From assembly GCA_963802335.1 (NCBI GenBank), contig CAWDIE010000008.1, positions 436,601 through 500,600 on the forward strand: a DNA stretch of 64,000 nucleotides, written 5' to 3'. The DNA is from an uncultured Planctomycetota bacterium. Lineage in GTDB: Bacteria; Planctomycetota; PLA2; JAEUHO01. Below the pieces are notes generated by a model, which worked only from the letters and a program-made list of their open reading frames with translations, searched no databases and was not told the origin of the DNA. The position numbers and the translations under genes are program-made. Positions 1 through 64,000 of this stretch are shown piece after piece. The stretch's first letter is position 1. Every line of letters begins with the position of its first letter.

Positions 1-363
1 CGGACCGAGCCGCTGGGAGACGACGATCACGACCGGCGTCTCGGTCATCAGGGCGTACTGCACCGTTTCGGTCATCAGGCACCATCCGGGGCCGGAGGTC
101 GCCGTCATCGCCCGGGCGCCCGTGAGGGACGCCCCGACCGCGTACGACAGAGCGGATATCTCGTCGGGGGCACCCACGGCGTGACCGCCTCGGTCGGGAA
201 GGCGCCGCATCATCTCCGCGTAGACCTCGGACGCGGGGGTGATGGGGTACCCGCTGAAGAAGTCACACCCGGCCGCGAGTGCGCCCCAGGCGATCAGTTG
301 GTTGCCGTGACAGAGAGCCAAGCGGCTCTCGTCCGTTCCTCGCGAGACGGCCGACGTCGCCAT
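1..363 (-). CDS. 2-oxoacid:ferredoxin oxidoreductase alpha subunit (KorA/PorA-like), N-terminal fragment; gene continues beyond the left window edge
   Basis: Manual minus-strand translation from ATG at 363: MATSAVSRGTDESRLALCHGNQLIAWGALAAGCDFFSGYPITPASEVYAEMMRRL...GAPDEISALSYAVGASLTGARAMTATSGPGWCLMTETVQYALMTETPVVIVVSQRLGP. GYPITP and TSGPG blocks are typical of the N-terminal domain of pyruvate/2-oxoglutarate:ferredoxin oxidoreductases. Absent from the ORF track because no stop lies in the window. Confidence 0.8.
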   Translation of the reverse strand, partial: MATSAVSRGTDESRLALCHGNQLIAWGALAAGCDFFSGYPITPASEVYAEMMRRLPDRGGHAVGAPDEISALSYAVGASLTGARAMTATSGPGWCLMTETVQYALMTETPVVIVVSQRLGP

Positions 364-408
364 GCGCGTTCCTCGCCGGGGTGGCATGCCGACCCCGTAC
401 CCCCAAGG

Positions 409-963
409 CTAGCACTCCTCCGACGCACCCCCAGGAGCGTCCGACCCGGGGGCCGACGGGTCGCGGAGGCGGAATTCCCATGCGCAGTACCAGTCGTCCG
501 GGTGCTCGTCCGGGGGGCAGCCGAGGCACCGCGTCTCGATCCGCTCGTCGATCGTGCGTGCGAAGCCGGCGTACTCCACGAGGCCCACCGGCTTGCACGG
601 GAAGTCGGGGAGCCCCTTGCGCTTCCGTGCACTCTGTACGCGACAGTCGTTCATACGGAACACGAGGTGCGAGTCCGACTGCTCGACGATCTCCTGGGTG
701 TTGATGAACGCGTAGAGCCTGAGTCCCAACGCCTTGGCCAGGGCGGGGATGCCGCCTCCCGCCTCGATGCCGTGCCGCTTCATGATGCGCTTGGCCTCGA
801 TCACAGTGAAGGACCGCCATGCCTCGGCGTCCCGCTCGATGGCCGCCTGCATGCCGTGCGCCTCCTCCACGGCGAGGAACCAGAGCCCGTCGTGGGCCAG
901 CCAGTTGAGGGCGGCGTCCTGCAGCATCCCCTCGAGCTCTGCGCGCGAGAACGACTCGAACAT
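409..963 (-). CDS. Cys-rich cytosolic protein of unknown function (DUF6125 / ATC-hydrolase-like by recollection)
   Basis: Inner part of ORF 409..1203; start moved to ATG at 963 (MFESFSRAELEGML...) because the upstream extension is Arg/Ser-rich shadow sequence. C-terminal block CRVQSARKRKGLPDFPCKPVGLVEYAGFARTIDERIETRCLGCPPDEHPDDWYCAWEF. The family name comes from memory of similar proteins and is not verified. Confidence 0.6.
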   Translation of the reverse strand: MFESFSRAELEGMLQDAALNWLAHDGLWFLAVEEAHGMQAAIERDAEAWRSFTVIEAKRIMKRHGIEAGGGIPALAKALGLRLYAFINTQEIVEQSDSHLVFRMNDCRVQSARKRKGLPDFPCKPVGLVEYAGFARTIDERIETRCLGCPPDEHPDDWYCAWEFRLRDPSAPGSDAPGGASEEC

Positions 964-1012
964 GGTGATCCTCCCGGGCTCTACCGCTCTGCCATACACT
1001 CCTCGCCAACCG

Positions 1013-1804
1013 ATGCAAACGAACCCCCGACCCATCAGCGCCTGCGTGATCACCAAGAACGAGGCGACCAACATCGAGGCCTGCCTGGCCAGCCTCGCCT
1101 TCTGTGACGAGCGCGTGGTTCTCGACGCCGGAAGCACGGACCGTACGGTGGAGCTGGCGCGTGCGGCCGGCGCCCGTGTCATCGAGGCCGACTGGCCGGG
1201 CATGATCGCTCAGAAGAACCGCGCGGCGTCTCACGCGACGAACGAGTGGATCCTCTCGGTCGACGCCGACGAACGCGTCACCGATGCATTGCGGTCCGCG
1301 ATTCTCGCGACCGCTCGAGGCGATCGGACGCCCAGCCCGGGTGGCTACGAGATGGCGTGGGAGACCGTCTACCTCGGTGGACCCGTGCGGAGCGACCGGG
1401 GTCGCGGTCGGTGGAAGCTGCGCCTCTACGACCGTCGGCGGGGAGGATGGGAGGGGCACGACCCGCACGGCCACGTGACCGTGAAGGGATCCGTCTCGCG
1501 GCTCGAGGGCAGGCTCTTGCACTTCACCTACCGGAGCATCGAGCACCAGATCGAGAAGATGAACCCGTATACGGACGCCGCTGCACTCGAGTTGAGGGGG
1601 GGGTACCGCAACCAGGCGTTCGGGCTCCTGGTGAGACCACCGGCGGCCTTCCTTCGCAGCTACGTGGTGCGGGGGGGCTTCCGGGACGGCGCGCGGGGCT
1701 TCATCGTGGCGGTGAATGCCGCCGCCTACGTCTTCCTGAAGTACGCCAAGCTCTGGGAGCTCAGGCATCCCGACGATGGGGAAGCGCGTCCAGCCAGGTC
1801 ATGA
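1013..1804 (+). CDS. Family 2 glycosyltransferase (WaaE/KdtX-like LPS-core type)
   Basis: Inner part of ORF 734..1804 starting at ATG 1013 (MQTNPRPISACVITKNEATNIEACLASL...). The blocks 'ILSVDADE', 'GGFRDG' and the C-terminal amphipathic segment are typical of small GT2 enzymes of LPS core synthesis. Confidence 0.8.
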   Translation: MQTNPRPISACVITKNEATNIEACLASLAFCDERVVLDAGSTDRTVELARAAGARVIEADWPGMIAQKNRAASHATNEWILSVDADERVTDALRSAILATARGDRTPSPGGYEMAWETVYLGGPVRSDRGRGRWKLRLYDRRRGGWEGHDPHGHVTVKGSVSRLEGRLLHFTYRSIEHQIEKMNPYTDAAALELRGGYRNQAFGLLVRPPAAFLRSYVVRGGFRDGARGFIVAVNAAAYVFLKYAKLWELRHPDDGEARPARS

Positions 1805-2465
1805 TGCTCGCCGTGTCCCGCAGGTCATCGACCAGCAGTTCCGGATGGTGGCGGGCCAGGCTCTCTCGCGTGTAGGAGGGGCCCGTCGCGACGGCGAGGG
1901 CCACGCATCCGTTGGCGTGTGCGCAGTCGATGTCGTGAGGGGTGTCCCCGATGACCACCACCCGCTCCGGGCCGAGCGTGTGTCCGTGTAGCGCTTCGTA
2001 GCGAGCGAGGCCCACGGGAAGCAAGGAGCGCCGATTCGGGCCGTCGGTGCCCCAGACGGGGATGGTGAAGCGCTCGGGATCGAGTCCCGCGGCGCGGAGC
2101 TTGGTCGCCCCCGTCTCGGGGTAGTTGCCGGTCAGGAGTCCGAGGGTCGTCCGGGGGCGCCGTGCCAGTGCGTCCAGCAGCGCCGGGACGCCGGGGAGAG
2201 CGTAGGCGACGCCCGCAGGCTCGAGTCGCCGCGCCAGGGCCTCACCGTAGGCCGCACGGAACGCATCGTGGACCGGCGCGTCGAGGCGCTCCCCGCTCCG
2301 ACGCATGCCGTCGGCCCAGATCAGCGGGTCGAGGCGACCGGCGAACTCCACACCCTCGAGCGTGAAGTGCTCGCCCACGACACGTTTGCCCGCCTCCTGC
2401 ATGGCCCTGGCGCCCTGATGGGAGGAAAGCAGCAGCGTGCCGTCGACGTCGAAGAGGATGAGCAT
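1761..2465 (-). CDS. HAD-superfamily hydrolase (phosphoglycolate-phosphatase-like)
   Basis: Inner part of ORF 1761..2906; ATG at 2465 gives MLILFDVDGTLL (HAD motif I DxDGT). Later GDTPHDIDCA (motif IV). Its 3' end overlaps the convergent GT2 gene by 44 nt. Confidence 0.85.
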   Translation of the reverse strand: MLILFDVDGTLLLSSHQGARAMQEAGKRVVGEHFTLEGVEFAGRLDPLIWADGMRRSGERLDAPVHDAFRAAYGEALARRLEPAGVAYALPGVPALLDALARRPRTTLGLLTGNYPETGATKLRAAGLDPERFTIPVWGTDGPNRRSLLPVGLARYEALHGHTLGPERVVVIGDTPHDIDCAHANGCVALAVATGPSYTRESLARHHPELLVDDLRDTASIMTWLDALPHRRDA

Positions 2466-2502
2466 GGACGCAGGGTACGGGAACCTCTGCCATGCCGCGG
2501 GA

Positions 2503-2871
2503 CTACGCGTCGAAGGAAGCGACGGCTCGCTCCGGCGTGGGATACACGTCGAAGACGTCGAGGAGCCCCGTACGGCCGAGGATGGCGAGCACGCGGGGCT
2601 GGGCGGTAGCGAGCCGCAGATCGCCGCCGGTTGCTCTCGCGATGCCCTGTCCGCGCACGAGGTAGCCGAGCCATGCGTTGTCGGCGATCTCCTCGACCGC
2701 GGACAGATCCAGCACGACGCGCGCGCCGGGTGTCGCAAGCCGATCCGCCAGGACACGATAGAACTCGGTGAAGTTCTCCGCGGCGAGACGGGCGGGCAGA
2801 TCGAGGACGGCGACGACCCGTTCCGCACCCTCTCCCTGCGGTGCCTCTCCCTCCGTGTCACGCTCCACCAT
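2503..2871 (-). CDS. STAS-domain protein (anti-sigma-factor-antagonist-like)
   Basis: ORF 2503..2871, 122 aa: VVAVLDLPARLAAENFTEFYRVLADRL...VVLDLSAVEEIADNAWLGYLV...LRLATAQPRVLAILGRTGLLDVFDVYPT has typical STAS/SpoIIAA topology and length. Confidence 0.7.
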   Translation of the reverse strand: MVERDTEGEAPQGEGAERVVAVLDLPARLAAENFTEFYRVLADRLATPGARVVLDLSAVEEIADNAWLGYLVRGQGIARATGGDLRLATAQPRVLAILGRTGLLDVFDVYPTPERAVASFDA

Positions 2872-3057
2872 CGCCGCACGTCCTCTCCGGTCGAGACCAC
2901 CGCCACACGGGGGGCCCGCCCGCCAACTGCTCGGGTCCGAGTCTACCCCGCCCGCTCCCTCGGCCCGTCACGCCCTTCTCCCCCGCGTCGGGGGGCCGTC
3001 CCTCGGATCGGAGCCCCGCGCCGGGGCATGGCGCGGCGCGCGCGCCGAAGGCGGGCC

Positions 3058-4095
3058 CTACCGCGGTGGGCGCGTCCCCAGCGAGAGCGTGAGGGTCTTC
3101 GTCTCGCCGCCCCGTAAGAGGACCAGCGTCAGGGGGTCGCCCGCGCCGTGTCGTGCGATCACCGCCGCGAGGTCCCCGGGCGTGCTCAGCGCGCGGGCTT
3201 GGGCTTCGAGGAGGACGTCGCCCACGCGCAGTCCAGCCCGCATCGCCGGCGAACCCTCCCGAACCGCGCCGATGGCGAGTCCCGTCCCCCCATGACCAGG
3301 CGCGAGCTCGATGCCCATCCAGGGACGCGCCGCGCGCGTGAAGTCCTGGAAGAGGCGACTTGACCGCTTCTCGGCGCCGATCGTCGTGTGCGCGCCGTGC
3401 CCCGGCAGCACGACGACCTCGTCGGGCAGCCGCCACAGTGTGCCGAGCGAGCGTCGAAACACCTCCGCGTCGCTGGATGCGAGATCCGTCCGACCGATCG
3501 AGCCCTTGAAGAGGACGTCGCCCGCGACGAGCACCCGGCCGGGGAGGAGAAAGCCTACCGATCCCGGCGAGTGTCCGGGCAGGTGTAGCACTTTCCAGGT
3601 GAGTGTGCCGAGGGTCAGGCGCTCCCCGCCCACGAGCGCGGTTACTCGTTTCGCCGCATCGGTCCGGGCCGAGGAGCCGGCCTCGGACGATCTCGTTCGC
3701 TCGCCTCGCCTCGCGATCACCTTCTGCGTCACGGCATGGGCCACGAACGGCGCCGTCGTCTTGTCCGCCAAGGGAGCCAGGCCGGTCAGATGGTCCCCGT
3801 GTTCGTGTGTGATCCAGATGCCACGCAGACGGTGCCCGGTCCTCTCGAAGTCGGCGACGAGCGCCTCCACGCCCCTCCCGGGATCCACGACCACGACCTC
3901 CTTGGTCTTCTTGCAGGTGATGACGTACGTGTTGCAGGCCGTGTCGTATCGCTCGATGCTGAGGTCCTTCTGATCGAGGATCAACGCCGGCCGCCGGGCC
4001 TGGTCTGCGTGGGTCCGCGGCGCGGCGGCGAGGAGGAGCACGGCCCCGGCCAGCAGGATCCTCGGGACGTGGCGCATCGATATGGCGTGACGCAT
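3058..4095 (-). CDS. Secreted metallo-beta-lactamase-fold hydrolase with C-terminal PDZ domain
   Basis: Inner part of ORF 3058..4395; start at ATG 4095 (or 4077), giving MRHAISMRHVPRILLAGAVLLLAAAP (signal peptide). MBL motif THEHGDH and later LPGHSPGS, LPGHG. C-terminal GIELAP...GLAIGAVREGSPAMRAGLRVGDVLLEAQ...LTLVLLRGGETKTLTLSL is a PDZ-like domain. Confidence 0.8.
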   Translation of the reverse strand: MRHAISMRHVPRILLAGAVLLLAAAPRTHADQARRPALILDQKDLSIERYDTACNTYVITCKKTKEVVVVDPGRGVEALVADFERTGHRLRGIWITHEHGDHLTGLAPLADKTTAPFVAHAVTQKVIARRGERTRSSEAGSSARTDAAKRVTALVGGERLTLGTLTWKVLHLPGHSPGSVGFLLPGRVLVAGDVLFKGSIGRTDLASSDAEVFRRSLGTLWRLPDEVVVLPGHGAHTTIGAEKRSSRLFQDFTRAARPWMGIELAPGHGGTGLAIGAVREGSPAMRAGLRVGDVLLEAQARALSTPGDLAAVIARHGAGDPLTLVLLRGGETKTLTLSLGTRPPR

Positions 4096-4279
4096 GGGCA
4101 GTGCCCCCCGAGGCGAGTGTAGCGGCCTCGGGGTCGGGGGCCACCACCACGGCCGAGCCCGTTCATGGGGGCCGAAGCCGTGGCGTCGGCGTGCGTCGTG
4201 CCGCGCTCTCTTGCATCGAACATCGGGGCGCGGCCCGCGTCGCCGTCGTCGTCCCTCCTTTCCGCTACAGTCCCTGAAC

Positions 4280-5806
4280 GTGGGAGGGGAGCCAAGCCAG
4301 TCGCGCAAGGACCGCCTCGCCCCGGCCTCCTCCCCGCGCGGTGAGCGGGGCCCATGGCTTGCGACCGGGGCCACCGTCTTCCTCCTTGGCGTCACCCATC
4401 TCCTCGTTGCCGCGCGGCTCGGCTTCGGCGTGGACGAAGCCCACTACGCGCTCTACGGGTTTCACCTGGACTGGAGCTACTTCGATCATCCACCCATGGT
4501 GGGCTGGCTCCAGGCCCTGGCGCTGCAGGTCTCCGACAGGGTGTTCGCCCTGCGCCTGATTTCCATCCTGCTCGGAGCCATCACGCTACTACTGACGCAT
4601 GTCTTCGCCCGACGGCTGTTCCCCCGGGAGTCGCCCTGGACTGCATTCGCCGCGGTGCTGCTGCTCGCGTCGGCCGTGCTCTGTCATCTGATCTTCGTGA
4701 CCGCGGTCCCCGAGACGCCCCTGATCGTCTTCTCGTTGGCGGCCATGATCGTGCTGCTCCACCTCCTGGATCGCCCGAGTCTCCCGGCCTGGCTTCTCCT
4801 GGGTCTCTTCCTCGGGTTGGCGGGACTGTCCAAGTACACCGCCATCCTCCTGGTGCTGACGGTGGTCGGCATGATCCTCCTCTCCGGGCGCCGGCGCCTC
4901 TTCGCGACCCCCGGCCCGTGGCTCGCGGCGGCGGTCGCCGCCCTCGTTGTCTCTCCCGTCTTCGTGTGGAACGCACAGAACGACTGGGTATCGTTTCGCT
5001 ACCAGCTCGGCCACGGCACGCGCGGCGACGGCTGGAGTCTGAAGCAGGCCTTCATCGCCCAAGCGGCGCAACTCGGCTGCTACGGCCCCGGCCTCATCGG
5101 ATTCAGCGCGATTGCGCTCGTGGCCGGCTGGCGAGAGCGCGCGAATCGGGGCGTCCTGCTCACCCTGCTGCTCGTCCTCCCCCTGCTCGCCTTGTTCGCC
5201 TGGGCCTCGGGGTATCGGATGACGCTCCCGCACTGGACCGCGCTGGGTTGGGTGGGGGCGGCACCCTTGGCGGCGCGTTGGATCTTCCATGCGTGGACCC
5301 GCCGTCCCGTGCGTATCGCCGTCTGGACAGTCGGTCTCCTCTCGGTCCTGGCCGTCGGCACGGTGCTCTCCCACGCGCTCTTCCTCTGGTTGCCGCTGCC
5401 CGGCGCCAACGAGCCTCTGGCCGACATGATCGGGTGGAGAGCGGCCGCCCGGAGGGGGGGCGAGCTGCGCGAGTCGATGGTCGTCGAGGGCCAGCGCGCG
5501 CCGCGTCTCTTCACCGACAACTGGAGCCGGGCGAGTCGCATCGCCTGGTACGCGCGCCCCATGCCGGTCGTCGTCGTGGACGAGCGCCTCGATCAGTTCG
5601 ACCGATGGTTCGGGGCCCCGGACCTGGGGGATCGGGGCGTGCTGGTCACCTGGTCTCGCCGAGAGAACGCTCGCGCGCCGAGCGACCTGGCGCGATTCGA
5701 TCACACCGCGTTCCTGGAGCAGATGCCGGTGATGGTGGGCCAACGTCGCGTGGGTACGTTCCGGTTCTTCGCCTGCGAAGGATTTCGGCCGGGGCCGCCT
5801 CGTTGA
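4280..5806 (+). CDS. ArnT/PMT-like (GT39/GT83) membrane glycosyltransferase
   Basis: ORF 4094..5806. The N-terminal 60 aa are Arg-rich, so the start is placed at in-frame GTG 4280 (uncertain). Polytopic membrane protein with VDEAHYALYGFHLDWSYFDHPPMVGWL and LSKYTAILL blocks typical of dolichyl/undecaprenyl-phosphate-sugar transferases. Confidence 0.75.
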   Translation: MGGEPSQSRKDRLAPASSPRGERGPWLATGATVFLLGVTHLLVAARLGFGVDEAHYALYGFHLDWSYFDHPPMVGWLQALALQVSDRVFALRLISILLGAITLLLTHVFARRLFPRESPWTAFAAVLLLASAVLCHLIFVTAVPETPLIVFSLAAMIVLLHLLDRPSLPAWLLLGLFLGLAGLSKYTAILLVLTVVGMILLSGRRRLFATPGPWLAAAVAALVVSPVFVWNAQNDWVSFRYQLGHGTRGDGWSLKQAFIAQAAQLGCYGPGLIGFSAIALVAGWRERANRGVLLTLLLVLPLLALFAWASGYRMTLPHWTALGWVGAAPLAARWIFHAWTRRPVRIAVWTVGLLSVLAVGTVLSHALFLWLPLPGANEPLADMIGWRAAARRGGELRESMVVEGQRAPRLFTDNWSRASRIAWYARPMPVVVVDERLDQFDRWFGAPDLGDRGVLVTWSRRENARAPSDLARFDHTAFLEQMPVMVGQRRVGTFRFFACEGFRPGPPR

Positions 5807-5918
5807 GTCGAGGCGCCGGTGGGCTGCGCCCCCCGGATATTCTGGGTGCTTGCCCTTGCGCGGGCGGGCCTTCGCCCGCAGCATGCAGGCGAGGGCGGGG
5901 GAAGGCGGCGAGGACGAC

Positions 5919-6920
5919 ATGGCGGACGACGGCGACACGCTTCGGGTATTCGAGCGGGGAACGTACGACCTGCTCCAGCCGGTCGACATCGAGGGCTTTC
6001 GAGCGCACAACCGGAAGAAGCCGAAGGCGCTCATCGACAAGCAGATGACGGAGCACGAGGCCGTCGAGCGGTTCCTGAAAGACGACATCTACCTCGGGAT
6101 CGAGCTGTACGGGACCGTGCGTTGCCCCATGTCGATCGTCCGCGAGATGATCCGCCAGATCCGAACACGCGACATCGGCAACCTCCGCATCGCAGGGCAG
6201 GGGTGCTATGAGCAGGAACTGCTCGTCAACACCGGCGCGATCCGCGCGAGCGACTGGACCTACACGGGTCTCGAGGTGTATGGCATCTCGCCCAGCTGGC
6301 GTCGTGCCGTCGAGGGAGGGGTCGTCGATCGTGTCTGCGAATGGTCGAACGCGGCGCTGGCCTGGCGATTCAAGGCCGCGGGCATGGGCGTGCCGTTCCT
6401 GCCCGTGCAGGTGATGATGGGGACCGACACCCTGCGCTGTTCGTCGGCGATGGTCATCGAGAATCCGTACGGGGAGGGCAAGATCGCGCTCGTACCGGCG
6501 CTCATCGTCGATCTCGGGGTGATCCACGTGCATCGTGCGGACAAGTACGGCAACTGCCAGATCGACGGTATCGCGGGCTTCGCCCGCGAGATGGCACGTG
6601 CCTCGCGACGCCTCATCGTCTCGGCCGAGGAGATCGTGGACACCGAGGAGATTCGTCGGCATCCCGACCGCACGGCGATTCCCTACTTCCTCGTGGACGC
6701 GGTCGTCCATGCGCCGTTCGGCAGTCACCCCGGCGAGATGGCGGGAGCCTACGAGCGGGATGAGCCGCACATCAAGGGCTACTACGCCGATGCGAAGGAC
6801 CCCGACAGGGCGCTCGCCTACATGGAAGACTGGATCTATAGCGTAGCCGACCACGACGCGTACCTGGACAAGGTGACCCACGACCGGCTCGCCGCATTGC
6901 GCCTGGAAGGAGGTGCGTGA
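5919..6920 (+). CDS. CoA-transferase subunit A (glutaconate CoA-transferase GctA-like)
   Basis: ORF 5850..6920. ATG 5919 (MADDGDTLRVF...) is preferred; 5850 and 5883 are possible. Sequence LIDKQMTEHEAVERFLKDDIYLGIE...WRFKAAGMGVPFLPV...IHVHRADKYGNCQIDG matches family I CoA-transferase alpha subunits. Its stop overlaps the next start (ATGA). Confidence 0.8.
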   Translation: MADDGDTLRVFERGTYDLLQPVDIEGFRAHNRKKPKALIDKQMTEHEAVERFLKDDIYLGIELYGTVRCPMSIVREMIRQIRTRDIGNLRIAGQGCYEQELLVNTGAIRASDWTYTGLEVYGISPSWRRAVEGGVVDRVCEWSNAALAWRFKAAGMGVPFLPVQVMMGTDTLRCSSAMVIENPYGEGKIALVPALIVDLGVIHVHRADKYGNCQIDGIAGFAREMARASRRLIVSAEEIVDTEEIRRHPDRTAIPYFLVDAVVHAPFGSHPGEMAGAYERDEPHIKGYYADAKDPDRALAYMEDWIYSVADHDAYLDKVTHDRLAALRLEGGA

Positions 6921-7684
6921 TGACGTCGGACTACAGCCCCAACGAGCTGCTGATTTGCGTCGCCTCGCGGATGATGGAGCCCGACACCACTGCGTTCATC
7001 GGTACCGGCATTCCGATGCTCGCCGCGTCCCTTGCCCAGAAGCGCCACGCCAAGACGCTCATGCCCATTTTCGAGTTCGGCGGCATGGGCGCCCAGCTGG
7101 AGCGACTGCCGCTCGCCGTAGGCGACATGTGGACATCCAACCGTGGGCTGATCGCCGCGGGAATCTGTGACGCCATGGAGTTCGCCCAACTCGGCTACGT
7201 GGACTACGGCTTCCTCGGCGGGGCACAGATCGATGCCTACGGGAACCTGAACTCCACCGTCATCGGTGACCAACGCCATCCGAAGGTACGTCTCCCCGGG
7301 TCGGGGGGAGCCAACGACGTCGGTTCCTGCTGCTGGCGGACGATCATCCTGATGCAGCACGGCGTGCGCCGCTTCCTCGACCGCATCGACTTCGTGACGA
7401 CCCCCGGCTACCTGACGGGGCCTGGGGCCCGGGAGGCGGCGGGCCTGCCGCGCGACACGGGGCCGTACCGTGTGGTGACGAATCTTGCGACCCTGGATTT
7501 CCACCCGACGTCGAAGCGCATGCGGCTGATCGGACTCAATCCCGGGGTGAGCGCCGACGACGTGCTCGAAGCCACGGGATTCGAGCTCCTCGTCGCCGAC
7601 ACGCTGGAGCACAACGCGCCGCCCTCGGAGGAGGAACTGCGAATACTCCGCGACGAGGTGGACCGCGACCGCTTCTACATCTGA
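6917..7684 (+). CDS. CoA-transferase subunit B (GctB-like)
   Basis: ORF 6917..7684: ELLICVASRMMEPDTTAFIGTGIPMLAA...FLGGAQIDAYGNLNSTVIG...LPGSGGANDV matches the beta-subunit signature. Translationally coupled to subunit A. Confidence 0.8.
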   Translation: MMTSDYSPNELLICVASRMMEPDTTAFIGTGIPMLAASLAQKRHAKTLMPIFEFGGMGAQLERLPLAVGDMWTSNRGLIAAGICDAMEFAQLGYVDYGFLGGAQIDAYGNLNSTVIGDQRHPKVRLPGSGGANDVGSCCWRTIILMQHGVRRFLDRIDFVTTPGYLTGPGAREAAGLPRDTGPYRVVTNLATLDFHPTSKRMRLIGLNPGVSADDVLEATGFELLVADTLEHNAPPSEEELRILRDEVDRDRFYI

Positions 7685-7715
7685 GCGTACGCCGAAGGGC
7701 TGGTACCCTGCCCCG

Positions 7716-8528
7716 ATGGCGGGTTGGCGCACGAAGCTCTACGAGACGATCTTCGAAGCGGATACGAAGGCCGGGAAGGCGTTCGACGTCGTGCTCCTCC
7801 TCGCCATCGTGGTGAGCGTCGTCGTCGTCATGCTCGAGAGCGTCCCGTCGTACGGGGAGACCCACCGGCAGTCGCTGATGACGCTGGAGTGGTTCTTCAC
7901 CATCCTCTTCACGATCGAGTACCTCCTTCGCGTCTTCACGGTCGAGCGCCCGCTTCGCTACATCTTCTCGTTCTTCGGCCTGATCGACCTGCTCTCGATC
8001 CTCCCGCTCTACCTGAGCCTGATCTGGCCGGCGAGCGGGACGGGACCGGGCTTTCGCTCGGGCGTCGTGCTGCGGAGCCTCCGCCTGCTGCGCGTGTTTC
8101 GGATCCTGAAGATGGGCCGCTTCGTGCACGAGGGGCGCGCGCTGGGCCGCGCGGTCATCGGCAGCCGGGACAAGATCGTCGTGTTCCTGTCCGTCGTGCT
8201 GATCGCGGTGGTCATCGTCGGTGCCGCCATGTACGTGATCGAGGGCCCGGTGAACGGCTTTACCTCGATACCCGAGAGCATGTACTGGGCCGTCGTCACC
8301 ATGACGACCGTGGGCTACGGGGACATCGCGCCGCAGACCGTCCTCGGGAAGGTCATGGCGTCCATCATGATGGTGCTGGGCTACAGCCTGATCATCGTGC
8401 CGGTGGGCTTCATTACCCAGGAGGTGATCAAGGCGAGGCCGGTGACCAGCCAGGTCTGTCCGTCCTGCCTGCGGTCGGGGCACGACCCGGACGCCCTTCA
8501 CTGCAAGTACTGCGGATCTGGCCTCTAG
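7716..8528 (+). CDS. Voltage-gated-type (6TM) potassium channel with C-terminal zinc ribbon
   Basis: ORF 7716..8528. S4-like RSLRLLRVFRILKMGRF has a basic residue every third position. Selectivity filter TTVGYGD at 8304..8324. C-terminal CPSC-x11-CKYC at about 8457..8513. Confidence 0.85.
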   Translation: MAGWRTKLYETIFEADTKAGKAFDVVLLLAIVVSVVVVMLESVPSYGETHRQSLMTLEWFFTILFTIEYLLRVFTVERPLRYIFSFFGLIDLLSILPLYLSLIWPASGTGPGFRSGVVLRSLRLLRVFRILKMGRFVHEGRALGRAVIGSRDKIVVFLSVVLIAVVIVGAAMYVIEGPVNGFTSIPESMYWAVVTMTTVGYGDIAPQTVLGKVMASIMMVLGYSLIIVPVGFITQEVIKARPVTSQVCPSCLRSGHDPDALHCKYCGSGL

Positions 8529-8576
8529 CGCGCGCCGTCCATCGAGGAAGGCGCGCGCTTCATGGATCATCCGGGC
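8527..8576 (+). repeat. Dispersed repeat copy 1: 10-bp GC hairpin plus tail GCTTCATGGATCATCCGGGC
   Basis: AGCGCGCGCC-13 nt-GGCGCGCGCT (8527..8559), followed by the 20-mer at 8557..8576. Lies between the convergent K-channel and cysteine desulfurase genes. Confidence 0.7.
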
Positions 8577-8594
8577 TTGGCGACGGGCCCGGCG

Positions 8595-9758
8595 TCAGGC
8601 CGAGGGGACGAGCCCCCGCGCGACGTCCACGACCCGCCGTGCCGCCTCGTCGATCTCCTCCGCCGTCGTGGGGCGCCCCACGCTGAAGCGCAAGGTGCCG
8701 CGGGCGTAGTCGTGCGGCACCCGCATGGCCTCCAACACCGAAGAGATGGTCACGCCCGCCGCGTGGCACGCGGCGCCCGCCGAGACGAGGACGCCCTCGC
8801 CGAGCCCCGCGATGAGGTCGGCCGCGTTGACGCCGCGGAAGGACACGCTCAGCGTGTTCGGGAGGGAATCGTCGGGATCGCCGTTGCGTCTGAGGTCGAT
8901 CCCGGCCGTTGAGAGGTGGCGCCACAGCCGGTCTCGCAGCACCTGGCTGTGCTTCATGCCCGCATCCATCTCCTCGCGGGCGAGCTGGGCCGCGCGGCCG
9001 AGGCCGACGATCTCGAGGACGTTCTCCGTGCCCGCGCGTCGGCCCTGCTCGTGACCGGCGCCGTGGATGAGGGGGGGCAGGGCGACGCCGTCGCGCACGA
9101 ACAGGGCGCCGATTCCCTTGGGCCCGTAGAGCTTGTGCCCGGCCAGGGAGAGGAAGTCCACCCCGAGTGCCCGTACCTTCGTCGGGATCTTCCCGGCCGA
9201 TTGGGCGGCATCCGTGTGCACCAGCACGCCTCGCTCGCGGGCGATCGCGGCGATGTCGGCAATCGGCTGCAGCGTGCCCACCTCGTTGTTCGCGTGCATC
9301 ACGGTCACGAGGATCGTGTCGCGCTCGAGGGCGGCGGCCACGTCCTCCGGATCCACCCGCCCCCGGGCATCGACGCCCACCAGGGTCGCCCTCACACCGT
9401 CGGCCGCCAGCGCCCGGCACGGCGCGTGAACCGCGGGGTGCTCCACCGCGCTGGTGACGATGTGGGCGCTCTCCCCCCGGTGAAGGCGCGCCACGCCCTG
9501 GATCACCATGTTGTTCGACTCGCTGCCTCCGCTCGTGAAGACGACCTCCTCCGAGCGGCAGCCGAGCAGCCCCGCCACCTGAGCACGGGCTCGCTCGACC
9601 GCGTCGCGGGCTTCGCGCCCCAACGCGTGGCCGCTCGACGGATTTCCGAACCGCTCGTAGAGATAGGGCAGCATCGCGTCCCCGACCGTGGGGGCGATCG
9701 GGGTCGTCGCGTTGTAGTCGAGGTAGATCGGCGAGGCATCGCCGGGAGGGGGGATCAT
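8595..9758 (-). CDS. Cysteine desulfurase (NifS/IscS class I aminotransferase V)
   Basis: Inner part of ORF 8595..10163 from ATG 9758 (MIPPPGDASPIYLDYNATTP...). PLP-lysine context SLAGHKLYGPKGIGALFVR. Active-site Cys context SAGAACHA. The start lies 2 nt after the stop of the upstream S9 peptidase gene. Confidence 0.9.
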   Translation of the reverse strand: MIPPPGDASPIYLDYNATTPIAPTVGDAMLPYLYERFGNPSSGHALGREARDAVERARAQVAGLLGCRSEEVVFTSGGSESNNMVIQGVARLHRGESAHIVTSAVEHPAVHAPCRALAADGVRATLVGVDARGRVDPEDVAAALERDTILVTVMHANNEVGTLQPIADIAAIARERGVLVHTDAAQSAGKIPTKVRALGVDFLSLAGHKLYGPKGIGALFVRDGVALPPLIHGAGHEQGRRAGTENVLEIVGLGRAAQLAREEMDAGMKHSQVLRDRLWRHLSTAGIDLRRNGDPDDSLPNTLSVSFRGVNAADLIAGLGEGVLVSAGAACHAAGVTISSVLEAMRVPHDYARGTLRFSVGRPTTAEEIDEAARRVVDVARGLVPSA

Positions 9759-9760
9759 GG

Positions 9761-11818
9761 CTAGTCCTCCGTCGTGGGGGCCAGGAAGCGGCGAAGCCAG
9801 TCGAAGACCTCCTGGTACCACCGAAGCGAGTTCCGGGGCTTGAGGATCCAGTGGTTCTCGTCGTCGTACACGAGGAGGCGGGCGGGAATGCCCTTGGCCT
9901 TGAGTATCCCGTAGCAGATGCGCGCCTGGTCGGCGGGCACCCGATAGTCCTTCTCCCCGTGGATCACCAGCGTCGGGGTCTCGAGACCCTGCGTGTGCCG
10001 GGACGGGTCCCAGCGGTCGATGGCCGCCTGGTCCTCCCATGGCGCCCCGCCCATGGCTTGGGGCCAGCCGAAGGTCCAGTCCGATGCCCACTGGGTCGTG
10101 AGGTCGAACACGCCCGCGTGATTCACGGCGCAGCGGAAGCGTTTCGTCTGGCTGGAGAGCCACGCCGTCAGGTAGCCCCCGTACGAACCCCCGGTGATCG
10201 CCATGCGGTCCTCATCGACGCGACCCGACGCGACCAGCACGTCGGTGGCTCGCTGCACGTCGATCGCCGGCCGGTCGCCCCAGCCTCCCTGGATTCGCCG
10301 TGCGAAGTCGTTGCCCCACGACGTGGAACCCTGGAAGTTCACGCAGGCCACGACGTAGCCCTGGGCCGCGAAGGTCTGCGCGTGCCACCGCCAGTGCCAG
10401 GTATCGCCGAAAGTGCCGTGGGGTCCGCCGTGAATCAGGTGGACGAGGGGATGAGGTGCGTCTGCCTCCGTGGCGGGGGGGAGGACCACGTAGGCCTGGA
10501 CCTCCGCCTCCTGGGCGCCCGTGAACGTGAGGCTCCTCACCTCGCCGAACGCCACGTCGCGCAGCTCCTCGTCCGTGAAGCGCGAGACGTCCTCGAAGAC
10601 CCCATCGGGTGTGACGCGCTTCACCTCGGGGGGAGACGACAGGCTGTCGTGCAGGCAGTAGATCGTGCCGTCGGCCGCCGGGCGGGCATGGCGGGCAGAA
10701 CCGCCGCTCGTCAAGGCTTCGGGTGTGCCGGTGTCGTCGAGCGCGTTCCCTGGGAGCCGGAAGAGGCGCATGGAGCCCTCGTCCTCGGCGTGGAAGACGA
10801 GATCGCCGCCGGGCGCGAAGCACCAATCCGAGGGGGATCGATCCCAGCCCGTAAGGACCGGCGTGACTTCACCCGTCGCGACCGTCATGCGCATCAGGCG
10901 AACGCGGTCGGCGTAGAAGTCGGCATCCCGCGTCATGCCGAAGATCACCGATTCCCCGTCGGGCGCGTAGCGTGCGCCCTGTGAATCGGCGGGATGAGCG
11001 GCCGTCAGCAAGGTCGGCTGGCCGCCCGTGAAGGGAATCCGGAAGAGGTCGCGCCGTGGGCGTGCGCTGCCCGTCGGCGGTCGAATGCCGGTGAAGACGA
11101 TCTCCCGACCCGAGGGCGCGATCCGGTAGGACCCCGTGGGGTCCATCCAGTCGAAGTAGAGCCGGCTGTCGGGTGTGAGATCCCGCACATCGCGGGTCGC
11201 CGCGTCGAGGACGAAGAGGTGGGGGACCTTGCCTCCCGCCAGCCAGTGGTCCCAGAAGCGGCAGAGCCGATCTTCCGTGGCATGGACGCGGACCGGGTCG
11301 TCCTTGCGTCGCTCGACTTCCGTGCGCGTGGCCTCGATGCTCGGATGGTCGCCGAAAACGTAGGCACCGAAGACCAGGCCGCTCCCGTCGGGGAGCCACT
11401 GGGGATCGAACACGCCCAAGGGCATGTCCGTCGCCGGCTCCGCCTCCCCGCCCTCGAGAGGCAGCACGAAGAGCTGATGAGGACGGGGTGTCTCACCGCG
11501 CTCGGGGGCCGGGCGTGCGGTGAAGGCGAGCCGCCGACCGTCGGGGGAGAAGCGCGGCGTGGACGCGTCGCGTTCCGCACTCGTGAGCGGGCGACCGATC
11601 CCCCCGCCCGTCGGAATCAGCCAGATGCGCGAGCCCCCCACGTCCTGCTCGACGTCGTAGCGCGTTACCGGCACGGCGACGTGCCCGCCGGTCGGCGAGG
11701 GCTCGGGTGTGCCTACGCGCGCCAGCCGCCACAGACGGGCAGCGTCGCACGGACGCGTGCCGGGCTTGGCCGCATGGACGGCGTCGTCGCGGAGCAGACG
11801 GGGCGGCGGGGTCGTCAC
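9761..11818 (-). CDS. S9 family serine peptidase (prolyl oligopeptidase / acylaminoacyl-peptidase-like)
   Basis: ORF 9761..11818, 685 aa. N-terminal beta-propeller-like region (repeated SPDG/APDG blades). C-terminal alpha/beta hydrolase domain with nucleophile motif GGSYGGYL and later HGEKDYRVP. Confidence 0.88.
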   Translation of the reverse strand: MTTPPPRLLRDDAVHAAKPGTRPCDAARLWRLARVGTPEPSPTGGHVAVPVTRYDVEQDVGGSRIWLIPTGGGIGRPLTSAERDASTPRFSPDGRRLAFTARPAPERGETPRPHQLFVLPLEGGEAEPATDMPLGVFDPQWLPDGSGLVFGAYVFGDHPSIEATRTEVERRKDDPVRVHATEDRLCRFWDHWLAGGKVPHLFVLDAATRDVRDLTPDSRLYFDWMDPTGSYRIAPSGREIVFTGIRPPTGSARPRRDLFRIPFTGGQPTLLTAAHPADSQGARYAPDGESVIFGMTRDADFYADRVRLMRMTVATGEVTPVLTGWDRSPSDWCFAPGGDLVFHAEDEGSMRLFRLPGNALDDTGTPEALTSGGSARHARPAADGTIYCLHDSLSSPPEVKRVTPDGVFEDVSRFTDEELRDVAFGEVRSLTFTGAQEAEVQAYVVLPPATEADAPHPLVHLIHGGPHGTFGDTWHWRWHAQTFAAQGYVVACVNFQGSTSWGNDFARRIQGGWGDRPAIDVQRATDVLVASGRVDEDRMAITGGSYGGYLTAWLSSQTKRFRCAVNHAGVFDLTTQWASDWTFGWPQAMGGAPWEDQAAIDRWDPSRHTQGLETPTLVIHGEKDYRVPADQARICYGILKAKGIPARLLVYDDENHWILKPRNSLRWYQEVFDWLRRFLAPTTED

Positions 11819-11848
11819 GGGAGGCCTCCAGTTCGAGGAGGCCGGATT

Positions 11849-12781
11849 CTACGCGCTCCGGGGTGGTTGTTCGGTCCCGGGCGCGGCGAGTCCCTCCCAT
11901 CGCCCGGTCCGGATCGCGTCTTCGGGAGCGACGCCCTCCCGGAGCTTGTCGTAGTCCAGCTCGCTTCCGCGCAGGCTGTGGGGGATGAGGTAGACGATGA
12001 GCATCACCAGGGCCGCCACGATCACGACGATGCGTCGCCCCCCTCGCCGGCGGGGCCGCCCCACCGCGAGACCCAGGCAGGCGATGGCCCAGGCCAGCCA
12101 CATGACGAGCACCTTGTTGTCGGTCAGGTCCTGCCCGAACGGCCACCCCGTCCAGAAGGCTCCGAAGGCGTACTTCTGGACGATCGGACCGAGGACGAGG
12201 CCGCCGATCGTCATCAGGCCCAAGGTGGTCAGGGCGAAGCGCCTGAGGCCCGCGTGGCCGAGCAGGGCCGCCAGGGCCGTTCTAACCCCCACGAGCATCG
12301 CGATGAACATGAACGCGATGTGGGGGATGAGCACGCCCGCGGGCACGGGGTCCTTGTAGCGGAGCACCACGGTCTGCTCCCCAGGGCCGGGCACGAGCGA
12401 CTCGCCCTCCGCGTCGCGAACGACGAGGCGGTACTCGACCTTGCCCGCGGCTGGCTGCCGTGGGAGGTCGGCCCGCAGCACGTCCGACTCGCGCACGAAG
12501 ACCGACTCGATGAACGGGTCGCTCGTCGGGTAGCGCCGGGCGTGGAGGGTGGCCTCGAGGACGCTGTCCGTCGCGGGGATTTCGACGCGCGCGGCGTGCG
12601 TGGTATCGCCGCTTCGCACGAGACGGGCCTTCACGTCCTGGTCGCCGACACGGTAGGTGACCCGAAGGGGATGCGTCGGTCCCGTGAGGCGTTGGTAGAC
12701 CGCCGCGCCCGCCGTGATCACGAACGCGAGGCTCCAGAGAAGAAGGGACGCGAGGACGGAGGGGCGGGACGGCGTGCGCAT
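11849..12781 (-). CDS. Hypothetical membrane protein (N-terminal anchor, extracytoplasmic domain, C-terminal multi-TM block)
   Basis: Inner part of ORF 11849..12988 from ATG 12781 (MRTPSRPSVLASLLLWSLAFVITAGAAVY...). Later hydrophobic helices IPHIAFMFIAMLVGV, LTTLGLMTIGGLVLGPIV, VLVMWLAWAIACLGLAV, IVVIVAALVMLIVYLI. No family recognised. Confidence 0.6.
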   Translation of the reverse strand: MRTPSRPSVLASLLLWSLAFVITAGAAVYQRLTGPTHPLRVTYRVGDQDVKARLVRSGDTTHAARVEIPATDSVLEATLHARRYPTSDPFIESVFVRESDVLRADLPRQPAAGKVEYRLVVRDAEGESLVPGPGEQTVVLRYKDPVPAGVLIPHIAFMFIAMLVGVRTALAALLGHAGLRRFALTTLGLMTIGGLVLGPIVQKYAFGAFWTGWPFGQDLTDNKVLVMWLAWAIACLGLAVGRPRRRGGRRIVVIVAALVMLIVYLIPHSLRGSELDYDKLREGVAPEDAIRTGRWEGLAAPGTEQPPRSA

Positions 12782-12986
12782 GCCCAGGAGGGTACCCGTC
12801 ACGGCGTCCCGGCGGATCGCCGCGGCGATGAGTGTGCTAACGAATTCGCGCCGTAGGGGGGCCGAGACCCCGGTCTGGGGACGGTGCCACGGTCCGCGTC
12901 CGGCGGCCCAGGACTCCGGCGCAACCCGTGAAAAGCGACTCGTGGCAAGGGCAGACGTACGGCGGAAGAGTGGTACTCCTAGCCCC

Positions 12987-14696
12987 ATGAAGAAGCTCTC
13001 CTACGCGCACATGGGAGGGGACGAACCCCTCGTCGGCGTTCCCGTCTACACCTTCCTCCGCCGCGAAGCCGAGAACTGGATGAACCGCGAAGCGGCCGTG
13101 TTCATCCACCAGGATGTGCGGCTCACCTACCGTGCGTTCTTCGCCGAGGTGGACAAGGTCGCCAAGGGCCTCCTGAAGCTCGGCGTCCAGCGGGGCGACC
13201 GGGTCGGCATCTGGGCAACCGACAACGTGCAGTGGCTTCTCCTGCAGGTGGCGACGGCGCGCGTGGGGGCGATTCTCGTCAACATCAACCCCGCCTACCG
13301 CATCCGCGAGCTCGAGCACGCGTTGAAAGCCGCGCGCGTCCAGCATCTTTTCCTGATGCCGGCCTTCCGCTCCTCGAAGTACGCCGAGATGGTCGCGGAG
13401 CTGCTCCCCGAGGCCTCTTCCTGCGCGCCCGATCGTCTGCGCAGCGACAATTTCCCCGACCTGCGCCACGTCGTCGTCTTCGATCCGGCGGACGTCGATG
13501 GAACCCAGCGTCCGGCCCAGGGCTTCTACGTGTGGAACGAGTTCCTCGCCCTGGGTGTGGACGTGCCCGACACCGATCTCGACACCCGCAGCGACAGCCT
13601 GGATGCCGACGACCCCATCAACATCCAGTTCACGTCCGGGACAACCGGGTTCCCCAAGCCGGTGATGCTCACGCATCACAACATCCTGAACAATGCCCTC
13701 GTCGCCGGTCGTCAACTCGGGTTCACGCAGTGGGATCGGCTGTGCGTGCCGGTGCCCTTCTACCACTGCTTCGGCATGGTCGTTTCGAACCTCTGCTGCT
13801 TGGCGCGGGGCGCGGCCATCATCGTGCCCGCGGAGCACTTCGACGCCAAGGCCATCCTGGAGGCGATCCAGAACGAGCGCTGTACCGCCATCCACGGCGT
13901 GCCGACCATGTTCGTGGCCATGCTGGAGGTGCCGGCGTTCGAGAGCTACGACCTCTCCACGCTACGCACCGGGATCATGGCCGGCGCGCCCTGCCCCCCC
14001 GAGCTGATGAAGCGGGTCATGGGCGTCATGGGCTGCAGCGAAGTCCTCATCGGATACGGCCAGACGGAGGCGGCTCCCCTGACGCAGATGACGCACAAGG
14101 ACGACTCCTTCGAGAAGCGGGTCTACACGGTTGGAACGACCTCGCCGCATCAGGAGTCGAAGGTCGTCGATCCCGCGACCGGCGAGACCGTGCCGATCGG
14201 CGAGGAAGGCGAGATCTGCTTCCGCGGCTACAACGTCATGCGCGGGTACTACGGCATGGAGGCCGCGACGCGCGATGCGATCGACGATGGGGGGTGGCTC
14301 CACTCCGGCGACATCGGGGTCATGGACGAAGACGGCTATTTCCGCATCACGGGTCGCTTGAAGGAGATGATCATCCGCGGCGGCGAGAACATCTACCCGG
14401 CGGAGATCGAGGCCTACCTCTACGAGCACCCGAAGGTCTCCCAGGTCGGGGTGTTCGGCGTACCCGACGAGAAGATGGGCGAGGAGATCTGTGCCTGGAT
14501 CCAGTTGAAGGAGGGCGAGACCGCCGAACCCGAGGAGTTCCAGGCGTACATCAAGGGCGGCATGGCGTACTTCAAGGTGCCCCGCTACGTTCGCCTGGTC
14601 AGCGAGTTCCCGATGACCGTGACCGGCAAGATGCAGAAATTCAGGATGACCGAGGTCATGGCCGACGAGCTCCAGACACTGGTCAGCGAATCCTGA
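12987..14696 (+). CDS. AMP-dependent acyl-CoA synthetase/ligase (FadD/ACSF2-like)
   Basis: Inner part of ORF 12714..14696 from ATG 12987 (MKKLSYAHMGG...). AMP-binding signature IQFTSGTTGFPKPVMLTHHN, then GYGQTE, and the C-terminal GWLHSGDIG...ITGRLKEMIIRGGENIYP. Confidence 0.9.
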   Translation: MKKLSYAHMGGDEPLVGVPVYTFLRREAENWMNREAAVFIHQDVRLTYRAFFAEVDKVAKGLLKLGVQRGDRVGIWATDNVQWLLLQVATARVGAILVNINPAYRIRELEHALKAARVQHLFLMPAFRSSKYAEMVAELLPEASSCAPDRLRSDNFPDLRHVVVFDPADVDGTQRPAQGFYVWNEFLALGVDVPDTDLDTRSDSLDADDPINIQFTSGTTGFPKPVMLTHHNILNNALVAGRQLGFTQWDRLCVPVPFYHCFGMVVSNLCCLARGAAIIVPAEHFDAKAILEAIQNERCTAIHGVPTMFVAMLEVPAFESYDLSTLRTGIMAGAPCPPELMKRVMGVMGCSEVLIGYGQTEAAPLTQMTHKDDSFEKRVYTVGTTSPHQESKVVDPATGETVPIGEEGEICFRGYNVMRGYYGMEAATRDAIDDGGWLHSGDIGVMDEDGYFRITGRLKEMIIRGGENIYPAEIEAYLYEHPKVSQVGVFGVPDEKMGEEICAWIQLKEGETAEPEEFQAYIKGGMAYFKVPRYVRLVSEFPMTVTGKMQKFRMTEVMADELQTLVSES

Positions 14697-14718
14697 ACGA
14701 CGCGCCCGCCCGGGTACG

Positions 14719-16086
14719 ATGCCGGCCGTGGCTGCCCCCCCGGATCCCCCCCTGCCCGCTGGAACCCGCCTGGCGCACTACCAGGTGGACGAGCGAATCG
14801 GCGAGGGCGCCATGGGCGTGGTCTACCGCGCCCTCGACCTCGGTCTCGATCGCCCCGTCGCACTCAAGGTCCTGAAGGCGGGGATCGCCGAGGACGAGGT
14901 GTTTGCCCGCCGCTTCACCCGGGAGGCCCGAGCCGCCGCGCGCGTCGCGCACCCCAACCTGACGCACGTCTACTACGTGGGCGAGCAGGACGGGCGGCGG
15001 TTCTTCGCGATGGAGTACGTGCGCGGGCGCGACCTCGAGTCTTCGGTCGAGCAAGATGGCCCCATGCCCGTGAGCCAGGCGTTGGACATCGTGACCCAGG
15101 TGGCGCGGGGGCTCGGCGCGGCGCACGAGGCCGGGGTGGTGCACCGGGACGTCAAGCCCTCCAACATCCTCCTGCAGAACGACGGTCTCATCCGCATCAC
15201 CGACTTCGGCCTGGCGAAGGAGCTCGATGCGGACCTCTACGCGACGCAGGCAGGGTCGGTGACGGGTACGCCGATGTACATGAGCCCCGAGCAGTGCCGG
15301 GGACGGGATGTCGATGCCCGCAGCGACGTGTATTCGCTCGGCCTGACGCTCTACTTCCTCCTCTCGGGTAGGGTGCCTTTCGAGTCCGACTCGTTGGGCG
15401 AGGTGATCAACGCCCAGATCAACGAACCCCTGCCGGACTTGACCGCAGTCCGGCCGGATCTGCCCGTGGGCTTCCTCGACGCGCTCAGGAGGATCTGTGC
15501 CAAAGAGGTCGAGGAGCGTCCGGCCACCATGGCCCACGTCGTGGAGCTTCTCGACGACTACCGTCCGCGCCAGCTCCACCGGGCGCCGCTCGTCACGCGC
15601 ATCGCCGCGGCTGGAACGGACTTCGTGATCTTCCTCGCGTTTTCGGCACTCACCCAGATCCTGCTGAGCAAGCTCCTGGGGATCCCCGACTTGACCGATA
15701 CGCTCTGGGGAGGCATCGGCCTGTCCGGAGCGTTCATCGCCTATCACGTCATTGCCGAGACGCGCTGGCAACGCACGATCGGGAAGTGGCTGATGCAGAT
15801 CCACGTCACCTCGCGGGACGGCGCGCCGCCGCCCCGGCGACGGATCCTGCCCCGTTTCCTCCTGCGTTACCCGACGGCGGTGTTGGGTTTGTTCGCGCTG
15901 CCCCGCTTCTTCCCGCACGGCGAGTTGATCGCCTATGCCGTGGGGGGGCTGGCGGTCCTCCTGGGCATCCTCTGGTACGCCGCCTCGCGGGAGTACTCCT
16001 TCAGCGACGCGTTGACGAAGACGCGGGTGGCTTTCTCGATCCCTCGGGGGAAGTCTGCCGCCTCGCCGGACGACGAGGACCGCTGA
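14719..16086 (+). CDS. Hanks-type Ser/Thr protein kinase fused to a C-terminal RDD-family membrane domain
   Basis: ORF 14719..16086. Kinase motifs GEGAMGVVY, VALKVL, HRDVKPSNILL, DFGLAK, SPEQ. C-terminal 150 aa (about 15586..16010) RIAAAGTDFVIFLAF...WQRTIGKWLMQIHV...FSDALTKTRV match the RDD pattern with 3 TM helices. Confidence 0.85.
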   Translation: MPAVAAPPDPPLPAGTRLAHYQVDERIGEGAMGVVYRALDLGLDRPVALKVLKAGIAEDEVFARRFTREARAAARVAHPNLTHVYYVGEQDGRRFFAMEYVRGRDLESSVEQDGPMPVSQALDIVTQVARGLGAAHEAGVVHRDVKPSNILLQNDGLIRITDFGLAKELDADLYATQAGSVTGTPMYMSPEQCRGRDVDARSDVYSLGLTLYFLLSGRVPFESDSLGEVINAQINEPLPDLTAVRPDLPVGFLDALRRICAKEVEERPATMAHVVELLDDYRPRQLHRAPLVTRIAAAGTDFVIFLAFSALTQILLSKLLGIPDLTDTLWGGIGLSGAFIAYHVIAETRWQRTIGKWLMQIHVTSRDGAPPPRRRILPRFLLRYPTAVLGLFALPRFFPHGELIAYAVGGLAVLLGILWYAASREYSFSDALTKTRVAFSIPRGKSAASPDDEDR

Positions 16087-16087
16087 C

Positions 16088-16519
16088 ATGAGCCGCCCCA
16101 CGACCTCCTGGCTGCGCATCGTGGCGATCGTGATCGTGGCGATCGTCGTGTGGTGGGGGAAGCAGAGCCCCGAGTCGTCGACGGGGACGCGCCCGACGGA
16201 CGGGGCGCCTCCGATCGAGGGGTTTCGACCGGGCAGCTGGGTGGAGGTGACGGGACGCGTGCAGCGGAGCATCCGGGATGACACGCGCCCCCCGCGCCAC
16301 CAGCGCTTTATCCTCGAACTCCCGAGCGGGAACACCCTGCTCGTGGCCCACAACATCGACATCGCCCCCCGCGTGCCGGTCCAGGTCGGCGATGCGATCC
16401 AGATCCGCGGCGAGTACGAGACCAACCCGAAGGGCGGCGTGATTCACTGGACCCATCGCGATCCGGACGGGCGTCGCCCCGGGGGTTGGGTCCGTCACGA
16501 AGGCAAGCAGTACCGATAG
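16088..16519 (+). CDS. DUF3465-like small anchored protein
   Basis: ORF 16088..16519. The ATG lies 1 nt after the kinase stop. N-terminal TM (WLRIVAIVIVAIVVWW), then HQRFILELPSGNTLLVAHNIDIAPRVPVQVGDAIQIRGEYETNPKGGVIHWTHRDP, which I recall as the DUF3465 pattern (not verified). Confidence 0.65.
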   Translation: MSRPTTSWLRIVAIVIVAIVVWWGKQSPESSTGTRPTDGAPPIEGFRPGSWVEVTGRVQRSIRDDTRPPRHQRFILELPSGNTLLVAHNIDIAPRVPVQVGDAIQIRGEYETNPKGGVIHWTHRDPDGRRPGGWVRHEGKQYR

Positions 16520-16536
16520 GAAGGCGAGAGATCACC

Positions 16537-16824
16537 ATGAAAGCGCTGGCCGAGATCCAGGTCGTTCCCCTTGGCGTGGGTGTGAGTGTTCGCAAGGAGG
16601 TCAAGCGGGCCCATCAGCTCCTCAAGGAGGCGGGGCTCGTGGTGCAGTTGCACTCGTACGGCACGAACGTCGAGGGTGAGCTCGAGGACATACTCGCCGC
16701 CGTGGCGCGCATGCATGAGGTGCTTCATGCCGAGGGTGCCCCGCGACTCGTTACGTCCATGAAGATCGGTACCCGCACGGACAAGGATCCCAGCCTCGCC
16801 GGGAAGCTGTTCGAGACCCCCTGA
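16537..16824 (+). CDS. MTH1187/YkoF-family (DUF77) small thiamine-binding-like protein
   Basis: Inner part of ORF 16486..16824 from ATG 16537: MKALAEIQVVPLGVGVSVRKEVKRAHQLLKEAGLVVQLHSYGTNVEGELEDILAAVARMHEVLH. Typical about 95-aa ferredoxin-like MTH1187 family. Confidence 0.75.
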   Translation: MKALAEIQVVPLGVGVSVRKEVKRAHQLLKEAGLVVQLHSYGTNVEGELEDILAAVARMHEVLHAEGAPRLVTSMKIGTRTDKDPSLAGKLFETP

Positions 16825-16951
16825 CCGTCCGACCCGTCGGGCACGCCGCCCTCGACCGCTCGCTCGTGCCGACCCCCGTCGCGCGGAAGGCCGACGCGGG
16901 AATTGGAAGCGATTCGGGTAGACTACGGGCCTCTTGGAGCGGGAGGCAGGC

Positions 16952-18451
16952 ATGCGGATCCACCAGGTCCTGGGCTTGGCTGTGCTCGTGGCGCTCGTCA
17001 TGAGTGCCGGGCCAGCCGAAGCGGACGAGGGATTGCCCCGGGCGGGCGAGGCCAAAGCACGGCTGGAAGAGGCCTACGACCTCGGGGCGGACGATGCGAT
17101 CGTCGAGGCGATCCAGTACGCCGAGGGCGTGCCCGATCCAGAGGTGATCAAGCTCGTCGCTCGTGGCCTGCGCATCGAGAACATGGCCGTCATCGAGGCC
17201 ACGCTGCTCGCGTTGGGGGCCACGCGCCACCCCGCGGCTCTGAAGGAACTCCACGACGTCTACCGACGGGTGCGCAAGCGGAATCTCGACGGCTACGAAC
17301 ACCTGTTCGCCCTCCTGCTGAAGGAGATGGGGCGACACGGGGACCCCAGCTCCGTCGAGTGGCTCAGCGACTCCCTGTTCAACAATCTCACGTTCGAGGT
17401 CCTGACCGCGCGCTTCATGGGGCTGGGTAACATCCGCACCCCCGAGGCCGTCGAAGCGCTCGTGATGGCCTCGCGCAAGGCCGGCGGGCGGGGAGCCACC
17501 GGGGCGGCCCCGCGGTGGCGCGGCCGTGTCGGTGAGTTGTTCCGCGTCGCCATGGCGACGCTGACCGGGCACGACGAGGGCCTCGTCACGGCGGACTGGG
17601 ATCGCTGGTGGCGCGACCACCGGAAGGGCCTCGTGATCGACCCCGTCCGGCCGCCGGTGCCCGAGACCGTGTCGTCCGCCTTCGAGAGCTACTGGGGCGT
17701 CCCGTACTACGAGCCCGGGGATGAGCCCGCGCCGCCCACGCTACGACCTCCGTTCGAAGTGATCGCCGACCCGACCAAGGACCAGGTCGCCGCCGCGGTG
17801 GAGGATCTTCGCCTCGCGTTCAACTCGAAGGACGAGGCCCGGATCGTCGCCGCCGTGCAGGCGAACGCCCCCATCCTCGACAAGCGCGTCGTGCACGAGA
17901 TCGCTCGTGGGGCGCGGTCCAGGTCGCACTACGTACGGCTGATCTCGATCCAGACGCTCGGATGGACCAAGTACAAGGCCGCGCTCAAGCAACTCCACCG
18001 GATCCTCCGCCGCGAGAAGAAGCTCCACAAGACGGACGAGGTGGTGTTCGCCGAGCTCCTCAAAGCGATTGGCCGCCATGGGGACCCCTCCTCGGTGGCC
18101 GTATTGACCAAGAGCCCGTTCAAGGGACTCACGCTGGCCTCGGGCCGGGCGCGCATCCTGGGCTTGGCCAACATCCGGACCAACGAATCGCTCGAGGAGT
18201 TGGTGAAGGGCACGCAGCTGGCCGGCGGCTCGGTGCCCCGCTCTTGGCGGCCCATGGGGCAGAAGCGATTCACACGCGAGTTCCTGCTCGCGTTGCGGAT
18301 TCTGACCGGCCTCGAGATGCCCGGCAATCTGGAGATGTGGCGCCAGTGGTATCGCAAGAACAAGAAGAGCTTTGACGTATCCGCCGTGCGGCCCGCCATC
18401 TCGCCCGAAGAGCAGACATGGTGGGAAGACTACTGGAACGAGCCGTACTAG
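16952..18451 (+). CDS. Secreted HEAT/ARM-repeat protein with an internal two-fold duplication
   Basis: ORF 16934..18451; ATG 16952 gives the signal peptide MRIHQVLGLAVLVALVMSAGPAEA. The two halves align by eye (GRHGDPSSVEWL / GRHGDPSSVAVL; GLGNIRTPEAVEALV / GLANIRTNESLEELV; DWDRWWRDHRKGLVIDPVRP / EMWRQWYRKNKKSFDVSAVRP; YWGVPYYEP / YWNEPY). Confidence 0.7.
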   Translation: MRIHQVLGLAVLVALVMSAGPAEADEGLPRAGEAKARLEEAYDLGADDAIVEAIQYAEGVPDPEVIKLVARGLRIENMAVIEATLLALGATRHPAALKELHDVYRRVRKRNLDGYEHLFALLLKEMGRHGDPSSVEWLSDSLFNNLTFEVLTARFMGLGNIRTPEAVEALVMASRKAGGRGATGAAPRWRGRVGELFRVAMATLTGHDEGLVTADWDRWWRDHRKGLVIDPVRPPVPETVSSAFESYWGVPYYEPGDEPAPPTLRPPFEVIADPTKDQVAAAVEDLRLAFNSKDEARIVAAVQANAPILDKRVVHEIARGARSRSHYVRLISIQTLGWTKYKAALKQLHRILRREKKLHKTDEVVFAELLKAIGRHGDPSSVAVLTKSPFKGLTLASGRARILGLANIRTNESLEELVKGTQLAGGSVPRSWRPMGQKRFTREFLLALRILTGLEMPGNLEMWRQWYRKNKKSFDVSAVRPAISPEEQTWWEDYWNEPY

Positions 18452-18467
18452 GCCGAGGAGCAGACGG

Positions 18468-19247
18468 ATGACCACTCCCCTTTCGCGCCCGGTGCTCGCC
18501 GCCTTCTTCGTCGCGGCCTGCCTCACCCTACTCACGGCTTGCTGCCGGCCCTGTTGCCCTCCGCCGATCCCGCTCGCCGACCAGGTCGTCACGCGGGGGC
18601 GCGTGGACCGTGCCGCCACCAGCGGCGCGCCCGTGGCCACCGCCATGACCACGCCCGCGGGGGCAACCCTGCCGGGGGGGCCGGAAACCTCGTCTTTCCT
18701 GGCCGCGTATACGGGGGCCCGTGCGCTCCGCGCCAACCCCAACAACGCGGGGTCCTTCATCTGGGTGAAGCCGGGGTTGGATCTGAGGATCTACGACCAG
18801 CTCATGATCGACGCGGTGCAGATCGTTCCGGGTCCAGGCTCGGACCTCGCGAATCTCGCGCCGGAGCTGAAGACACGGGCGACCGACACGTTCCACCAGA
18901 TCATGGTGGAGACGGTGGAGCCCTACTACGACCTGGTGGACACGCCCGGCGAGCACGTGCTTCGCGTGCGCCTCGCCCTGACCGACCTCGTTCCCCAAGG
19001 GGAGACGCTGGACGGAACGCCGACCGAGAATGTGGGGGCGGCGGCCCTGGAGGGTGAGCTCGTCGACGGCCTCACAGGGGAACGGCTGCTCGCGTTCGTC
19101 GATCGCGTCGAGGGGAGTACCCGAGGCGAGGCGGTGGAGGAGAAGTGGCGTCCCGCCGAGGGCGCACTCCGCGAGTGGGCCGATGCCTTGCTCGACTTCC
19201 TCGACCACTGGGAGGAGAGGCTGGCCACCGGGCAGGTCGGGCGCTAG
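18468..19247 (+). CDS. Lipoprotein, DUF3313-like
   Basis: Inner part of ORF 18372..19247 from ATG 18468: MTTPLSRPVLAAFFVAACLTLLTAC (lipobox LLTAC). SSFLAAYTGARALR...WVKPGLDLRIYDQLMIDAV resembles DUF3313 lipoproteins (recollection only). Confidence 0.65.
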   Translation: MTTPLSRPVLAAFFVAACLTLLTACCRPCCPPPIPLADQVVTRGRVDRAATSGAPVATAMTTPAGATLPGGPETSSFLAAYTGARALRANPNNAGSFIWVKPGLDLRIYDQLMIDAVQIVPGPGSDLANLAPELKTRATDTFHQIMVETVEPYYDLVDTPGEHVLRVRLALTDLVPQGETLDGTPTENVGAAALEGELVDGLTGERLLAFVDRVEGSTRGEAVEEKWRPAEGALREWADALLDFLDHWEERLATGQVGR

Positions 19248-19306
19248 CGAACGGCAAGGCAGCGGCGCAGCCCGAGGCCTCGACAGGGCCGCGCTCGGTG
19301 GGGGGG

Positions 19307-19324
19307 GTGGGGGAGCGCCCCCAC
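19307..19324. terminator. GC hairpin GTGGGGG-agcg-CCCCCAC between convergent genes
   Basis: 7-bp stem with a tetraloop, in the 93-nt gap between the DUF3313 gene (+) and the 19341..20300 gene (-). No U-tract. Confidence 0.3.
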
Positions 19325-19340
19325 GCCCGCCTGTGAACGG

Positions 19341-20300
19341 CTAACCCCAGTCCGCGTAGATGGCCGCCTTGAGCGCCTCGTAGGCGCGCAGCTCGGAGGC
19401 GTGCGCCTCCCGGAGGCACTCGATCGCCTTCCGGCGCCGGTCCGGGTCGGCCGTCTCCTCCTCCTCGGGGAAGGGGAAGAGCTCCGCCACGCAGCGCATC
19501 GCCGTTTCGACGTCCGCGTAGATGGCGGCGGCACGACGAAGCGGGGCGCGGACCTTCTTCTGACGCGCTGCGACGCGCTCGAGCCAGGCCCTCGCGTACC
19601 CCTTGGCCTCGGCCCAGCACTGCGCGTTGTAGGCATTGCCGAAGCCCACCGCCTGGTCGGCCTCCAGTGCCTCGATCCAGGTGCCGTAGCTCTCCAGCCC
19701 GAACCCGTACTCGCGGAACACCGAGGGGCGGCCGAGCAGGGACACGGCGTTGCCTACAGCGTAGCGGTCCGCGAGAACATCGCGCTCTCGCACCTCCGTC
19801 GGGGTCGGGAAGGCCATGACGTACGGCCCGCCAGGCGCCTCGAGCGCGTCGTAGGCGATCGGCTCCTCAGCCTGGCCCAGCAACTGCCGGAAGCTCTTCA
19901 CCTTGTAGCGTCCGTCCCGCACGCCCGTCACGACCGCGAACTCGGGGACATAGGCGCCCCAGATCACGCAGGGGCGTCCGTCCATCACTTCCTGGGTGAC
20001 CAACTCGTAGGCAACCCGGCAGTGGTTGCGCGTCCGGTCCGCCGAGCGATCGCGATCGTGGCAGTCGCTCGAGCCGAACACGATCGTGCTGCGCCCCAAC
20101 AGGTGAACCCCGTGGTCCAGCATGCCCCAATCGAACATGGTCGGTGCGCTGGGGCAGAGCTGCCGGTGGACGGTCATCACGAACGCGTAGCCCGTTTGCC
20201 CGGCAACGTCGATCTGGTCGCAGTCGACGTCCAGCGCTTCGAGGCAGCTCGTCGTCGCGGCTACCCAGGTCAGCCAGGATCCACGCCACGTCACGGGCAT
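19341..20300 (-). CDS. Hypothetical cytosolic protein (possibly BtrH_N / papain-like fold; unverified)
   Basis: Inner part of ORF 19341..20519. Start set at ATG 20300 (MPVTWRGSW...) because a GGAGG (20306..20310 on the minus strand) precedes it by 5 nt. Alternative start ATG 20333. No confident family. Confidence 0.6.
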   Translation of the reverse strand: MPVTWRGSWLTWVAATTSCLEALDVDCDQIDVAGQTGYAFVMTVHRQLCPSAPTMFDWGMLDHGVHLLGRSTIVFGSSDCHDRDRSADRTRNHCRVAYELVTQEVMDGRPCVIWGAYVPEFAVVTGVRDGRYKVKSFRQLLGQAEEPIAYDALEAPGGPYVMAFPTPTEVRERDVLADRYAVGNAVSLLGRPSVFREYGFGLESYGTWIEALEADQAVGFGNAYNAQCWAEAKGYARAWLERVAARQKKVRAPLRRAAAIYADVETAMRCVAELFPFPEEEETADPDRRRKAIECLREAHASELRAYEALKAAIYADWG

Positions 20301-20605
20301 GGGAACCTCCGCCTTGGTGCTTACATGCTCCATCCCTGGTCGGCGCGACCTCCTCTCGCACGCGGAGCATACGGACGAGGAAAGGGGCGGGCGGCGAACT
20401 GCGGTGATTCCGTCGAGGGCGGGGAGGCGCAGGGGCGACGCGGCAACCGCGACCCCCGGCCGCCTGTCATCCTGTGTGGTATCTCGCGACGGCCCCGCTT
20501 CGCCGGAAGCATGCGTCACCTAGGCCATGGACCCACACCGTCACCGCATTCATCCTCCGGCCGCATGTCTCGTTTCCGCGACATGGGTCGTGTGACGACA
20601 GAGCG

Positions 20606-21628
20606 TCAGGCCTCCTCGGTCGCGGCCAGCTTCTGCTCCAGCCTCTTCATCCGCTTCAGCAACGCAGGCATCTTCGGCTGGGAGACGAGCCATTGGCGGA
20701 ACGTGCGTATGTCCATCAGCGGCGTGCCCCCGTATGCCCCGGGCTTCTTGACGTCCCAGGCAAGCCCGCTCTGGGCGGCGATCTGGACATCGTCTCCGAT
20801 TTCGCAGTGGCCTCCGACGCCCACCTGACCCGCAAGCACCGATCGCGAGCCCACCGTCGAGGAGCCTGCGAGGCCGACTTGGCCACACAACAGCGTGTCC
20901 TGGCCGATGTGGCAGCCGTGACCGACTTGCGCGAGGTTGTCCACCTTGGTGCCGCGCCCGATGGTCGTCGTGCCCACCGTCGCTCGATCGACGCATGCGT
21001 TCGCCTGGATCTCCGCGTCGTCGTCGATGATGACGGTGCCGGCCTGCGGGATCTTGAAGAGCGAACGATCGGCCTGCGGAGCAAACCCGAACCCGTCGGC
21101 ACCCAGGACGGCGCCGTTCTGCACGATGACACCTGCGCCCACCCGCACATGCTCCCGAACCACACAGAAACTGTGCAGCTCGGACGCGGGGCCGATCTCG
21201 GCTCCTTCATAGACCACGACGTGGGGATGGATGATGGCGCCGTCTCCGATCCGGACCCGGTCGCCGAGGACCACGTAGGCTCCGATCGCGACGTCATCCC
21301 CGATCGCCGCACCCTCACCGAGAATGGCTGTCGGATGCACGCCGCGCGGTGGGCGGGGATACGTGTGGAACTGCGTCAAGGCCTTCGCGAACGCCAGGTA
21401 GGGGTCGGCGACGCGGAGCAAGGGTGTTGCGACGTCTTCCTGGAACGCGGGGCCGACGAGTACGGCGCCGGCCTTGCTCTCCCGTAGACCTCGCACGTAC
21501 TTCGAGTTGGCGAGGAAGGTCACGTCGTGAGGCCCCGCATCCTCGATCGTTGCCAACGAGCGCACTTCGAAGTCCAATTGCTCGTCCACGTCGGCACCAA
21601 GCAGGCGGGCCAACTCCTGGATGTGCAT
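20606..21628 (-). CDS. lpxD: UDP-3-O-acylglucosamine N-acyltransferase
   Basis: ORF 20606..21628, 340 aa. N-terminal MHIQELARLLGA...LATIEDAGPHDVTFLANSKY, followed by a long left-handed beta-helix of hexapeptide repeats (IGDDV/IGAYV/IGDGA...) and a C-terminal helix. Confidence 0.92.
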   Translation of the reverse strand: MHIQELARLLGADVDEQLDFEVRSLATIEDAGPHDVTFLANSKYVRGLRESKAGAVLVGPAFQEDVATPLLRVADPYLAFAKALTQFHTYPRPPRGVHPTAILGEGAAIGDDVAIGAYVVLGDRVRIGDGAIIHPHVVVYEGAEIGPASELHSFCVVREHVRVGAGVIVQNGAVLGADGFGFAPQADRSLFKIPQAGTVIIDDDAEIQANACVDRATVGTTTIGRGTKVDNLAQVGHGCHIGQDTLLCGQVGLAGSSTVGSRSVLAGQVGVGGHCEIGDDVQIAAQSGLAWDVKKPGAYGGTPLMDIRTFRQWLVSQPKMPALLKRMKRLEQKLAATEEA

Positions 21629-21744
21629 CGCGATCCTCCTCCGCGTCGAGGGCGCATCCTACCGGCGGTGCCAAGGCCGGCCCTCGTGCGTCACGGCGCT
21701 CGACAGGCCTGCGGATCCGGCTGACAGCCTGCTACCCTGCAGCG

Positions 21745-22362
21745 GTGATCGAGGAGCAGGACCCGCCCCCGGCCCCGCTGGACCCGCCTTCGGGGGTGGC
21801 CGCGCCCTCGCGGGATCCCTGGTGGCTCGTGCGCATCGCCGCTGCCGTGTACGGCGCGATCGCGCTCTTCGCGCTCGGGTACGCGTTCCTGCAGGATCAA
21901 CTCCATACCGTCTTCGGTGCGGCGTGGCCCACGGGTCCCCAGTGGCTCGCCGGACTTGGCGTCGGGCTCGCGCTCGTGCTTCTCTCCCGCATCGCGGCGC
22001 AGCTCTGGCCGCCCATGACACGCCTGGTCGATGGGCTGACGGAAGCCGTGGGCCCGATCGAGGTCCTGCCTGCCCTCGCGCTCGCCCTGCTCTCCGGTGT
22101 CGCTGAGGAGATCTTGTTCCGCGGCGCGCTGTGGCCCGGGCTCGGTCTGATCGGTACCACCATCCTGTTCGGGATGGTGCACGTCTGGCCCAGTCGCGTG
22201 TTCTGGGTGTACCCCCTCTTCGCCATGGTGGCCGGTCTCCTCTTCGGGCTGCTGCGGGAGGGAACGGACAGCCTCTGGCCGTGCGTGGCCGCGCACGTGA
22301 CCGTGAACGCGCTCAATCTGATCTGGCTCGGCCGGCGTGCCCGTCGCCAGGCCGAGGTGTAG
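21745..22362 (+). CDS. CPBP-family intramembrane glutamic protease (CAAX protease-like)
   Basis: Inner part of ORF 21349..22362 from in-frame GTG 21745. Motifs SGVAEEILFRGALW (EExxxR), FGMVH and AHVTVN (HxxxN) are the three CPBP signature blocks. Confidence 0.8.
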   Translation: MIEEQDPPPAPLDPPSGVAAPSRDPWWLVRIAAAVYGAIALFALGYAFLQDQLHTVFGAAWPTGPQWLAGLGVGLALVLLSRIAAQLWPPMTRLVDGLTEAVGPIEVLPALALALLSGVAEEILFRGALWPGLGLIGTTILFGMVHVWPSRVFWVYPLFAMVAGLLFGLLREGTDSLWPCVAAHVTVNALNLIWLGRRARRQAEV

Positions 22363-22368
22363 CCGGCC

Positions 22369-23730
22369 GTGTCCCGACCCAGGCCTGGGTTGCGCGACCA
22401 CCTCCACGTCGCGTCGGTTCTCGTATCGACCCTCTTGGGCATCGTTCCTTTCCTCGCGTGGGGATTTCTCGCGCCGGTCTTGAAACCCTGGGTCACGCGA
22501 CGCCTGCGTCGCGGCCTCGAGGAAGCGACGCCCCCGTTGGATGAACCGCCCGCTCCCGATGCCGAGGCATGGGAGGGCCGCACCGTATTCGTCGTGGCCG
22601 GAGAACCGTCAGGCGACCAGCTGGCAGCCCACGTCGTTGCGGCGATGAAGAAGCGGTGTCCCGGCGTCCGCGTCCGCGGCTATGCGGGGGCGCGCACCGC
22701 GGCCGCCGGGGCGCTCCTCGATCGAGACATCCTCGAGCACGCGGTGTTCGGCGTCCTCCCCGTCATCCGCTCACTGCCGACCTGGTGGAGGATCATGGCC
22801 GACATCTTCGCGCTGGTTCGAGAGGATCCGCCGGACGTCTTCCTCACGGTCGACTTCCCGGGCCTCAACGGACGGCTGGCCCGCGGGGCTCGGCGACGAG
22901 GCATACCGGCGGTGCATCTCGTCCCACCGTCAGCGTGGGCGTACGCGCCTTGGCGCCTGCTCCGGTGGCGTCGCGCCGTGAGCCGCTTCCTCGCGGTGTT
23001 CCCGTTCGAGCCCAAGGTCTTCGAGAGCAGCCGCATCCCTTGCACCTACGTCGGGCACCCGTCGTTCGAGGCGCCTCTGGCTCCGCCCCGGACGCCGACG
23101 TCCTGGCCGGGTGACGATCGCCCGTGGATCGAGCTTCTCCCCGGTAGCCGACGCCAGGAGATCCGGGCGCACGCTCCCCTCCTGCTCGATGCCGCCACGC
23201 GGGTGGAGGCCGCGCTCCCCGGCGCCCGGTTTCGGGTGCGCCTCGCCGCCGCCGAGCACGGTGCCCTGTTCGAGCAGGCCTCGGCGCATGGGCAGCGGCG
23301 ACCGACGACCCTCGACGTCGCTCACGGTCCCCCCACGCCCGAGGATGCGCAGCCTCTCCTGGGTGCCATCGCGTGTTCGGGGACGGTGACCGCGGAACTG
23401 GGCGCGGCGCTCGTGCCCATGGCCATCGTGTACCGGATCGGGTGGGGGGCACGTCTCGTCGCGTGGGTCATCCTGACCACGCCCTGGATCGGCCTGGTGA
23501 ACCTCATCGCCGGCCGGGAGGTCGCGCCGGAGCGCCTCCAGACCCGGGCCGACGGGGCGTGGGTTGCTCAGGCCTTTCTCGGCGTCGCGGGTACGGCCGC
23601 CACCTGGGGCGCTACGCGTGCCATGCTCGCCTCCAACGTGCGCGAGACCCTCGAGACCCACGACGTCGCCGACCGTGCCGCGCGCGCCGTCTTCGCGGCC
23701 GCCGGGCGCCCCGCTCCGCGTCCTCGCTGA
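22369..23730 (+). CDS. lpxB: Lipid-A-disaccharide synthase with an about 70-aa N-terminal TM extension
   Basis: ORF 22369..23730 (GTG start). The canonical LpxB N-terminus VFVVAGEPSGDQLAAHVV begins only at about residue 73, then VDFPGLNGRLAR, FPFEPKVFE, CTYVGHP. The extension contains VASVLVSTLLGIVPFLAWGFLAPVL. Confidence 0.88.
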   Translation: MSRPRPGLRDHLHVASVLVSTLLGIVPFLAWGFLAPVLKPWVTRRLRRGLEEATPPLDEPPAPDAEAWEGRTVFVVAGEPSGDQLAAHVVAAMKKRCPGVRVRGYAGARTAAAGALLDRDILEHAVFGVLPVIRSLPTWWRIMADIFALVREDPPDVFLTVDFPGLNGRLARGARRRGIPAVHLVPPSAWAYAPWRLLRWRRAVSRFLAVFPFEPKVFESSRIPCTYVGHPSFEAPLAPPRTPTSWPGDDRPWIELLPGSRRQEIRAHAPLLLDAATRVEAALPGARFRVRLAAAEHGALFEQASAHGQRRPTTLDVAHGPPTPEDAQPLLGAIACSGTVTAELGAALVPMAIVYRIGWGARLVAWVILTTPWIGLVNLIAGREVAPERLQTRADGAWVAQAFLGVAGTAATWGATRAMLASNVRETLETHDVADRAARAVFAAAGRPAPRPR

Positions 23731-23746
23731 CGCGTCGCGGCGAGGG

Positions 23747-26479
23747 CTACGCCACCCCGCCGGCCTGCGCGCGTAGCCAGGTGCCCGTCGGGGACGCTTC
23801 GACGGCGAGGAGGCCCGCCGGTGGCCCGGCGTAGAGGAGCCGGCCCCCGTCCTCACCGGGCCCCGGGCCCAACTCGACCACGTGGTCGGCGCGACGCAGC
23901 AGGAGGGGGTGATGCTCCACGCAGACCACCGTGTTCCCGGCCGCCGCCAAGCGTTCGAGCACGCCGGCCAGATGGCGCACGTCCAACGGATGCAGGCCCG
24001 CCGAGGGCTCGTCGAGCAGATAGAGCGTCTGCCGCGGTCGTCCCCGACCCAGGGCGGCGGCGAGCCGAAGACGCAGGGCTTCACCTCCGCTCAGGCGACT
24101 CGTCGACTCGCCCAGCGGAATGTAGCCGAGCCCCACGTCCGTGGCCGCCTGCAGTGCGCGCGCCACCGGGGCGAAGTCGCGGAACACCGTGGTCGCGTCC
24201 TCCAGCGGGAGGGCGGCGATCTCGGCGATCGACATGCCCTTCACGCGGACCTCGAGCGTGTCGTTGGCGAAGCCCGAACCGCGGCATGCGTCGCAGCGCA
24301 CGGACACGGCGGCCAGGTCGCGCAAGGCGACCCGGAGGCGACCCGTTCCCGCACACGCTTCGCACCGCCCGCCCTTCACGTGACGGCTGAAACGAGCGGG
24401 CGACCAGCCTCGGGCGCGCGCTTCGAGCGTGGCGGAGAAGATCGCGCGGAGCTTGGCGTCGACGCCCAGCACCGTGGCCGGCGTGGCGCGAGGGTGGCGG
24501 GGGACGCGGCCGCGCGCGACGCTCACCCGCTCGATGCCTTCGGCGCCTTCCACGCGGCGCAGGCGGTCCTTGGGGAAGGCCGCCTCGCCCAGGGCGGATC
24601 GGATGGCGGGTGCGATGACCTCGAGGACGAGCGTGCTCTTGCCCGCACCGCTCACGCCGGTCACGCACGTGAGTGCCCGGTGGGGGATGTCCACGTCGAT
24701 GGCTCGCAGTGTCCGCCAGGAGGCGCCGCGGAATCGCAGACGGTCTGCGTCTTCACGGACGTCGGCCTGTAGCGGCGGGAGGGGCGCGGCCAACGCCTGG
24801 GCCAACGGGCACGACCCTTGCGCCAGGACCGACGACGCCTCGTCGGCACACACGACGACGCCGCCCCGACGGCCGGCTCCTTCGCCTAGCTCGACGACGT
24901 AGTCGGCATGCTCGAGCATCTCCGCGTCGTGTTCCACGCACACGACCGTGTTGCCTTCCTCCACCAAGGCGCGCAGCCGGCGACGCAGCCGCGGTCGCTC
25001 CGCGGGGTGCAGACCGGCGGTGGGCTCGTCGAGGAGGAACAGGAGGCCGCTCATGCGCGCCGCACATGCCGCGGCCAGGCGACTCCGGCGGAGCTCGCCC
25101 CCGGAGAGCGTGTTCGCGCGTCGATCCAGAGACAGATAGCCCAAGCCGACCTGATCCAGGAACGTCAAGCGAGCCCGCGCGTCGTGCAAGGCGGGAGCGG
25201 CCAGCTGCGCGTCGCGAGGCGGGAGGGTCAGGGCGTCGAGCCACGCACCCAGATCGGCGACCGACAGTGCCTCGAGGTCGGCCAGCCCTCGGCCCTCGAC
25301 CACCGCCGCCGCCGGGTACGGGGCCAGGCGCCGGCCCCCGCACGCCGGGCACGGTCGCGGGGTGGCCAGCCGCGACCAGGACCCCTTACGTTCCAGCGCG
25401 TGCAGCAGACCGGATCCGCGGGCCGAGCCATCCAGCCACGCGCGACGCGCGGGCTCCGGCAAGGCGCTGATCCGCGCGCGCGTCTCGAGACCGTGTTTCG
25501 GCGCGATCCTCCGTACCGCCTGACGGAGCGCCTTGCGTCCCGCTGCATCGAGGTGTCGGTCGAGGTGCGACGCGACTCGGTCGAGGCGCGTCCGTCGCGG
25601 CAGCACACGCTCCGGGTCCAGGTGCGGCACCTCGCCGCGGCCTTCGCAGGTGGGGCATGCGCCCTTCGGCGAGTCGAACGAGAAGAGGGCGGTCGAGAGC
25701 GGCGGCCACGTGGAGTGGCAAGATGGGCAGTACGGGCGTTCCGCGAAGGTGATCGACTCGGATGCGCCATCGGGCATCGTGACGACCGCAAGCAGCAGGC
25801 CTCCTCCCAGCCCGAGGCCCTGCTCGACGGAGGTCGCGAAGCGCTCGGCGGCACCCTCCTTCACCACCAGGCGATCGACCACGACGGAGATAGACGCGTC
25901 GTCATCCAGCGAGTCGGGCTCGACCTCCTCGACACGGTGGATGGGACCCTCGCCGGCACGGGCGCGCACGAAGCCCTCACGCTGCGCCGCCACCCATCCG
26001 GCGGCGCCGCGGCCGCGCGTGGCGAGCAAGACGACGCGGGTGCGCTCCGGTCGTGACAGGAGCTCCGCCGTCACGGCCTCGCGCGTGCGAGCGACCACGC
26101 TGCTGCCACACGCCGGGCAGTGGGGGAGGGCCACGCGCGCGAAGAGCGCTCTCAGCGCCGGCGTGACTTCCGTGAGCGTGCCCAGCGTCACACGGGACGA
26201 GGGCGTGCGTGCCAGGAAGCCTGCGGTGACCGCGGGCGGCAAGCCGTCGATCGTGTCCACGTCGGGACGCGCCGTCGCCTCGAACTGTGCGCCGCCGCGC
26301 TCCAGCGTGCCGAGAAACCGGCGCCGCGCTTCGACGCCGAGCGTGTCCAGCACGAGGGACGACTTCCCGGAGCCCGACACGCCGCACACCACCGTGAGCG
26401 CCCCACGCGGAAGGTCCACGTCGATGTCCTTCAGATTGTGCGTGCGAGCGCCGCGGACGCGGATCAGGGGCGTCGTCAT
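23747..26479 (-). CDS. Divergent UvrA-family ABC ATPase (UvrA paralog)
   Basis: Inner part of ORF 23747..26617 from ATG 26479 (MTTPLIRVRGARTHNLKDIDVDLPRGALTVVCGVSGSGKSSL). Two Walker A motifs (GVSGSGKSS, GVSGAGKST). Two LSGGE signatures. Several CxxC zinc modules. It lacks the highly conserved canonical block YAEGQRRYVESLSAYARQF. Confidence 0.85.
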   Translation of the reverse strand: MTTPLIRVRGARTHNLKDIDVDLPRGALTVVCGVSGSGKSSLVLDTLGVEARRRFLGTLERGGAQFEATARPDVDTIDGLPPAVTAGFLARTPSSRVTLGTLTEVTPALRALFARVALPHCPACGSSVVARTREAVTAELLSRPERTRVVLLATRGRGAAGWVAAQREGFVRARAGEGPIHRVEEVEPDSLDDDASISVVVDRLVVKEGAAERFATSVEQGLGLGGGLLLAVVTMPDGASESITFAERPYCPSCHSTWPPLSTALFSFDSPKGACPTCEGRGEVPHLDPERVLPRRTRLDRVASHLDRHLDAAGRKALRQAVRRIAPKHGLETRARISALPEPARRAWLDGSARGSGLLHALERKGSWSRLATPRPCPACGGRRLAPYPAAAVVEGRGLADLEALSVADLGAWLDALTLPPRDAQLAAPALHDARARLTFLDQVGLGYLSLDRRANTLSGGELRRSRLAAACAARMSGLLFLLDEPTAGLHPAERPRLRRRLRALVEEGNTVVCVEHDAEMLEHADYVVELGEGAGRRGGVVVCADEASSVLAQGSCPLAQALAAPLPPLQADVREDADRLRFRGASWRTLRAIDVDIPHRALTCVTGVSGAGKSTLVLEVIAPAIRSALGEAAFPKDRLRRVEGAEGIERVSVARGRVPRHPRATPATVLGVDAKLRAIFSATLEARARGWSPARFSRHVKGGRCEACAGTGRLRVALRDLAAVSVRCDACRGSGFANDTLEVRVKGMSIAEIAALPLEDATTVFRDFAPVARALQAATDVGLGYIPLGESTSRLSGGEALRLRLAAALGRGRPRQTLYLLDEPSAGLHPLDVRHLAGVLERLAAAGNTVVCVEHHPLLLRRADHVVELGPGPGEDGGRLLYAGPPAGLLAVEASPTGTWLRAQAGGVA

Positions 26480-26497
26480 GGCCGCAGTATCCCCCCA

Positions 26498-26517
26498 GCC
26501 CGGATGATTCATGAAGC
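26498..26517 (-). repeat. Dispersed repeat copy 2 (minus orientation): GCTTCATGAATCATCCGGGC
   Basis: Reverse complement of gcccggatgattcatgaagc. 19/20 identical to copy 1. Ends 18 nt upstream of the uvrA-like ATG (26479). Confidence 0.7.
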
Positions 26518-26610
26518 TCTGCGTAGTCGCGCGGTCCTGCGTGCTCGAGCGAGGGCCGCGAATGGCCGCTGAACCCCATTCGTTTGCGCCACCCGCGATG
26601 GACGGCGCGC

Positions 26611-26630
26611 GCTTCACGAATCATCCAGGC
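26611..26630 (+). repeat. Dispersed repeat copy 3: GCTTCACGAATCATCCAGGC (preceded by cgatggacggcgcgc, similar to the copy 1 flank)
   Basis: 17/20 to copy 1 and 18/20 to copy 2. Forms an inverted pair with copy 2 (arms about 94 nt apart). Ends 19 nt upstream of in-frame ATG 26650 of the membrane-protein ORF. Confidence 0.7.
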
Positions 26631-26703
26631 CAGGCGGTCCTCCGGCGGCATGTTCGCGGGAAGCCGCGAAGGTGGGGGGGCGGCTCCGGCTATCCTCCAC
26701 GCC

Positions 26704-27546
26704 ATGACCGCGACGCCCCCCCCCGACGGCGCTCCCCGGCCGGACCCCCCGATCGTCGAGGAGGCGGACCGGCTTCGGGTGTGCAGCGTGTCGGGCCTGG
26801 CGGGCGCCCTGGCGATCGTGATCGCCTTCTTTCTCCCGTGGGTGACCGTCAAGCCCGAAGCGGCCGCGGCGTACCGCGAGCGCGTCGTTCAGCGCCTCGA
26901 GGACGACCAGTTGCCGACGCCGCCGCACGCCGAGGACTGGCGGCGGCTGGCGGAACACGTCGGCCGCGATCGTCGTGCGGCGGGTATCGACGTCTTCTGG
27001 TGGGCTCGCATCGCCTCGGTCGACGCCCAGGGCAACGTAGTCAACATCGCCGCACCGGGGGCGAACGCCCTGGTCAGCCGCGCCATCACCGTGGGGGCGG
27101 TGTGGTTGGGTGCCCTTCCCGTACTGTCCGTGCTGCTGTTCGCGTACTTCCTCACCCACCACTGCAAACGCGCAAGGAGCCCCGCCTTGATCACCGCGAT
27201 GCTCGTCGGAGCTGCAGCGGTGCTCACGACGGGGGCGTACGACATCATCAGCGCCGAGCTGGGGCAGGAGCTGGACAGCGCCGTCGGTTTGACCGTCCTG
27301 CTGCTGGGAGGCGCGGTGCTGTTCCTGGCCGGCTCGTTCGGGGTGAAGGCCCGCAACTGGTGGAAGGTCTTCGGCGGAACGATCGTGATCGCCGGGATCC
27401 TCTACCTGGGCATTCGCTCCTTCGTCGAGGGGCCGCGGCTCGTCCCCGACAGCGGGGAAAGGCCCTCGATCGAGTCCGGACGTACGGACGCGTCGGCTCA
27501 GTCGTTGTCTTCGAGTTCCTTGCGCCGCTTCTCGCGTTCCTCGTAG
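26704..27546 (+). CDS. Hypothetical polytopic membrane protein
   Basis: Inner part of ORF 26584..27546 from ATG 26704 (alternative ATG 26650). TM helices LAGALAIVIAFFLPWV, VGAVWLGALPVLSVLLFAYFL, ALITAMLVGAAAVLT, VGLTVLLLGGAVLFLAGSF, VFGGTIVIAGILYLGI. The last 49 nt overlap the convergent gene. Confidence 0.6.
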   Translation: MTATPPPDGAPRPDPPIVEEADRLRVCSVSGLAGALAIVIAFFLPWVTVKPEAAAAYRERVVQRLEDDQLPTPPHAEDWRRLAEHVGRDRRAAGIDVFWWARIASVDAQGNVVNIAAPGANALVSRAITVGAVWLGALPVLSVLLFAYFLTHHCKRARSPALITAMLVGAAAVLTTGAYDIISAELGQELDSAVGLTVLLLGGAVLFLAGSFGVKARNWWKVFGGTIVIAGILYLGIRSFVEGPRLVPDSGERPSIESGRTDASAQSLSSSSLRRFSRSS

Positions 27547-28100
27547 GCGGCAAGGCGCTTCTTCGTCTCTTCCTCGGACATCTGGCCCCACTTGAGGACC
27601 ATGCGGCCGCCGGGCTCCTCCTTGACCTTGCCGGAGACCGGTACGTCGTTGCTGTACCAGATCTCCTTGCGGATCTTCTCGCCCTCGGGCCACCGGCGAT
27701 CCTTCGGTTCTTCGACCTCGAAGAACCGACACACCAGCTTCTTCCCATCGACCTCGACCGTGACCATCTCGTCCTTCGTGACCGTTTGCCAGCGGCTGGG
27801 CTTGAGCTCCTTCACCTTGCGCCACTTGGTCTGCAGCGGCCCGAGGTCCTTGCCGCTCTCATCCGTCTTGGAGAGCTCCCAGAGGACCTTGCCATCTTCG
27901 ACGTCGAGGACCCGCTCGATGAAGTAGCTAATCCAGCGGTCGCCCTTCTCCTGGTAGACGACGAACTCGCCCGGTTTGGCGTCGGCCAGGGGGTGCTGGA
28001 CGAGCTTCGGAAGCTCGTCCGCCGCCATGGCCGCGCCGAGCAACGGCAGGACCAGGAGGGCGAGGAAGGTCAGGGGGAGAGAGGCGCGGACGACACGCAT
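27498..28100 (-). CDS. Hypothetical secreted protein with Lys/Glu-rich C-terminus
   Basis: Inner part of ORF 27498..28175 from ATG 28100: MRVVRASLPLTFLALLVLPLLGAAMA (signal peptide). Charged beta-rich body. The tail is EEETKKRLAAYEEREKRRKELEDND. Confidence 0.65.
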   Translation of the reverse strand: MRVVRASLPLTFLALLVLPLLGAAMAADELPKLVQHPLADAKPGEFVVYQEKGDRWISYFIERVLDVEDGKVLWELSKTDESGKDLGPLQTKWRKVKELKPSRWQTVTKDEMVTVEVDGKKLVCRFFEVEEPKDRRWPEGEKIRKEIWYSNDVPVSGKVKEEPGGRMVLKWGQMSEEETKKRLAAYEEREKRRKELEDND

Positions 28101-28213
28101 GGTCAGGCTCCGAACGACAGACGTTCCCCCTGATGGTAGCGCCAGCGGGCCCGGGCCCAAGCCCAGGTGCGACAACTGTTGCGCCCCAGCCGCCAGCCCG
28201 TGAAGATGCGCGC

Positions 28214-28744
28214 ATGGACCGCATGGTGGCGATCTTCGGGCCTGGGCATCCGACGCGCGAGGAGTACAACCTCGCGGCCGAGGTGGGGCGCCGCTTGGCG
28301 GAGCAGGGGCTCACCGTGGTCTGCGGCGGGCTCTACGGGGTGATGGAGGCGGCCTGCATGGGGGCCAAGGAAGCCGGCGGTCGCACGGTCGGGCTCCTGA
28401 GGACCTACAACCGCTACGATGCGAATGCCTACGTCGACGTGGTCATTCCCACCGGGCTCGGCGACGGGCGCAACGTCCTCGTCGCGACGGCCGGTGAGGC
28501 GGCCATCGCGATCGGCGGCCGCCTCGGCACCCTGGCGGAGATCGCCCTCGCCCTGAAGCACGGCCTCCCGGTCGTGGGGCTGAAGACGTGGAAGCTCGAT
28601 CGCGACACCCTCTTCGATCGACTGCTGCCGCATGCCGGCTCGGCGGAAGAGGCCGTCGCCATGGCGATCCGGCTGGCGAACGAGCGGGCCGACGAGCGAC
28701 GGCGTGCGCGAGAGGGAGCGCCCACCTCCCCGGACGAAGCGTAG
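28214..28744 (+). CDS. TIGR00725-family / LOG-like (SLOG superfamily) Rossmann protein
   Basis: Inner part of ORF 28133..28744 from ATG 28214: MDRMVAIFGPGHPTREEYNLAAEVGRRLAEQGLTVVCGGLYGVMEAACMGAKEAGGRTVGLL...IAIGGRLGTLAEIALAL. The GGxxGxMEA and GGxGTLxE blocks are typical of LOG/TIGR00725 proteins. Confidence 0.75.
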   Translation: MDRMVAIFGPGHPTREEYNLAAEVGRRLAEQGLTVVCGGLYGVMEAACMGAKEAGGRTVGLLRTYNRYDANAYVDVVIPTGLGDGRNVLVATAGEAAIAIGGRLGTLAEIALALKHGLPVVGLKTWKLDRDTLFDRLLPHAGSAEEAVAMAIRLANERADERRRAREGAPTSPDEA

Positions 28745-28776
28745 CCGGGATCGGGTCGCCCGCGGGGTGGACCGAC

Positions 28777-30195
28777 TCAGCGGAAGGACCCGAGTCCGCC
28801 GCCGCCCGCCCCGCCGCCACCGCTGTAGCCGCCACCGCTGTAGCCGCCTCCCGCGGGAGCAGACCCGCCGCCGCGTGCACCCCCGCCCCCGGCGGGTGCC
28901 GCCGGGGCATGGCCGGGTGTGCGAGCGCCACCGCCGCTGGCGCGTCCGGGCGTTGCCGAGGACGGGGAGCGGGCCGCCCCACCTGCCCGGCCCGGCGTGC
29001 GAGCCGGCGTGCGGGCGCCCGGCCGAAGCCCCGTACGCCGCTCGAGGAGGCGGGCCTCGAAGGCGTTGCGGGGCCCTCGCCGCGCGAGTTCCACGAGGCC
29101 CGGGCTCGTACCGCTCTCCCCGCCGCCTCCGCCACCGGAGGTTCCACCGCCACCGGGGACGCCGCCCCCTCCCTTGGCCGCGGGGCGCGGGGGATCGCGA
29201 TGGAGGCTGAGGACGACCAGGCCGTCGGGGAGCAGGAGGCCTTGCCAGCGGGCATGCTCCCCCGCGACCGGCCACAGCACCTCCCAGCCGACGCCGAAGT
29301 TCGGCCGACGGGCGGGATCGCGCTCCAGGGCACCCAGCAGGCGGCGGGCGTCGGTTTCGAACGCGCCGAGGTCGCTCGGCTTCGCCTCGAGGCCGGCCGC
29401 CTCCACCATGGCCGCGTCCAGCGCGATGCCCTCGAGCAGCGCGGGCCAGGTCCTGGCGAAACGCGCGGCGTCCGGTTGGACGTGCGCCGTGTAGATGCCG
29501 CGGTCGTCCGCCACCATGACCCCGACCACCCGCTGGCCATCGGCGAGTCCACCGAGGAGAAGCCGGTAGCGCTTCAGGTGCTCCTGGAATCGAGGCGTGG
29601 CGTAGGCGGCCGCCGCGTCGTCGTGTCGGTGCGCGGGCACGCCCATGCGCAGGTTGCGCGACCGTATGCGGCGGGCCAGCAGCTCGAGATCGACCAGCCC
29701 CTCCTCCAGCGGGGTGAGGCCCCGTCCGCGCGAGAGGTAGGGGCCCGACGGAGGCGTTGCGCTGGCCTGCACGACGGGAACGAACGTGGCCGCGTGGGGG
29801 GCGATCCAGATCGGCCGGTCGGTGGAGCGGGATGGGCCGGCCGGGGTGAGGAGGGTCTCGCCCGCGGGGAGGAAGAGGGGAAGGGCCTCGCGATTGGCGA
29901 TGCGGACGTGCCACACCCCGGCAGGACCCGGGAGCTCCATCACCTCGACCTGCGCCGCATCGAGGCCGACGAACGCCTCGAGGGGGACCTGATGCTCCGG
30001 AGCCAGCTTCAGGGTCATGACCGTGGCGCCGGGGGTGGTTACGAGCCGGCCGAGCCTCAGATGGGCCAGTGCCCCCTTCCAGTCCGCGGGCGCGTCGTCG
30101 GGGGCCTGATTCCCGGCGCCCGCGACGCCCGCGGCCCAGAGGACGAGCACGACGCAGACGGCGGCCAGCGAGACCGGGCGGCACCCATTGGTCAT
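28777..30195 (-). CDS. Hypothetical exported protein with long Gly/Pro/Ser-rich C-terminal tail (possible ARPP-1/DUF-type core; unverified)
   Basis: Inner part of ORF 28777..31224 from ATG 30195 (MTNGCRPVSLAAVCVVLVLWAAGVAGA). Globular about 330-aa core. The last about 135 aa are low complexity and end GGGYSGGGYSGGGGAGGGGLGSFR. Confidence 0.65.
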   Translation of the reverse strand: MTNGCRPVSLAAVCVVLVLWAAGVAGAGNQAPDDAPADWKGALAHLRLGRLVTTPGATVMTLKLAPEHQVPLEAFVGLDAAQVEVMELPGPAGVWHVRIANREALPLFLPAGETLLTPAGPSRSTDRPIWIAPHAATFVPVVQASATPPSGPYLSRGRGLTPLEEGLVDLELLARRIRSRNLRMGVPAHRHDDAAAAYATPRFQEHLKRYRLLLGGLADGQRVVGVMVADDRGIYTAHVQPDAARFARTWPALLEGIALDAAMVEAAGLEAKPSDLGAFETDARRLLGALERDPARRPNFGVGWEVLWPVAGEHARWQGLLLPDGLVVLSLHRDPPRPAAKGGGGVPGGGGTSGGGGGGESGTSPGLVELARRGPRNAFEARLLERRTGLRPGARTPARTPGRAGGAARSPSSATPGRASGGGARTPGHAPAAPAGGGGARGGGSAPAGGGYSGGGYSGGGGAGGGGLGSFR

Positions 30196-30251
30196 CTCGA
30201 CCCCCCATCCGTTCCGAAGCGACGTCCATACTAGGAACGCGCTTCTGCCGT

Positions 30252-32723
30252 TTAGGTGTCGCCTTCCGGAGGGCTCGGGTCTTCCGACTCTGGGCCGGGC
30301 AGATCGAGGGATCGGATGCGGCCGCCCGTCAGATCGAATTCGGGCCCGAGCAGGTCGGGCACGGGCTCGGGCTGGAAGTCGACCCGGCTGTCCTCGGGAC
30401 GGCCCGAGACGTAGCGAAGCCGATGGCTCCCGGTCTCCAGCGCGAGGCCGTCCACGAGCAGATGGCGGGTGCGCTCCCCGTCCGGGACGTCGACGTCGAG
30501 CATGCCTCCGATGCGTGACGCTCGCACTTGCCCGAGCCGAGACCCCTTGCCTCCCAGGTGGAGGCGCCCCGCCTCGTCCACCCGCAGCGCCCTGCGGCCC
30601 CGACCGACCGCGGACAGATCGAGCCGGCCAACCGCGCCCTCCTTGCCTTCGACGGCGTAGAGGAGCGTCCCGACGACGGCCGGGCTCCGAAGGTGGGACA
30701 GGGCGATCCCGCCGATCACGAGCGCGATGGCCGCGAGTCCGACCAGGATCCAGCCGGCGCTTCCCCAGCGGGGCTTCACGAGGACGGGGAGCCCGATGGC
30801 GCCGGGCGCGGGGCCGAGGGGCCAGTCGAGTTGAACGGCCAGGCTCTCCTCGCGGGCCTCGAACGTCCCGGCTCGTTCGCCCGACCAGGGGCCCTCGGGG
30901 ACGAGGGCCCACGCACCGTCGCCCAAGGCGTCGAGGCGCCAGGCGATCGGTGCGTCTGCCGGCCAGGCGAGCACGGGGGCTCGAGCCCACAGAGCCCGTC
31001 GCCACGACGCCGGACCCCCGTCCGTGTCGATGCGCGCCATCCAGGGACGCCTCGCTTCGAGGACGGCGTCGTCGAGCACGTAGGGTGGGGGCGTCTGAGC
31101 GGCCGGGCCGGGCTCGAGGACGAGTCGTGGACGGCGTGCGGTCAGGCGACCCGCGCCGTCGGCCGTGCCCAGGACGCCCGCCTCCTCGACCAGGGTGAGG
31201 CGAATCTCGCCGTCCTCGGGCCACGCATCCTCCTGGAGGCGAGGGCGGACCCGGACGCGCGTCGGCAGATCGGCGCCCGCGATCGTGATCGTCTGGCCGC
31301 CTCCCTCCGCGAGCGGGTCGTCGCGCTCACCTACCCGGACGTCCAGGTCGAGGTGCTCGGCCAGGGCATCCCCACCGACCAAAACGCGGAGGCGGATGTG
31401 GGGCGGCACGTTTCCGGCCAGGTGCTCCACGAGCCACACCAGGTCCGAATCCTCCTCGGCGAGAGGCAGCTTCCGGTCGGCGTCGTCGCCGTCCGGTCGC
31501 ACGTGGATCCGCGCGGGCGCCGTACTCAGGCGATAGGGAACATGGAAGGTGGCATCGTGGCCCGTGCCCCGGATGAGGAGGCTGCCGCTCACGTCCACCG
31601 GCTGGCCTGGGTAGGCGAACGCCATCTCGAAGACGTGCCGACGGACGTGGGGCCGCTCCGTGTCCTCGGTCGAGACGTCGATCTCGAGTCCTGTCGGCAG
31701 CGCGCCACGCTCGTCCGATACCGACCACGTGGACGCCGTGTCGGCGTCCGCGACCAGGATCGCCACGGTGTGGGGGGCCGCCTTGCCGATCACCTCCAGG
31801 GCTTCGTAGCGGAGCGCCTCTTCTTGGGGCTCCGGTTGCTCCAGCCGGGCCCCGCGGATGCGCTCGCCCCATCTGAACTCGACGGCCGCCGGCGCGCTCA
31901 CGAGGGCGAGGACGTCGGCATCGTCGGGCAGCCTGAACGTCAGCGTCGCCTCGTCGCGCGCGAGGTCGTCGCGGCGTAGATGCACATGGAGACCGTCGCG
32001 TCGGGCGTCGACGTCCAGTCGATCCCCCTCGCGATCGCTCACCACGTCGATGGGGAGGACTCCGTCCGCCCGACCGACCGCGACCAGGTCCAGCGGCAGG
32101 CGGACGCGGGCTTCGAGCCGGGCGTCGTCGGCGAGTGGTGCGAACGGGCTGGTTTGGACCTCGGCCTCGCCGTGGCCCAGCACGACCCACCCTCTCTGCT
32201 GGACGCCCTCCACACCCTCCAGCAGCGCGCGCGCCTCGTTGCTCGCAAAGAGCGGGATCACGCGATGCCTCGCCGCTGCGTCGGCCTTCCACGCGTCGAG
32301 GAACGCCCCGCCCTCGTCCGCCTCGAGCAACGGGCCGGCGAAAGGGCCGATCAGGAAGACGAGAAGCGCCTCACCTTCCCGAGCCCGCCCGCGGGCCAGA
32401 TCGAGAGCCTTGCGGATGTCCGTGGGCCCGTCGTATCGCCAGCCTTCTCTCGTTCGAGACTGATCCAGCGCCTTCGCGAAGCCGCGGGAGAGAACGCCGG
32501 AGCGCGCACGTCCGTCGGGCCGTGCGCCGTAGAGGACCAGCCGCGGGGCGTCCTTCGCGTAGGCCTCGAGCAGTGCCAATGCCACGCGCTCGTGCTCCGC
32601 CGCCTTCTCCTTCGCACCCTCGCCACGGTCCAGGACGACGACGACCTCGTCGGCCCGCGCCCCGGTGACCGCCCCCGCGAGGAGCCAGGCGAGGCCGAGC
32701 AGCAAGCGGGCGGCGCGCATCAT
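30252..32723 (-). CDS. Large single-pass membrane protein: signal peptide, vWA-like domain lacking MIDAS, long ectodomain, TM, about 170-aa cytoplasmic tail
   Basis: Inner part of ORF 30252..32792 from ATGATG at 32723 (MMRAARLLLGLAWLLAGAVTGARA). EVVVVLDRGEG...ALLVFLIGPFAG resembles a vWA beta-alpha-beta core, but DxSxS is degenerate. TM helix WILVGLAAIALVIGGIALSHL. The cytoplasmic tail is vaguely FHA-like and is not called. Confidence 0.65.
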   Translation of the reverse strand: MMRAARLLLGLAWLLAGAVTGARADEVVVVLDRGEGAKEKAAEHERVALALLEAYAKDAPRLVLYGARPDGRARSGVLSRGFAKALDQSRTREGWRYDGPTDIRKALDLARGRAREGEALLVFLIGPFAGPLLEADEGGAFLDAWKADAAARHRVIPLFASNEARALLEGVEGVQQRGWVVLGHGEAEVQTSPFAPLADDARLEARVRLPLDLVAVGRADGVLPIDVVSDREGDRLDVDARRDGLHVHLRRDDLARDEATLTFRLPDDADVLALVSAPAAVEFRWGERIRGARLEQPEPQEEALRYEALEVIGKAAPHTVAILVADADTASTWSVSDERGALPTGLEIDVSTEDTERPHVRRHVFEMAFAYPGQPVDVSGSLLIRGTGHDATFHVPYRLSTAPARIHVRPDGDDADRKLPLAEEDSDLVWLVEHLAGNVPPHIRLRVLVGGDALAEHLDLDVRVGERDDPLAEGGGQTITIAGADLPTRVRVRPRLQEDAWPEDGEIRLTLVEEAGVLGTADGAGRLTARRPRLVLEPGPAAQTPPPYVLDDAVLEARRPWMARIDTDGGPASWRRALWARAPVLAWPADAPIAWRLDALGDGAWALVPEGPWSGERAGTFEAREESLAVQLDWPLGPAPGAIGLPVLVKPRWGSAGWILVGLAAIALVIGGIALSHLRSPAVVGTLLYAVEGKEGAVGRLDLSAVGRGRRALRVDEAGRLHLGGKGSRLGQVRASRIGGMLDVDVPDGERTRHLLVDGLALETGSHRLRYVSGRPEDSRVDFQPEPVPDLLGPEFDLTGGRIRSLDLPGPESEDPSPPEGDT

Positions 32724-32752
32724 GCCGACAGGGTACCGCCGGGAGGGGATGG

Positions 32753-33694
32753 TCAGCGGCCGCAGAGTCGGCGGTAGACGCACGCGTGGCACTTCTCTCG
32801 ATCGTCCGTCAAGGGAAAGTCCTCGCGTTCGGCGCGATTCGTCGCCACGTCGGCGAGGCGCTCACGCATGGCGTCCATGCTGGCCTGCATCTGCTCGCGC
32901 GCGTCGTCCAGCGCCTCCGGGTCCAGCACGAAGTCGTGCACGACCAGCTCGGGGCCGAGATACACGATGTGGTTCGTCGTCCGTTGGGGATCCCGGCCGT
33001 GCTTGGCCTGCATGTAGAGCGTGTAGCACGCCAGCTGGAGGCGGTTCCCCTCCGGCTGCACCTTGCCCGTCTTCCAGTCGTAGATCTCCGCGCCCCCGTC
33101 TTCCGTGCGGCGCGCGAAGTCGGGGACCGCCCACACGCCGACGCCGTCGAAGTCGAACTGATCCAGGCTCTCGATCGGATACCACGTTGACGGATCGGTT
33201 TCGCGGATTGCCTGGAAGAGGTCGCTGTCGAGGAAGCACGCGTACGCCTGCCGGGCCTTCTCGTTCGTCGCCCGCCACTCCTCGTCGCTGACGGGGTCGC
33301 CGTATTCGTGCTCCATCAGACCGAAGTTGCGCTTGGGACTCTCCCGGTACCGGGCCTGCTTGCTCTGGCGGTACTGCTGGCGCATACCCTCGGTCAGCGC
33401 ATCCAACTCCTTGGCCGTATCGATCGCCTCGGACTCGAACTCGAGATGCCCGCCGCGGGCTCGCTCCTGGATGCGCTTGAGGATCGTCTCGATCCGCTGG
33501 TGCACGACCGTGCCGACCCACGCCCAGCGACTGCTCAAGTTCTTGAGCATGTAGGCTTCGCGGGTCTCGGCGGGCGCACCCATCTCCCAGCCTCCCCACG
33601 CACCGTAGTACTGCCACCAGTAGGCACGGGCGCAGCGTTGGAAGGTGGAGGCACGGGAACTCGACCAGGAGAACTTGTTTTCGAAGCGCGCCAC
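32753..33694 (-). CDS. PD-(D/E)XK nuclease with Cas4/AddB-type 4-Cys (Fe-S) cluster motif
   Basis: ORF 32753..33694, 313 aa. N-terminal Cys in STFQRCARAYWWQYY. Catalytic core VPDF...AEIYDWKTGK...QLACYTLY (D...ExK, QxxxY). C-terminal CHACVYRRLC equals CX2CX5C, the Cas4-type cluster ligands. No cas genes or array are nearby. Confidence 0.75.
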   Translation of the reverse strand: MARFENKFSWSSSRASTFQRCARAYWWQYYGAWGGWEMGAPAETREAYMLKNLSSRWAWVGTVVHQRIETILKRIQERARGGHLEFESEAIDTAKELDALTEGMRQQYRQSKQARYRESPKRNFGLMEHEYGDPVSDEEWRATNEKARQAYACFLDSDLFQAIRETDPSTWYPIESLDQFDFDGVGVWAVPDFARRTEDGGAEIYDWKTGKVQPEGNRLQLACYTLYMQAKHGRDPQRTTNHIVYLGPELVVHDFVLDPEALDDAREQMQASMDAMRERLADVATNRAEREDFPLTDDREKCHACVYRRLCGR

Positions 33695-33723
33695 GCCTGG
33701 AGCATACCGAGGTGGCGAGCGAG

Positions 33724-36675
33724 TTACATCTGTCGCATGGTGAGACTCACGGTGGCCGTGCCACCCGACACGATGACGACACTCGGAGACGCGTCCGGCG
33801 CGCTGTATCCCTCCCGCGCCGCGCGCAGGGTGTAGCGGCCGGGGGCGAGGTCGGGCATCGAGGCGCGCCCCGCGCCGTCCGTGATCCCGAGCCCGCCGGC
33901 CGAGAGATTCACCAGCGACAGGGTCCGGGTCACGGGTACCCCACGCGCATCGAGCAGGGTCAGCCGTACGCCGCCCAGGCCCTCGCCCGCCGCGTTTTCG
34001 ACCTGGATGTCGAGACCACCCCCACGCGAGAGGCGGCCATCGGCCGTCGCGCCCTCGTCAAGGACCGTCACCTGCTGCTCGGACGGGGCATAGCCGAGCG
34101 CCTCGAAGCCGATCGTGTAGGTACCCGGCTCCAAGCCCCCGACCTGGTACCGTCCGTCGCTGCCGGTCGAGGTCATGGAGAAGAGGAACACCGGGCGCCC
34201 CTGGGCGTCGACGAGAGAGATCGTCGCGTCTTCCACGGGTCGTCCTTCGTCGTCGACCACGCGACCTTGGATCGAGCGGCCCGCGCCCACCCGGTACGTG
34301 CCGGCGTCCAACGCAGCACCCTCCGCGATCTGGATCGGATCCGAGAGGAGACCCGCATGGCTCGTACCCGAGATGCGAACCTGGTACGTCCCGGGTTCGA
34401 GCCCCCCGGCCGAAAACGTACCGTCCTGGCCGGTCGTCGTTTGGGCCTTGACCCGGGACCAGGGCATCTCGGATTCGTCCTCCACGAGCTCGATCTGTAC
34501 CCAGGCTCCGGACACGGGTGCTCCGCTCTCGTTGAGCAGCCGACCGCGAAGGCTCGCCGCGCCGAACTCCACGAGTACGTCCTCGGCCGTTCCCTCCTCG
34601 GAAAGGCGAGTCCGGCGCGTGATGGTGAAGCCGGCCGGCGTCTGGACCTGCACGGTGACGCTGCCCGGCACGAGGCCTTCGCCGCGAAACCGCCCCTGCT
34701 CGTCCGTGTGGACGCTCACCAGGTGGTCGAAGCCGCGCTCGTCCACGAGGGTGACGGTCGCATCCGCGACGGGGCGACCCGCCATCACCACCCGACCCTG
34801 CAGCACCCCCGTGGCGTCCGATCCGCCGATGTCGAAGTCCACGGAAACGTCGCCGGAGGAGCCGACCACCACGTTCGACCGGGAGACCCCGCGCGAGTTC
34901 GCCTCCAACGGCCCCGTGGAAACCGTGTACGTGCCTGCGGCTACGCCCTCGAAGCGGTACCGACCGGACGCATCCGTCCGCGTGCTCCTCGCTTCGAAGA
35001 AGTTGAAGCCAGGGAACATGTTGACCTGTTCGTCGACGACCGGCGAGCCGTCCGCGCTGGCCACGGTCCCGCTCACACTGGCCCCGCGGGTCAAGCGGAC
35101 CGTGAGATCGGCTCCCTGTCCCGGTGGGGACGGCGTCGCGTCGATGGAGGTCTCTGCGTACTCGGGGTGTCGGATTCGCAGCTTCGTGTCCTCCTCGCCG
35201 AGCCCGCGCACATCGAACGCGCCTTCGTCGTCCGTCCGCGCGTAGTGCTCCCGCACGGGACCCGACGGGAAGCCGCCGTGGCGCACGTAGACCTCGGCGC
35301 CGACCACGTGACGGCCGTCTTCATCCACCACGACACCCGACACGGAGCGACTGATCGGCAGCACGACCTCGACCGTAGCCGTTTCCCCGACGACGACGGT
35401 CGTTGCCGGTCCCGCCACGTGGTCGCCGTCCGGCGTCTGCACGGACAGCTGATAGGTTCCCGGGCCCACGTCGATGCGACAGCGGCCTCCCTCCGCGGCC
35501 GAGGGGTAGACCACGCTGTAGGTGTACCCGAACGGTTCCGTGCGGTAGGGGCGCACCCCGAAGACCTCGACCGGCTCCCCGTTGGGCCGCTTGGCGATGA
35601 CTTCCAGGACGCCGGAGCCGGTCAGCGTCAGGCGATTGCCCCCGCTCGGCGAGGGGACGGGATTGGCCATCACTTCGCCGTGTTGCTCGTGGAACGCGAA
35701 GACCATGTAGGAGCCCCGCCGAAGGCCATCGAGCTCGAACGAGCCGTCCGCCGCCGTCCGCACGGTCGCGGCGTTGGCGAAGCTGGGCATGTGAAGCCCC
35801 GACACGTACGCGGCCTCCAGCGGGCGGCCATCGGGGTCCAGCACGACTCCGGTGATCGCCACGCCGGGCTTCATGCGGAACACGAGGTTCGTCGTGCGGT
35901 CGTGCGACACCGCGACGGCGGCCTGGGCCATCGTCTCGAATCCCTTCGCCATTACGACGACGTCGTAGGTCTCCGCCGGCAACCCCCGCAGTGCAGCCTG
36001 CCCCCGCTCGTCCGTCTGGGTACGGCCTTCGCGTACGTCGCGCACGCCGGCGATCTCAGGCCCGACCGCCATGTGCACACCCCAGAGCATGCTCGTGGCC
36101 AGGACGTTCGCGCCGGGGATCGGTCGTCCCGTGTCGTCGGTCACGCGGACGGCGATCGCGTTCTGCGACGGGGTCCGCGCGTCGAGGTCGATCACCTCGA
36201 CGACGTGTTCACTCGCCTCGGGCACGACGGGCGTCGTCTTCGTCACGCCCACGTAGTCCTTGGCCGTGACGTGGAGGTCGAAGCTGCCGGCGGCGAGGCC
36301 GCGGATCTCGTAGGTTCCGTCCCGCTTCGTTCGGACGACGTACCGCTCTCCCCTCGGCTCGAGGGCCACGCGGACCGCGGCCCCGCCCAGCGGCTGGGAT
36401 TCGCCGAGCACGGTCCCCCTCACGCTCGCCGTCCCGCGGTCCAGTGCGAGGACGCCCACGGGATCGCCCTCGATCCAGCGGGGGTCCTGGTTGGCTCGCA
36501 GGGCGACCGAGGTGCCCGTGAGCCGCGCGCCGTCGTCCGGGATCAGGTCGTCCTGGACCTCAATGCCCCCGCCCTCCCGCGTCACGTCGCTTCGCAAGTC
36601 CAGGGGGTCGAGCCCCAGGAACACACCCACGAGCAAGAGAATCGCGAGAATCAGGATGATGACCGACGTCTTCAC
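33724..36675 (-). CDS. Membrane-anchored protein built from about 11 tandem carboxypeptidase-regulatory-like (CarboxypepD_reg/Big-like) beta-sandwich repeats
   Basis: ORF 33724..36675, 983 aa. N-terminal TM MKTSVIILILAILLLVGVFLG. Reiterated about 80-aa units of the form G.V.D..G.P..GA.V......G......TD..G.F...GL.PG.Y.l...a.G. Confidence 0.8.
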   Translation of the reverse strand: MKTSVIILILAILLLVGVFLGLDPLDLRSDVTREGGGIEVQDDLIPDDGARLTGTSVALRANQDPRWIEGDPVGVLALDRGTASVRGTVLGESQPLGGAAVRVALEPRGERYVVRTKRDGTYEIRGLAAGSFDLHVTAKDYVGVTKTTPVVPEASEHVVEVIDLDARTPSQNAIAVRVTDDTGRPIPGANVLATSMLWGVHMAVGPEIAGVRDVREGRTQTDERGQAALRGLPAETYDVVVMAKGFETMAQAAVAVSHDRTTNLVFRMKPGVAITGVVLDPDGRPLEAAYVSGLHMPSFANAATVRTAADGSFELDGLRRGSYMVFAFHEQHGEVMANPVPSPSGGNRLTLTGSGVLEVIAKRPNGEPVEVFGVRPYRTEPFGYTYSVVYPSAAEGGRCRIDVGPGTYQLSVQTPDGDHVAGPATTVVVGETATVEVVLPISRSVSGVVVDEDGRHVVGAEVYVRHGGFPSGPVREHYARTDDEGAFDVRGLGEEDTKLRIRHPEYAETSIDATPSPPGQGADLTVRLTRGASVSGTVASADGSPVVDEQVNMFPGFNFFEARSTRTDASGRYRFEGVAAGTYTVSTGPLEANSRGVSRSNVVVGSSGDVSVDFDIGGSDATGVLQGRVVMAGRPVADATVTLVDERGFDHLVSVHTDEQGRFRGEGLVPGSVTVQVQTPAGFTITRRTRLSEEGTAEDVLVEFGAASLRGRLLNESGAPVSGAWVQIELVEDESEMPWSRVKAQTTTGQDGTFSAGGLEPGTYQVRISGTSHAGLLSDPIQIAEGAALDAGTYRVGAGRSIQGRVVDDEGRPVEDATISLVDAQGRPVFLFSMTSTGSDGRYQVGGLEPGTYTIGFEALGYAPSEQQVTVLDEGATADGRLSRGGGLDIQVENAAGEGLGGVRLTLLDARGVPVTRTLSLVNLSAGGLGITDGAGRASMPDLAPGRYTLRAAREGYSAPDASPSVVIVSGGTATVSLTMRQM

Positions 36676-36821
36676 GGCACGAGCCTCCCGTACGCACGCA
36701 GCGTAACGCGTCGGGGAGAGGCACGGCCGAATTGGAGCCGCTCGCTCGCGCTCGGCCCGCCCGCCTCGTGCCCGGGGCCGGTGCGTGGGCCCCTCGGCCT
36801 CGGCGCTACGAGGTCCTCGGG

Positions 36822-36876
36822 CGAGGCTGCCTCCGCACGGACGAAAAGTTCGACGACGAGGCTGCCTCCGTATGGA
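36822..36876. promoter_or_regulatory. Two copies of CGAGGCTGCCTCCGyAyGGA (each containing the 11-bp palindrome GAGGCTGCCTC), 35 nt apart
   Basis: Copies at 36822..36841 and 36857..36876, 18/20 identical. They lie in the 224-nt gap between the proS stop and the start of the 983-aa repeat protein (minus strand). Confidence 0.35.
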
Positions 36877-36899
36877 ACTCGTACGACACGTTCGGGGAT

Positions 36900-38405
36900 C
36901 TAGTAGGCGCGGGCGTAGAGGACGGTGTGCTTGGCCGGCTTACCGGAGATGAGGTCCTTGCGGTCGCCCGGGTCGGCGCCCTCGAAGGGAATGACCCGGA
37001 TCGTGGCGTTGGTTCGCTCCTTCACTGCCGCCTCGGTCGCCTCGTCGCCGTCCCAGCCGCCCCGGTAGAACCCGGGGTGCTTCTCGATTGCCTCGGCCAA
37101 TTCGTCGATGGTCGCCACGTCGTAGGTCCGCTCGTCGCGCGCGGCGCGCGCTCGCTCGAGCATGTCCGACTGGATCGTGTCCAACAGCAGCGGCAGCTTC
37201 TCGACCAGCGCGGACACGGCCATCGGCTCCTTCGCCCGGTTGTCCCGACGGACGGTCATGACCCCGTCCTTGTCCACGTCGCGCGGGCCGACTTCCAGCC
37301 GCAGCGGCACTCCCTTGCGCTCCCACTCGAAGTACTTCGCGCCGGGCTTCATGTTTTCGCGGTCGTCGACCTTCGCGCGGAACCCGAGGTCCTTCACGAT
37401 CCGCGCCACCTTGTCGGCGTGCGCCATGACCGCGTCCTTCTCGCCGCCCTTGCGGTAGATCGGGACGATCACGATCGGGAGGGGAGCGACCTTGGGCGGC
37501 AGCACCAGGCCCACGTCGTCGGAGTGCGTCATCACCAATCCGCCGATCAAGCGCGTGGAGACGCCCCAGGACGTCGCCCACACGTGGTCGCGCTCACCCT
37601 CCTGGTTCTGGAAGGTCACGTCGAAGGCCTTGGCGAAGTTCTGGCCCAGGAAGTGGCTGGTGCCGGCCTGCAGCGCCCAACCGTTCTGCATCATGGCCTC
37701 GATGGCGTAGGTGTCGACGGCGCCGGGGAAGCGCTCGCTCGCGGTCTTCACGCCCTGGATGACGGGCATGGCGAGGATCTCCTCGCAGAAGTCGCGGTAC
37801 ACGTCGAGCATCTGCCGCGCCTCGGCGACCGCCTCGTCGCTCGTGGCGTGGGCCGTGTGGCCCTCCTGCCAGAGGAATTCGGCCGTGCGCAGGAAGGGGC
37901 GGGTTCGCATCTCCCATCGCATCACGTTCGCCCACTGGTTGATGAGGATGGGGAGGTCGCGCCAGGAGTCGATCCACCGGCCGTACATATGCCAGATGAC
38001 CGTCTCCGAGGTGGGACGGATGATGAACTCCTCCTCCAAGCGGCTCGCCGGATCCGGCTCGACGCTCTGGACGCCGTCCTTCTCGACGGTGCGCAGGCGG
38101 TAGTGCGTGACGATCGCGCACTCCTTCGCGAACCCCTCGACGTGCTCGGCTTCCTTGGCCAGGAAAGAGCGCGGGATCAGGAGCGGGAAGTACGCGTTCT
38201 CGTGGCCGGTCTCCTTGAATCGACGATCGAGATCCGCCCGGATCGCCTCCCAGAGCCCATACCCGTTCGGCCGGATGACCATGCACCCGCGGACCGGTGA
38301 GTAGTCCATCAGCTCGCCCGCCTGGACGATGTCGAGGTACCACTTGGAGTAGTCCTCGGCCCGGGGCGTGATGACGTCCGCCTTTTTTCCCTGCTTGTCG
38401 GCCAT
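36900..38405 (-). CDS. proS: Prolyl-tRNA synthetase, archaeal/eukaryote-like type (no INS editing domain)
   Basis: ORF 36900..38405, 501 aa: DYSKWYLDIVQAGELMDYSPVRGCMVIRPNGYGLWE, FLRTAEFLWQEGHTAH, GTSHFLGQNFAKAF. The C-terminal Zn-binding-type domain ends in Tyr (..LYARAY), characteristic of this ProRS class. Confidence 0.93.
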   Translation of the reverse strand: MADKQGKKADVITPRAEDYSKWYLDIVQAGELMDYSPVRGCMVIRPNGYGLWEAIRADLDRRFKETGHENAYFPLLIPRSFLAKEAEHVEGFAKECAIVTHYRLRTVEKDGVQSVEPDPASRLEEEFIIRPTSETVIWHMYGRWIDSWRDLPILINQWANVMRWEMRTRPFLRTAEFLWQEGHTAHATSDEAVAEARQMLDVYRDFCEEILAMPVIQGVKTASERFPGAVDTYAIEAMMQNGWALQAGTSHFLGQNFAKAFDVTFQNQEGERDHVWATSWGVSTRLIGGLVMTHSDDVGLVLPPKVAPLPIVIVPIYRKGGEKDAVMAHADKVARIVKDLGFRAKVDDRENMKPGAKYFEWERKGVPLRLEVGPRDVDKDGVMTVRRDNRAKEPMAVSALVEKLPLLLDTIQSDMLERARAARDERTYDVATIDELAEAIEKHPGFYRGGWDGDEATEAAVKERTNATIRVIPFEGADPGDRKDLISGKPAKHTVLYARAY

Positions 38406-38483
38406 GGCTCGGCTCCAGATGCGAAGCCGTAGAGGGTACCGGAAGGAGGCGGTGAGGCCGCCTTGGCGTGGGGGCGCGTCGGC

Positions 38484-39455
38484 TCAGGACAGGGCGAGCA
38501 TGCGCTCCACCGGGAGCAGGGCTCGCTGGCGGAGCTCCTCCTCGACGGTCACCTCCGGCTGGAGATCTCGGAGGCACATGTAGAGCTTCTCCAAGGTGTT
38601 CAGCCTCATGTACGGGCAGACCGCGCACTGGCAACCCGAGTCGGCCGGGGCGCCGATGAGCTCGGCGTCCGGACGCACCTTCTTCATCTGGTGCAGGATG
38701 CCCATCTCCGTGGCGACGATGAACTGCGACTGCGGGCTCTCCTTCACGAAACGGATCAGCTTCGCGGTGGATCCGATGAAGTCGGCCAGGTCGAGCACCG
38801 GTTGCTCGCACTCCGGGTGCGCGATCAGCAGCGCTTCCGGGTGGTCCCGCTTCATGCCGATCATGCGGCGCGCCGTGAACTGCTCATGTACTACGCAGAA
38901 GCCCGGCCACTTGACCATCTCACGACCCGTCTGGCGCTCCACCCAGCGTCCGAGGTGACGGTCCGGAGCGAACACGATCGCCTTGTCCTCGGGAATGGAT
39001 TCGACGACCTGGACCGCGTTGCTCGACGTGCAGATGATGTCGCTGAGCGCCTTGATGGCGGCAGACGTGTTGATGTAGGACACGACGACGTGGTCGGGAT
39101 AGTCCGCCAGCCACGCGGCGAAGGCGTCGGGCGGGCATCGGTCGGCGAGGCTGCACCCCGCATCCGTGTCCGGCATGACGACGACCTTCTCCGGGTTCAG
39201 GATCTTCGCCGTCTCGGCCATGAAGTGCACACCGCAGAACGCGATGACGTCGGCGTCCGTCTTGGCGGCCTGCTGGCTCAGCCCCAGGCTGTCGCCCACG
39301 AAGTCGGCGAGATCCTGGATCTCACCCTCCTGGTAGTAGTGGGCGAGGAGAACGGCGTTTCGCTTCTCCTTCAGCTCCAGGATCGCTTCTTCCAGGTCGA
39401 GCTCCGGGTCCACGGGCTCTCGTTCCTGGAGGGCAAACGGACTCGCGCTGGCCAT
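38484..39455 (-). CDS. nadA: Quinolinate synthase
   Basis: Inner part of ORF 38484..39674 from ATG 39455 ([11 protein letters not shown]...). [60 protein letters not shown] and CPYM blocks are typical of NadA. Confidence 0.92.
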
Positions 39456-39513
39456 GGTGCAATCTCCGGGTTGCTGGAGGGCGCATTGTAGGGGCGCGGC
39501 GCGCCTCTCGGGA

Positions 39514-40170
39514 TCAAGCGTCGGACGCGAACGGGGGAAGAGGCCCCGTGACGAACGGGCCACCGGGGAGCAACGCGCTCGCGTGGCCGACCAGCGACGC
39601 GCGGACCTCTTCGAACGGCACCTCGCCCCCGAGCAGCTCCTGCATGGACGCCATGACGCTTCCCTCGAGCCCACACGGCGCGAATAGACGGAAGGTGGAC
39701 AGGTCGGTGTTGACGTTGAGCGCGAGGCCGTGCCACGTCACCCAGCGCCGCACCGCGATCCCGATGCTCTGGAGCTTCTTGCCCTGACACCACACGCCGG
39801 TCCAGCCCTCCTTGCGCTCGCCCACGAGGTCGAAGTCGCCCAGCGTGCGGATGCCTACTTCCTCGAGATCCCGCTGGAAGCGATGCAGATCCCGGCGTGC
39901 TTGCGTGAGATGCACGATGGGGTAGGCGACGAGTTGTCCGGGACCGTGGTAGGTGGCCTCGCCGCCTCGTTCGACCTTCACGACGTCGACCCCAGCCGGG
40001 TAGTCCCTCGCGTGCGGCGTCTTCCGCCCGAGGGTGATGACCGGGGGGTGCTCACCCGTCAGCAGGAGGTTGGGCAGGAGGTTCGCGGCGCGCGCGAGGA
40101 CCAACCGCTGCTGGAGTTCGTGCAAGTCGGCGTACGGGGCCTGGCCCCAGCTGTGGTGGACTCCGGGCAT
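39514..40170 (-). CDS. lipB: Lipoyl(octanoyl) transferase
   Basis: ORF 39514..40170: [56 protein letters not shown]. These are canonical LipB blocks including the catalytic Cys context. Confidence 0.9.
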
Positions 40171-40232
40171 GGCTCCATGGTGCCCGAGCGCACCCGGAGC
40201 GTCCCGTCCGGACGCGGAGGTCGAGCGCTCCC

Positions 40233-40481
40233 TCAGCCCTGCGCGTGGGCCTCGACCATCACCAGGGCTTCCTTCAGGTGTTCGACCGACTTCGCCAGGT
40301 CGATCGAGTGCCCGGCGTGGTGGATCTTGTCGAGCATCTGCTTGCCCTCTTCGGTCCTGACGCCCTTGAGCATGCGCTCGGCCGAGCCGCAGTGGACACG
40401 GAGCGAGCCACGCTCCCCGCGTTCCGCGCTCACCATTCCGCGCTCGATCGCGGTCTTGAGGTTGCCCCAGTCGATCTGCAT
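40233..40481 (-). CDS. Small His-rich helical protein, unknown function
   Basis: ORF 40233..40481, 82 aa, good GC3 bias. C-terminal KIHHAGHSIDLAKSVEHLKEALVMVEAHAQG is reminiscent of small metal-binding helical proteins (speculative). Confidence 0.5.
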   Translation of the reverse strand: MQIDWGNLKTAIERGMVSAERGERGSLRVHCGSAERMLKGVRTEEGKQMLDKIHHAGHSIDLAKSVEHLKEALVMVEAHAQG

Positions 40482-40625
40482 GGCCTTCTCCCGTAGACGC
40501 AGTGGTACGCCGCGGGCGCGCTCCCCACCGGTCGTCGAGAGGACGCCCGGCCCGGAGGCATCATGGCAGAAGGACGCGAATGGGGCAACCTCCCGGGAAT
40601 TCAGGGCCAGCGATGGGCGTGTCCG

Positions 40626-41666
40626 CTAGCTCCGCCGGGCATCGAAGGCCGCGCTCTCGACGATGTCGGCGAGGCGCTCGGGGTCGGTGCGCGCGTTGGC
40701 GGCCGCCAGGGCCAGGCGGTCACGGACGTACGCGACACCGACCTGGTTGTCGGTGGCCGGTCCGGCGATCACGTCGATCGGCAACCCGCGCTCCTGGAGC
40801 CACGCCTTGCCGCCCCACGCGGCCACGAGGTCGTTGGCACAGAGGACGTGGGCGCGGATCAGACCCCGGAACTCGTCGTTCGTCAGGATCGTCTCCACGC
40901 CGTAGCAGCCGATGATCCCATCGCCCATTTCGGCCACCACGACGTCCAACTCCCGCCCGGCCTCGGCTTCGATCGAGTGCAGCAAGCTGAGCGCGATCGG
41001 GCCCACGTCGTCGAGACCCGCCGTGCTCGGATGACCGCAGTCCACGAACGACAGGGTGGCGAGCGCGCCGTGATCGGCCATGTTGAGCGTGTCGCGCAGC
41101 GCGGCCACACCCGTGAGCTTTACTCCGCCACAGGCGTATCCACGTGCGCTTAGCTGGCTGATCACCTCGCAGGCCGCGTAGGTCTTGCCGCTGTTCATGC
41201 ACGTCCCGGATACGACCACCAGCGGCGGGGTGCGAGCCTCCTCCCTGCGGACGGGGACGGCGACGTCGGCGATGTTCACGCCCTCGCCCCCTCGCGTGAC
41301 CATGCCCAGCACCTCCACACGGAGCGGCCGGCCCACATCCTGGTTCACCCCGATCACGTCCCCGAGAACGCCTCCCAGGTTGAGCAGGTGCAGGGTGTCG
41401 CCCGCCTTGATCGACTCGGGCACGCGCCCCACGTAGCCCCGGAGCGCATCCCGACGCCCCAGCGCGCCGACGATCACGTCACCCTTGCCGACGTGGGCCA
41501 TGCGGCCGCTGGTCAACTCCATGACGTCGTACACACGCTTTTCTTCCAGCGCGCGCACCACGAGCACCTGGCCCGAGCGGCTCTCGACGATGCGGCTGAA
41601 CTCGACCTCTTCGCCGAGACCGAGCCGCGCGACCACGCTGCCGACCTTGTGCGGACGGATCTTCAT
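40626..41666 (-). CDS. Uncharacterised two-domain protein: N-terminal beta-rich domain plus DTBS/CobQ/MinD-like P-loop domain (GTxxxxGKT)
   Basis: ORF 40626..41666, 346 aa. P-loop PLVVVSGTCMNSGKTYAACEV. The start ATG overlaps the argG stop (ATGA at 41663..41666). No family name could be assigned by eye. Confidence 0.75.
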   Translation of the reverse strand: MKIRPHKVGSVVARLGLGEEVEFSRIVESRSGQVLVVRALEEKRVYDVMELTSGRMAHVGKGDVIVGALGRRDALRGYVGRVPESIKAGDTLHLLNLGGVLGDVIGVNQDVGRPLRVEVLGMVTRGGEGVNIADVAVPVRREEARTPPLVVVSGTCMNSGKTYAACEVISQLSARGYACGGVKLTGVAALRDTLNMADHGALATLSFVDCGHPSTAGLDDVGPIALSLLHSIEAEAGRELDVVVAEMGDGIIGCYGVETILTNDEFRGLIRAHVLCANDLVAAWGGKAWLQERGLPIDVIAGPATDNQVGVAYVRDRLALAAANARTDPERLADIVESAAFDARRS

Positions 41667-42898
41667 GCAGATGCTCCCTCGTCGTTTCCGCGCGCCTCGT
41701 CCCCTCGCGCCTTGGCACGCCGGGCCAGCATCGGTGCGAGCCCGTAGATGCGGGCGAACCCCGCGGCTTCCTCACCCGACCAGCCCGTCGCGCCTTCGCC
41801 GTACACGGCGACCTCCGGGTCCATCATCGAATAGGCGGAGCGCGTGCCTACGATCCCGATGTCGCCTTTGTACAGACGCACCCGCACGTCCCCGGTGACG
41901 CGGGCGTTCGCGCTGTCCAAGAACGACTCCAGGTCGCGCATGATGGGGTCGTAGTACATCCCCTCGTGCATCAGGTTGCCGTAGAAGCTGCCGAGCGCAT
42001 CCCGCCAGTACGCCTGCCAGCGGGTCTGCACGAGCTTGGTCAGGTCCCGGTGGGCGCGCACGAGGATGAGCGGGCCGGGCGCTTCGAAGGCGAGGCGTCC
42101 CTTGACGCCGAGAATGGTGTCCCCTACGTGGATGCCGCGGCCGACCCCGTGGGGCCGCGCGCGTTCGTTCAGCCGCGCGACGAGCTCGACGCCGCTCAGG
42201 CTCTCTCCATCCAGCGCCACGGGGAGACCCTCGCGGAAGGCAATCACCATCTCTTCCGCCGCGGACAGGCCTGCCTCCGGGGCCACCGTCATGCGGTAGA
42301 CCTCCTCCGGCGGCGTCGACCAGCTGTCGTGCGTCTCGCCGCCACCGATCGTCGTACCGAACAAGCCCTCGTTGATCGAGTAGCGCACCGTCTTGGCCGG
42401 CACGTCGACGCCGTGCTCCGCCAGCCAGGTCGACTCTTCTTCGCGCGACCAGTTCAGGTCGCGGATGGGGGCGTGAATGGCGAGCTGGGGCGCGAGCGCG
42501 CGAATGGCCGCATCGAACCGGATCTGGTCGTTGCCCGCGCGGGTGCTGCCGTGCGCCACGGCGTCGGCCCCGATCTCGAGCGCGACCCGTACCACCGCCT
42601 CCGCCTGGGCCGTCCGCTCGGCGCCCACACTGACCGGGTACGTCCCGCCGCGCAGGACGTCTCCTTTGATGAGATAGGCCACGAAGCGGTCGAAGACATC
42701 ATGGCGGGCGTCGATGACACGATGATCCGACACGCCCAGCTGGGTTGCCCGCTCAGCGATCTCCTTCAACTCGTCCGGCGCGAACCCCCCGGTGTCCACG
42801 GTGACGGTCACGATCTCGGCGTTCTCCCTCTCGCGGAGGTAGATCGCCGCGAAGGTCGTGTCGAGGCCGCCTGAGAATGCGAGGACGATGCGCTTCAT
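41663..42898 (-). CDS. argG: Argininosuccinate synthase
   Basis: ORF 41663..42898: MKRIVLAFSGGLDTT (PP-loop SGGLDT), AHGSTRAGNDQIRF, SINEGLFGTTIGGGE. About 410 aa. Confidence 0.93.
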   Translation of the reverse strand: MKRIVLAFSGGLDTTFAAIYLRERENAEIVTVTVDTGGFAPDELKEIAERATQLGVSDHRVIDARHDVFDRFVAYLIKGDVLRGGTYPVSVGAERTAQAEAVVRVALEIGADAVAHGSTRAGNDQIRFDAAIRALAPQLAIHAPIRDLNWSREEESTWLAEHGVDVPAKTVRYSINEGLFGTTIGGGETHDSWSTPPEEVYRMTVAPEAGLSAAEEMVIAFREGLPVALDGESLSGVELVARLNERARPHGVGRGIHVGDTILGVKGRLAFEAPGPLILVRAHRDLTKLVQTRWQAYWRDALGSFYGNLMHEGMYYDPIMRDLESFLDSANARVTGDVRVRLYKGDIGIVGTRSAYSMMDPEVAVYGEGATGWSGEEAAGFARIYGLAPMLARRAKARGDEARGNDEGASA

Positions 42899-43005
42899 GT
42901 CCGCCGCCCTCCCCGGCGGCCCGCGCCGAATGGTAGACGCCGTCGAGGCCGCGCTTACGAAAAGGAGGTCGCGGTGGGCGGCACACCCTCCGGTAGGCTG
43001 GCGTC

Positions 43006-43536
43006 TTGGCTCACGGAGGACGCGACGTGAAGGACGAGCAAGCCCCCGTGGTCCTGGTCCCGAGGTCAGGCCCCCCCTGGCCGCTGGTGCCGAAGCTGGT
43101 TTCCATCAGCCTGCTCCTGGGGAGCTTCGTTTCGGTCGAGGTCCTGCTCCGCGTCCTCCCGCACGAGAGCCCCGAAGACTGGCAACGCCTCGTCGACGCC
43201 GTCGGTGCGCTCTTCGTCACCGTGATCGTGCCGGGTTCCTTCCTGGCGGTCGTCTTCAGCCTGCTCCTCTTCTGGCCTCAGCGTCGTACCTTCCTGCACC
43301 AGCGCTGGGCGCAGATCAAGATTGCCCTGCTCGTGCTGACCTTGCCCGCCCTGCACCTCCTCGCACGCGACGTGTTCACCGGCATCCGGGCCGACGTCGA
43401 GGCCGCGCGCTTTGTCGAGGCCGGCGAGGGGCTGGACACCTTTCGGCTCCTCGTCGAGGTGACGATCGCCGTTCTGCTCGTGGTGGTCTGGATCGCACGC
43501 ATGAAGCCAGGCGCGCACAAGGGGCGTACCTCCTGA
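43006..43536 (+). CDS. Hypothetical 4-TM membrane protein
   Basis: ORF 43006..43536. TM helices LVSISLLLGSFVSVEVLL, ALFVTVIVPGSFLAVVFSLLLF, IKIALLVLTLPALHLL, VTIAVLLVVVWIA. No family recognised. Confidence 0.6.
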   Translation: MAHGGRDVKDEQAPVVLVPRSGPPWPLVPKLVSISLLLGSFVSVEVLLRVLPHESPEDWQRLVDAVGALFVTVIVPGSFLAVVFSLLLFWPQRRTFLHQRWAQIKIALLVLTLPALHLLARDVFTGIRADVEAARFVEAGEGLDTFRLLVEVTIAVLLVVVWIARMKPGAHKGRTS

Positions 43537-43581
43537 GCCGCCGACCGGGTTGGGCTTGAAGGTCCCTGCGAGGCAGACGGT

Positions 43582-43666
43582 CTCACGATCCACCTACGAA
43601 GAGACGGGGCCGTCCTGATGGAACGACCCCGTCTGGAGGTGGTACGGGCGAAAGGACTTGAACCTC
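43582..43666 (-). repeat. Copy A of an 85-nt duplication: tRNA-Arg 3' end (T-arm 3' part, acceptor 3' strand, CCA) plus downstream hairpin
   Basis: ctcacgatccacctacgaagagacggggccgtcctgatggaacgaccccgtctggaggtggtacgggcgaaaggacttgaacctc is 83/85 identical to 43811..43895. Weaker similarity continues to about 43546 versus about 43787. Confidence 0.9.
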
Positions 43667-43810
43667 GGGGCTCCGGCTTCGCCTTCGCTCCGAGGTTGGA
43701 ACCTCCCCGTGTTTGTCGAGGGGGGCCTGTGTAGGCCCCGCTTCGCGCGCTCGAGCCTGGCCATGCCAGGATCGACCGCTCTCCCCCCGACCCGGTTGGA
43801 TGCTCAAGTC

Positions 43811-43895
43811 CTCACGATCCATCTACGAAGAGACGGGGCCGTCCTGATGGAACGACCCCGTCTGGAGTTGGTACGGGCGAAAGGACTTGAACCTC
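43811..43895 (-). repeat. Copy B of the 85-nt duplication (overlaps the genuine tRNA-Arg 3' end and its terminator hairpin)
   Basis: Direct comparison with 43582..43666. The offset is 229 nt. The two mismatches are c/t at 43593/43822 and g/t at 43638/43867. Confidence 0.9.
43831..43863 (-). terminator. Stem-loop immediately 3' of tRNA-Arg (putative terminator/processing hairpin); an identical hairpin lies at 43602..43634
   Basis: Minus strand AGACGGGG-tcgttccatcaggacgg-CCCCGTCT, followed by tcttcg. 8-bp GC stem plus inner pairs. There is no clear U-tract. Confidence 0.4.
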
Positions 43896-43945
43896 CAACC
43901 TCCTGATCCGTAGTCAGGTGCTCTATCCAATTGAGCTACGCCCGC
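43869..43945 (-). tRNA. tRNA-Arg (anticodon ACG)
   Basis: Minus strand gcgggcgtagctcaattggatagagcacctgactacggatcaggaggttggaggttcaagtcctttcgcccgtacca, 77 nt. 7-bp acceptor stem (G1-U72). D-arm GCTC/GAGC. Anticodon stem CCTGA/TCAGG with loop CUACGGA. T-loop TTCAAGT. Encoded CCA. Confidence 0.9.
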
Positions 43946-44059
43946 TCGTGGATGGCGGGGAAGGTACCCCTGGGGTGGGGGCGGCGCAAGAAGAGGCCCA
44001 GGCGCCGGACGCCGAACCCTCACGTGGTCCATCCGAACCGCTTCTGGTAGGGATGGGGC

Positions 44060-44722
44060 ATGGACACAGGCGCGTTCATGACCCCCTGGAGGCCGCTTGG
44101 CAATCCGCGTGTCGGCCGGGTGGTCACGGGGATCGCCGTGGCGCTGACCGTCGGCGTGTTCCTGCTCCAGGCCCTGCCTTCCTCGGCGGCGTGGCTCGCT
44201 CGGCTGGACGGCGCGTGGCATCGGCGCGTCGTCGAAGCCGAGACGCCATTCTGGATCGCCTTGGCGTCCTTCCTTCAGATCGCCGGCAGCGCATGGGTGA
44301 CCGTACCTCTGCGCTTGATCGTGGCCGGCGTCCTCTGGGCGAAGAAGCTCCGAGCGCGCTTTGGGCTGTGGATCGCCGCCGCGGTCTCGACCGAAGCGCT
44401 CGCCCTCCTGCTCAAGGCGAGTTACGGGAAGGCGCGACCGGCGGACGGACTCTCGCCGGTCATCAACACGGCCTTCCCGTCGGGGCACACCGCGGCGGCC
44501 GCCTCCCTCGCGTTCAGCGCGCTCCTGGTGCTCTTCCTGCCCGGTCCCGCCCGGCGTCGATTCCTCCCGCTGGCTCTGCTCTGGGCCGTGGGCATGGCGT
44601 GGAGTCGCACCTATCTTCGCGACCACTGGCTGAGCGACACGGTCGCCGGCTTCCTCCTCGGACTCAGCTGTGTCCTCGTGACCGCCGTCATCGTTCAGGC
44701 GCGAATGCCCCGGCGCGTCTGA
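44060..44722 (+). CDS. PAP2-family membrane phosphatase
   Basis: ORF 44060..44722. The three PAP2 motifs are present: KASYGKARP (KxxxxxxRP), PSGH, SRTYLRDHWLSD (SRxxxxxHxxxD). Confidence 0.85.
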   Translation: MDTGAFMTPWRPLGNPRVGRVVTGIAVALTVGVFLLQALPSSAAWLARLDGAWHRRVVEAETPFWIALASFLQIAGSAWVTVPLRLIVAGVLWAKKLRARFGLWIAAAVSTEALALLLKASYGKARPADGLSPVINTAFPSGHTAAAASLAFSALLVLFLPGPARRRFLPLALLWAVGMAWSRTYLRDHWLSDTVAGFLLGLSCVLVTAVIVQARMPRRV

Positions 44723-44740
44723 CGCCCGTGGCCCCTCCTT

Positions 44741-46254
44741 TCAGACGTGGCTCGGCGAGGCTGCGACGGAGGCGAGATCCTCGTCGGCGGGGCGCCCCCA
44801 ACCCGGCTCGTAGCAGAACAGTTCGCGGGGGCTCTCCGTGCCCAGCCGGCCGTCCAGAAGCTCGAAGTCGTCGCAGGTGACGAACGCCGGGTGGGGGAGA
44901 CCGAGCGCCCGACACAGGCGAAGAACCTCCCCCCGCAGGGCGATCACGTAGTTCCCCGTCCGTACGCCCTTCGTGTGTGGATCGAGGCCGTGTCCGAGCC
45001 ACCGGCTCTGCGTGGCGATGCCGGCTGGACAGTGCCCGGTGTGGCAGCGTTGCGCTTGAATGCAGCCGATGGCGAGCATGGCTTCGCGAGCCACGCTCAC
45101 CATGTCGCACCCCAGCGCGAAGGCGAAGAGCGCCGACTCGGGGAGCCCCAGCTTGCCCGCTCCGCCAAACACCACCTTCGCGTGCAGGTCCTCCGCGGCG
45201 AACAGCCGGTAGACGCGGGCAAAGCCGACCTTGAACGGCAGCGCGACGTGGTCACAGAAGGCCAAGGGCGCCGCGCCCGTGCCGCCCTCACCGCCGTCGA
45301 TGGAGACGTAGTCCACGCCCCGATCGCCGCGCGCCATCAGGTGGACCAGCTCCCGCCAGAATCCGAGATCCCCGACGGCCGCCTTGATCCCCACGGGCAG
45401 GCCGGTCGCGGTGGCGATCGACTCCACGAAGTCGAGCATCTCGTCGGTGGAGCGAAACGCCTGGTGCGCCGACGGACTGACACAGTCTTCGCCCACGGGA
45501 ACGTTTCGAATGCGAGCGATTTCAGGGGTCACCTTCGCGCCCGGGAGCACTCCGCCCAGGCCGGGCTTGGCACCCTGGCTGAGCTTGATCTCGATCGCCC
45601 GCACGGGATGCGCCGCCGTCAGGTCGACGAGGCGGGACAGGCAGAAGCGTCCGTCGAGCTCCCGACACCCGAAGTAGCCGGTGCCGATCTGGTAGACGAG
45701 GTCGCCGCCGTGCAGGTGATGGGGGGCGATGCCCCCTTCGCCCGTGTTCTGTAGGCACCCCGCGATCGCGCAGCCGCGATTGATCGCCTCCACCGCCCTC
45801 CCGCTCAGGGACCCGAAGCTCATGGCCGACACATTGACGATCGAGGCCGGGCGAAAGGCGTGCTTTCGCCCCCTCTCTCCCCCAGGATCTTCGCCACGCC
45901 GACGGCGCGCAGCGGATCGGTCGCTGCCTTCCGTGTCGGCTGCAACGGGAACGCACTGTGCTTCAGGATCAGGTAGTTCGAGGAGAGCTCCAGCTCGTTG
46001 TCGGTGCCGAACCCGAAGTACGCGTTCTGCTTCTTGGATGACGCGTACACCCAGCGACGTTCGTCGCGCGTGAACGGCCGCTCCTCGTCGTTTCCGGTGA
46101 CGATGTACTGCCTGAGCTCGGGCCCCACCATCTCCAGCAGGTACCGAAGATGGCCGATGATCGGGAAGTTGCGCAAGATCGTGTGCTTGCGCTGGAGGAG
46201 GTCGAACGCCACCAGGGCGATCAGCAGACCGACCACGATCAGGGCCATGCCCAT
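44741..46254 (-). pseudogene. FMN-binding glutamate-synthase-domain (GltB domain-2-like) protein, interrupted by a frameshift near 45866..45886
   Basis: Two ORFs (45820..46326 and 44741..45832) together make one homolog. The N-part is a TM helix plus RNFPIIGHLRYLLE...RPFTRDERRWVY...FGT. The C-part is SAMSFGSLS...IKLSQGAKPGLGG...DGGEGGTGAAP...GGAGKL. The span is 1514 nt, not a multiple of 3. The frame change falls in ccccc..ctctct..ccccc. This may be an assembly indel rather than a true pseudogene. Confidence 0.8.
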
Positions 46255-46471
46255 CGGGTCTCCCCTCGACGCGGTTCGCGGCCGACCCAGTCTACCGCGG
46301 GCCGCCCGCGACGGACATGCCGCCACCTCGCGGCCACGTGGCGCTTAGGGCCCGCCATGAAACAAGTGCGCGTTCTCGCATCCCAGCTTCAAGCCATCTT
46401 CGGCCGCTTCTCAATCGCGAATTCCTCAAGTTAGCTCGGGCTATCCCTCCGGATTCGCTCAATCGGCGCGA

Positions 46472-46490
46472 CCGAATCTGACCCGAATCT
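46472..46490. promoter_or_regulatory. Two CCGAATCT direct repeats with 11-bp phasing (plus an inverted GGATTCG at 46451..46457)
   Basis: aCCGAATCTgacCCGAATCTgg seen directly inside a lower-GC 215-nt intergenic region. The one-helical-turn spacing is typical of winged-helix response-regulator sites. Confidence 0.35.
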
Positions 46491-46542
46491 GGGCGCGAGC
46501 TTCACTCACCTGTTCCATGACGAGCCCTTAGCCGTCTAGCGT

Positions 46543-47589
46543 CTAGTCGAGGATCACTTCTCGCAGGATGGCGCCCGAGGCGAATCCCGAGCCGAAGGCG
46601 ACATCGATCTCGAGGGCGGAGCCCGACCCCCCGGCGTGCCGCGCGCGTGCATCCCCGTAGCCGAGCGGGATCGACGCGGCGGAGGTATTGCCGTACTTCT
46701 CGACCCCGCGCGTGTACACGCGCTCCGGCGGGACCCGCAGTCGTCGCGCCACCATCTCCAGGATGCGGAGATTCGCCTGGTGCGGGAACAAGTAGTCGAT
46801 CTCCCCGACCTCCAGCGCACGCCCCGTCGCCTGACCGTACTTCTCCAGCACGCGCCGGACGTCGCGAACCATGGTCTCGACGGCGGCGACGAACACCTTC
46901 GGGCCATCCATGCGCAGGAACTGGCGCCCCCCCGGGTCGATGATGGCGGGCGCACCGGGCGGCTGCGCATCGTCCGCCTCGTCCGGCATCTCGGAGAACA
47001 GGAGGTGGCCCTGCTCGCCGTTGGCGTCGGTGTGCGTCGCCAGGATCCCGCCGGCCTCCACCTCGCCCAGCACGACCGCGCCGGCGCCGTCGCCGAGCAA
47101 CACGCACGTGCTGCGGTCGTTCCAGTCGGTGATGTGGGAGAGCCCGTCGACCCCGAGGACGAGCGCCTTGGTCTCGCGCCCGTAGAGCAAGCGCTCCGTG
47201 ATCATGCGGGTCCACGCCTCTTCCACGGCATAGATGAAGCCGGCGCAGCCGGCCGAGACGTCGCTGGCCGACGCGGATCCGACGCCGAGCTCTTTCTGGA
47301 CCTGGGTGGCCAGGCTGGGGATGCGCATCCACGTGCTGACCGCCACGCGCACGTCGTCGATGTCCGACGGCTCGAGGCCCGCGTCGTCGAGGGCCGCCCT
47401 GGATGCCTTGACGGCCATGTCGAGGATGGAATCGTCGGTGTCCATCACACGCCGGGTCCGGATTCCCGTGCGCCGGCGAATCCACTCGTCGGTCGTATCG
47501 ACCAACTTCATGAGGTCGGCGTTCGACAGCTCCTTCTCGGGGACGTACGCGCCTTCGCCCACGTAGCCGAAGCGGAAGTCGAGGGTCAT
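46543..47589 (-). CDS. fabH: 3-oxoacyl-ACP synthase III (FabH-like KAS III)
   Basis: Inner part of ORF 46543..47700 from ATG 47589. Catalytic Cys context DVSAGCAGFIYA. FPHQANLRI (His) and GNTSAASIP (Asn). Contains an atypical acidic insertion (SEMPDEADDAQPPGAP), so the paralog and its exact substrate are uncertain. Confidence 0.8.
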   Translation of the reverse strand: MTLDFRFGYVGEGAYVPEKELSNADLMKLVDTTDEWIRRRTGIRTRRVMDTDDSILDMAVKASRAALDDAGLEPSDIDDVRVAVSTWMRIPSLATQVQKELGVGSASASDVSAGCAGFIYAVEEAWTRMITERLLYGRETKALVLGVDGLSHITDWNDRSTCVLLGDGAGAVVLGEVEAGGILATHTDANGEQGHLLFSEMPDEADDAQPPGAPAIIDPGGRQFLRMDGPKVFVAAVETMVRDVRRVLEKYGQATGRALEVGEIDYLFPHQANLRILEMVARRLRVPPERVYTRGVEKYGNTSAASIPLGYGDARARHAGGSGSALEIDVAFGSGFASGAILREVILD

Positions 47590-47731
47590 GGGGATCCGGG
47601 CCCTTTCACCGCGTCCCGTGGAAGGGGAGGCGGCGGCGAATTTCGGCAAGGGGCACGAGCGTGCGTGCCCGGCCTCCTTCCACGCGCGGCAGTATGGCAC
47701 GCGATGCGGGATTGGCGTACCGCTTGCGCGG

Positions 47732-48061
47732 TCAAGGCCACCAGGGGGCGCCCAGCCAGCGCCGGATCGGCGACTCCATGCCCAGTGCGAGGAGAGTCGA
47801 CCCGAGGAGCAGGGCGCCGAGGATCATCCGGACCCGGCCCGAGGCGGGCAGGGCCAGAACGGTGATCGCCGTGCCCACGACCAGGATCCCGAGCAGCGGC
47901 AGTGAGATCCACGGGCGAGGCCCCCGCTGCTCGGGGGGCTCCGACGGCACCGTGGGGACCCACAGGCTCACCATGACCAGGACGCCGATCGTGAAGAGCA
48001 TGTAGCGCCACGCCGTGGGGGATCGACGTACGTCCGGGCGAGGTAGGTCGGGGGACGGCAT
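47732..48061 (-). CDS. Small 3-TM membrane protein, unknown function
   Basis: ORF 47732..48061, 109 aa. Helices YMLFTIGVLVMVSLWV, ISLPLLGILVVGTAITVLAL, MILGALLLGSTLLALG. Lies 10 nt downstream of the preceding minus-strand gene. Confidence 0.55.
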   Translation of the reverse strand: MPSPDLPRPDVRRSPTAWRYMLFTIGVLVMVSLWVPTVPSEPPEQRGPRPWISLPLLGILVVGTAITVLALPASGRVRMILGALLLGSTLLALGMESPIRRWLGAPWWP

Positions 48062-48071
48062 GGGGACGACG

Positions 48072-49175
48072 TCAGCGCTTCTTCCGTGTGAGGGACGTGA
48101 CCGTACTGCTCGTTCGCCCGCCTCGATCCGAGGCGAGGTAGAGGCGGTGCTGGGCGTCGAACGCGATGGCCTCGTGACGGCCGTAGCCGCGGCGGTGGGG
48201 CAGGCCTGGCGGAGACGGCTCCAGGGGGCTGTGCTCGCCGTCGATGTCTTCGACGACGGCGTCGTAGTCCATCGAAGCGCGGTAGGCGAGCGGGCCGCCG
48301 GGCTCCGTCCGCTCCGCGATGTGAATCTGGCGCCGCCAGCGATCGAGGATCCAGATGCTGCCGTCGGGAGCCACGCACGCGTCGGACTGCGTGGAGATCC
48401 GCTCGTTGTCCTGCAGGACGAACTCGGGCATCAGTGGCGGATAGCCGCGATCCCCGTGCATGGCCAGCGTGAACGTGCCCTCCCGTCGCGTCAGCCGCCC
48501 CCGAACGTAGCCCGGGGCGCGCTGCGGGAACGCGGTGCGTTCCTTGAACGCGTACACGTCCCATGCGGTCCGGCTCGCGTCCGCGCCGTCGGGCGTGGCG
48601 ACGGGCAGCACCGCAACGCCCTCGAAGCGATCGTTCATCAGATCGTCAGGCAGGTCGTAGAGGCGGAAGTACGCTTCGACGCGCGCCGTTTGAGCATCCG
48701 GCGCGGGGTAGCGCACCACGTAGAGTCGGTTCGCGCCCTCATCCGTCTGGTCCTCGGGGTTGCGCTCTCCCGCGAGCAGATACAGGTCCTTCGTTCCCGG
48801 CAGGGCCGCCAGGGCTTCGAGGTCCATGGGGGAGACGTCGGCGGGCCAAGCCGGATCGAAGCGATCGAACGTCACGTGGAGCGTAATGGGGGTGATGCGG
48901 TCGGGGGTGTCCTCGCCCTCTCCCAGGTCGAGGCGAAACAGGGCCCCCTTGACCGTCTTCGTCGCGGGGTCGTACGGCCCTTCGTCCGAGACCACCAGGA
49001 AGGCACGCTCGTCCGGCAGAGCCTCCATGGCGCTGATCTCCTGAACGGCGACGGCGCGCGTCTCGACCGCCACGTAGTCATCGAGCAGGGGGGGCGGCGT
49101 CGTCGCGTCCTCCGCCCGAGCCATGATCGGCAGCAGGAGCAACAGCACGAGGAGCGGGAGTCGGCGCGTGTTCAT
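48072..49175 (-). CDS. Hypothetical secreted protein
   Basis: Inner part of ORF 48072..49232 from ATG 49175: MNTRRLPLLVLLLLLPIMARA (signal peptide). Beta-rich body. No family recognised by eye. Confidence 0.65.
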   Translation of the reverse strand: MNTRRLPLLVLLLLLPIMARAEDATTPPPLLDDYVAVETRAVAVQEISAMEALPDERAFLVVSDEGPYDPATKTVKGALFRLDLGEGEDTPDRITPITLHVTFDRFDPAWPADVSPMDLEALAALPGTKDLYLLAGERNPEDQTDEGANRLYVVRYPAPDAQTARVEAYFRLYDLPDDLMNDRFEGVAVLPVATPDGADASRTAWDVYAFKERTAFPQRAPGYVRGRLTRREGTFTLAMHGDRGYPPLMPEFVLQDNERISTQSDACVAPDGSIWILDRWRRQIHIAERTEPGGPLAYRASMDYDAVVEDIDGEHSPLEPSPPGLPHRRGYGRHEAIAFDAQHRLYLASDRGGRTSSTVTSLTRKKR

Positions 49176-49268
49176 GGGCGAAGTGTGGCAGATCCCGAGG
49201 CGAGATGCATCCCCCCCGCGAGCGCGTACCATGCGCGACGTTCCCCCATCGGGCGAGAGGCGGAGTCC

Positions 49269-49601
49269 ATGACGAAACTCGAAGAGCGAGTCTGCGAGCC
49301 TTGCCGCGGTGCCGTGGATGCGCTACCGGCAGACAAGATCCAGCTCTTTCTGCGGCAACTCGAGGGGTGGGAGGTCGTCGACGATCACCACCTGATCAAG
49401 CGGTACGAGACAGCGGATTTCGAGCAGGCCCTGGCGCTGGTCAACGGGTTCGGGGCCGTTGCCGAAGAGCAGAACCACCACCCCGTTCTCACCTTCACCT
49501 GGGGGTGGGTCGAGGTGTCGATCTGGACGCACAAGATCGACGGTCTGACCCTCAGCGACTTCGTGCTCGCGGCCAGGTGTGATCGGTCCTTGCCTGCCTA
49601 G
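49269..49601 (+). CDS. Pterin-4a-carbinolamine dehydratase (PCD/PhhB)
   Basis: C-terminal part of long shadow ORF 48015..49601. ATG 49269 gives MTKLEERVCEPCRGAVDALPADKIQLFLRQLEGWEVVDDHHLIKRYETADFEQALALVNGFGAVAEEQNHHPVLTFTWGWVEVSIWTH. The HHP...W block is the PCD signature. Confidence 0.88.
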   Translation: MTKLEERVCEPCRGAVDALPADKIQLFLRQLEGWEVVDDHHLIKRYETADFEQALALVNGFGAVAEEQNHHPVLTFTWGWVEVSIWTHKIDGLTLSDFVLAARCDRSLPA

Positions 49602-50038
49602 GCAGGCTCCTCGTCCAGCGGCAGCGGATCCGGCAGGTGACCGGCGCGATACGACACGAGCGGTCGACGGGGCGGTGCACCGTCGCCCAGAGGCGCGCCA
49701 CGTGCCACGCGGCGCGCGTGCTCGGCCCAGGGACGGATGGCTTCGTTCAACTGCTCGAGATCGACGTGCCACGACGGGCCGTCGTAGGGGGCGAGCTTTG
49801 CCAGCGCCTCGGCCATGAGGTTCGCGAATCCGCGCGCGAAGAAACCCCGCTCGAAGTGGACGAAGGCCGCCGCCAGCTGAATCAGGCCTTGGAGCCAGCG
49901 GCGCTCGGAACCGTCGGCTTCGTGCCACAACGCCTCCCAGTCTTCATGGGCCTCGAAGTACGCGCCCGCGTTGAAGAGCGCGACCGCTCGGTCGAAGCGC
50001 TGGGCGCGGTAGGGGCGGTCGGCGAGGGGCTGGCTCAC
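49598..50038 (-). CDS. DUF309-domain protein
   Basis: ORF 49598..50038: FDRAVALFNAGAYFEAHEDWEALW...WLQGLIQLAAAFVHFERG is the DUF309 helical-hairpin pattern. Confidence 0.75.
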   Translation of the reverse strand: MSQPLADRPYRAQRFDRAVALFNAGAYFEAHEDWEALWHEADGSERRWLQGLIQLAAAFVHFERGFFARGFANLMAEALAKLAPYDGPSWHVDLEQLNEAIRPWAEHARRVARGAPLGDGAPPRRPLVSYRAGHLPDPLPLDEEPA

Positions 50039-50139
50039 GCCGGGATTGTCAGGTCGCCGACACCCCCTCGTGCCCCGGATTATCGGGGGCTTCGGCCCCG
50101 AACATCCTTGGTGGGGAAGGGGCTCGCGCGTAGGCTATT

Positions 50140-50156
50140 TTGAGAACGGTTCTCAA
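50140..50156. promoter_or_regulatory. Perfect 8-1-8 palindrome TTGAGAAC-G-GTTCTCAA, candidate Fur-family (iron) operator of feoAB
   Basis: Seen directly. It ends 17 nt upstream of the feoA ATG (50173) in a local AT-richer patch. The 7-1-7 core TGAGAAC-n-GTTCTCA has the architecture of the Fur 7-1-7 box (TGATAAT-n-ATTATCA) and resembles the Irr ICE motif TTTAGAA-n3-TTCTAAA. Confidence 0.5.
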
Positions 50157-50172
50157 CATCTTCGAGGCCTCC

Positions 50173-50418
50173 ATGAACCCTCCGCCGCCGCCTGTTCCGC
50201 CCGTTCGTGCCGCCTCCCTGCATCGGGGAGATCGCGCGCGGGTGTCCGCCGTGGAGGGACGTAGCGCCGTGGTCGAGCGCCTCGCCGCGGTGGGCCTCGT
50301 GCCGGGCACGCGCTTCGTCGTGGTGCGAGGCGGGTCGCCCATGGCCGTGGCGGTCGGGGCCTCGCGTTTCGGCCTCGGCCGCGAATGGGCCGAGGCCCTT
50401 CTCGTCGAGCGGCGGTAG
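50173..50418 (+). CDS. feoA: Ferrous iron transport protein A
   Basis: ORF 50140..50418; ATG 50173 is preferred (GAGG 9 nt upstream). LHRGDRARVSAVEGRSAVVERLAAVGLVPGTRFVVVRGGSPMAVAVG is an SH3-like FeoA domain. Confidence 0.8.
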   Translation: MNPPPPPVPPVRAASLHRGDRARVSAVEGRSAVVERLAAVGLVPGTRFVVVRGGSPMAVAVGASRFGLGREWAEALLVERR

Positions 50419-50510
50419 CCGCCGCCTACCGTGCCGACCATCCTGCCGCCTGCCGTGCGGCCCACCATGCCACCACCGCGTTCGAGCGTCCCGAAAGCAG
50501 AGAGCCTGTC

Positions 50511-52903
<2,393 letters not shown>

Positions 52904-52904
<1 letters not shown>

Positions 52905-53089
52905 TGGATACCCTCGTCGCCCTCCTCCTGGTCGCCGCGGCCTGCGCCTATCTGGGTTGGCGCGCGTGGCGCGCGCTCTCCGGCCGCGCTTGCGGGTGCG
53001 GCGCAAGAGCGGCCAAGGGCGGCTGCCCGGCCGCGTCGAGCATGGCGCGGGACCTGGCCGCGATCGCGCGCGGCGCCACCGAGCGGTAG
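52904..53089 (+). CDS. FeoB-associated Cys-rich small membrane protein
   Basis: ATG 52904 overlaps the feoB stop (TGATG). MDTLVALLLVAAACAYLGWRAWRALSGRACGCGARAAKGGCP is one TM helix followed by a CGCG/C cluster, as in the small proteins commonly found after feoB. Confidence 0.7.
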
Positions 53090-53209
53090 GTGCCGCGTAG
53101 GGCCAGCGACGGCCCAGGTCGCACCAAGCCGTGGGGGCGATGGCCCATGCCCTACCGAACCCGCGCTGATATCCTTCGTTTCCCCCAAAAAGCCATCGGA
53201 GGTCGTTTC

Positions 53210-54499
53210 ATGCGTTCGTCGTCCCTCGTCCGGTTCTCGGCCCTCGTGCTCGTCTCCACGCTCGCCCTCGTCGGGTGCGGTGACGATGGCCAGGGCACGG
53301 CGACGCAGACCCCCTACGGTCAGTCCCCGTATGCCCAGACCCCCTATGGAACGTCCGGATCCACCGCGGGATGGCCTGCCGAGCTGGCCGCGGAGGTCGA
53401 GGCCGCCATGGCCAAGGCACGGGTCGCCTTCCTCGCGCAACAGGAGGAGAGCGGCGCATGGGGTGATCCGGAGCTCAAGATCCCCGCGAACGTCGGTCAC
53501 ACGGCGATGGCCACCTCCGCCGTGATCGCCGCCACGTCGGCGACGCAGGTGCGTGACGACCCGAACATCGGCAAGGCGCTCGCCTGGCTCGCCGCCCAGC
53601 AGAAGGACGACGGCTCCATCTGGGACAACCCGCAGTTCGTCAACTACATGACCAGCGCGGCCGCGGGTGCGCTCGCGATGGCCAAGGTCGGGAGCTATCG
53701 GAACACCCTCGTCGATGCCCGCGGGTTTCTCGCCGACAGTCAGATCGCCGGCGACGAGAACGACCTGTCGTACGGAGGCTTCCCCTACAAGCAAGACCAA
53801 GGGCAGGATGCCGACCTCTCCAACCTGCAGTTCGCCGCCCAGGCCTTGGCCGACGCCGGTCTCGAGAAGGACCACGTGGTCTGGCAGCGCATGCAGACGT
53901 ATCTGAACCGCGTGCAGAATCGCTCCGAGTCGAACGTGATCACCGTGCCGGTCGAGATCGACGGCAAGGAGCAGAAGGTCGTGTCCGGCGATGATGGCGG
54001 GGCGGGCTACGGACCGGGGCAGAGCAAGGCCGGCTACCTCAAGCGCAGCGACGGCACGTTCGAGGCCCGTTCCTACGGTTCCATGACGTATGCGCTCCTC
54101 AAGTGCATGCTGCTGGCCGGTGTGGACGTGGATGACGCGCGCGTCGTCGCGGCGCTCGAGTGGATCAGCCGCAACTTCGTGCTCGACCGCAATCCGGGAT
54201 TCGAGTCGTCGCCCAATGCCGAAGAGGCCGGACAACAAGGCTGGTACTACTACGTGTACACGCTCGCGCGCACGCTGGGCGAAGTCGAGCGGGCCATGGG
54301 CAAGCCGCTCGTCGTCAAGAGCCCCGACGGGACGAAGCACAACTGGCGGGCCGCGTTGGCCCGCGCGATCCTGGATCGGCGTCGTGACGACGGCCTGTGG
54401 GTCAACGAGGTCGAGCGGTGGGAGGAAGCGTCGCCGATCCTGGCGAGCAGCTACGCCATGGTCGCCCTGGCCGAGGCGAGCGGCCGCCTCGGGCGCTGA
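53210..54499 (+). CDS. Lipoprotein with prenyltransferase/squalene-cyclase-type alpha/alpha-toroid repeats
   Basis: Inner part of ORF 53090..54499 from ATG 53210. Lipobox LALVGC. Repeats of the form QQ..dGsW (FLAQQEESGAWG, LAAQQKDDGSIWD, RRRDDGLWVNE). Confidence 0.75.
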   Translation: MRSSSLVRFSALVLVSTLALVGCGDDGQGTATQTPYGQSPYAQTPYGTSGSTAGWPAELAAEVEAAMAKARVAFLAQQEESGAWGDPELKIPANVGHTAMATSAVIAATSATQVRDDPNIGKALAWLAAQQKDDGSIWDNPQFVNYMTSAAAGALAMAKVGSYRNTLVDARGFLADSQIAGDENDLSYGGFPYKQDQGQDADLSNLQFAAQALADAGLEKDHVVWQRMQTYLNRVQNRSESNVITVPVEIDGKEQKVVSGDDGGAGYGPGQSKAGYLKRSDGTFEARSYGSMTYALLKCMLLAGVDVDDARVVAALEWISRNFVLDRNPGFESSPNAEEAGQQGWYYYVYTLARTLGEVERAMGKPLVVKSPDGTKHNWRAALARAILDRRRDDGLWVNEVERWEEASPILASSYAMVALAEASGRLGR

Positions 54500-54510
54500 C
54501 GGCCGTCCCC

Positions 54511-55236
54511 GTGCGGGCTCTTCGCGCCGCCCTGAGCACGTATGCCCGCAAGCATGCCGGATGGTTGGGACCGTTCATGGGTGCGTGCGTGCCCGCGCTG
54601 GGGCTCGTCGGCATGCGTGTGCTGACGGAGGGGTCTCCGGCGGGTCTGTTCCAGGTCGGCCTTACGGCCCTGACGTTGGCCATCCTGGTCGGCGCGCGCC
54701 CGCGGACGACCCGCCGAGGTCGCGGTGCAGTGGAGATCGCGGGAGGCGCCCTGCTCGCCGGCCTCGCCTACGCCCTGGTCGGCGCCGGGGCCGGCGGCGG
54801 CCTCGCCCTCGGTCTCCTCGCCCTCGGTAGCGGGGGCGGAGCCGCGGGTCTCGCCGCCCTCGCGCGGGCGCTGGGGGTGCCGTCCTTTCCCGCTTTCGCC
54901 GTTGCTTCCCTGGTTCTGCTGACGGCCACGCTGGGCCTTCACTGGGCGGACCCCAGCTCGGCCTGGGTTGCCAAGCGAGCACGTCGGGCCTACCGGCAGG
55001 CCGTGCTGCAGGTGGATCCATCCCTCGCGCTGGCCTACGACGGCGCCCACTACGACCGGCTGCGCGCCCCCGCGGTCTACTTCTCGGTGCCACTGGCTTC
55101 CTCGGCCTACGTCATGCCCCGGGCCTCGAGCACGGGAGCGGCGTGGCTGGTCGTCGGCCTGGTCGCAGGCGGAGCGGCGTGGGTCATCGACAGAAAAGGG
55201 AGAAGTGTGGGGCGGCGGCGCTCTCCGGCCAGCTGA
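54511..55236 (+). CDS. Hypothetical Gly/Ala-rich polytopic membrane protein
   Basis: Inner part of ORF 54397..55236; in-frame GTG 54511 chosen (uncertain). Helices FMGACVPALGLVGMRVL, LFQVGLTALTLAILVGA, IAGGALLAGLAYALVGAGAGGGLALGLLALG, FAVASLVLLTATLGL, AAWLVVGLVAGGAAWVI. Confidence 0.55.
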   Translation: MRALRAALSTYARKHAGWLGPFMGACVPALGLVGMRVLTEGSPAGLFQVGLTALTLAILVGARPRTTRRGRGAVEIAGGALLAGLAYALVGAGAGGGLALGLLALGSGGGAAGLAALARALGVPSFPAFAVASLVLLTATLGLHWADPSSAWVAKRARRAYRQAVLQVDPSLALAYDGAHYDRLRAPAVYFSVPLASSAYVMPRASSTGAAWLVVGLVAGGAAWVIDRKGRSVGRRRSPAS

Positions 55237-55239
55237 CCT

Positions 55240-55254
55240 GGGAGGGAGGGAGGG
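55240..55254 (+). other. Canonical G-quadruplex motif GGGAGGGAGGGAGGG (four G3 tracts, 1-nt loops)
   Basis: Seen directly, 4 nt after the TGA stop at 55234..55236, and followed by a purine run agagagagg. Confidence 0.6.
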
Positions 55255-55445
55255 AGAGAGGCCAGGGCGCTCAGGCCGCCCCACAAGCGAGATCTTATGT
55301 CAAAGAATATAGATGGACAGCACAAAATCGTGATGCGGGTCGAAGGTCATGGAAGCGGGCCCTACAGGCCGGTGGCACGCGCAGGGGCCCGGAGCTCGCC
55401 GGCGGCCGCGGGGCGGGCGTGAGCGCCGCGCCCACGCCGCCCGCC

Positions 55446-56879
55446 ATGCCGGCGCCGCCCTCGAGCCTCTCCACGCGCCACGTCGTCGTGGCCGGGGCCG
55501 GGGGGCTCGGTTGCCCCGCCGCCCTGGCGCTCGCCGAGGCCGGCGTCGGACGCCTCACCCTGCTCGATCCGGATGTCGTGGAGTCCTCCAACCTCCCGCG
55601 GCAGGTTCTCTACGACGACGCCGATCGAGGCCGTGCCAAGGCGCTCGTTGCCGCGGAGCGCCTTCATCGCCCCGCGCAGACCGTGGTCGGGATCCACGCC
55701 GCGCTCGACGAAACGAACGAGAACCAGTACCTGGCCGACGCCGATCTCCTCTTGGACGCCACCGACGGTGCGCGCACGAAGGACTGGCTCAATGCGCTCG
55801 CCGTGCGTCGGGGCCTGCCCTTCATCCACGCGGCCGCGCTGCGAAGTGAAGGGCGCCTCCTCGACGTGCCGCCCGGAGGAAAGCCCTGCCTCGCGTGTCT
55901 GTTCGGACGGCTCGAGGAGGAGACCGGACGCTGCGCGGATCTCGGGGTTTGGAACGGTGCGGTGGGAGCGACCGGGTTTCTCGCGGCGGCCGCTGCCGTG
56001 CGGCGATTGACACATCCCGATCACGGATCGACCGGCTACCTCGTTCTCGATCTGGAGAGTGGGCGCGCCATCACGCTCGGCGCCGCGCCTTCGTCCACGT
56101 GCCCGGTCTGCGCGGATGCGTCGGCCCTGCGGCCCGCCGCGCTGCCGTCCGCTGCACCGTGTCGCGTGCCAACCGAAAGCGACGCGCCGATGGTGCCCCC
56201 TGCCGCGTCGCTGGACCTACGCGAGGAGGTCTGTCCGCTGAACCTCCTCCGCGCGCGCCGCGCCGTCGAGGATCTCGAACGAGGTGTGCGCCTCGAGATC
56301 CTGCTCGGCGAGGAAGGCGCCGCCAGTGTGCCCGACGGACTGCGCTCGCTCGGGCACGTCGTGCTCGAAGAAGCGACGCTCGGTCGAGGGCGTCGCCTGG
56401 TCGCGATGCGAGGCGGGCGCGTGCTCCCCGCCGACCGCCTCGATCGCGATGTCCTGCTGCGTTTTGCGCGCCAGGTCGTGCTGCCCGAAGTGGGGGAGGC
56501 GGGGCAGGCGCGGCTGCTCGACGCGCGGGTCCACGTCGAGGGGCAGGGGCCCCTCGCGGACACCGCCGTGCTCTACCTGCGTGCCGCTGGCGTGGGGCAC
56601 GTCGACCACGCGCAGGGGGCTCGCGCCGAAGGCCTCCTCGCGGTCGCGCGGATCGACGCCGAGGGTGGGGGGGGCGCGTACGCCGCCTATGTCGATGGCG
56701 CCGGCAGCGGACGCGTCGTCGAAGGCGATGGGGCGGAGGTAGTGGGCGGGTCCTATCCCTCGGCGGAGGCCCGGGCCCTCGGCGCGCTCCTGGCCGACCG
56801 CGTGGAGCGTCGGATCGTGTTGGGGGGGGCCCCTTCGCTCGAGATTCGTATCGCTGCCGGGCCTCGCATCGAGACGTAG
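55446..56879 (+). CDS. E1-like ThiF/MoeB adenylyltransferase fused to a TusA/SirA-like domain and a degenerate second ThiF-like N-terminal half
   Basis: Inner part of ORF 55143..56879 (ATG 55446; GTG 55419 possible). Domain 1 (about 55476..56120): VVVAGAGGLGCPAALALAEAGVGRLTLLDPDVVESSNLPRQ, CLAC and CPVC zinc pairs. Domain 2 (about 56211..56417): LDLREEVCPLNLLRARRAVEDLERGVRLEILL. Domain 3 (about 56448..56876): LLRFARQVVLPEVGEAGQARLLDARVHVEGQGPLADTAVLYLRAAGVGHV, with the Gly-loop degenerate. Confidence 0.75.
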   Translation: MPAPPSSLSTRHVVVAGAGGLGCPAALALAEAGVGRLTLLDPDVVESSNLPRQVLYDDADRGRAKALVAAERLHRPAQTVVGIHAALDETNENQYLADADLLLDATDGARTKDWLNALAVRRGLPFIHAAALRSEGRLLDVPPGGKPCLACLFGRLEEETGRCADLGVWNGAVGATGFLAAAAAVRRLTHPDHGSTGYLVLDLESGRAITLGAAPSSTCPVCADASALRPAALPSAAPCRVPTESDAPMVPPAASLDLREEVCPLNLLRARRAVEDLERGVRLEILLGEEGAASVPDGLRSLGHVVLEEATLGRGRRLVAMRGGRVLPADRLDRDVLLRFARQVVLPEVGEAGQARLLDARVHVEGQGPLADTAVLYLRAAGVGHVDHAQGARAEGLLAVARIDAEGGGGAYAAYVDGAGSGRVVEGDGAEVVGGSYPSAEARALGALLADRVERRIVLGGAPSLEIRIAAGPRIET

Positions 56880-56889
56880 GCTGGTAGCC

Positions 56890-57810
56890 ATGGCTTCCGA
56901 CGTCGCTCTCTTCCGATCGCTCGCCGCGCTCCATCGCGCAGGCATCCCGTGGCCGCAGGCCGTGGAGAGCGCCACCTCCGGCAAGCCGGAGTGGATGTCC
57001 GTCCGGCGCGCCCTGGAGCGGGGGGACACGATTGCGGGAGCGTTCCTGCCTCATCTCGATCCGCTGGATGCGGCCATCCTCACGGCGGGCGAGCGTGACG
57101 GGTCGCTCGAGCAGGCCTTCGAGGCCATGGCGAACGCCCACGAGGCGACCACCAAGCGCCGCCGCGAGGGCGGGGTGCAGATCGCGTATCCGATCCTGCT
57201 CGCGCACGTCGCCGCCCTCTTGATGGCCGTGCCCGACCTCATGCAGGGGAAGCCCCTGGCGGCGCTCGGGTGGGTGGCGCTCATCCTCGTCCCGGTGTGG
57301 GCCTTCCTCCTGCTCCGCCGACGGCAGTACGGTCTCGAGCGCCCCCAACCGGGAGCCGGGCACCCGCCGCACCCCTCGAGGTCGTTTCTCGCGCGGAGCC
57401 GGATCGAGGAAGCGGACGCACGCGCCTTGGAGGCGCTCGGACGGCTCTACCAGGCCGGCATCCCCATCCGGGACGCCTTGGACCTGGCCGTGCGTGCGGG
57501 CTGGGGTGGCCGGGTCGCAGTGGATCTGGACGTGGCCCGGCGTCGCGTCGATCGCGGCGAGGAACTGGGGGGGGCGTGGAACCTGCTCCCCGAGGCGTGG
57601 CACGGCCCCTTGGTGTCCGGGGAGGCGGCGGGCCAGCTGGGGGAAGCCGCACTGAGCGCGGCCGAGTCCATGCGCTTCGACGCCAGCATTCGTCGGAAGC
57701 GGTGGGCGCAGATCGTGCCCCTGGTCCTCATGCTGGGGATCGGCGGGATCATCGCGGCGCGCCTCTTCTCGTTCTATGGGTCGTACTTCTCGCAGATGGG
57801 GCGGTACTGA
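56890..57810 (+). CDS. GspF/PilC/TadC-like protein (two T2SS-F domains), orphan
   Basis: ORF 56890..57810, 306 aa. Two copies of the T2SSF helical pattern (LFRSLAALHRAGIPWPQAVE...ILTAGERDGSLEQAFEAMA and LEALGRLYQAGIPIRDALD...LVSGEAAGQLGEAAL), each followed by TM helices. No secretion ATPase, secretin or pilin gene is in the window. Confidence 0.65.
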   Translation: MASDVALFRSLAALHRAGIPWPQAVESATSGKPEWMSVRRALERGDTIAGAFLPHLDPLDAAILTAGERDGSLEQAFEAMANAHEATTKRRREGGVQIAYPILLAHVAALLMAVPDLMQGKPLAALGWVALILVPVWAFLLLRRRQYGLERPQPGAGHPPHPSRSFLARSRIEEADARALEALGRLYQAGIPIRDALDLAVRAGWGGRVAVDLDVARRRVDRGEELGGAWNLLPEAWHGPLVSGEAAGQLGEAALSAAESMRFDASIRRKRWAQIVPLVLMLGIGGIIAARLFSFYGSYFSQMGRY

Positions 57811-57990
57811 CCTGGACAGCCTCGCTCGGGGCCGCATCGCATGCCGCCGGCCGTGGCGGCGTACGTAGGTCGTTTGCGTGCGAAGGGATGCGTGCCCACG
57901 GCGACTCGGCGGATGCGTTTCAACCCAGGGTCGAACGCGGTAGGATTGCGGTCTTCTTCCCTCGCGCCGTTTCCAACCCGGAGGCCCGGC

Positions 57991-59130
57991 ATGTCCGACG
58001 TCGTCCAGTGTCCCACGTGCAACAAGAAGTTCCGCTTGCCGCCGGCTCCGCCGCCCACGTTCACGTGCAGCGGGTGCGGCACCGTCCTCGACCTGTCGGC
58101 CTTCCAGGCACCGGCCCAGCCCGCGCAGCCTGCTCAGCCGGCGGCCCCGGTGCAGCCGAAGGCCCCCGCCGGCCGTCGCGCCGGTGGCCGTCGCGGTGGC
58201 CGGGCCGCCGCCGCGCCGCACACCACGCGTCGTCCCGGCCACCGCAAGGCCCGGGCCGGGCGGGGGAGCCATGCCGCCGAGGATGACGGCTACGAGGGTG
58301 GCGAGCGCCCGCACTACTCGTCGCGCGACAAGGGCCCCAACATGCCGCTGATCCTCGGCTCCCTGGCGCTCGGCATCGGCGCGATCGTGGTGGCGGTGGT
58401 CGTCTTCATGAAGGAAGAGAAGCAACTGGAGAAACCGCCCGAGACGGTGGTGGCCCAGCAGCCTGCGGCCAATCCCATGGCGGACCTGCCCGACGAGCCG
58501 ATCCCGGACCCCGACGACGTGGTTCCCGAGTCCACGACCGACAAGCCCGAGAAGCCGAAGGACGTGGAACTCGCCCGTCCGGAGTTGAGCGAAGGCAGCT
58601 ACAAGGACGTTCCGTTGCCGGAGGGCAAGGAGAACTACCGCTGGAGTCAGGCGACGATCAAGACCTATCCCTACCCCGACCACGTGACGGCCGAGGAGAA
58701 GAACAAGATCGAGGAAGCGATCAACGGCATCGTCGAAATCGGGGGGCGCGACCTGCGCGACGGCACGAAGTACCTCGTCGCACTCGACGCCTACGCGGAC
58801 GGCTCCGAGGAACTCAAGCCGGGCGAGGAGTTCAAGGCCGTCGGCCGCGTGATCAGCGAGTTCAAGAACATCCTCGACAACAACGACATCAACGACCGCT
58901 TGACGATGGCCAAGCTCATGTCGCTCGACATGCTGCTCCGTAAGATCGATGGGATGCAGGAGCGCGAGTTCAAGGAGATCGACCCGATTCGCCACGCCTC
59001 CGACGAGAGACACGCGATGCGGGTCATCAAGCGCTGGAACTGGTGGTACGACCTCGAGAAGTGGCGCATGCGTCGCGTGCCGTACGACCCGCGCGAGGAC
59101 CAGCTCGACGCCGACCTCGAGACGGAGTGA
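57991..59130 (+). CDS. Zinc-ribbon (MJ0042-type) single-pass membrane protein with Pro/Ala-rich linker and acidic extracytoplasmic domain
   Basis: Inner part of ORF 57841..59130. ATG 57991 is preceded by [38 protein letters not shown] (CxxC-x16-CxxC). TM helix [23 protein letters not shown]-terminal domain ends [19 protein letters not shown]. Confidence 0.7.
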
Positions 59131-59173
59131 TCGGACCCGGGGGCGGGGCCCTCCCCGCCCCTATCATCCAGGC

Positions 59174-61204
59174 GTGACGACCTCGCTCGAGCCCGCCGCC
59201 TACCGACTCACGACCAACTTCACGGCCAGCCAGGATCAGGCTCGCGCCGTCGAGTCGCTGGTCGCCGGTGTGGGGCGCGACGAGCGTCACCAGATCCTGC
59301 TCGGGGTGACGGGATCGGGCAAGACCTTCACGATGGCCAACGTCATTGCGCAGACAGGCCGACCGGCGCTCGTTCTCGCCCCGAACAAGACCCTGGCCGC
59401 GCAGCTGTTCGACGAGTTTCGCGAGCTCTTCCCCGAGAACGCCGTCGAGTACTTCGTCTCGTTCTACGACTACTACCAGCCCGAAGCGTACGTGCCGTCC
59501 AGCGATCTCTTCATCGAGAAGGACGCCAGCATCAACGAGCGCATCGATCGGATGCGGCACGCGGCCACCAAGTCGGCCTTGACGCGACGCGACGTCATCG
59601 TCGTGGCCAGCGTGTCCTGCATCTACGGCCTGGGGTCCCCGGAGGAATACAAGAACTTCCACGTCTGGATCGAAGAGGGCGAGGAACTGGATCGGGACGT
59701 TCTCCTGCGGCGCCTGGCGCGCATCCAGTACCGTCGCGACGATTTCCAGTTGGGGCGGGGGTCGTTCCGGGTGCGAGGCGACGTGGTCGAAGTCGGCGCG
59801 GCGGATCAGGACGACCGCGTGATGCGTATCGAGTTCTTCGGGGACGAGGTCGAGCGGATCGAAGAGGTGGACACCCTGACCGGCGAGATCCTCGGGCGGC
59901 GTCCTTCGGCCTCGTTCTTCCCCTCGACCCACTACGTCCAGTCCGACGACGCGTTGGCACGAGCGATCGACGGGATCGACGCGGAACTCGAGGAGCGCTT
60001 CGCTCACTTCAAGGCGAAGGGGAAACTGCTCGAGGCGGACCGCATCAACCGGCGAACCCGCTACGATCTCGAGCTGCTCAGAGAGACGGGATTCTGCCCG
60101 GGCATCGAGAACTACTCTCGCCACCTCGACGGGCGACAGCCGGGGGAAGCGCCCGCCACGCTGCTTGACTATCTCCCCGAGGACTTCCTCCTCCTGATCG
60201 ATGAGAGCCACGTGGCCGTGCCGCAGGTGGGGGGCATGTATCACGGCGACCGCCGGCGCAAGGAGAACCTCGTCGAGTACGGTTTCCGTCTGCCCTGCGC
60301 GCTCGACAACCGCCCCCTGCGCTTCGAGGAGTTCGAGGCGCGTGTGGGACCGACCGTCTACGTGAGCGCGACCCCCGGTCCCTACGAGCGACGCGTGGCC
60401 GCCGATCACATCGTGGAGCAGGTCATCCGTCCGACGGGACTGATCGATCCGCGCGTCGAGATCCGGCCCGCGAAAGGACAGGTGGACGACGTGCTGGGCG
60501 AGATCCAGGAGAGGATCACGCGCAAGGAGCGCGTGCTCGTGGCCACGCTGACGAAACGCATGGCCGAGGAACTCACCGAGCACCTGGGCGAACTGGGCGT
60601 CCGGGCGCGGTACATGCACTCCGACATCACCACGCTGGAGCGCGCCGAGATCCTGCGGGACTTGCGGCTGGGGATCTTCGACGTCCTCGTGGGCATCAAC
60701 CTGCTCCGCGAGGGACTCGACCTGCCCGAGGTGTCCCTCGTTGCCGTGCTCGACGCGGACAAGGAGGGCTTTCTGCGCTCGGAGACGGCGCTGATCCAGG
60801 TGTCGGGCCGAGCGGCACGGAATCTGGACGGCACGGTCATCCTCTATGCCGACCGCGAGACCGACTCGATGCAGCGCGCCACGACGGAGATGGAGCGCCG
60901 CCGCAGGATCCAGCGGGCTTGGAACGAGGAGCACGACATCACGCCGACGACCGTCGTCCGTGCCGTGCGCGATACCGTGGGCAAGGTCTACGCGGATCGG
61001 GACTACGTGGAGCTCGCGGAGATGGCCGACGCGCGCGACGACCTGCCCGAAGACCAGGCCGGCCTCATGGACCGCCGGGACGACCTCGAGAAGCGCATGC
61101 GGGAGGCCGCCAAGGCCCTGCGTTTCGAGGAGGCGGCCAAGCTGCGGGACGACATGCGCCGGGTCGAGGCCCTGCTCCTCCGCGGCGCCGGCACCTCCGA
61201 CTGA
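59174..61204 (+). CDS. uvrB: Excinuclease ABC subunit B
   Basis: Inner part of ORF 58949..61204 from GTG 59174 ([22 protein letters not shown]...). [54 protein letters not shown], the helicase C motifs, and the C-terminal UVR domain ([13 protein letters not shown]). Confidence 0.95.
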
Positions 61205-61216
61205 CCCCTCCCGAAA

Positions 61217-61232
61217 GGTTCCGTACGGAACC
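61217..61232. terminator. Perfect 16-nt palindrome GGTTCCGTACGGAACC nested in CCCCTCC...GGAGGGG, downstream of uvrB
   Basis: Seen directly, 13 nt after the uvrB stop. The outer arms are at 61205..61211 and 61245..61251. There is no U-tract, so it could be a terminator or a protein-binding site. Confidence 0.4.
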
Positions 61233-61273
61233 CATCGCGTCGGTGGAGGGGGTCGGGTACCGTCTGCGCGCCC

Positions 61274-62652
61274 GTGATCTTCAGCACGCCCCTCTTCGTC
61301 CTGGTCTTCCTGCCGCTGGCCTTGGCGGGGTACTACCTCGTCGCCGGGCGTCGGCGCTGGCGGGTGGCCTTCCTCAGCCTGGCGTCGGTCGTGTTCTACG
61401 GCTACTGGGACGTGCGCCTGGTGCCTCTGCTGCTCTTCTCGGTCACGTTCAACTGGGTGCTCGCGCGCGTCTTCGGCCGCACGGGACGGCGCGGGTGGCT
61501 CACGTTCGGCGTCTTGCTGAACCTCGCCCTCCTCGCGTTCTTCAAGTACGCGGACTTCCTCGCATCCAGTCTGCTGGGCCTCCTCGGTCTCGGCCCGTCC
61601 TCGTTCCACATCCTCCTGCCGCTCGGCATCTCGTTCTTCACCTTCCAGCAGATCGCCTACCTCGTGGACCTTCATCGGGGCGAGAAGCGCACCTACTCCT
61701 TCGCGGACTATTTCCTCTTCGTCACGTTCTTTCCCCAGTTGATCGCGGGGCCGATCGTGCGCCACGAGGAGATCATCGATCAGTTCCACCGGGACCCGCG
61801 CGGTGACCAGACGAGTGAGAACCTGGGGCGTGGCGCCATCCTGTTCCTGATCGGCCTGGGCAAGAAGGTCATCTTCGCCGATGCGATCGCCCGCATCGGG
61901 GACCCGCTCTTTTCCGCGGCCGTGGGGGGGAGGTGCTCTCTTTTCCCCAGGCGTGGGCCGCCGGACTCGCGTTCACCCTGCAGGTCTACTTCGACTTCTC
62001 GGGCTACTCCGACATGGCCATCGGGATGGGGCGCATGTGCGGCTTCCGGCTTCCCATGAACTTCGACGCTCCGTACCGCGCGACCTCGATCTCCGACTTC
62101 TGGCGGCGCTGGCACATCACGTTGTCCCGGTTCCTTCGCGACTACGTCTACATCCCGCTCGGAGGCAATCGCCTGGGCCGCGCGCGGCAAGGCATCAACG
62201 TCATCCTCACGATGCTGCTGGGGGGGCTCTGGCACGGCGCGGGCTGGACCTACGTCGTCTGGGGCGGGCTCCACGGCGTCGCCTTGGCCGTTCAGGGCGC
62301 ATGGAATCGGCGGGTATCGTGGCGCATGCCGGCGTGGCTCGGCTGGCTCTTGACCATCAACTTCTTCATTTTCACCATCGTCCTGTTCCGGGCCGCGGAC
62401 TTCCGCGCCGGTGGAGAAATGGCCCTGTCCATGTTGGGGGCCCACGGCTTCGAGGGCATCGCGACGGATGACGTGCTCCTGCTGGCCGCCGGCGCCTTGG
62501 TCGCGCTGGTTGGACCGACCAGTCAGGTCGTCGCGCTTCGGCGGTTGAAGCCCCGCGGGGGCGTCGCCGTGGCCGCAGCCGTCCTCTTCGTATACCTCGT
62601 CTTGCGCATGGCGTCGGGGAGTCACCCTGAGTTCATCTACTTCCAGTTCTGA
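61274..62652 (+). pseudogene. MBOAT-family membrane O-acyltransferase (AlgI/DltB-like), frameshifted in a G7 run at 61924..61930
   Basis: ORFs 61274..62059 and 61933..62652 are the N- and C-halves of one MBOAT (FFKYADF, ISFFTFQ, FPQLIAGPI // [35 protein letters not shown], catalytic His in GLWHGAGW). One extra G would read ...[17 protein letters not shown]. Probably an assembly or homopolymer error, or phase variation. Confidence 0.85.
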
Positions 62653-62680
62653 TTCCACCCGCTGGTGGCGCTTCCTGGCC

Positions 62681-63712
62681 GTGTTCCTCGCGGCGAGCAT
62701 CTCTGCGTCCGCCGTCGTGCTCGTAGGGATGGCGCTCATCGACCCCTTCGACAACCTGCCCTTCTCCCTGGACCTCGACCGGGCGCCCATCGTCACCAAT
62801 CAGCGGTACACCTACCCGGGCATCGCTCGCAAAGCGGCGTTCGACTCCGCACTCATCGGCTCGTCTACGAGTCGCCTCTTCCGGCCCGCCCAGCTGAACG
62901 AGCTGTTCGAGGCGCGTTTCGCCAACCTCTCGATGAACGGTTCCACCGACTGGGAGCAGGAACAGCTCCTCGGGGTGTTCCTCCGGCACCATGTTCGGCC
63001 CAAGGTCGTCATCCTGGGGCTGGACCCCCAGTGGATGCAGGTCGAAGACGAGTACGAGGGGCAGCGAACGCGGCGCGAGTTTCCGACGTGGATGTACGAC
63101 GACGACAGCCTGAACGACGTCTTGCACCTCTTCAACACGTGGGCGCTGGACAAGGCGAATCGCCAGGTGTCGCACGTGCTCGGCCGGCGGCGTGCCCTCT
63201 ACGAGCGCGACGGCGGATGGACGCCTCCGCCCGGGTGGGGCGAGCACGAGCCCGAGGCCCTGCACGCGCTCATCTACGAGCTGCCCGAGGGCAAGGTGAT
63301 CGAGGATGTCGGCCCGGAGCGGACGCTCTCGGCCGCCGAGCTGAAAGCGCTGCGCTTCCCGGCGCACGAGACGCTCGTGCGGGTACTCGATGCGATTCCC
63401 GTGGAGACGGAGACGATCGTCTTCCTGGCTCCCTTCCACCACAACCACCCGAACGTGTTGGGCGGCAAACCCGGCTGGCTGCGGGTGCAGATCTGGAGCG
63501 AGGCCAAGCGCCGCATCGAGGCCATCGTTCGGCGCTTCCCGGGGGTGCGGTTGGTGGACTTCCAGATTCCGAGCCCCCTGACGCTCGAAGACTCGAGCTA
63601 CGTCGACTCCATTCACACCACGGCGGAGGCGACGGCGCGGATGGCGGAAGCGCTCCGCGCCTCGCGCGATCCCGCGACCCGTTCCGAACTCTTCGTTCGA
63701 CGGACCCCCTGA
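62681..63712 (+). CDS. Hypothetical anchored protein, positional partner of the MBOAT acyltransferase
   Basis: ORF 62681..63712 (GTG start; upstream in-frame sequence lacks a start codon). N-terminal TM FLAASISASAVVLVGMALI. Lies 28 nt after the MBOAT stop. Family not recognised; the AlgJ/AlgX/DltD-type role is inferred from position only. Confidence 0.65.
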   Translation: MFLAASISASAVVLVGMALIDPFDNLPFSLDLDRAPIVTNQRYTYPGIARKAAFDSALIGSSTSRLFRPAQLNELFEARFANLSMNGSTDWEQEQLLGVFLRHHVRPKVVILGLDPQWMQVEDEYEGQRTRREFPTWMYDDDSLNDVLHLFNTWALDKANRQVSHVLGRRRALYERDGGWTPPPGWGEHEPEALHALIYELPEGKVIEDVGPERTLSAAELKALRFPAHETLVRVLDAIPVETETIVFLAPFHHNHPNVLGGKPGWLRVQIWSEAKRRIEAIVRRFPGVRLVDFQIPSPLTLEDSSYVDSIHTTAEATARMAEALRASRDPATRSELFVRRTP

Positions 63713-63725
63713 GTACCCTCTAGCC

Positions 63726-64000
63726 ATGCCCGTTGCCCGCATCCTCACCGCCGTCCTCCGCCCGTTCTGTCGCACCCAGGGTGCACGGCGAGCCGTCGAT
63801 GCGCTGAACGGCGAGCTCCGCAACCAGCGGCGGCATGGCGGCGGCTTGCGTCGCGCCAAGGCCTTCCGCCGTCAGCGCGACCTCAAGTTGCACGTCGGGT
63901 GCGGACCCAATGCGCGCGACGGATGGGTGAACATCGATCTCTCCTCGAACGCGGCGGACTGCCGCCTGGACTTGCGCGAAGACCTTCCGTTTTGCGACGC
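63726..64000 (+). CDS. Class I SAM-dependent methyltransferase, N-terminal fragment (runs off the right edge)
   Basis: Manual translation from ATG 63726: MPVARILTAVLRPF...LKLHVGCGPNARDGWVNIDLSSNAADCRLDLREDLPF. The hVGCG...GWVNID motif I region is typical of Methyltransf_11/23 proteins. Confidence 0.65.
   Translation, partial: MPVARILTAVLRPFCRTQGARRAVDALNGELRNQRRHGGGLRRAKAFRRQRDLKLHVGCGPNARDGWVNIDLSSNAADCRLDLREDLPFCD

What the first reader, a model, noticed from the sequence alone, without database searches (positions are those of the whole stretch)
55446..56879. One polypeptide combining an E1-like ThiF/MoeB domain, a TusA-like sulfur-carrier domain and a degenerate second half-E1
Seen in sequence: the ORF has three parts.
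- (i) A complete ThiF/MoeB-type adenylation domain. It has GAGGLG, a DPDVVESSNLPRQ block, and both Zn-site pairs (CLAC and CPVC).
- (ii) After a Pro/Ala linker, about 70 aa matching the TusA/SirA pattern: LDLREEVCPLNLL...RLEILL. The conserved Cys sits in a CPxN context instead of CPxP.
- (iii) A second segment that starts like the extreme N-terminus of MoeB/ThiF (RFARQVVLPEVGEAGQARLLDARVHVEG..LYLRAAGVGHV). Its Gly-rich loop is degenerate (EGQGP) and it ends after about 140 aa.

Established knowledge:
- E1-like sulfurtransferases such as Uba4/MOCS3/MoeZ carry a C-terminal rhodanese domain.
- TusA relays persulfide sulfur from IscS.
- Eukaryotic E1s are pseudo-heterodimers of an inactive and an active adenylation domain.

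Inference: this may be an E1 in which TusA replaces rhodanese and a decayed half-E1 mimics the dimer partner. I do not recall this architecture being described. No MoaD/ThiS-like GG-terminated protein is visible in the window.
Basis: partly seen in the sequence, partly recalled or inferred. Interest (0 to 1): 0.7.

Follow-up and report, generated by a model that had tools for sequence, protein, structure and literature searches.

The report
Single-chain asymmetric sulfur-carrier E1 enzyme
This gene encodes a ThiF/MoeB-type activating enzyme that has lost its own N-terminal "arginine finger", carries a TusA sulfur-relay domain where relatives have rhodanese, and ends in a shrunken, catalytically dead half-copy of itself that supplies the missing finger; this resembles the active/inactive domain pair of eukaryotic ubiquitin E1s, and relatives encode the dead half as a separate, so far unannotated small protein.

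Summary
ORF 55446-56879 (477 aa) has three parts: a complete ThiF/MoeB adenylation domain, a TusA domain with an invariant Cys, and a ~140-aa segment homologous to the N-terminus of ThiF, Uba4 and MoeB (E = 5e-15 to 4e-10). The ORF is not an artefact: about 80 homologues at 45-60% identity, all named ones from uncultured Planctomycetota, share the architecture, and a second assembly is identical.

The catalytic domain starts at MoeB residue ~28, so it lacks the trans-acting arginine finger (ThiF R11, MoeB R14). Segment iii carries that finger (invariant R342) beside a degenerate Gly loop, and its finger helices are the most conserved stretch of the protein.

In relatives from other lineages, finger-less E1 genes (with or without TusA) lie beside ThiS, CysM-type and JAB genes. 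They are accompanied by a free-standing ~120-130-aa version of segment iii (hhalign 99.2%, E = 1e-19) or a longer degenerate E1 paralogue. Two relatives fuse E1, TusA and ThiS.

The protein is therefore most likely the single-chain form of a two-part bacterial sulfur-carrier E1.

Not shown:
- the physical packing of segment iii on the catalytic domain;
- the carrier substrate, which is not encoded nearby in Planctomycetota.

Verdict: new variant of a known kind.

The parts
55446..56879 (+). Whole ORF, 477 aa plus stop: ThiF(ΔN-finger), TusA, mini inactive E1
55467..56120 (+). Segment i (aa 8-225): active adenylation domain. It starts at MoeB residue ~28, so MoeB residues 1-27 including the Arg14 finger are missing.
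   Evidence: Pfam ThiF 173.7 bits; phmmer against MoeB and ThiF; Foldseek ThiF 1zud TM 0.82, rmsd 2.1 Å
55494..55511 (+). GAGGLG nucleotide-binding loop (aa 17-22); G17, G19, G20 and G22 are invariant
55587..55604 (+). SNLPRQ (aa 48-53); R52 aligns with MoeB R73 / ThiF R70, the ATP-coordinating Arg
55755..55769 (+). DATDG (aa 104-108); D107 aligns with MoeB D130
55887..55898 (+). First Zn-site pair, C148-x-x-C151 (aligns with MoeB C172/C175)
55932..55934 (+). Invariant Cys163 in the crossover loop; aligns with MoeB C187 and ThiF C184, and with a Cys in the same loop of Uba4
56100..56111 (+). Second Zn-site pair, C219-x-x-C222
56121..56201 (+). Pro/Ala-rich flexible linker (aa 226-252); pLDDT below 50 at aa 238-246; 26% pairwise identity across the family
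56202..56411 (+). Segment ii (aa 253-322): TusA/SirA-like domain
   Evidence: Pfam TusA 36.9-40.5 bits; TM0983 1jdq E = 1.6e-5
56232..56243 (+). C263-P-L-N266; Cys263 is the presumed persulfide carrier; C263, P264 and N266 are invariant (CPxN instead of the canonical CPxP)
56445..56876 (+). Segment iii (aa 334-477): degenerate mini E1 domain (finger helices, β1-αA-β2, three β-strands, long C-terminal helix)
56445..56525 (+). Finger helices (aa 334-360), RDVLLRFARQVVLPEVGEAGQARLLDA; the most conserved stretch of the protein (60.6% pairwise identity)
56469..56474 (+). Invariant R342-Q343; R342 aligns with the ThiF Arg11 / MoeB Arg14 arginine finger
56535..56561 (+). Degenerate Gly loop of segment iii (VEGQGPLAD); no GxGGxG in any of the 42 members
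56760..56825 (+). Conserved C-terminal helix of segment iii (…GALLADRVERRIV…; G446, A450, D451 and R455 nearly invariant)
55237..55445 (.). Lineage-specific 210-nt spacer upstream; relatives have a 4-nt gene overlap here
54397..55236 (+). Conserved upstream membrane-protein gene (true start probably near 54577); its stop overlaps the start of ThiF-TusA by 4 nt in most relatives
53090..54499 (+). Conserved upstream gene for a secreted squalene-hopene-cyclase-like (α/α-toroid) protein
56890..57810 (+). T2SSF (GspF/PilC-like) gene; always adjacent in relatives but on either strand

Best explanation
The gene encodes a single-chain, asymmetric E1-like sulfur-carrier-activating enzyme.

Proposed mechanism:
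1. Segment i binds ATP·Mg and adenylates the C-terminal glycine of a MoaD/SAMP/CysO-type β-grasp carrier.
2. Segment iii is a decayed second adenylation domain. It stands in for the partner subunit of a ThiF/MoeB dimer and gives its invariant Arg342 to the one active site, because segment i has lost its own N-terminal finger helices.
3. The TusA domain sits on a flexible linker. It takes a persulfide on Cys263 from a cysteine desulfurase and delivers it to the acyl-adenylate, doing the job of the rhodanese domain in MoeZ/Uba4/MOCS3.
4. Cys163 in the crossover loop probably helps resolve the acyl-persulfide, giving a carrier thiocarboxylate.

Shown here:
- the domain homologies, the residue correspondences and their conservation;
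- the existence of the split (two-gene) form in relatives, and its operon context.

Inferred:
- every chemical step;
- the physical docking of segment iii on segment i;
- the identity of the carrier in Planctomycetota.
For: Segment i:
- It keeps all ThiF/MoeB catalytic residues and both Zn pairs, all invariant in 42 homologues.
- Its closest solved structures are ThiF and MoeB.
- It starts at MoeB residue ~28. All 42 members have only 2-21 residues before the Gly loop.

The finger:
- ThiF R11 and MoeB R14 are arginine fingers given by the neighbouring subunit (PMC13139853).
- In BilD and in eukaryotic E1s the equivalent Arg comes from the inactive domain.
- Segment iii aligns with ThiF residues 3-123, with R342 on R11.
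- Its finger helices are the best-conserved stretch of the protein (60.6%), while its Gly loop is degenerate.

Structure prediction:
- The full-length model has pTM 0.89.
- The finger helices reach pLDDT ~91 in the full-length model but only 56-68 when segment iii is modelled alone. This suggests they pack on the rest of the protein.

Comparative genomics:
- Free-standing ~120-132-aa homologues of segment iii (hhalign 99.2%, E = 1.3e-19) lie immediately after finger-less E1(-TusA)/ThiS genes in L034, L035/36, L037, L039/40, L041 and L042.
- Longer degenerate finger-bearing paralogues accompany finger-less E1s in L029, L030 and L033.

Substrate:
- P0155 (L034) and the L041 gene fuse E1, TusA and ThiS.
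- The operons contain ThiS, CysM-type PALP and JAB genes.

TusA:
- Its Cys aligns with the conserved Cys of TusA/SirA-family structures.
- SirA was predicted to replace rhodanese.
- TusA feeds Moco sulfur in E. coli.
Against: - No carrier, CysM-type or JAB gene lies in the window or within ±10 kb in the Planctomycetota loci. The pathway there is unknown.
- The ThiF/MoeB finger is reported to be catalytically non-essential, so giving the finger may not be the selected function.
- The packing of segment iii on segment i was not measured.
- Foldseek E-values for segment iii alone are not significant (0.06-0.2).
- Segment iii aligns only weakly with segment i (hhalign 21%).
- TusA has CPxN, not the canonical CPxP.
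- The protein scores below every NCBIfam equivalog cut-off for ThiF, MoeB, MoeZ and UbaA.
Confidence: 0.68

Rival explanations
1. Circular-permutation reading. Segment iii only relocates the N-terminal helices to the C-terminus. The enzyme still forms a ThiF-like homodimer through segment i, and the relocated helices complement an active site in cis or across that dimer. The rest of segment iii is a scaffold.
For: - Only the finger helices, β1-αA-β2 and one C-terminal helix are conserved. The middle of segment iii is 17.5% identical.
- Segment i keeps everything else of a normal ThiF.
- Known sulfur E1s are homodimers.
Against: - Segment iii keeps much more than the missing 27 residues and models as a compact domain that spans the MoeB fold (TM 0.57).
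- A graded series of full-length to mini finger-bearing paralogues accompanies the finger-less E1s. That points to a decayed partner subunit rather than a moved helix.
Confidence: 0.17
2. Segment iii is a docking or regulatory module, for the carrier, the desulfurase or the TusA domain. It has no role in the adenylation site. The conserved RQ motif is a structural relic.
For: - The finger is non-essential in ThiF and MoeB.
- In P0155 the position after TusA is occupied by the carrier itself, so this position can hold interaction modules.
Against: - R342, Q343, G353 and Q354 are invariant, and the helices are the most conserved stretch.
- In every locus examined, loss of the finger from the catalytic domain goes with a finger-bearing partner.
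Confidence: 0.08
3. The enzyme is not a sulfur-carrier E1. It adenylates another substrate (tRNA like TcdA, a peptide like MccB or PaaA, or a small molecule), and the TusA-like domain binds something other than sulfur.
For: - There is no carrier gene nearby in Planctomycetota.
- The conserved neighbours are unusual: a membrane protein and a cyclase-like protein.
- The protein falls below the equivalog cut-offs.
Against: - The best matches by far are ThiF, MoeB and Uba4. TcdA, MccB and PaaA match much more weakly.
- The Zn site and the crossover-loop Cys are typical of carrier E1s.
- The nearest relatives sit in ThiS/CysM/JAB operons or are fused to ThiS.
Confidence: 0.05
4. The protein is an anti-phage E1 (Cap2/Bil-like), or the three-part ORF is an assembly or frameshift artefact.
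For: - There are generic PADLOC E1-E2 hits.
- The window contains at least one apparent frameshift elsewhere, in the MBOAT gene.
Against: - The PADLOC hits are 63 bits or less and cover the Rossmann region only. No neighbour matches a defence family.
- There is no E2, DUB or CD-NTase gene.
- The locus is housekeeping.
- About 80 homologues share the uninterrupted architecture.
- A second assembly is identical.
Confidence: 0.02

Closest known systems
E. coli ThiF and MoeB (homodimeric sulfur-carrier adenylyltransferases; PDB 1ZUD, 1JW9)
   Same: - Same fold: TM 0.79-0.83, 33-35% identity.
- Same ATP/Mg residues, the same two CxxC Zn pairs and the same crossover-loop Cys (ThiF C184, MoeB C187).
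   Different: - The N-terminal 27 residues carrying the trans-acting Arg finger are absent from the catalytic domain. They reappear after a TusA domain, inside a degenerate second domain.
- No separate sulfurtransferase is needed.
- Probably not a symmetric homodimer.
MoeZ/MoeBR, Uba4 and MOCS3 (E1-rhodanese fusions)
   Same: One polypeptide joins the adenylation domain to a mobile persulfide-carrying domain through a flexible linker. The adenylation domain has a conserved Cys in the crossover loop.
   Different: - The sulfur domain is TusA (PF01206), not rhodanese (PF00581).
- There is an extra inactive mini-E1 domain.
- Uba4 is a homodimer with its own N-terminal finger region.
BilD (bacterial antiviral E1) and eukaryotic E1s (UBA1; NAE1-UBA3; SAE1-UBA2)
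   Same: An inactive and an active adenylation domain form a pseudo-dimer with one active site, to which the inactive domain gives a key Arg: BilD Arg9, hUBA1 Arg57.
   Different: - The order is reversed here: active first, inactive last.
- The inactive part is reduced to ~140 aa.
- There is no inserted catalytic-Cys domain, UFD or E2.
- This enzyme belongs to the ThiF/MoeB sulfur-transfer branch, which Chambers et al. describe as homodimeric.
Yeast Tcd1-Tcd2 (ThiF-family heterodimer for ct6A)
   Same: One ThiF-family partner (Tcd1) completes the other's active site with an arginine finger while lacking a key ATP-coordinating Arg of its own (PMC13139853).
   Different: - Both partners there are full-length and separate.
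- The substrate is tRNA.
- There is no TusA domain.
SirA/TusA-containing ThiS-JAB-E1 sulfur-assimilation operons (Iyer, Burroughs & Aravind 2006)
   Same: [quoted passage not shown] The relatives found here (L034, L037, L039, L041) sit in ThiS, PALP, JAB and sulfate-activation contexts of that kind.
   Different: - Here TusA is fused to the E1.
- The passages of that paper retrieved here do not mention a small finger-bearing partner or a finger-less E1.
- The Planctomycetota genes have left that operon context.

Membership tests
ThiF/MoeB E1-like adenylyltransferases (PF00899) | Rossmann fold with a GxGxxG ATP loop | tested here: met
   GAGGLG is invariant; Pfam 173.7 bits; TM 0.82 to ThiF
ThiF/MoeB E1-like adenylyltransferases (PF00899) | ATP/Mg residues equivalent to MoeB R73, K86 and D130 | tested here: met
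   R52, K65 and D107 align with them and are invariant
ThiF/MoeB E1-like adenylyltransferases (PF00899) | Structural Zn site made of two CxxC pairs | tested here: met
   C148/C151 and C219/C222 are invariant and align with the MoeB and ThiF pairs
ThiF/MoeB E1-like adenylyltransferases (PF00899) | N-terminal helices carrying the arginine finger (ThiF R11, MoeB R14) ahead of the Rossmann fold | tested here: not met
   The domain begins at MoeB residue ~28. All 42 members have 2-21 residues before the Gly loop. The finger is found in segment iii instead.
ThiF/MoeB E1-like adenylyltransferases (PF00899) | Symmetric homodimer with two active sites | not testable with these tools
   No oligomer prediction and no model coordinates are available
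NCBIfam equivalogs ThiF (TIGR02356), MoeB (TIGR02355, PRK08762), MoeZ (PRK07878), UbaA (NF047750) | Score at or above the curated cut-off | tested here: not met
   179.7 against 275; 135 against 377; 163.5 against 449; 123.9 against 647; 146.9 against 450
TusA/SirA sulfur carriers (PF01206) | Pfam gathering score | tested here: met
   36.9 bits in the full protein and 40.5 bits for the segment alone, against 28.6
TusA/SirA sulfur carriers (PF01206) | Conserved Cys at the N-terminus of helix 1 | tested here: met
   Cys263 aligns with the CPxP Cys of TM0983 (1jdq) and TsuB/YeeD (8k1r); it is invariant
TusA/SirA sulfur carriers (PF01206) | Canonical Cys-Pro-x-Pro motif | tested here: not met
   CP(L/M)N in all 42 members; CPxT in the short-clade relatives
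TusA/SirA sulfur carriers (PF01206) | Accepts a persulfide from a cysteine desulfurase | not testable with these tools
   Biochemical; no desulfurase gene among the window ORFs scanned
E1-rhodanese fusions (MoeZ/Uba4/MOCS3) | C-terminal rhodanese domain (PF00581) with a catalytic Cys | tested here: not met
   No rhodanese hit
Pseudo-dimeric E1 (inactive plus active adenylation domain; eukaryotic E1, BilD) | A second adenylation-fold domain that has lost its ATP-binding residues | tested here: met
   Segment iii is homologous to the ThiF/Uba4/MoeB N-terminus (E = 5e-15 to 4e-10). TM is 0.57 to MoeB across the whole chain, although Foldseek E is 0.06. The Gly loop is degenerate and the SNLxRQ, K and D motifs are absent.
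Pseudo-dimeric E1 (inactive plus active adenylation domain; eukaryotic E1, BilD) | The inactive domain gives an Arg to the single active site | tested here: inconclusive
   At sequence level, R342 aligns with ThiF R11 and is invariant, and segment i lacks its own finger. The spatial position could not be measured.
Pseudo-dimeric E1 (inactive plus active adenylation domain; eukaryotic E1, BilD) | Inserted catalytic-Cys domain and a cognate E2 | tested here: not met
   The crossover loop is short, with the single Cys163. There is no E2/UBC-like neighbour.
Thiocarboxylate-dependent Cys/Hcy synthesis operons (ThiS/CysO, CysM, JAB, E1) | Adjacent ThiS-family carrier, PALP sulfhydrylase and JAB peptidase genes | tested here: not met
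   Absent from the window and from L001-L028 and L031. Present around the non-Planctomycetota relatives.

The most novel reading that the evidence does not exclude
Many bacterial sulfur-carrier E1s are not symmetric homodimers. They are two-part enzymes: a finger-less catalytic subunit plus a small, unannotated, catalytically dead 'mini-E1' that gives the arginine finger and the dimer face. The mini-E1 family gave 599 hits here, mostly named 'hypothetical protein'. The Planctomycetota protein is the single-chain end point, with TusA built in. If so, the active/inactive asymmetry that marks eukaryotic and Bil-type E1s also arose within the ThiF/MoeB sulfur-transfer branch, apparently by stepwise decay of a paralogue.
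Probability: 0.5. Interest if true: 0.75.

Novelty: new variant of a known kind. Interest (0 to 1): 0.62.

Why it matters
E1 enzymes are a textbook case of how a symmetric bacterial homodimer (MoeB/ThiF) is thought to have become the asymmetric eukaryotic enzyme with one inactive and one active domain. A recent structural paper states that all known bacterial E1-like proteins except BilD are homodimers.

- This family and its split relatives would give a second bacterial route to that asymmetry, inside sulfur metabolism. Intermediate stages survive in living genomes: a full-length paralogue, then a ~220-aa one, then a ~125-aa mini-protein, then a fused domain.
- It gives a function to a sizeable family of small 'hypothetical proteins'.
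- It supplies fusion (Rosetta-stone) evidence that TusA can replace rhodanese in carrier thiocarboxylation.
- It flags E1 genes that would probably be inactive or unstable if expressed without their small partner, which matters for anyone reconstituting these pathways.

Tried and rejected
- Internal-duplication test: hhalign of segment iii against segment i gave only 21% probability over 37 columns. This is too weak on its own. Homology was established instead against ThiF, Uba4 and MoeB with the family profile.
- Riboswitch or leader clue: Rfam found nothing but a tRNA in the window. The 210-nt upstream spacer has no promoter or terminator consensus.
- Defence-system reading: PADLOC gave only weak generic hits, and the neighbours gave none.
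- Carrier search: scans for GG-terminated ORFs in the window and in 33 loci, and phmmer with ThiS, JAB and CysM queries against six-frame translations, found nothing in the window or in the Planctomycetota family loci.
- Measuring the distance from R342 to the ATP site: model coordinates are not exposed to scripts.
- Foldseek on the full model is dominated by segment i and cannot show the arrangement of the domains.
- Apparent stand-alone 'TusA + segment iii' proteins (P0114, P0161, P0121, P0136) look like contig-edge fragments, so they were not used as evidence.
- Burroughs, Iyer & Aravind 2009, the E1 superfamily survey (PMC2732565), is not held. Prior description of this architecture there cannot be excluded.
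- Functional link to the GspF-like gene: it is adjacent in all relatives but on either strand, within a block that also includes UvrB. I treated this as synteny only.
Full report
**1.

- Pfam places ThiF at aa 8-207 (173.7 bits).
- Pfam places TusA at aa 256-309 (36.9 bits; cut-off 28.6).
- The last 153 aa on their own match ThiF profile positions 2-48 at 22.5 bits, just under the 28.1 cut-off.

The main ThiF match starts at profile position 18, so the usual N-terminal element is missing. The longest ORF in this frame begins at 55143, but the extra sequence is an Arg/Gly/Gln-rich translation of an AT-richer spacer and looks nothing like ThiF. All 42 aligned homologues have only 2-21 residues before GxGGxG. 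The ATG at 55446 is therefore the credible start, and the 566-aa database call (P0001) is probably too long.

**2. The ORF is real and the architecture is conserved**

A search of 5.8 billion proteins returned about 80 proteins of ~455-500 aa with ThiF+TusA at 45-60% identity. Every named one is a 'ThiF family adenylyltransferase' from a Planctomycetota MAG.

A scan of one genome per species (185,579 species) found 27 loci. The 23 strong matches (L007-L028 and L031) all come from uncultured Planctomycetota.

A profile search without a word index, over 1.84 billion representatives, found only about 18 full-length clusters above 480 bits. Scores then drop to generic ThiF/MoeB at about 200 bits.

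An independently built Logan assembly is 100% identical to the window over 54179-57879. The fusion is not an assembly artefact.

**3. Anatomy and conservation**

*Segment i.* In the 42-sequence alignment A1, the following residues are invariant:
- G17xGGxG22, D41, D43, N49, P51, R52, Q53, K65, D104 and D107;
- both Zn pairs (C148/C151 and C219/C222);
- C163.

phmmer against solved structures shows these correspondences:
- segment i begins at MoeB residue ~28;
- R52, K65 and D107 align with MoeB R73, K86 and D130, the ATP/Mg residues listed in PMC12355090;
- C163 aligns with MoeB C187 and ThiF C184, and with a Cys in the same loop of Uba4.

*Full-length model.* The AlphaFold model has mean pLDDT 88.3 and pTM 0.89. 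Only the linker at aa 238-246 is disordered. Its closest solved structure is E. coli ThiF (TM 0.82, rmsd 2.1 Å, 35% identity), followed by MoeB and Uba4.

*TusA segment.* It aligns with TM0983 (1jdq, E = 1.6e-5) and with the SirA-like TsuB/YeeD. Cys263 lies on the Cys of their CPxP motif. C263, P264 and N266 are invariant, so the motif is CPxN throughout the family.

**4. Segment iii is a decayed E1 half that carries the arginine finger**

A profile of segment iii (A2, 26 sequences) matches these N-termini:
- E. coli ThiF residues 3-123, E = 5.4e-15;
- Uba4 residues 3-81, E = 1.4e-14;
- MoeB residues 3-90, E = 3.7e-10.

'RFARQ' aligns with ThiF 'RYSRQ', so the invariant R342 corresponds to ThiF Arg11.

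PMC13139853 states that ThiF Arg11 and MoeB Arg14 are arginine fingers supplied 'from the neighboring subunit', although they are catalytically non-essential. It also describes yeast Tcd1-Tcd2, where one ThiF-family partner only completes the other's site with its finger. In human UBA1 and in bacterial BilD the equivalent Arg comes from the inactive adenylation domain.

Modelled alone, segment iii has pLDDT 82. Its best fold matches are MoeB (probability 0.97, TM 0.57 over the whole MoeB chain) and ThiF (TM 0.53-0.57), although the Foldseek E-values are not significant (0.06-0.2).

Mean pairwise identity across the family:

| Region | Identity |
|---|---|
| Finger helices (aa 334-360) | 60.6% |
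| Segment i | 58.4% |
| TusA | 58.0% |
| C-terminal helix of segment iii | 48.4% |
| β1-αA-β2 of segment iii | 40.9% |
| Middle of segment iii | 17.5% |

No member has a GxGGxG loop in segment iii.

The finger helices reach pLDDT ~91 in the full-length model but only 56-68 when segment iii is modelled alone. This is indirect evidence that they pack on the rest of the protein.

**5. The decisive comparative evidence: the same piece exists as a separate gene**

The representative search also found ThiF-TusA proteins of ~300-330 aa (P0138, P0145, P0162, P0200). They lack both the N-terminal finger and segment iii. P0108 is a divergent member that has segment iii.

Their loci read: PALP | ThiF-TusA | ThiS (91-92 aa, ending AIAGG plus one residue) | an unannotated ORF of ~120-132 aa | CysM-type PALP | JAB (± ATP-sulfurylase PUA_2) | APS kinase.

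The small ORFs begin '…RYARQ…G..GQ…' followed by a degenerate Gly loop.
- As a profile (A3) they match segment iii with hhalign probability 99.2% and E = 1.3e-19.
- Individually they score only 15-20 bits against Pfam ThiF, which explains why they are unannotated.
- A search with A3 found 599 proteins. Most of the 120 listed are ~100-135 aa, and where a source gives a name it is mostly 'hypothetical protein'.
- Two of these, sampled from long contigs, sit in the same operon. One follows a finger-less 244-aa E1 without TusA (L042). The other follows an E1-TusA-ThiS fusion (L041).

In three further loci (L029, L030, L033) a finger-less E1 of ~250 aa next to ThiS is accompanied by a second E1-like gene that keeps the finger.
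- In L033 this gene is ~255 aa. The Gly loop and RRQ are kept, and DTAPG replaces DATDG.
- In L029 it is 219 aa and in L030 224 aa. The SNLxRQ, Lys and Asp motifs are lost.

Many other top hits are finger-less E1s of 225-260 aa.

So there is a graded series: active E1 plus near-complete paralogue, then ~220-aa paralogue, then ~125-aa mini-protein, then fused domain. The direction of change has not been established.

**6. What it most likely does**

P0155 (L034) and the L041 gene are E1-TusA-ThiS triple fusions. In P0155, Pfam ThiS scores 45.6 bits, and the β-grasp domain is closest to SAMP1 and archaeal-type MoaD. Their operons match the ThiS-JAB-E1-SirA sulfur-assimilation class of Iyer et al. 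2006. That paper proposed that SirA plays the role of rhodanese (PMC1779556). TusA also supports Moco sulfur supply in E. coli (PMC3831636 and PMC5372717).

I therefore propose the following mechanism:
1. A desulfurase loads Cys263 with a persulfide.
2. Segment i adenylates a β-grasp carrier, with R342 completing the site.
3. The tethered TusA domain transfers sulfur to the adenylate.
4. Cys163 helps resolve the intermediate to a thiocarboxylate.

All the chemistry is inferred by homology.

**7. What remains open**

- The Planctomycetota genes have no ThiS, CysM-type or JAB gene within ±10 kb.
- No sulfur, Moco or thiamin gene was found among the other window ORFs scanned, which are ordinary housekeeping genes.
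- Instead the gene is preceded by a ~200-235-aa membrane protein and a ~430-aa secreted cyclase-like protein. In most relatives its start overlaps the membrane-protein gene's stop by 4 nt.
- It is followed by a T2SSF-like gene that flips strand between relatives. That adjacency looks like synteny rather than function.
- The carrier and the pathway in these organisms are unknown.
- The docking of segment iii could not be measured, because no coordinates are exposed.

**8. Novelty**

- None of the papers retrieved by my searches describes a ThiF-TusA fusion, a finger-less sulfur E1 or a mini-E1 partner.
- Chambers et al. state that all known bacterial E1-like proteins except BilD are homodimers.
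- The key 2009 survey of the E1 superfamily could not be read.
- Databases hold these proteins only under generic names.

I classify the finding as a new variant of a known kind: an E1-like sulfur-carrier activase with a new three-part, asymmetric, single-chain architecture. It points to a wider class of two-part bacterial E1s that has apparently gone unrecognised.

Noticed in passing
window 55237-55445: A 210-nt AT-richer spacer separates the membrane-protein gene from the ThiF-TusA gene. In most of the six relatives' loci examined the two genes overlap by 4 nt. The spacer has no Rfam, promoter-consensus or terminator-consensus hit. The public gene call (P0001, 566 aa) starts upstream of the spacer (about 55179) and reads through it, so it is probably mis-started.
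   Followed up: partly
window 61274-62059 and 61933-62652: The MBOAT (membrane O-acyltransferase) gene is split into two overlapping ORFs in different frames. The syntenic gene in L001 is one intact ORF of 458 aa. This is an apparent frameshift, so either a pseudogene or a sequencing error.
   Followed up: partly
L034 5834-6232; L035 8918-9280; L037 9279-9674; L039 9252-9647; L041 6001-6381; L042 6001-6387: A family of free-standing 'mini-E1' proteins of ~100-135 aa, with an RxxRQ finger and a degenerate Gly loop. The search returned 599 hits. Where a source names them it is mostly 'hypothetical protein', and most listed hits have no Pfam call. In every locus examined they lie directly after the E1/ThiS genes, in most cases inside PALP-E1-ThiS-PALP-JAB operons.
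   Followed up: yes
L034 4605-5837 (P0155); L041 4754-6004: Triple fusions of E1, TusA and a ThiS/SAMP1-like β-grasp carrier in one polypeptide. P0155 ends …AIAGGV and lies in an operon that also encodes a JAB peptidase.
   Followed up: yes
L037 9004-9282; L039 8963-9238; compare L029 11903-12289 and L030 10731-11006: The ThiS-type carriers in the TusA-clade operons end in GG plus one extra residue (A or R). This implies that the adjacent JAB peptidase must trim them. The carriers in L029 and L030, which have no TusA, end exactly in GG.
   Followed up: no
L029 13569-14228; L030 12015-12689; L033 13479-14321: Second, finger-bearing but catalytically degenerate E1 paralogues of 219-255 aa lie in the same operons as finger-less catalytic E1s. 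They look like intermediate stages between a full paralogue and the mini-E1.
   Followed up: partly
window 53090-54499 and 54397-55236 (relatives L001-L006): A conserved gene pair lies upstream. One gene encodes a secreted squalene-hopene-cyclase-like α/α-toroid protein. The other encodes a multi-pass membrane protein with the conserved motif RQAVLxVDP…GHDRLH…VPLASS. Neither matches any family above threshold, and their link to the E1 is unexplained.
   Followed up: partly
window 56890-57810: A lone T2SSF (GspF/PilC-like) gene of 306 aa with no other secretion or pilus genes nearby. It is always adjacent to the E1 gene in relatives, on the same strand in L001 and the window and on the opposite strand in L002-L006.
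   Followed up: partly
P0085, P0086: The nearest non-family relatives of segment i are fusion proteins of 483-508 aa. Pfam calls MoaE and ThiF. The rhodanese-like C-terminus is my reading of the sequence and was not scanned. Their N-terminal finger sequence (RQxxLPEVGEAGQAKL) is strikingly similar to that of segment iii.
   Followed up: no
window 57841-59130: A 429-aa protein with an N-terminal Zn-ribbon-like CPTC…CSGC motif, a low-complexity Pro/Ala/Arg region and one predicted transmembrane segment. It is conserved between the T2SSF gene and uvrB in all relatives and matches no family.
   Followed up: no
window 43872-43945 (-): A tRNA gene, the only Rfam hit in the window. Spurious long ORFs read through it and recur in related loci (…GVAQLDRAPDYGSGG).
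   Followed up: no
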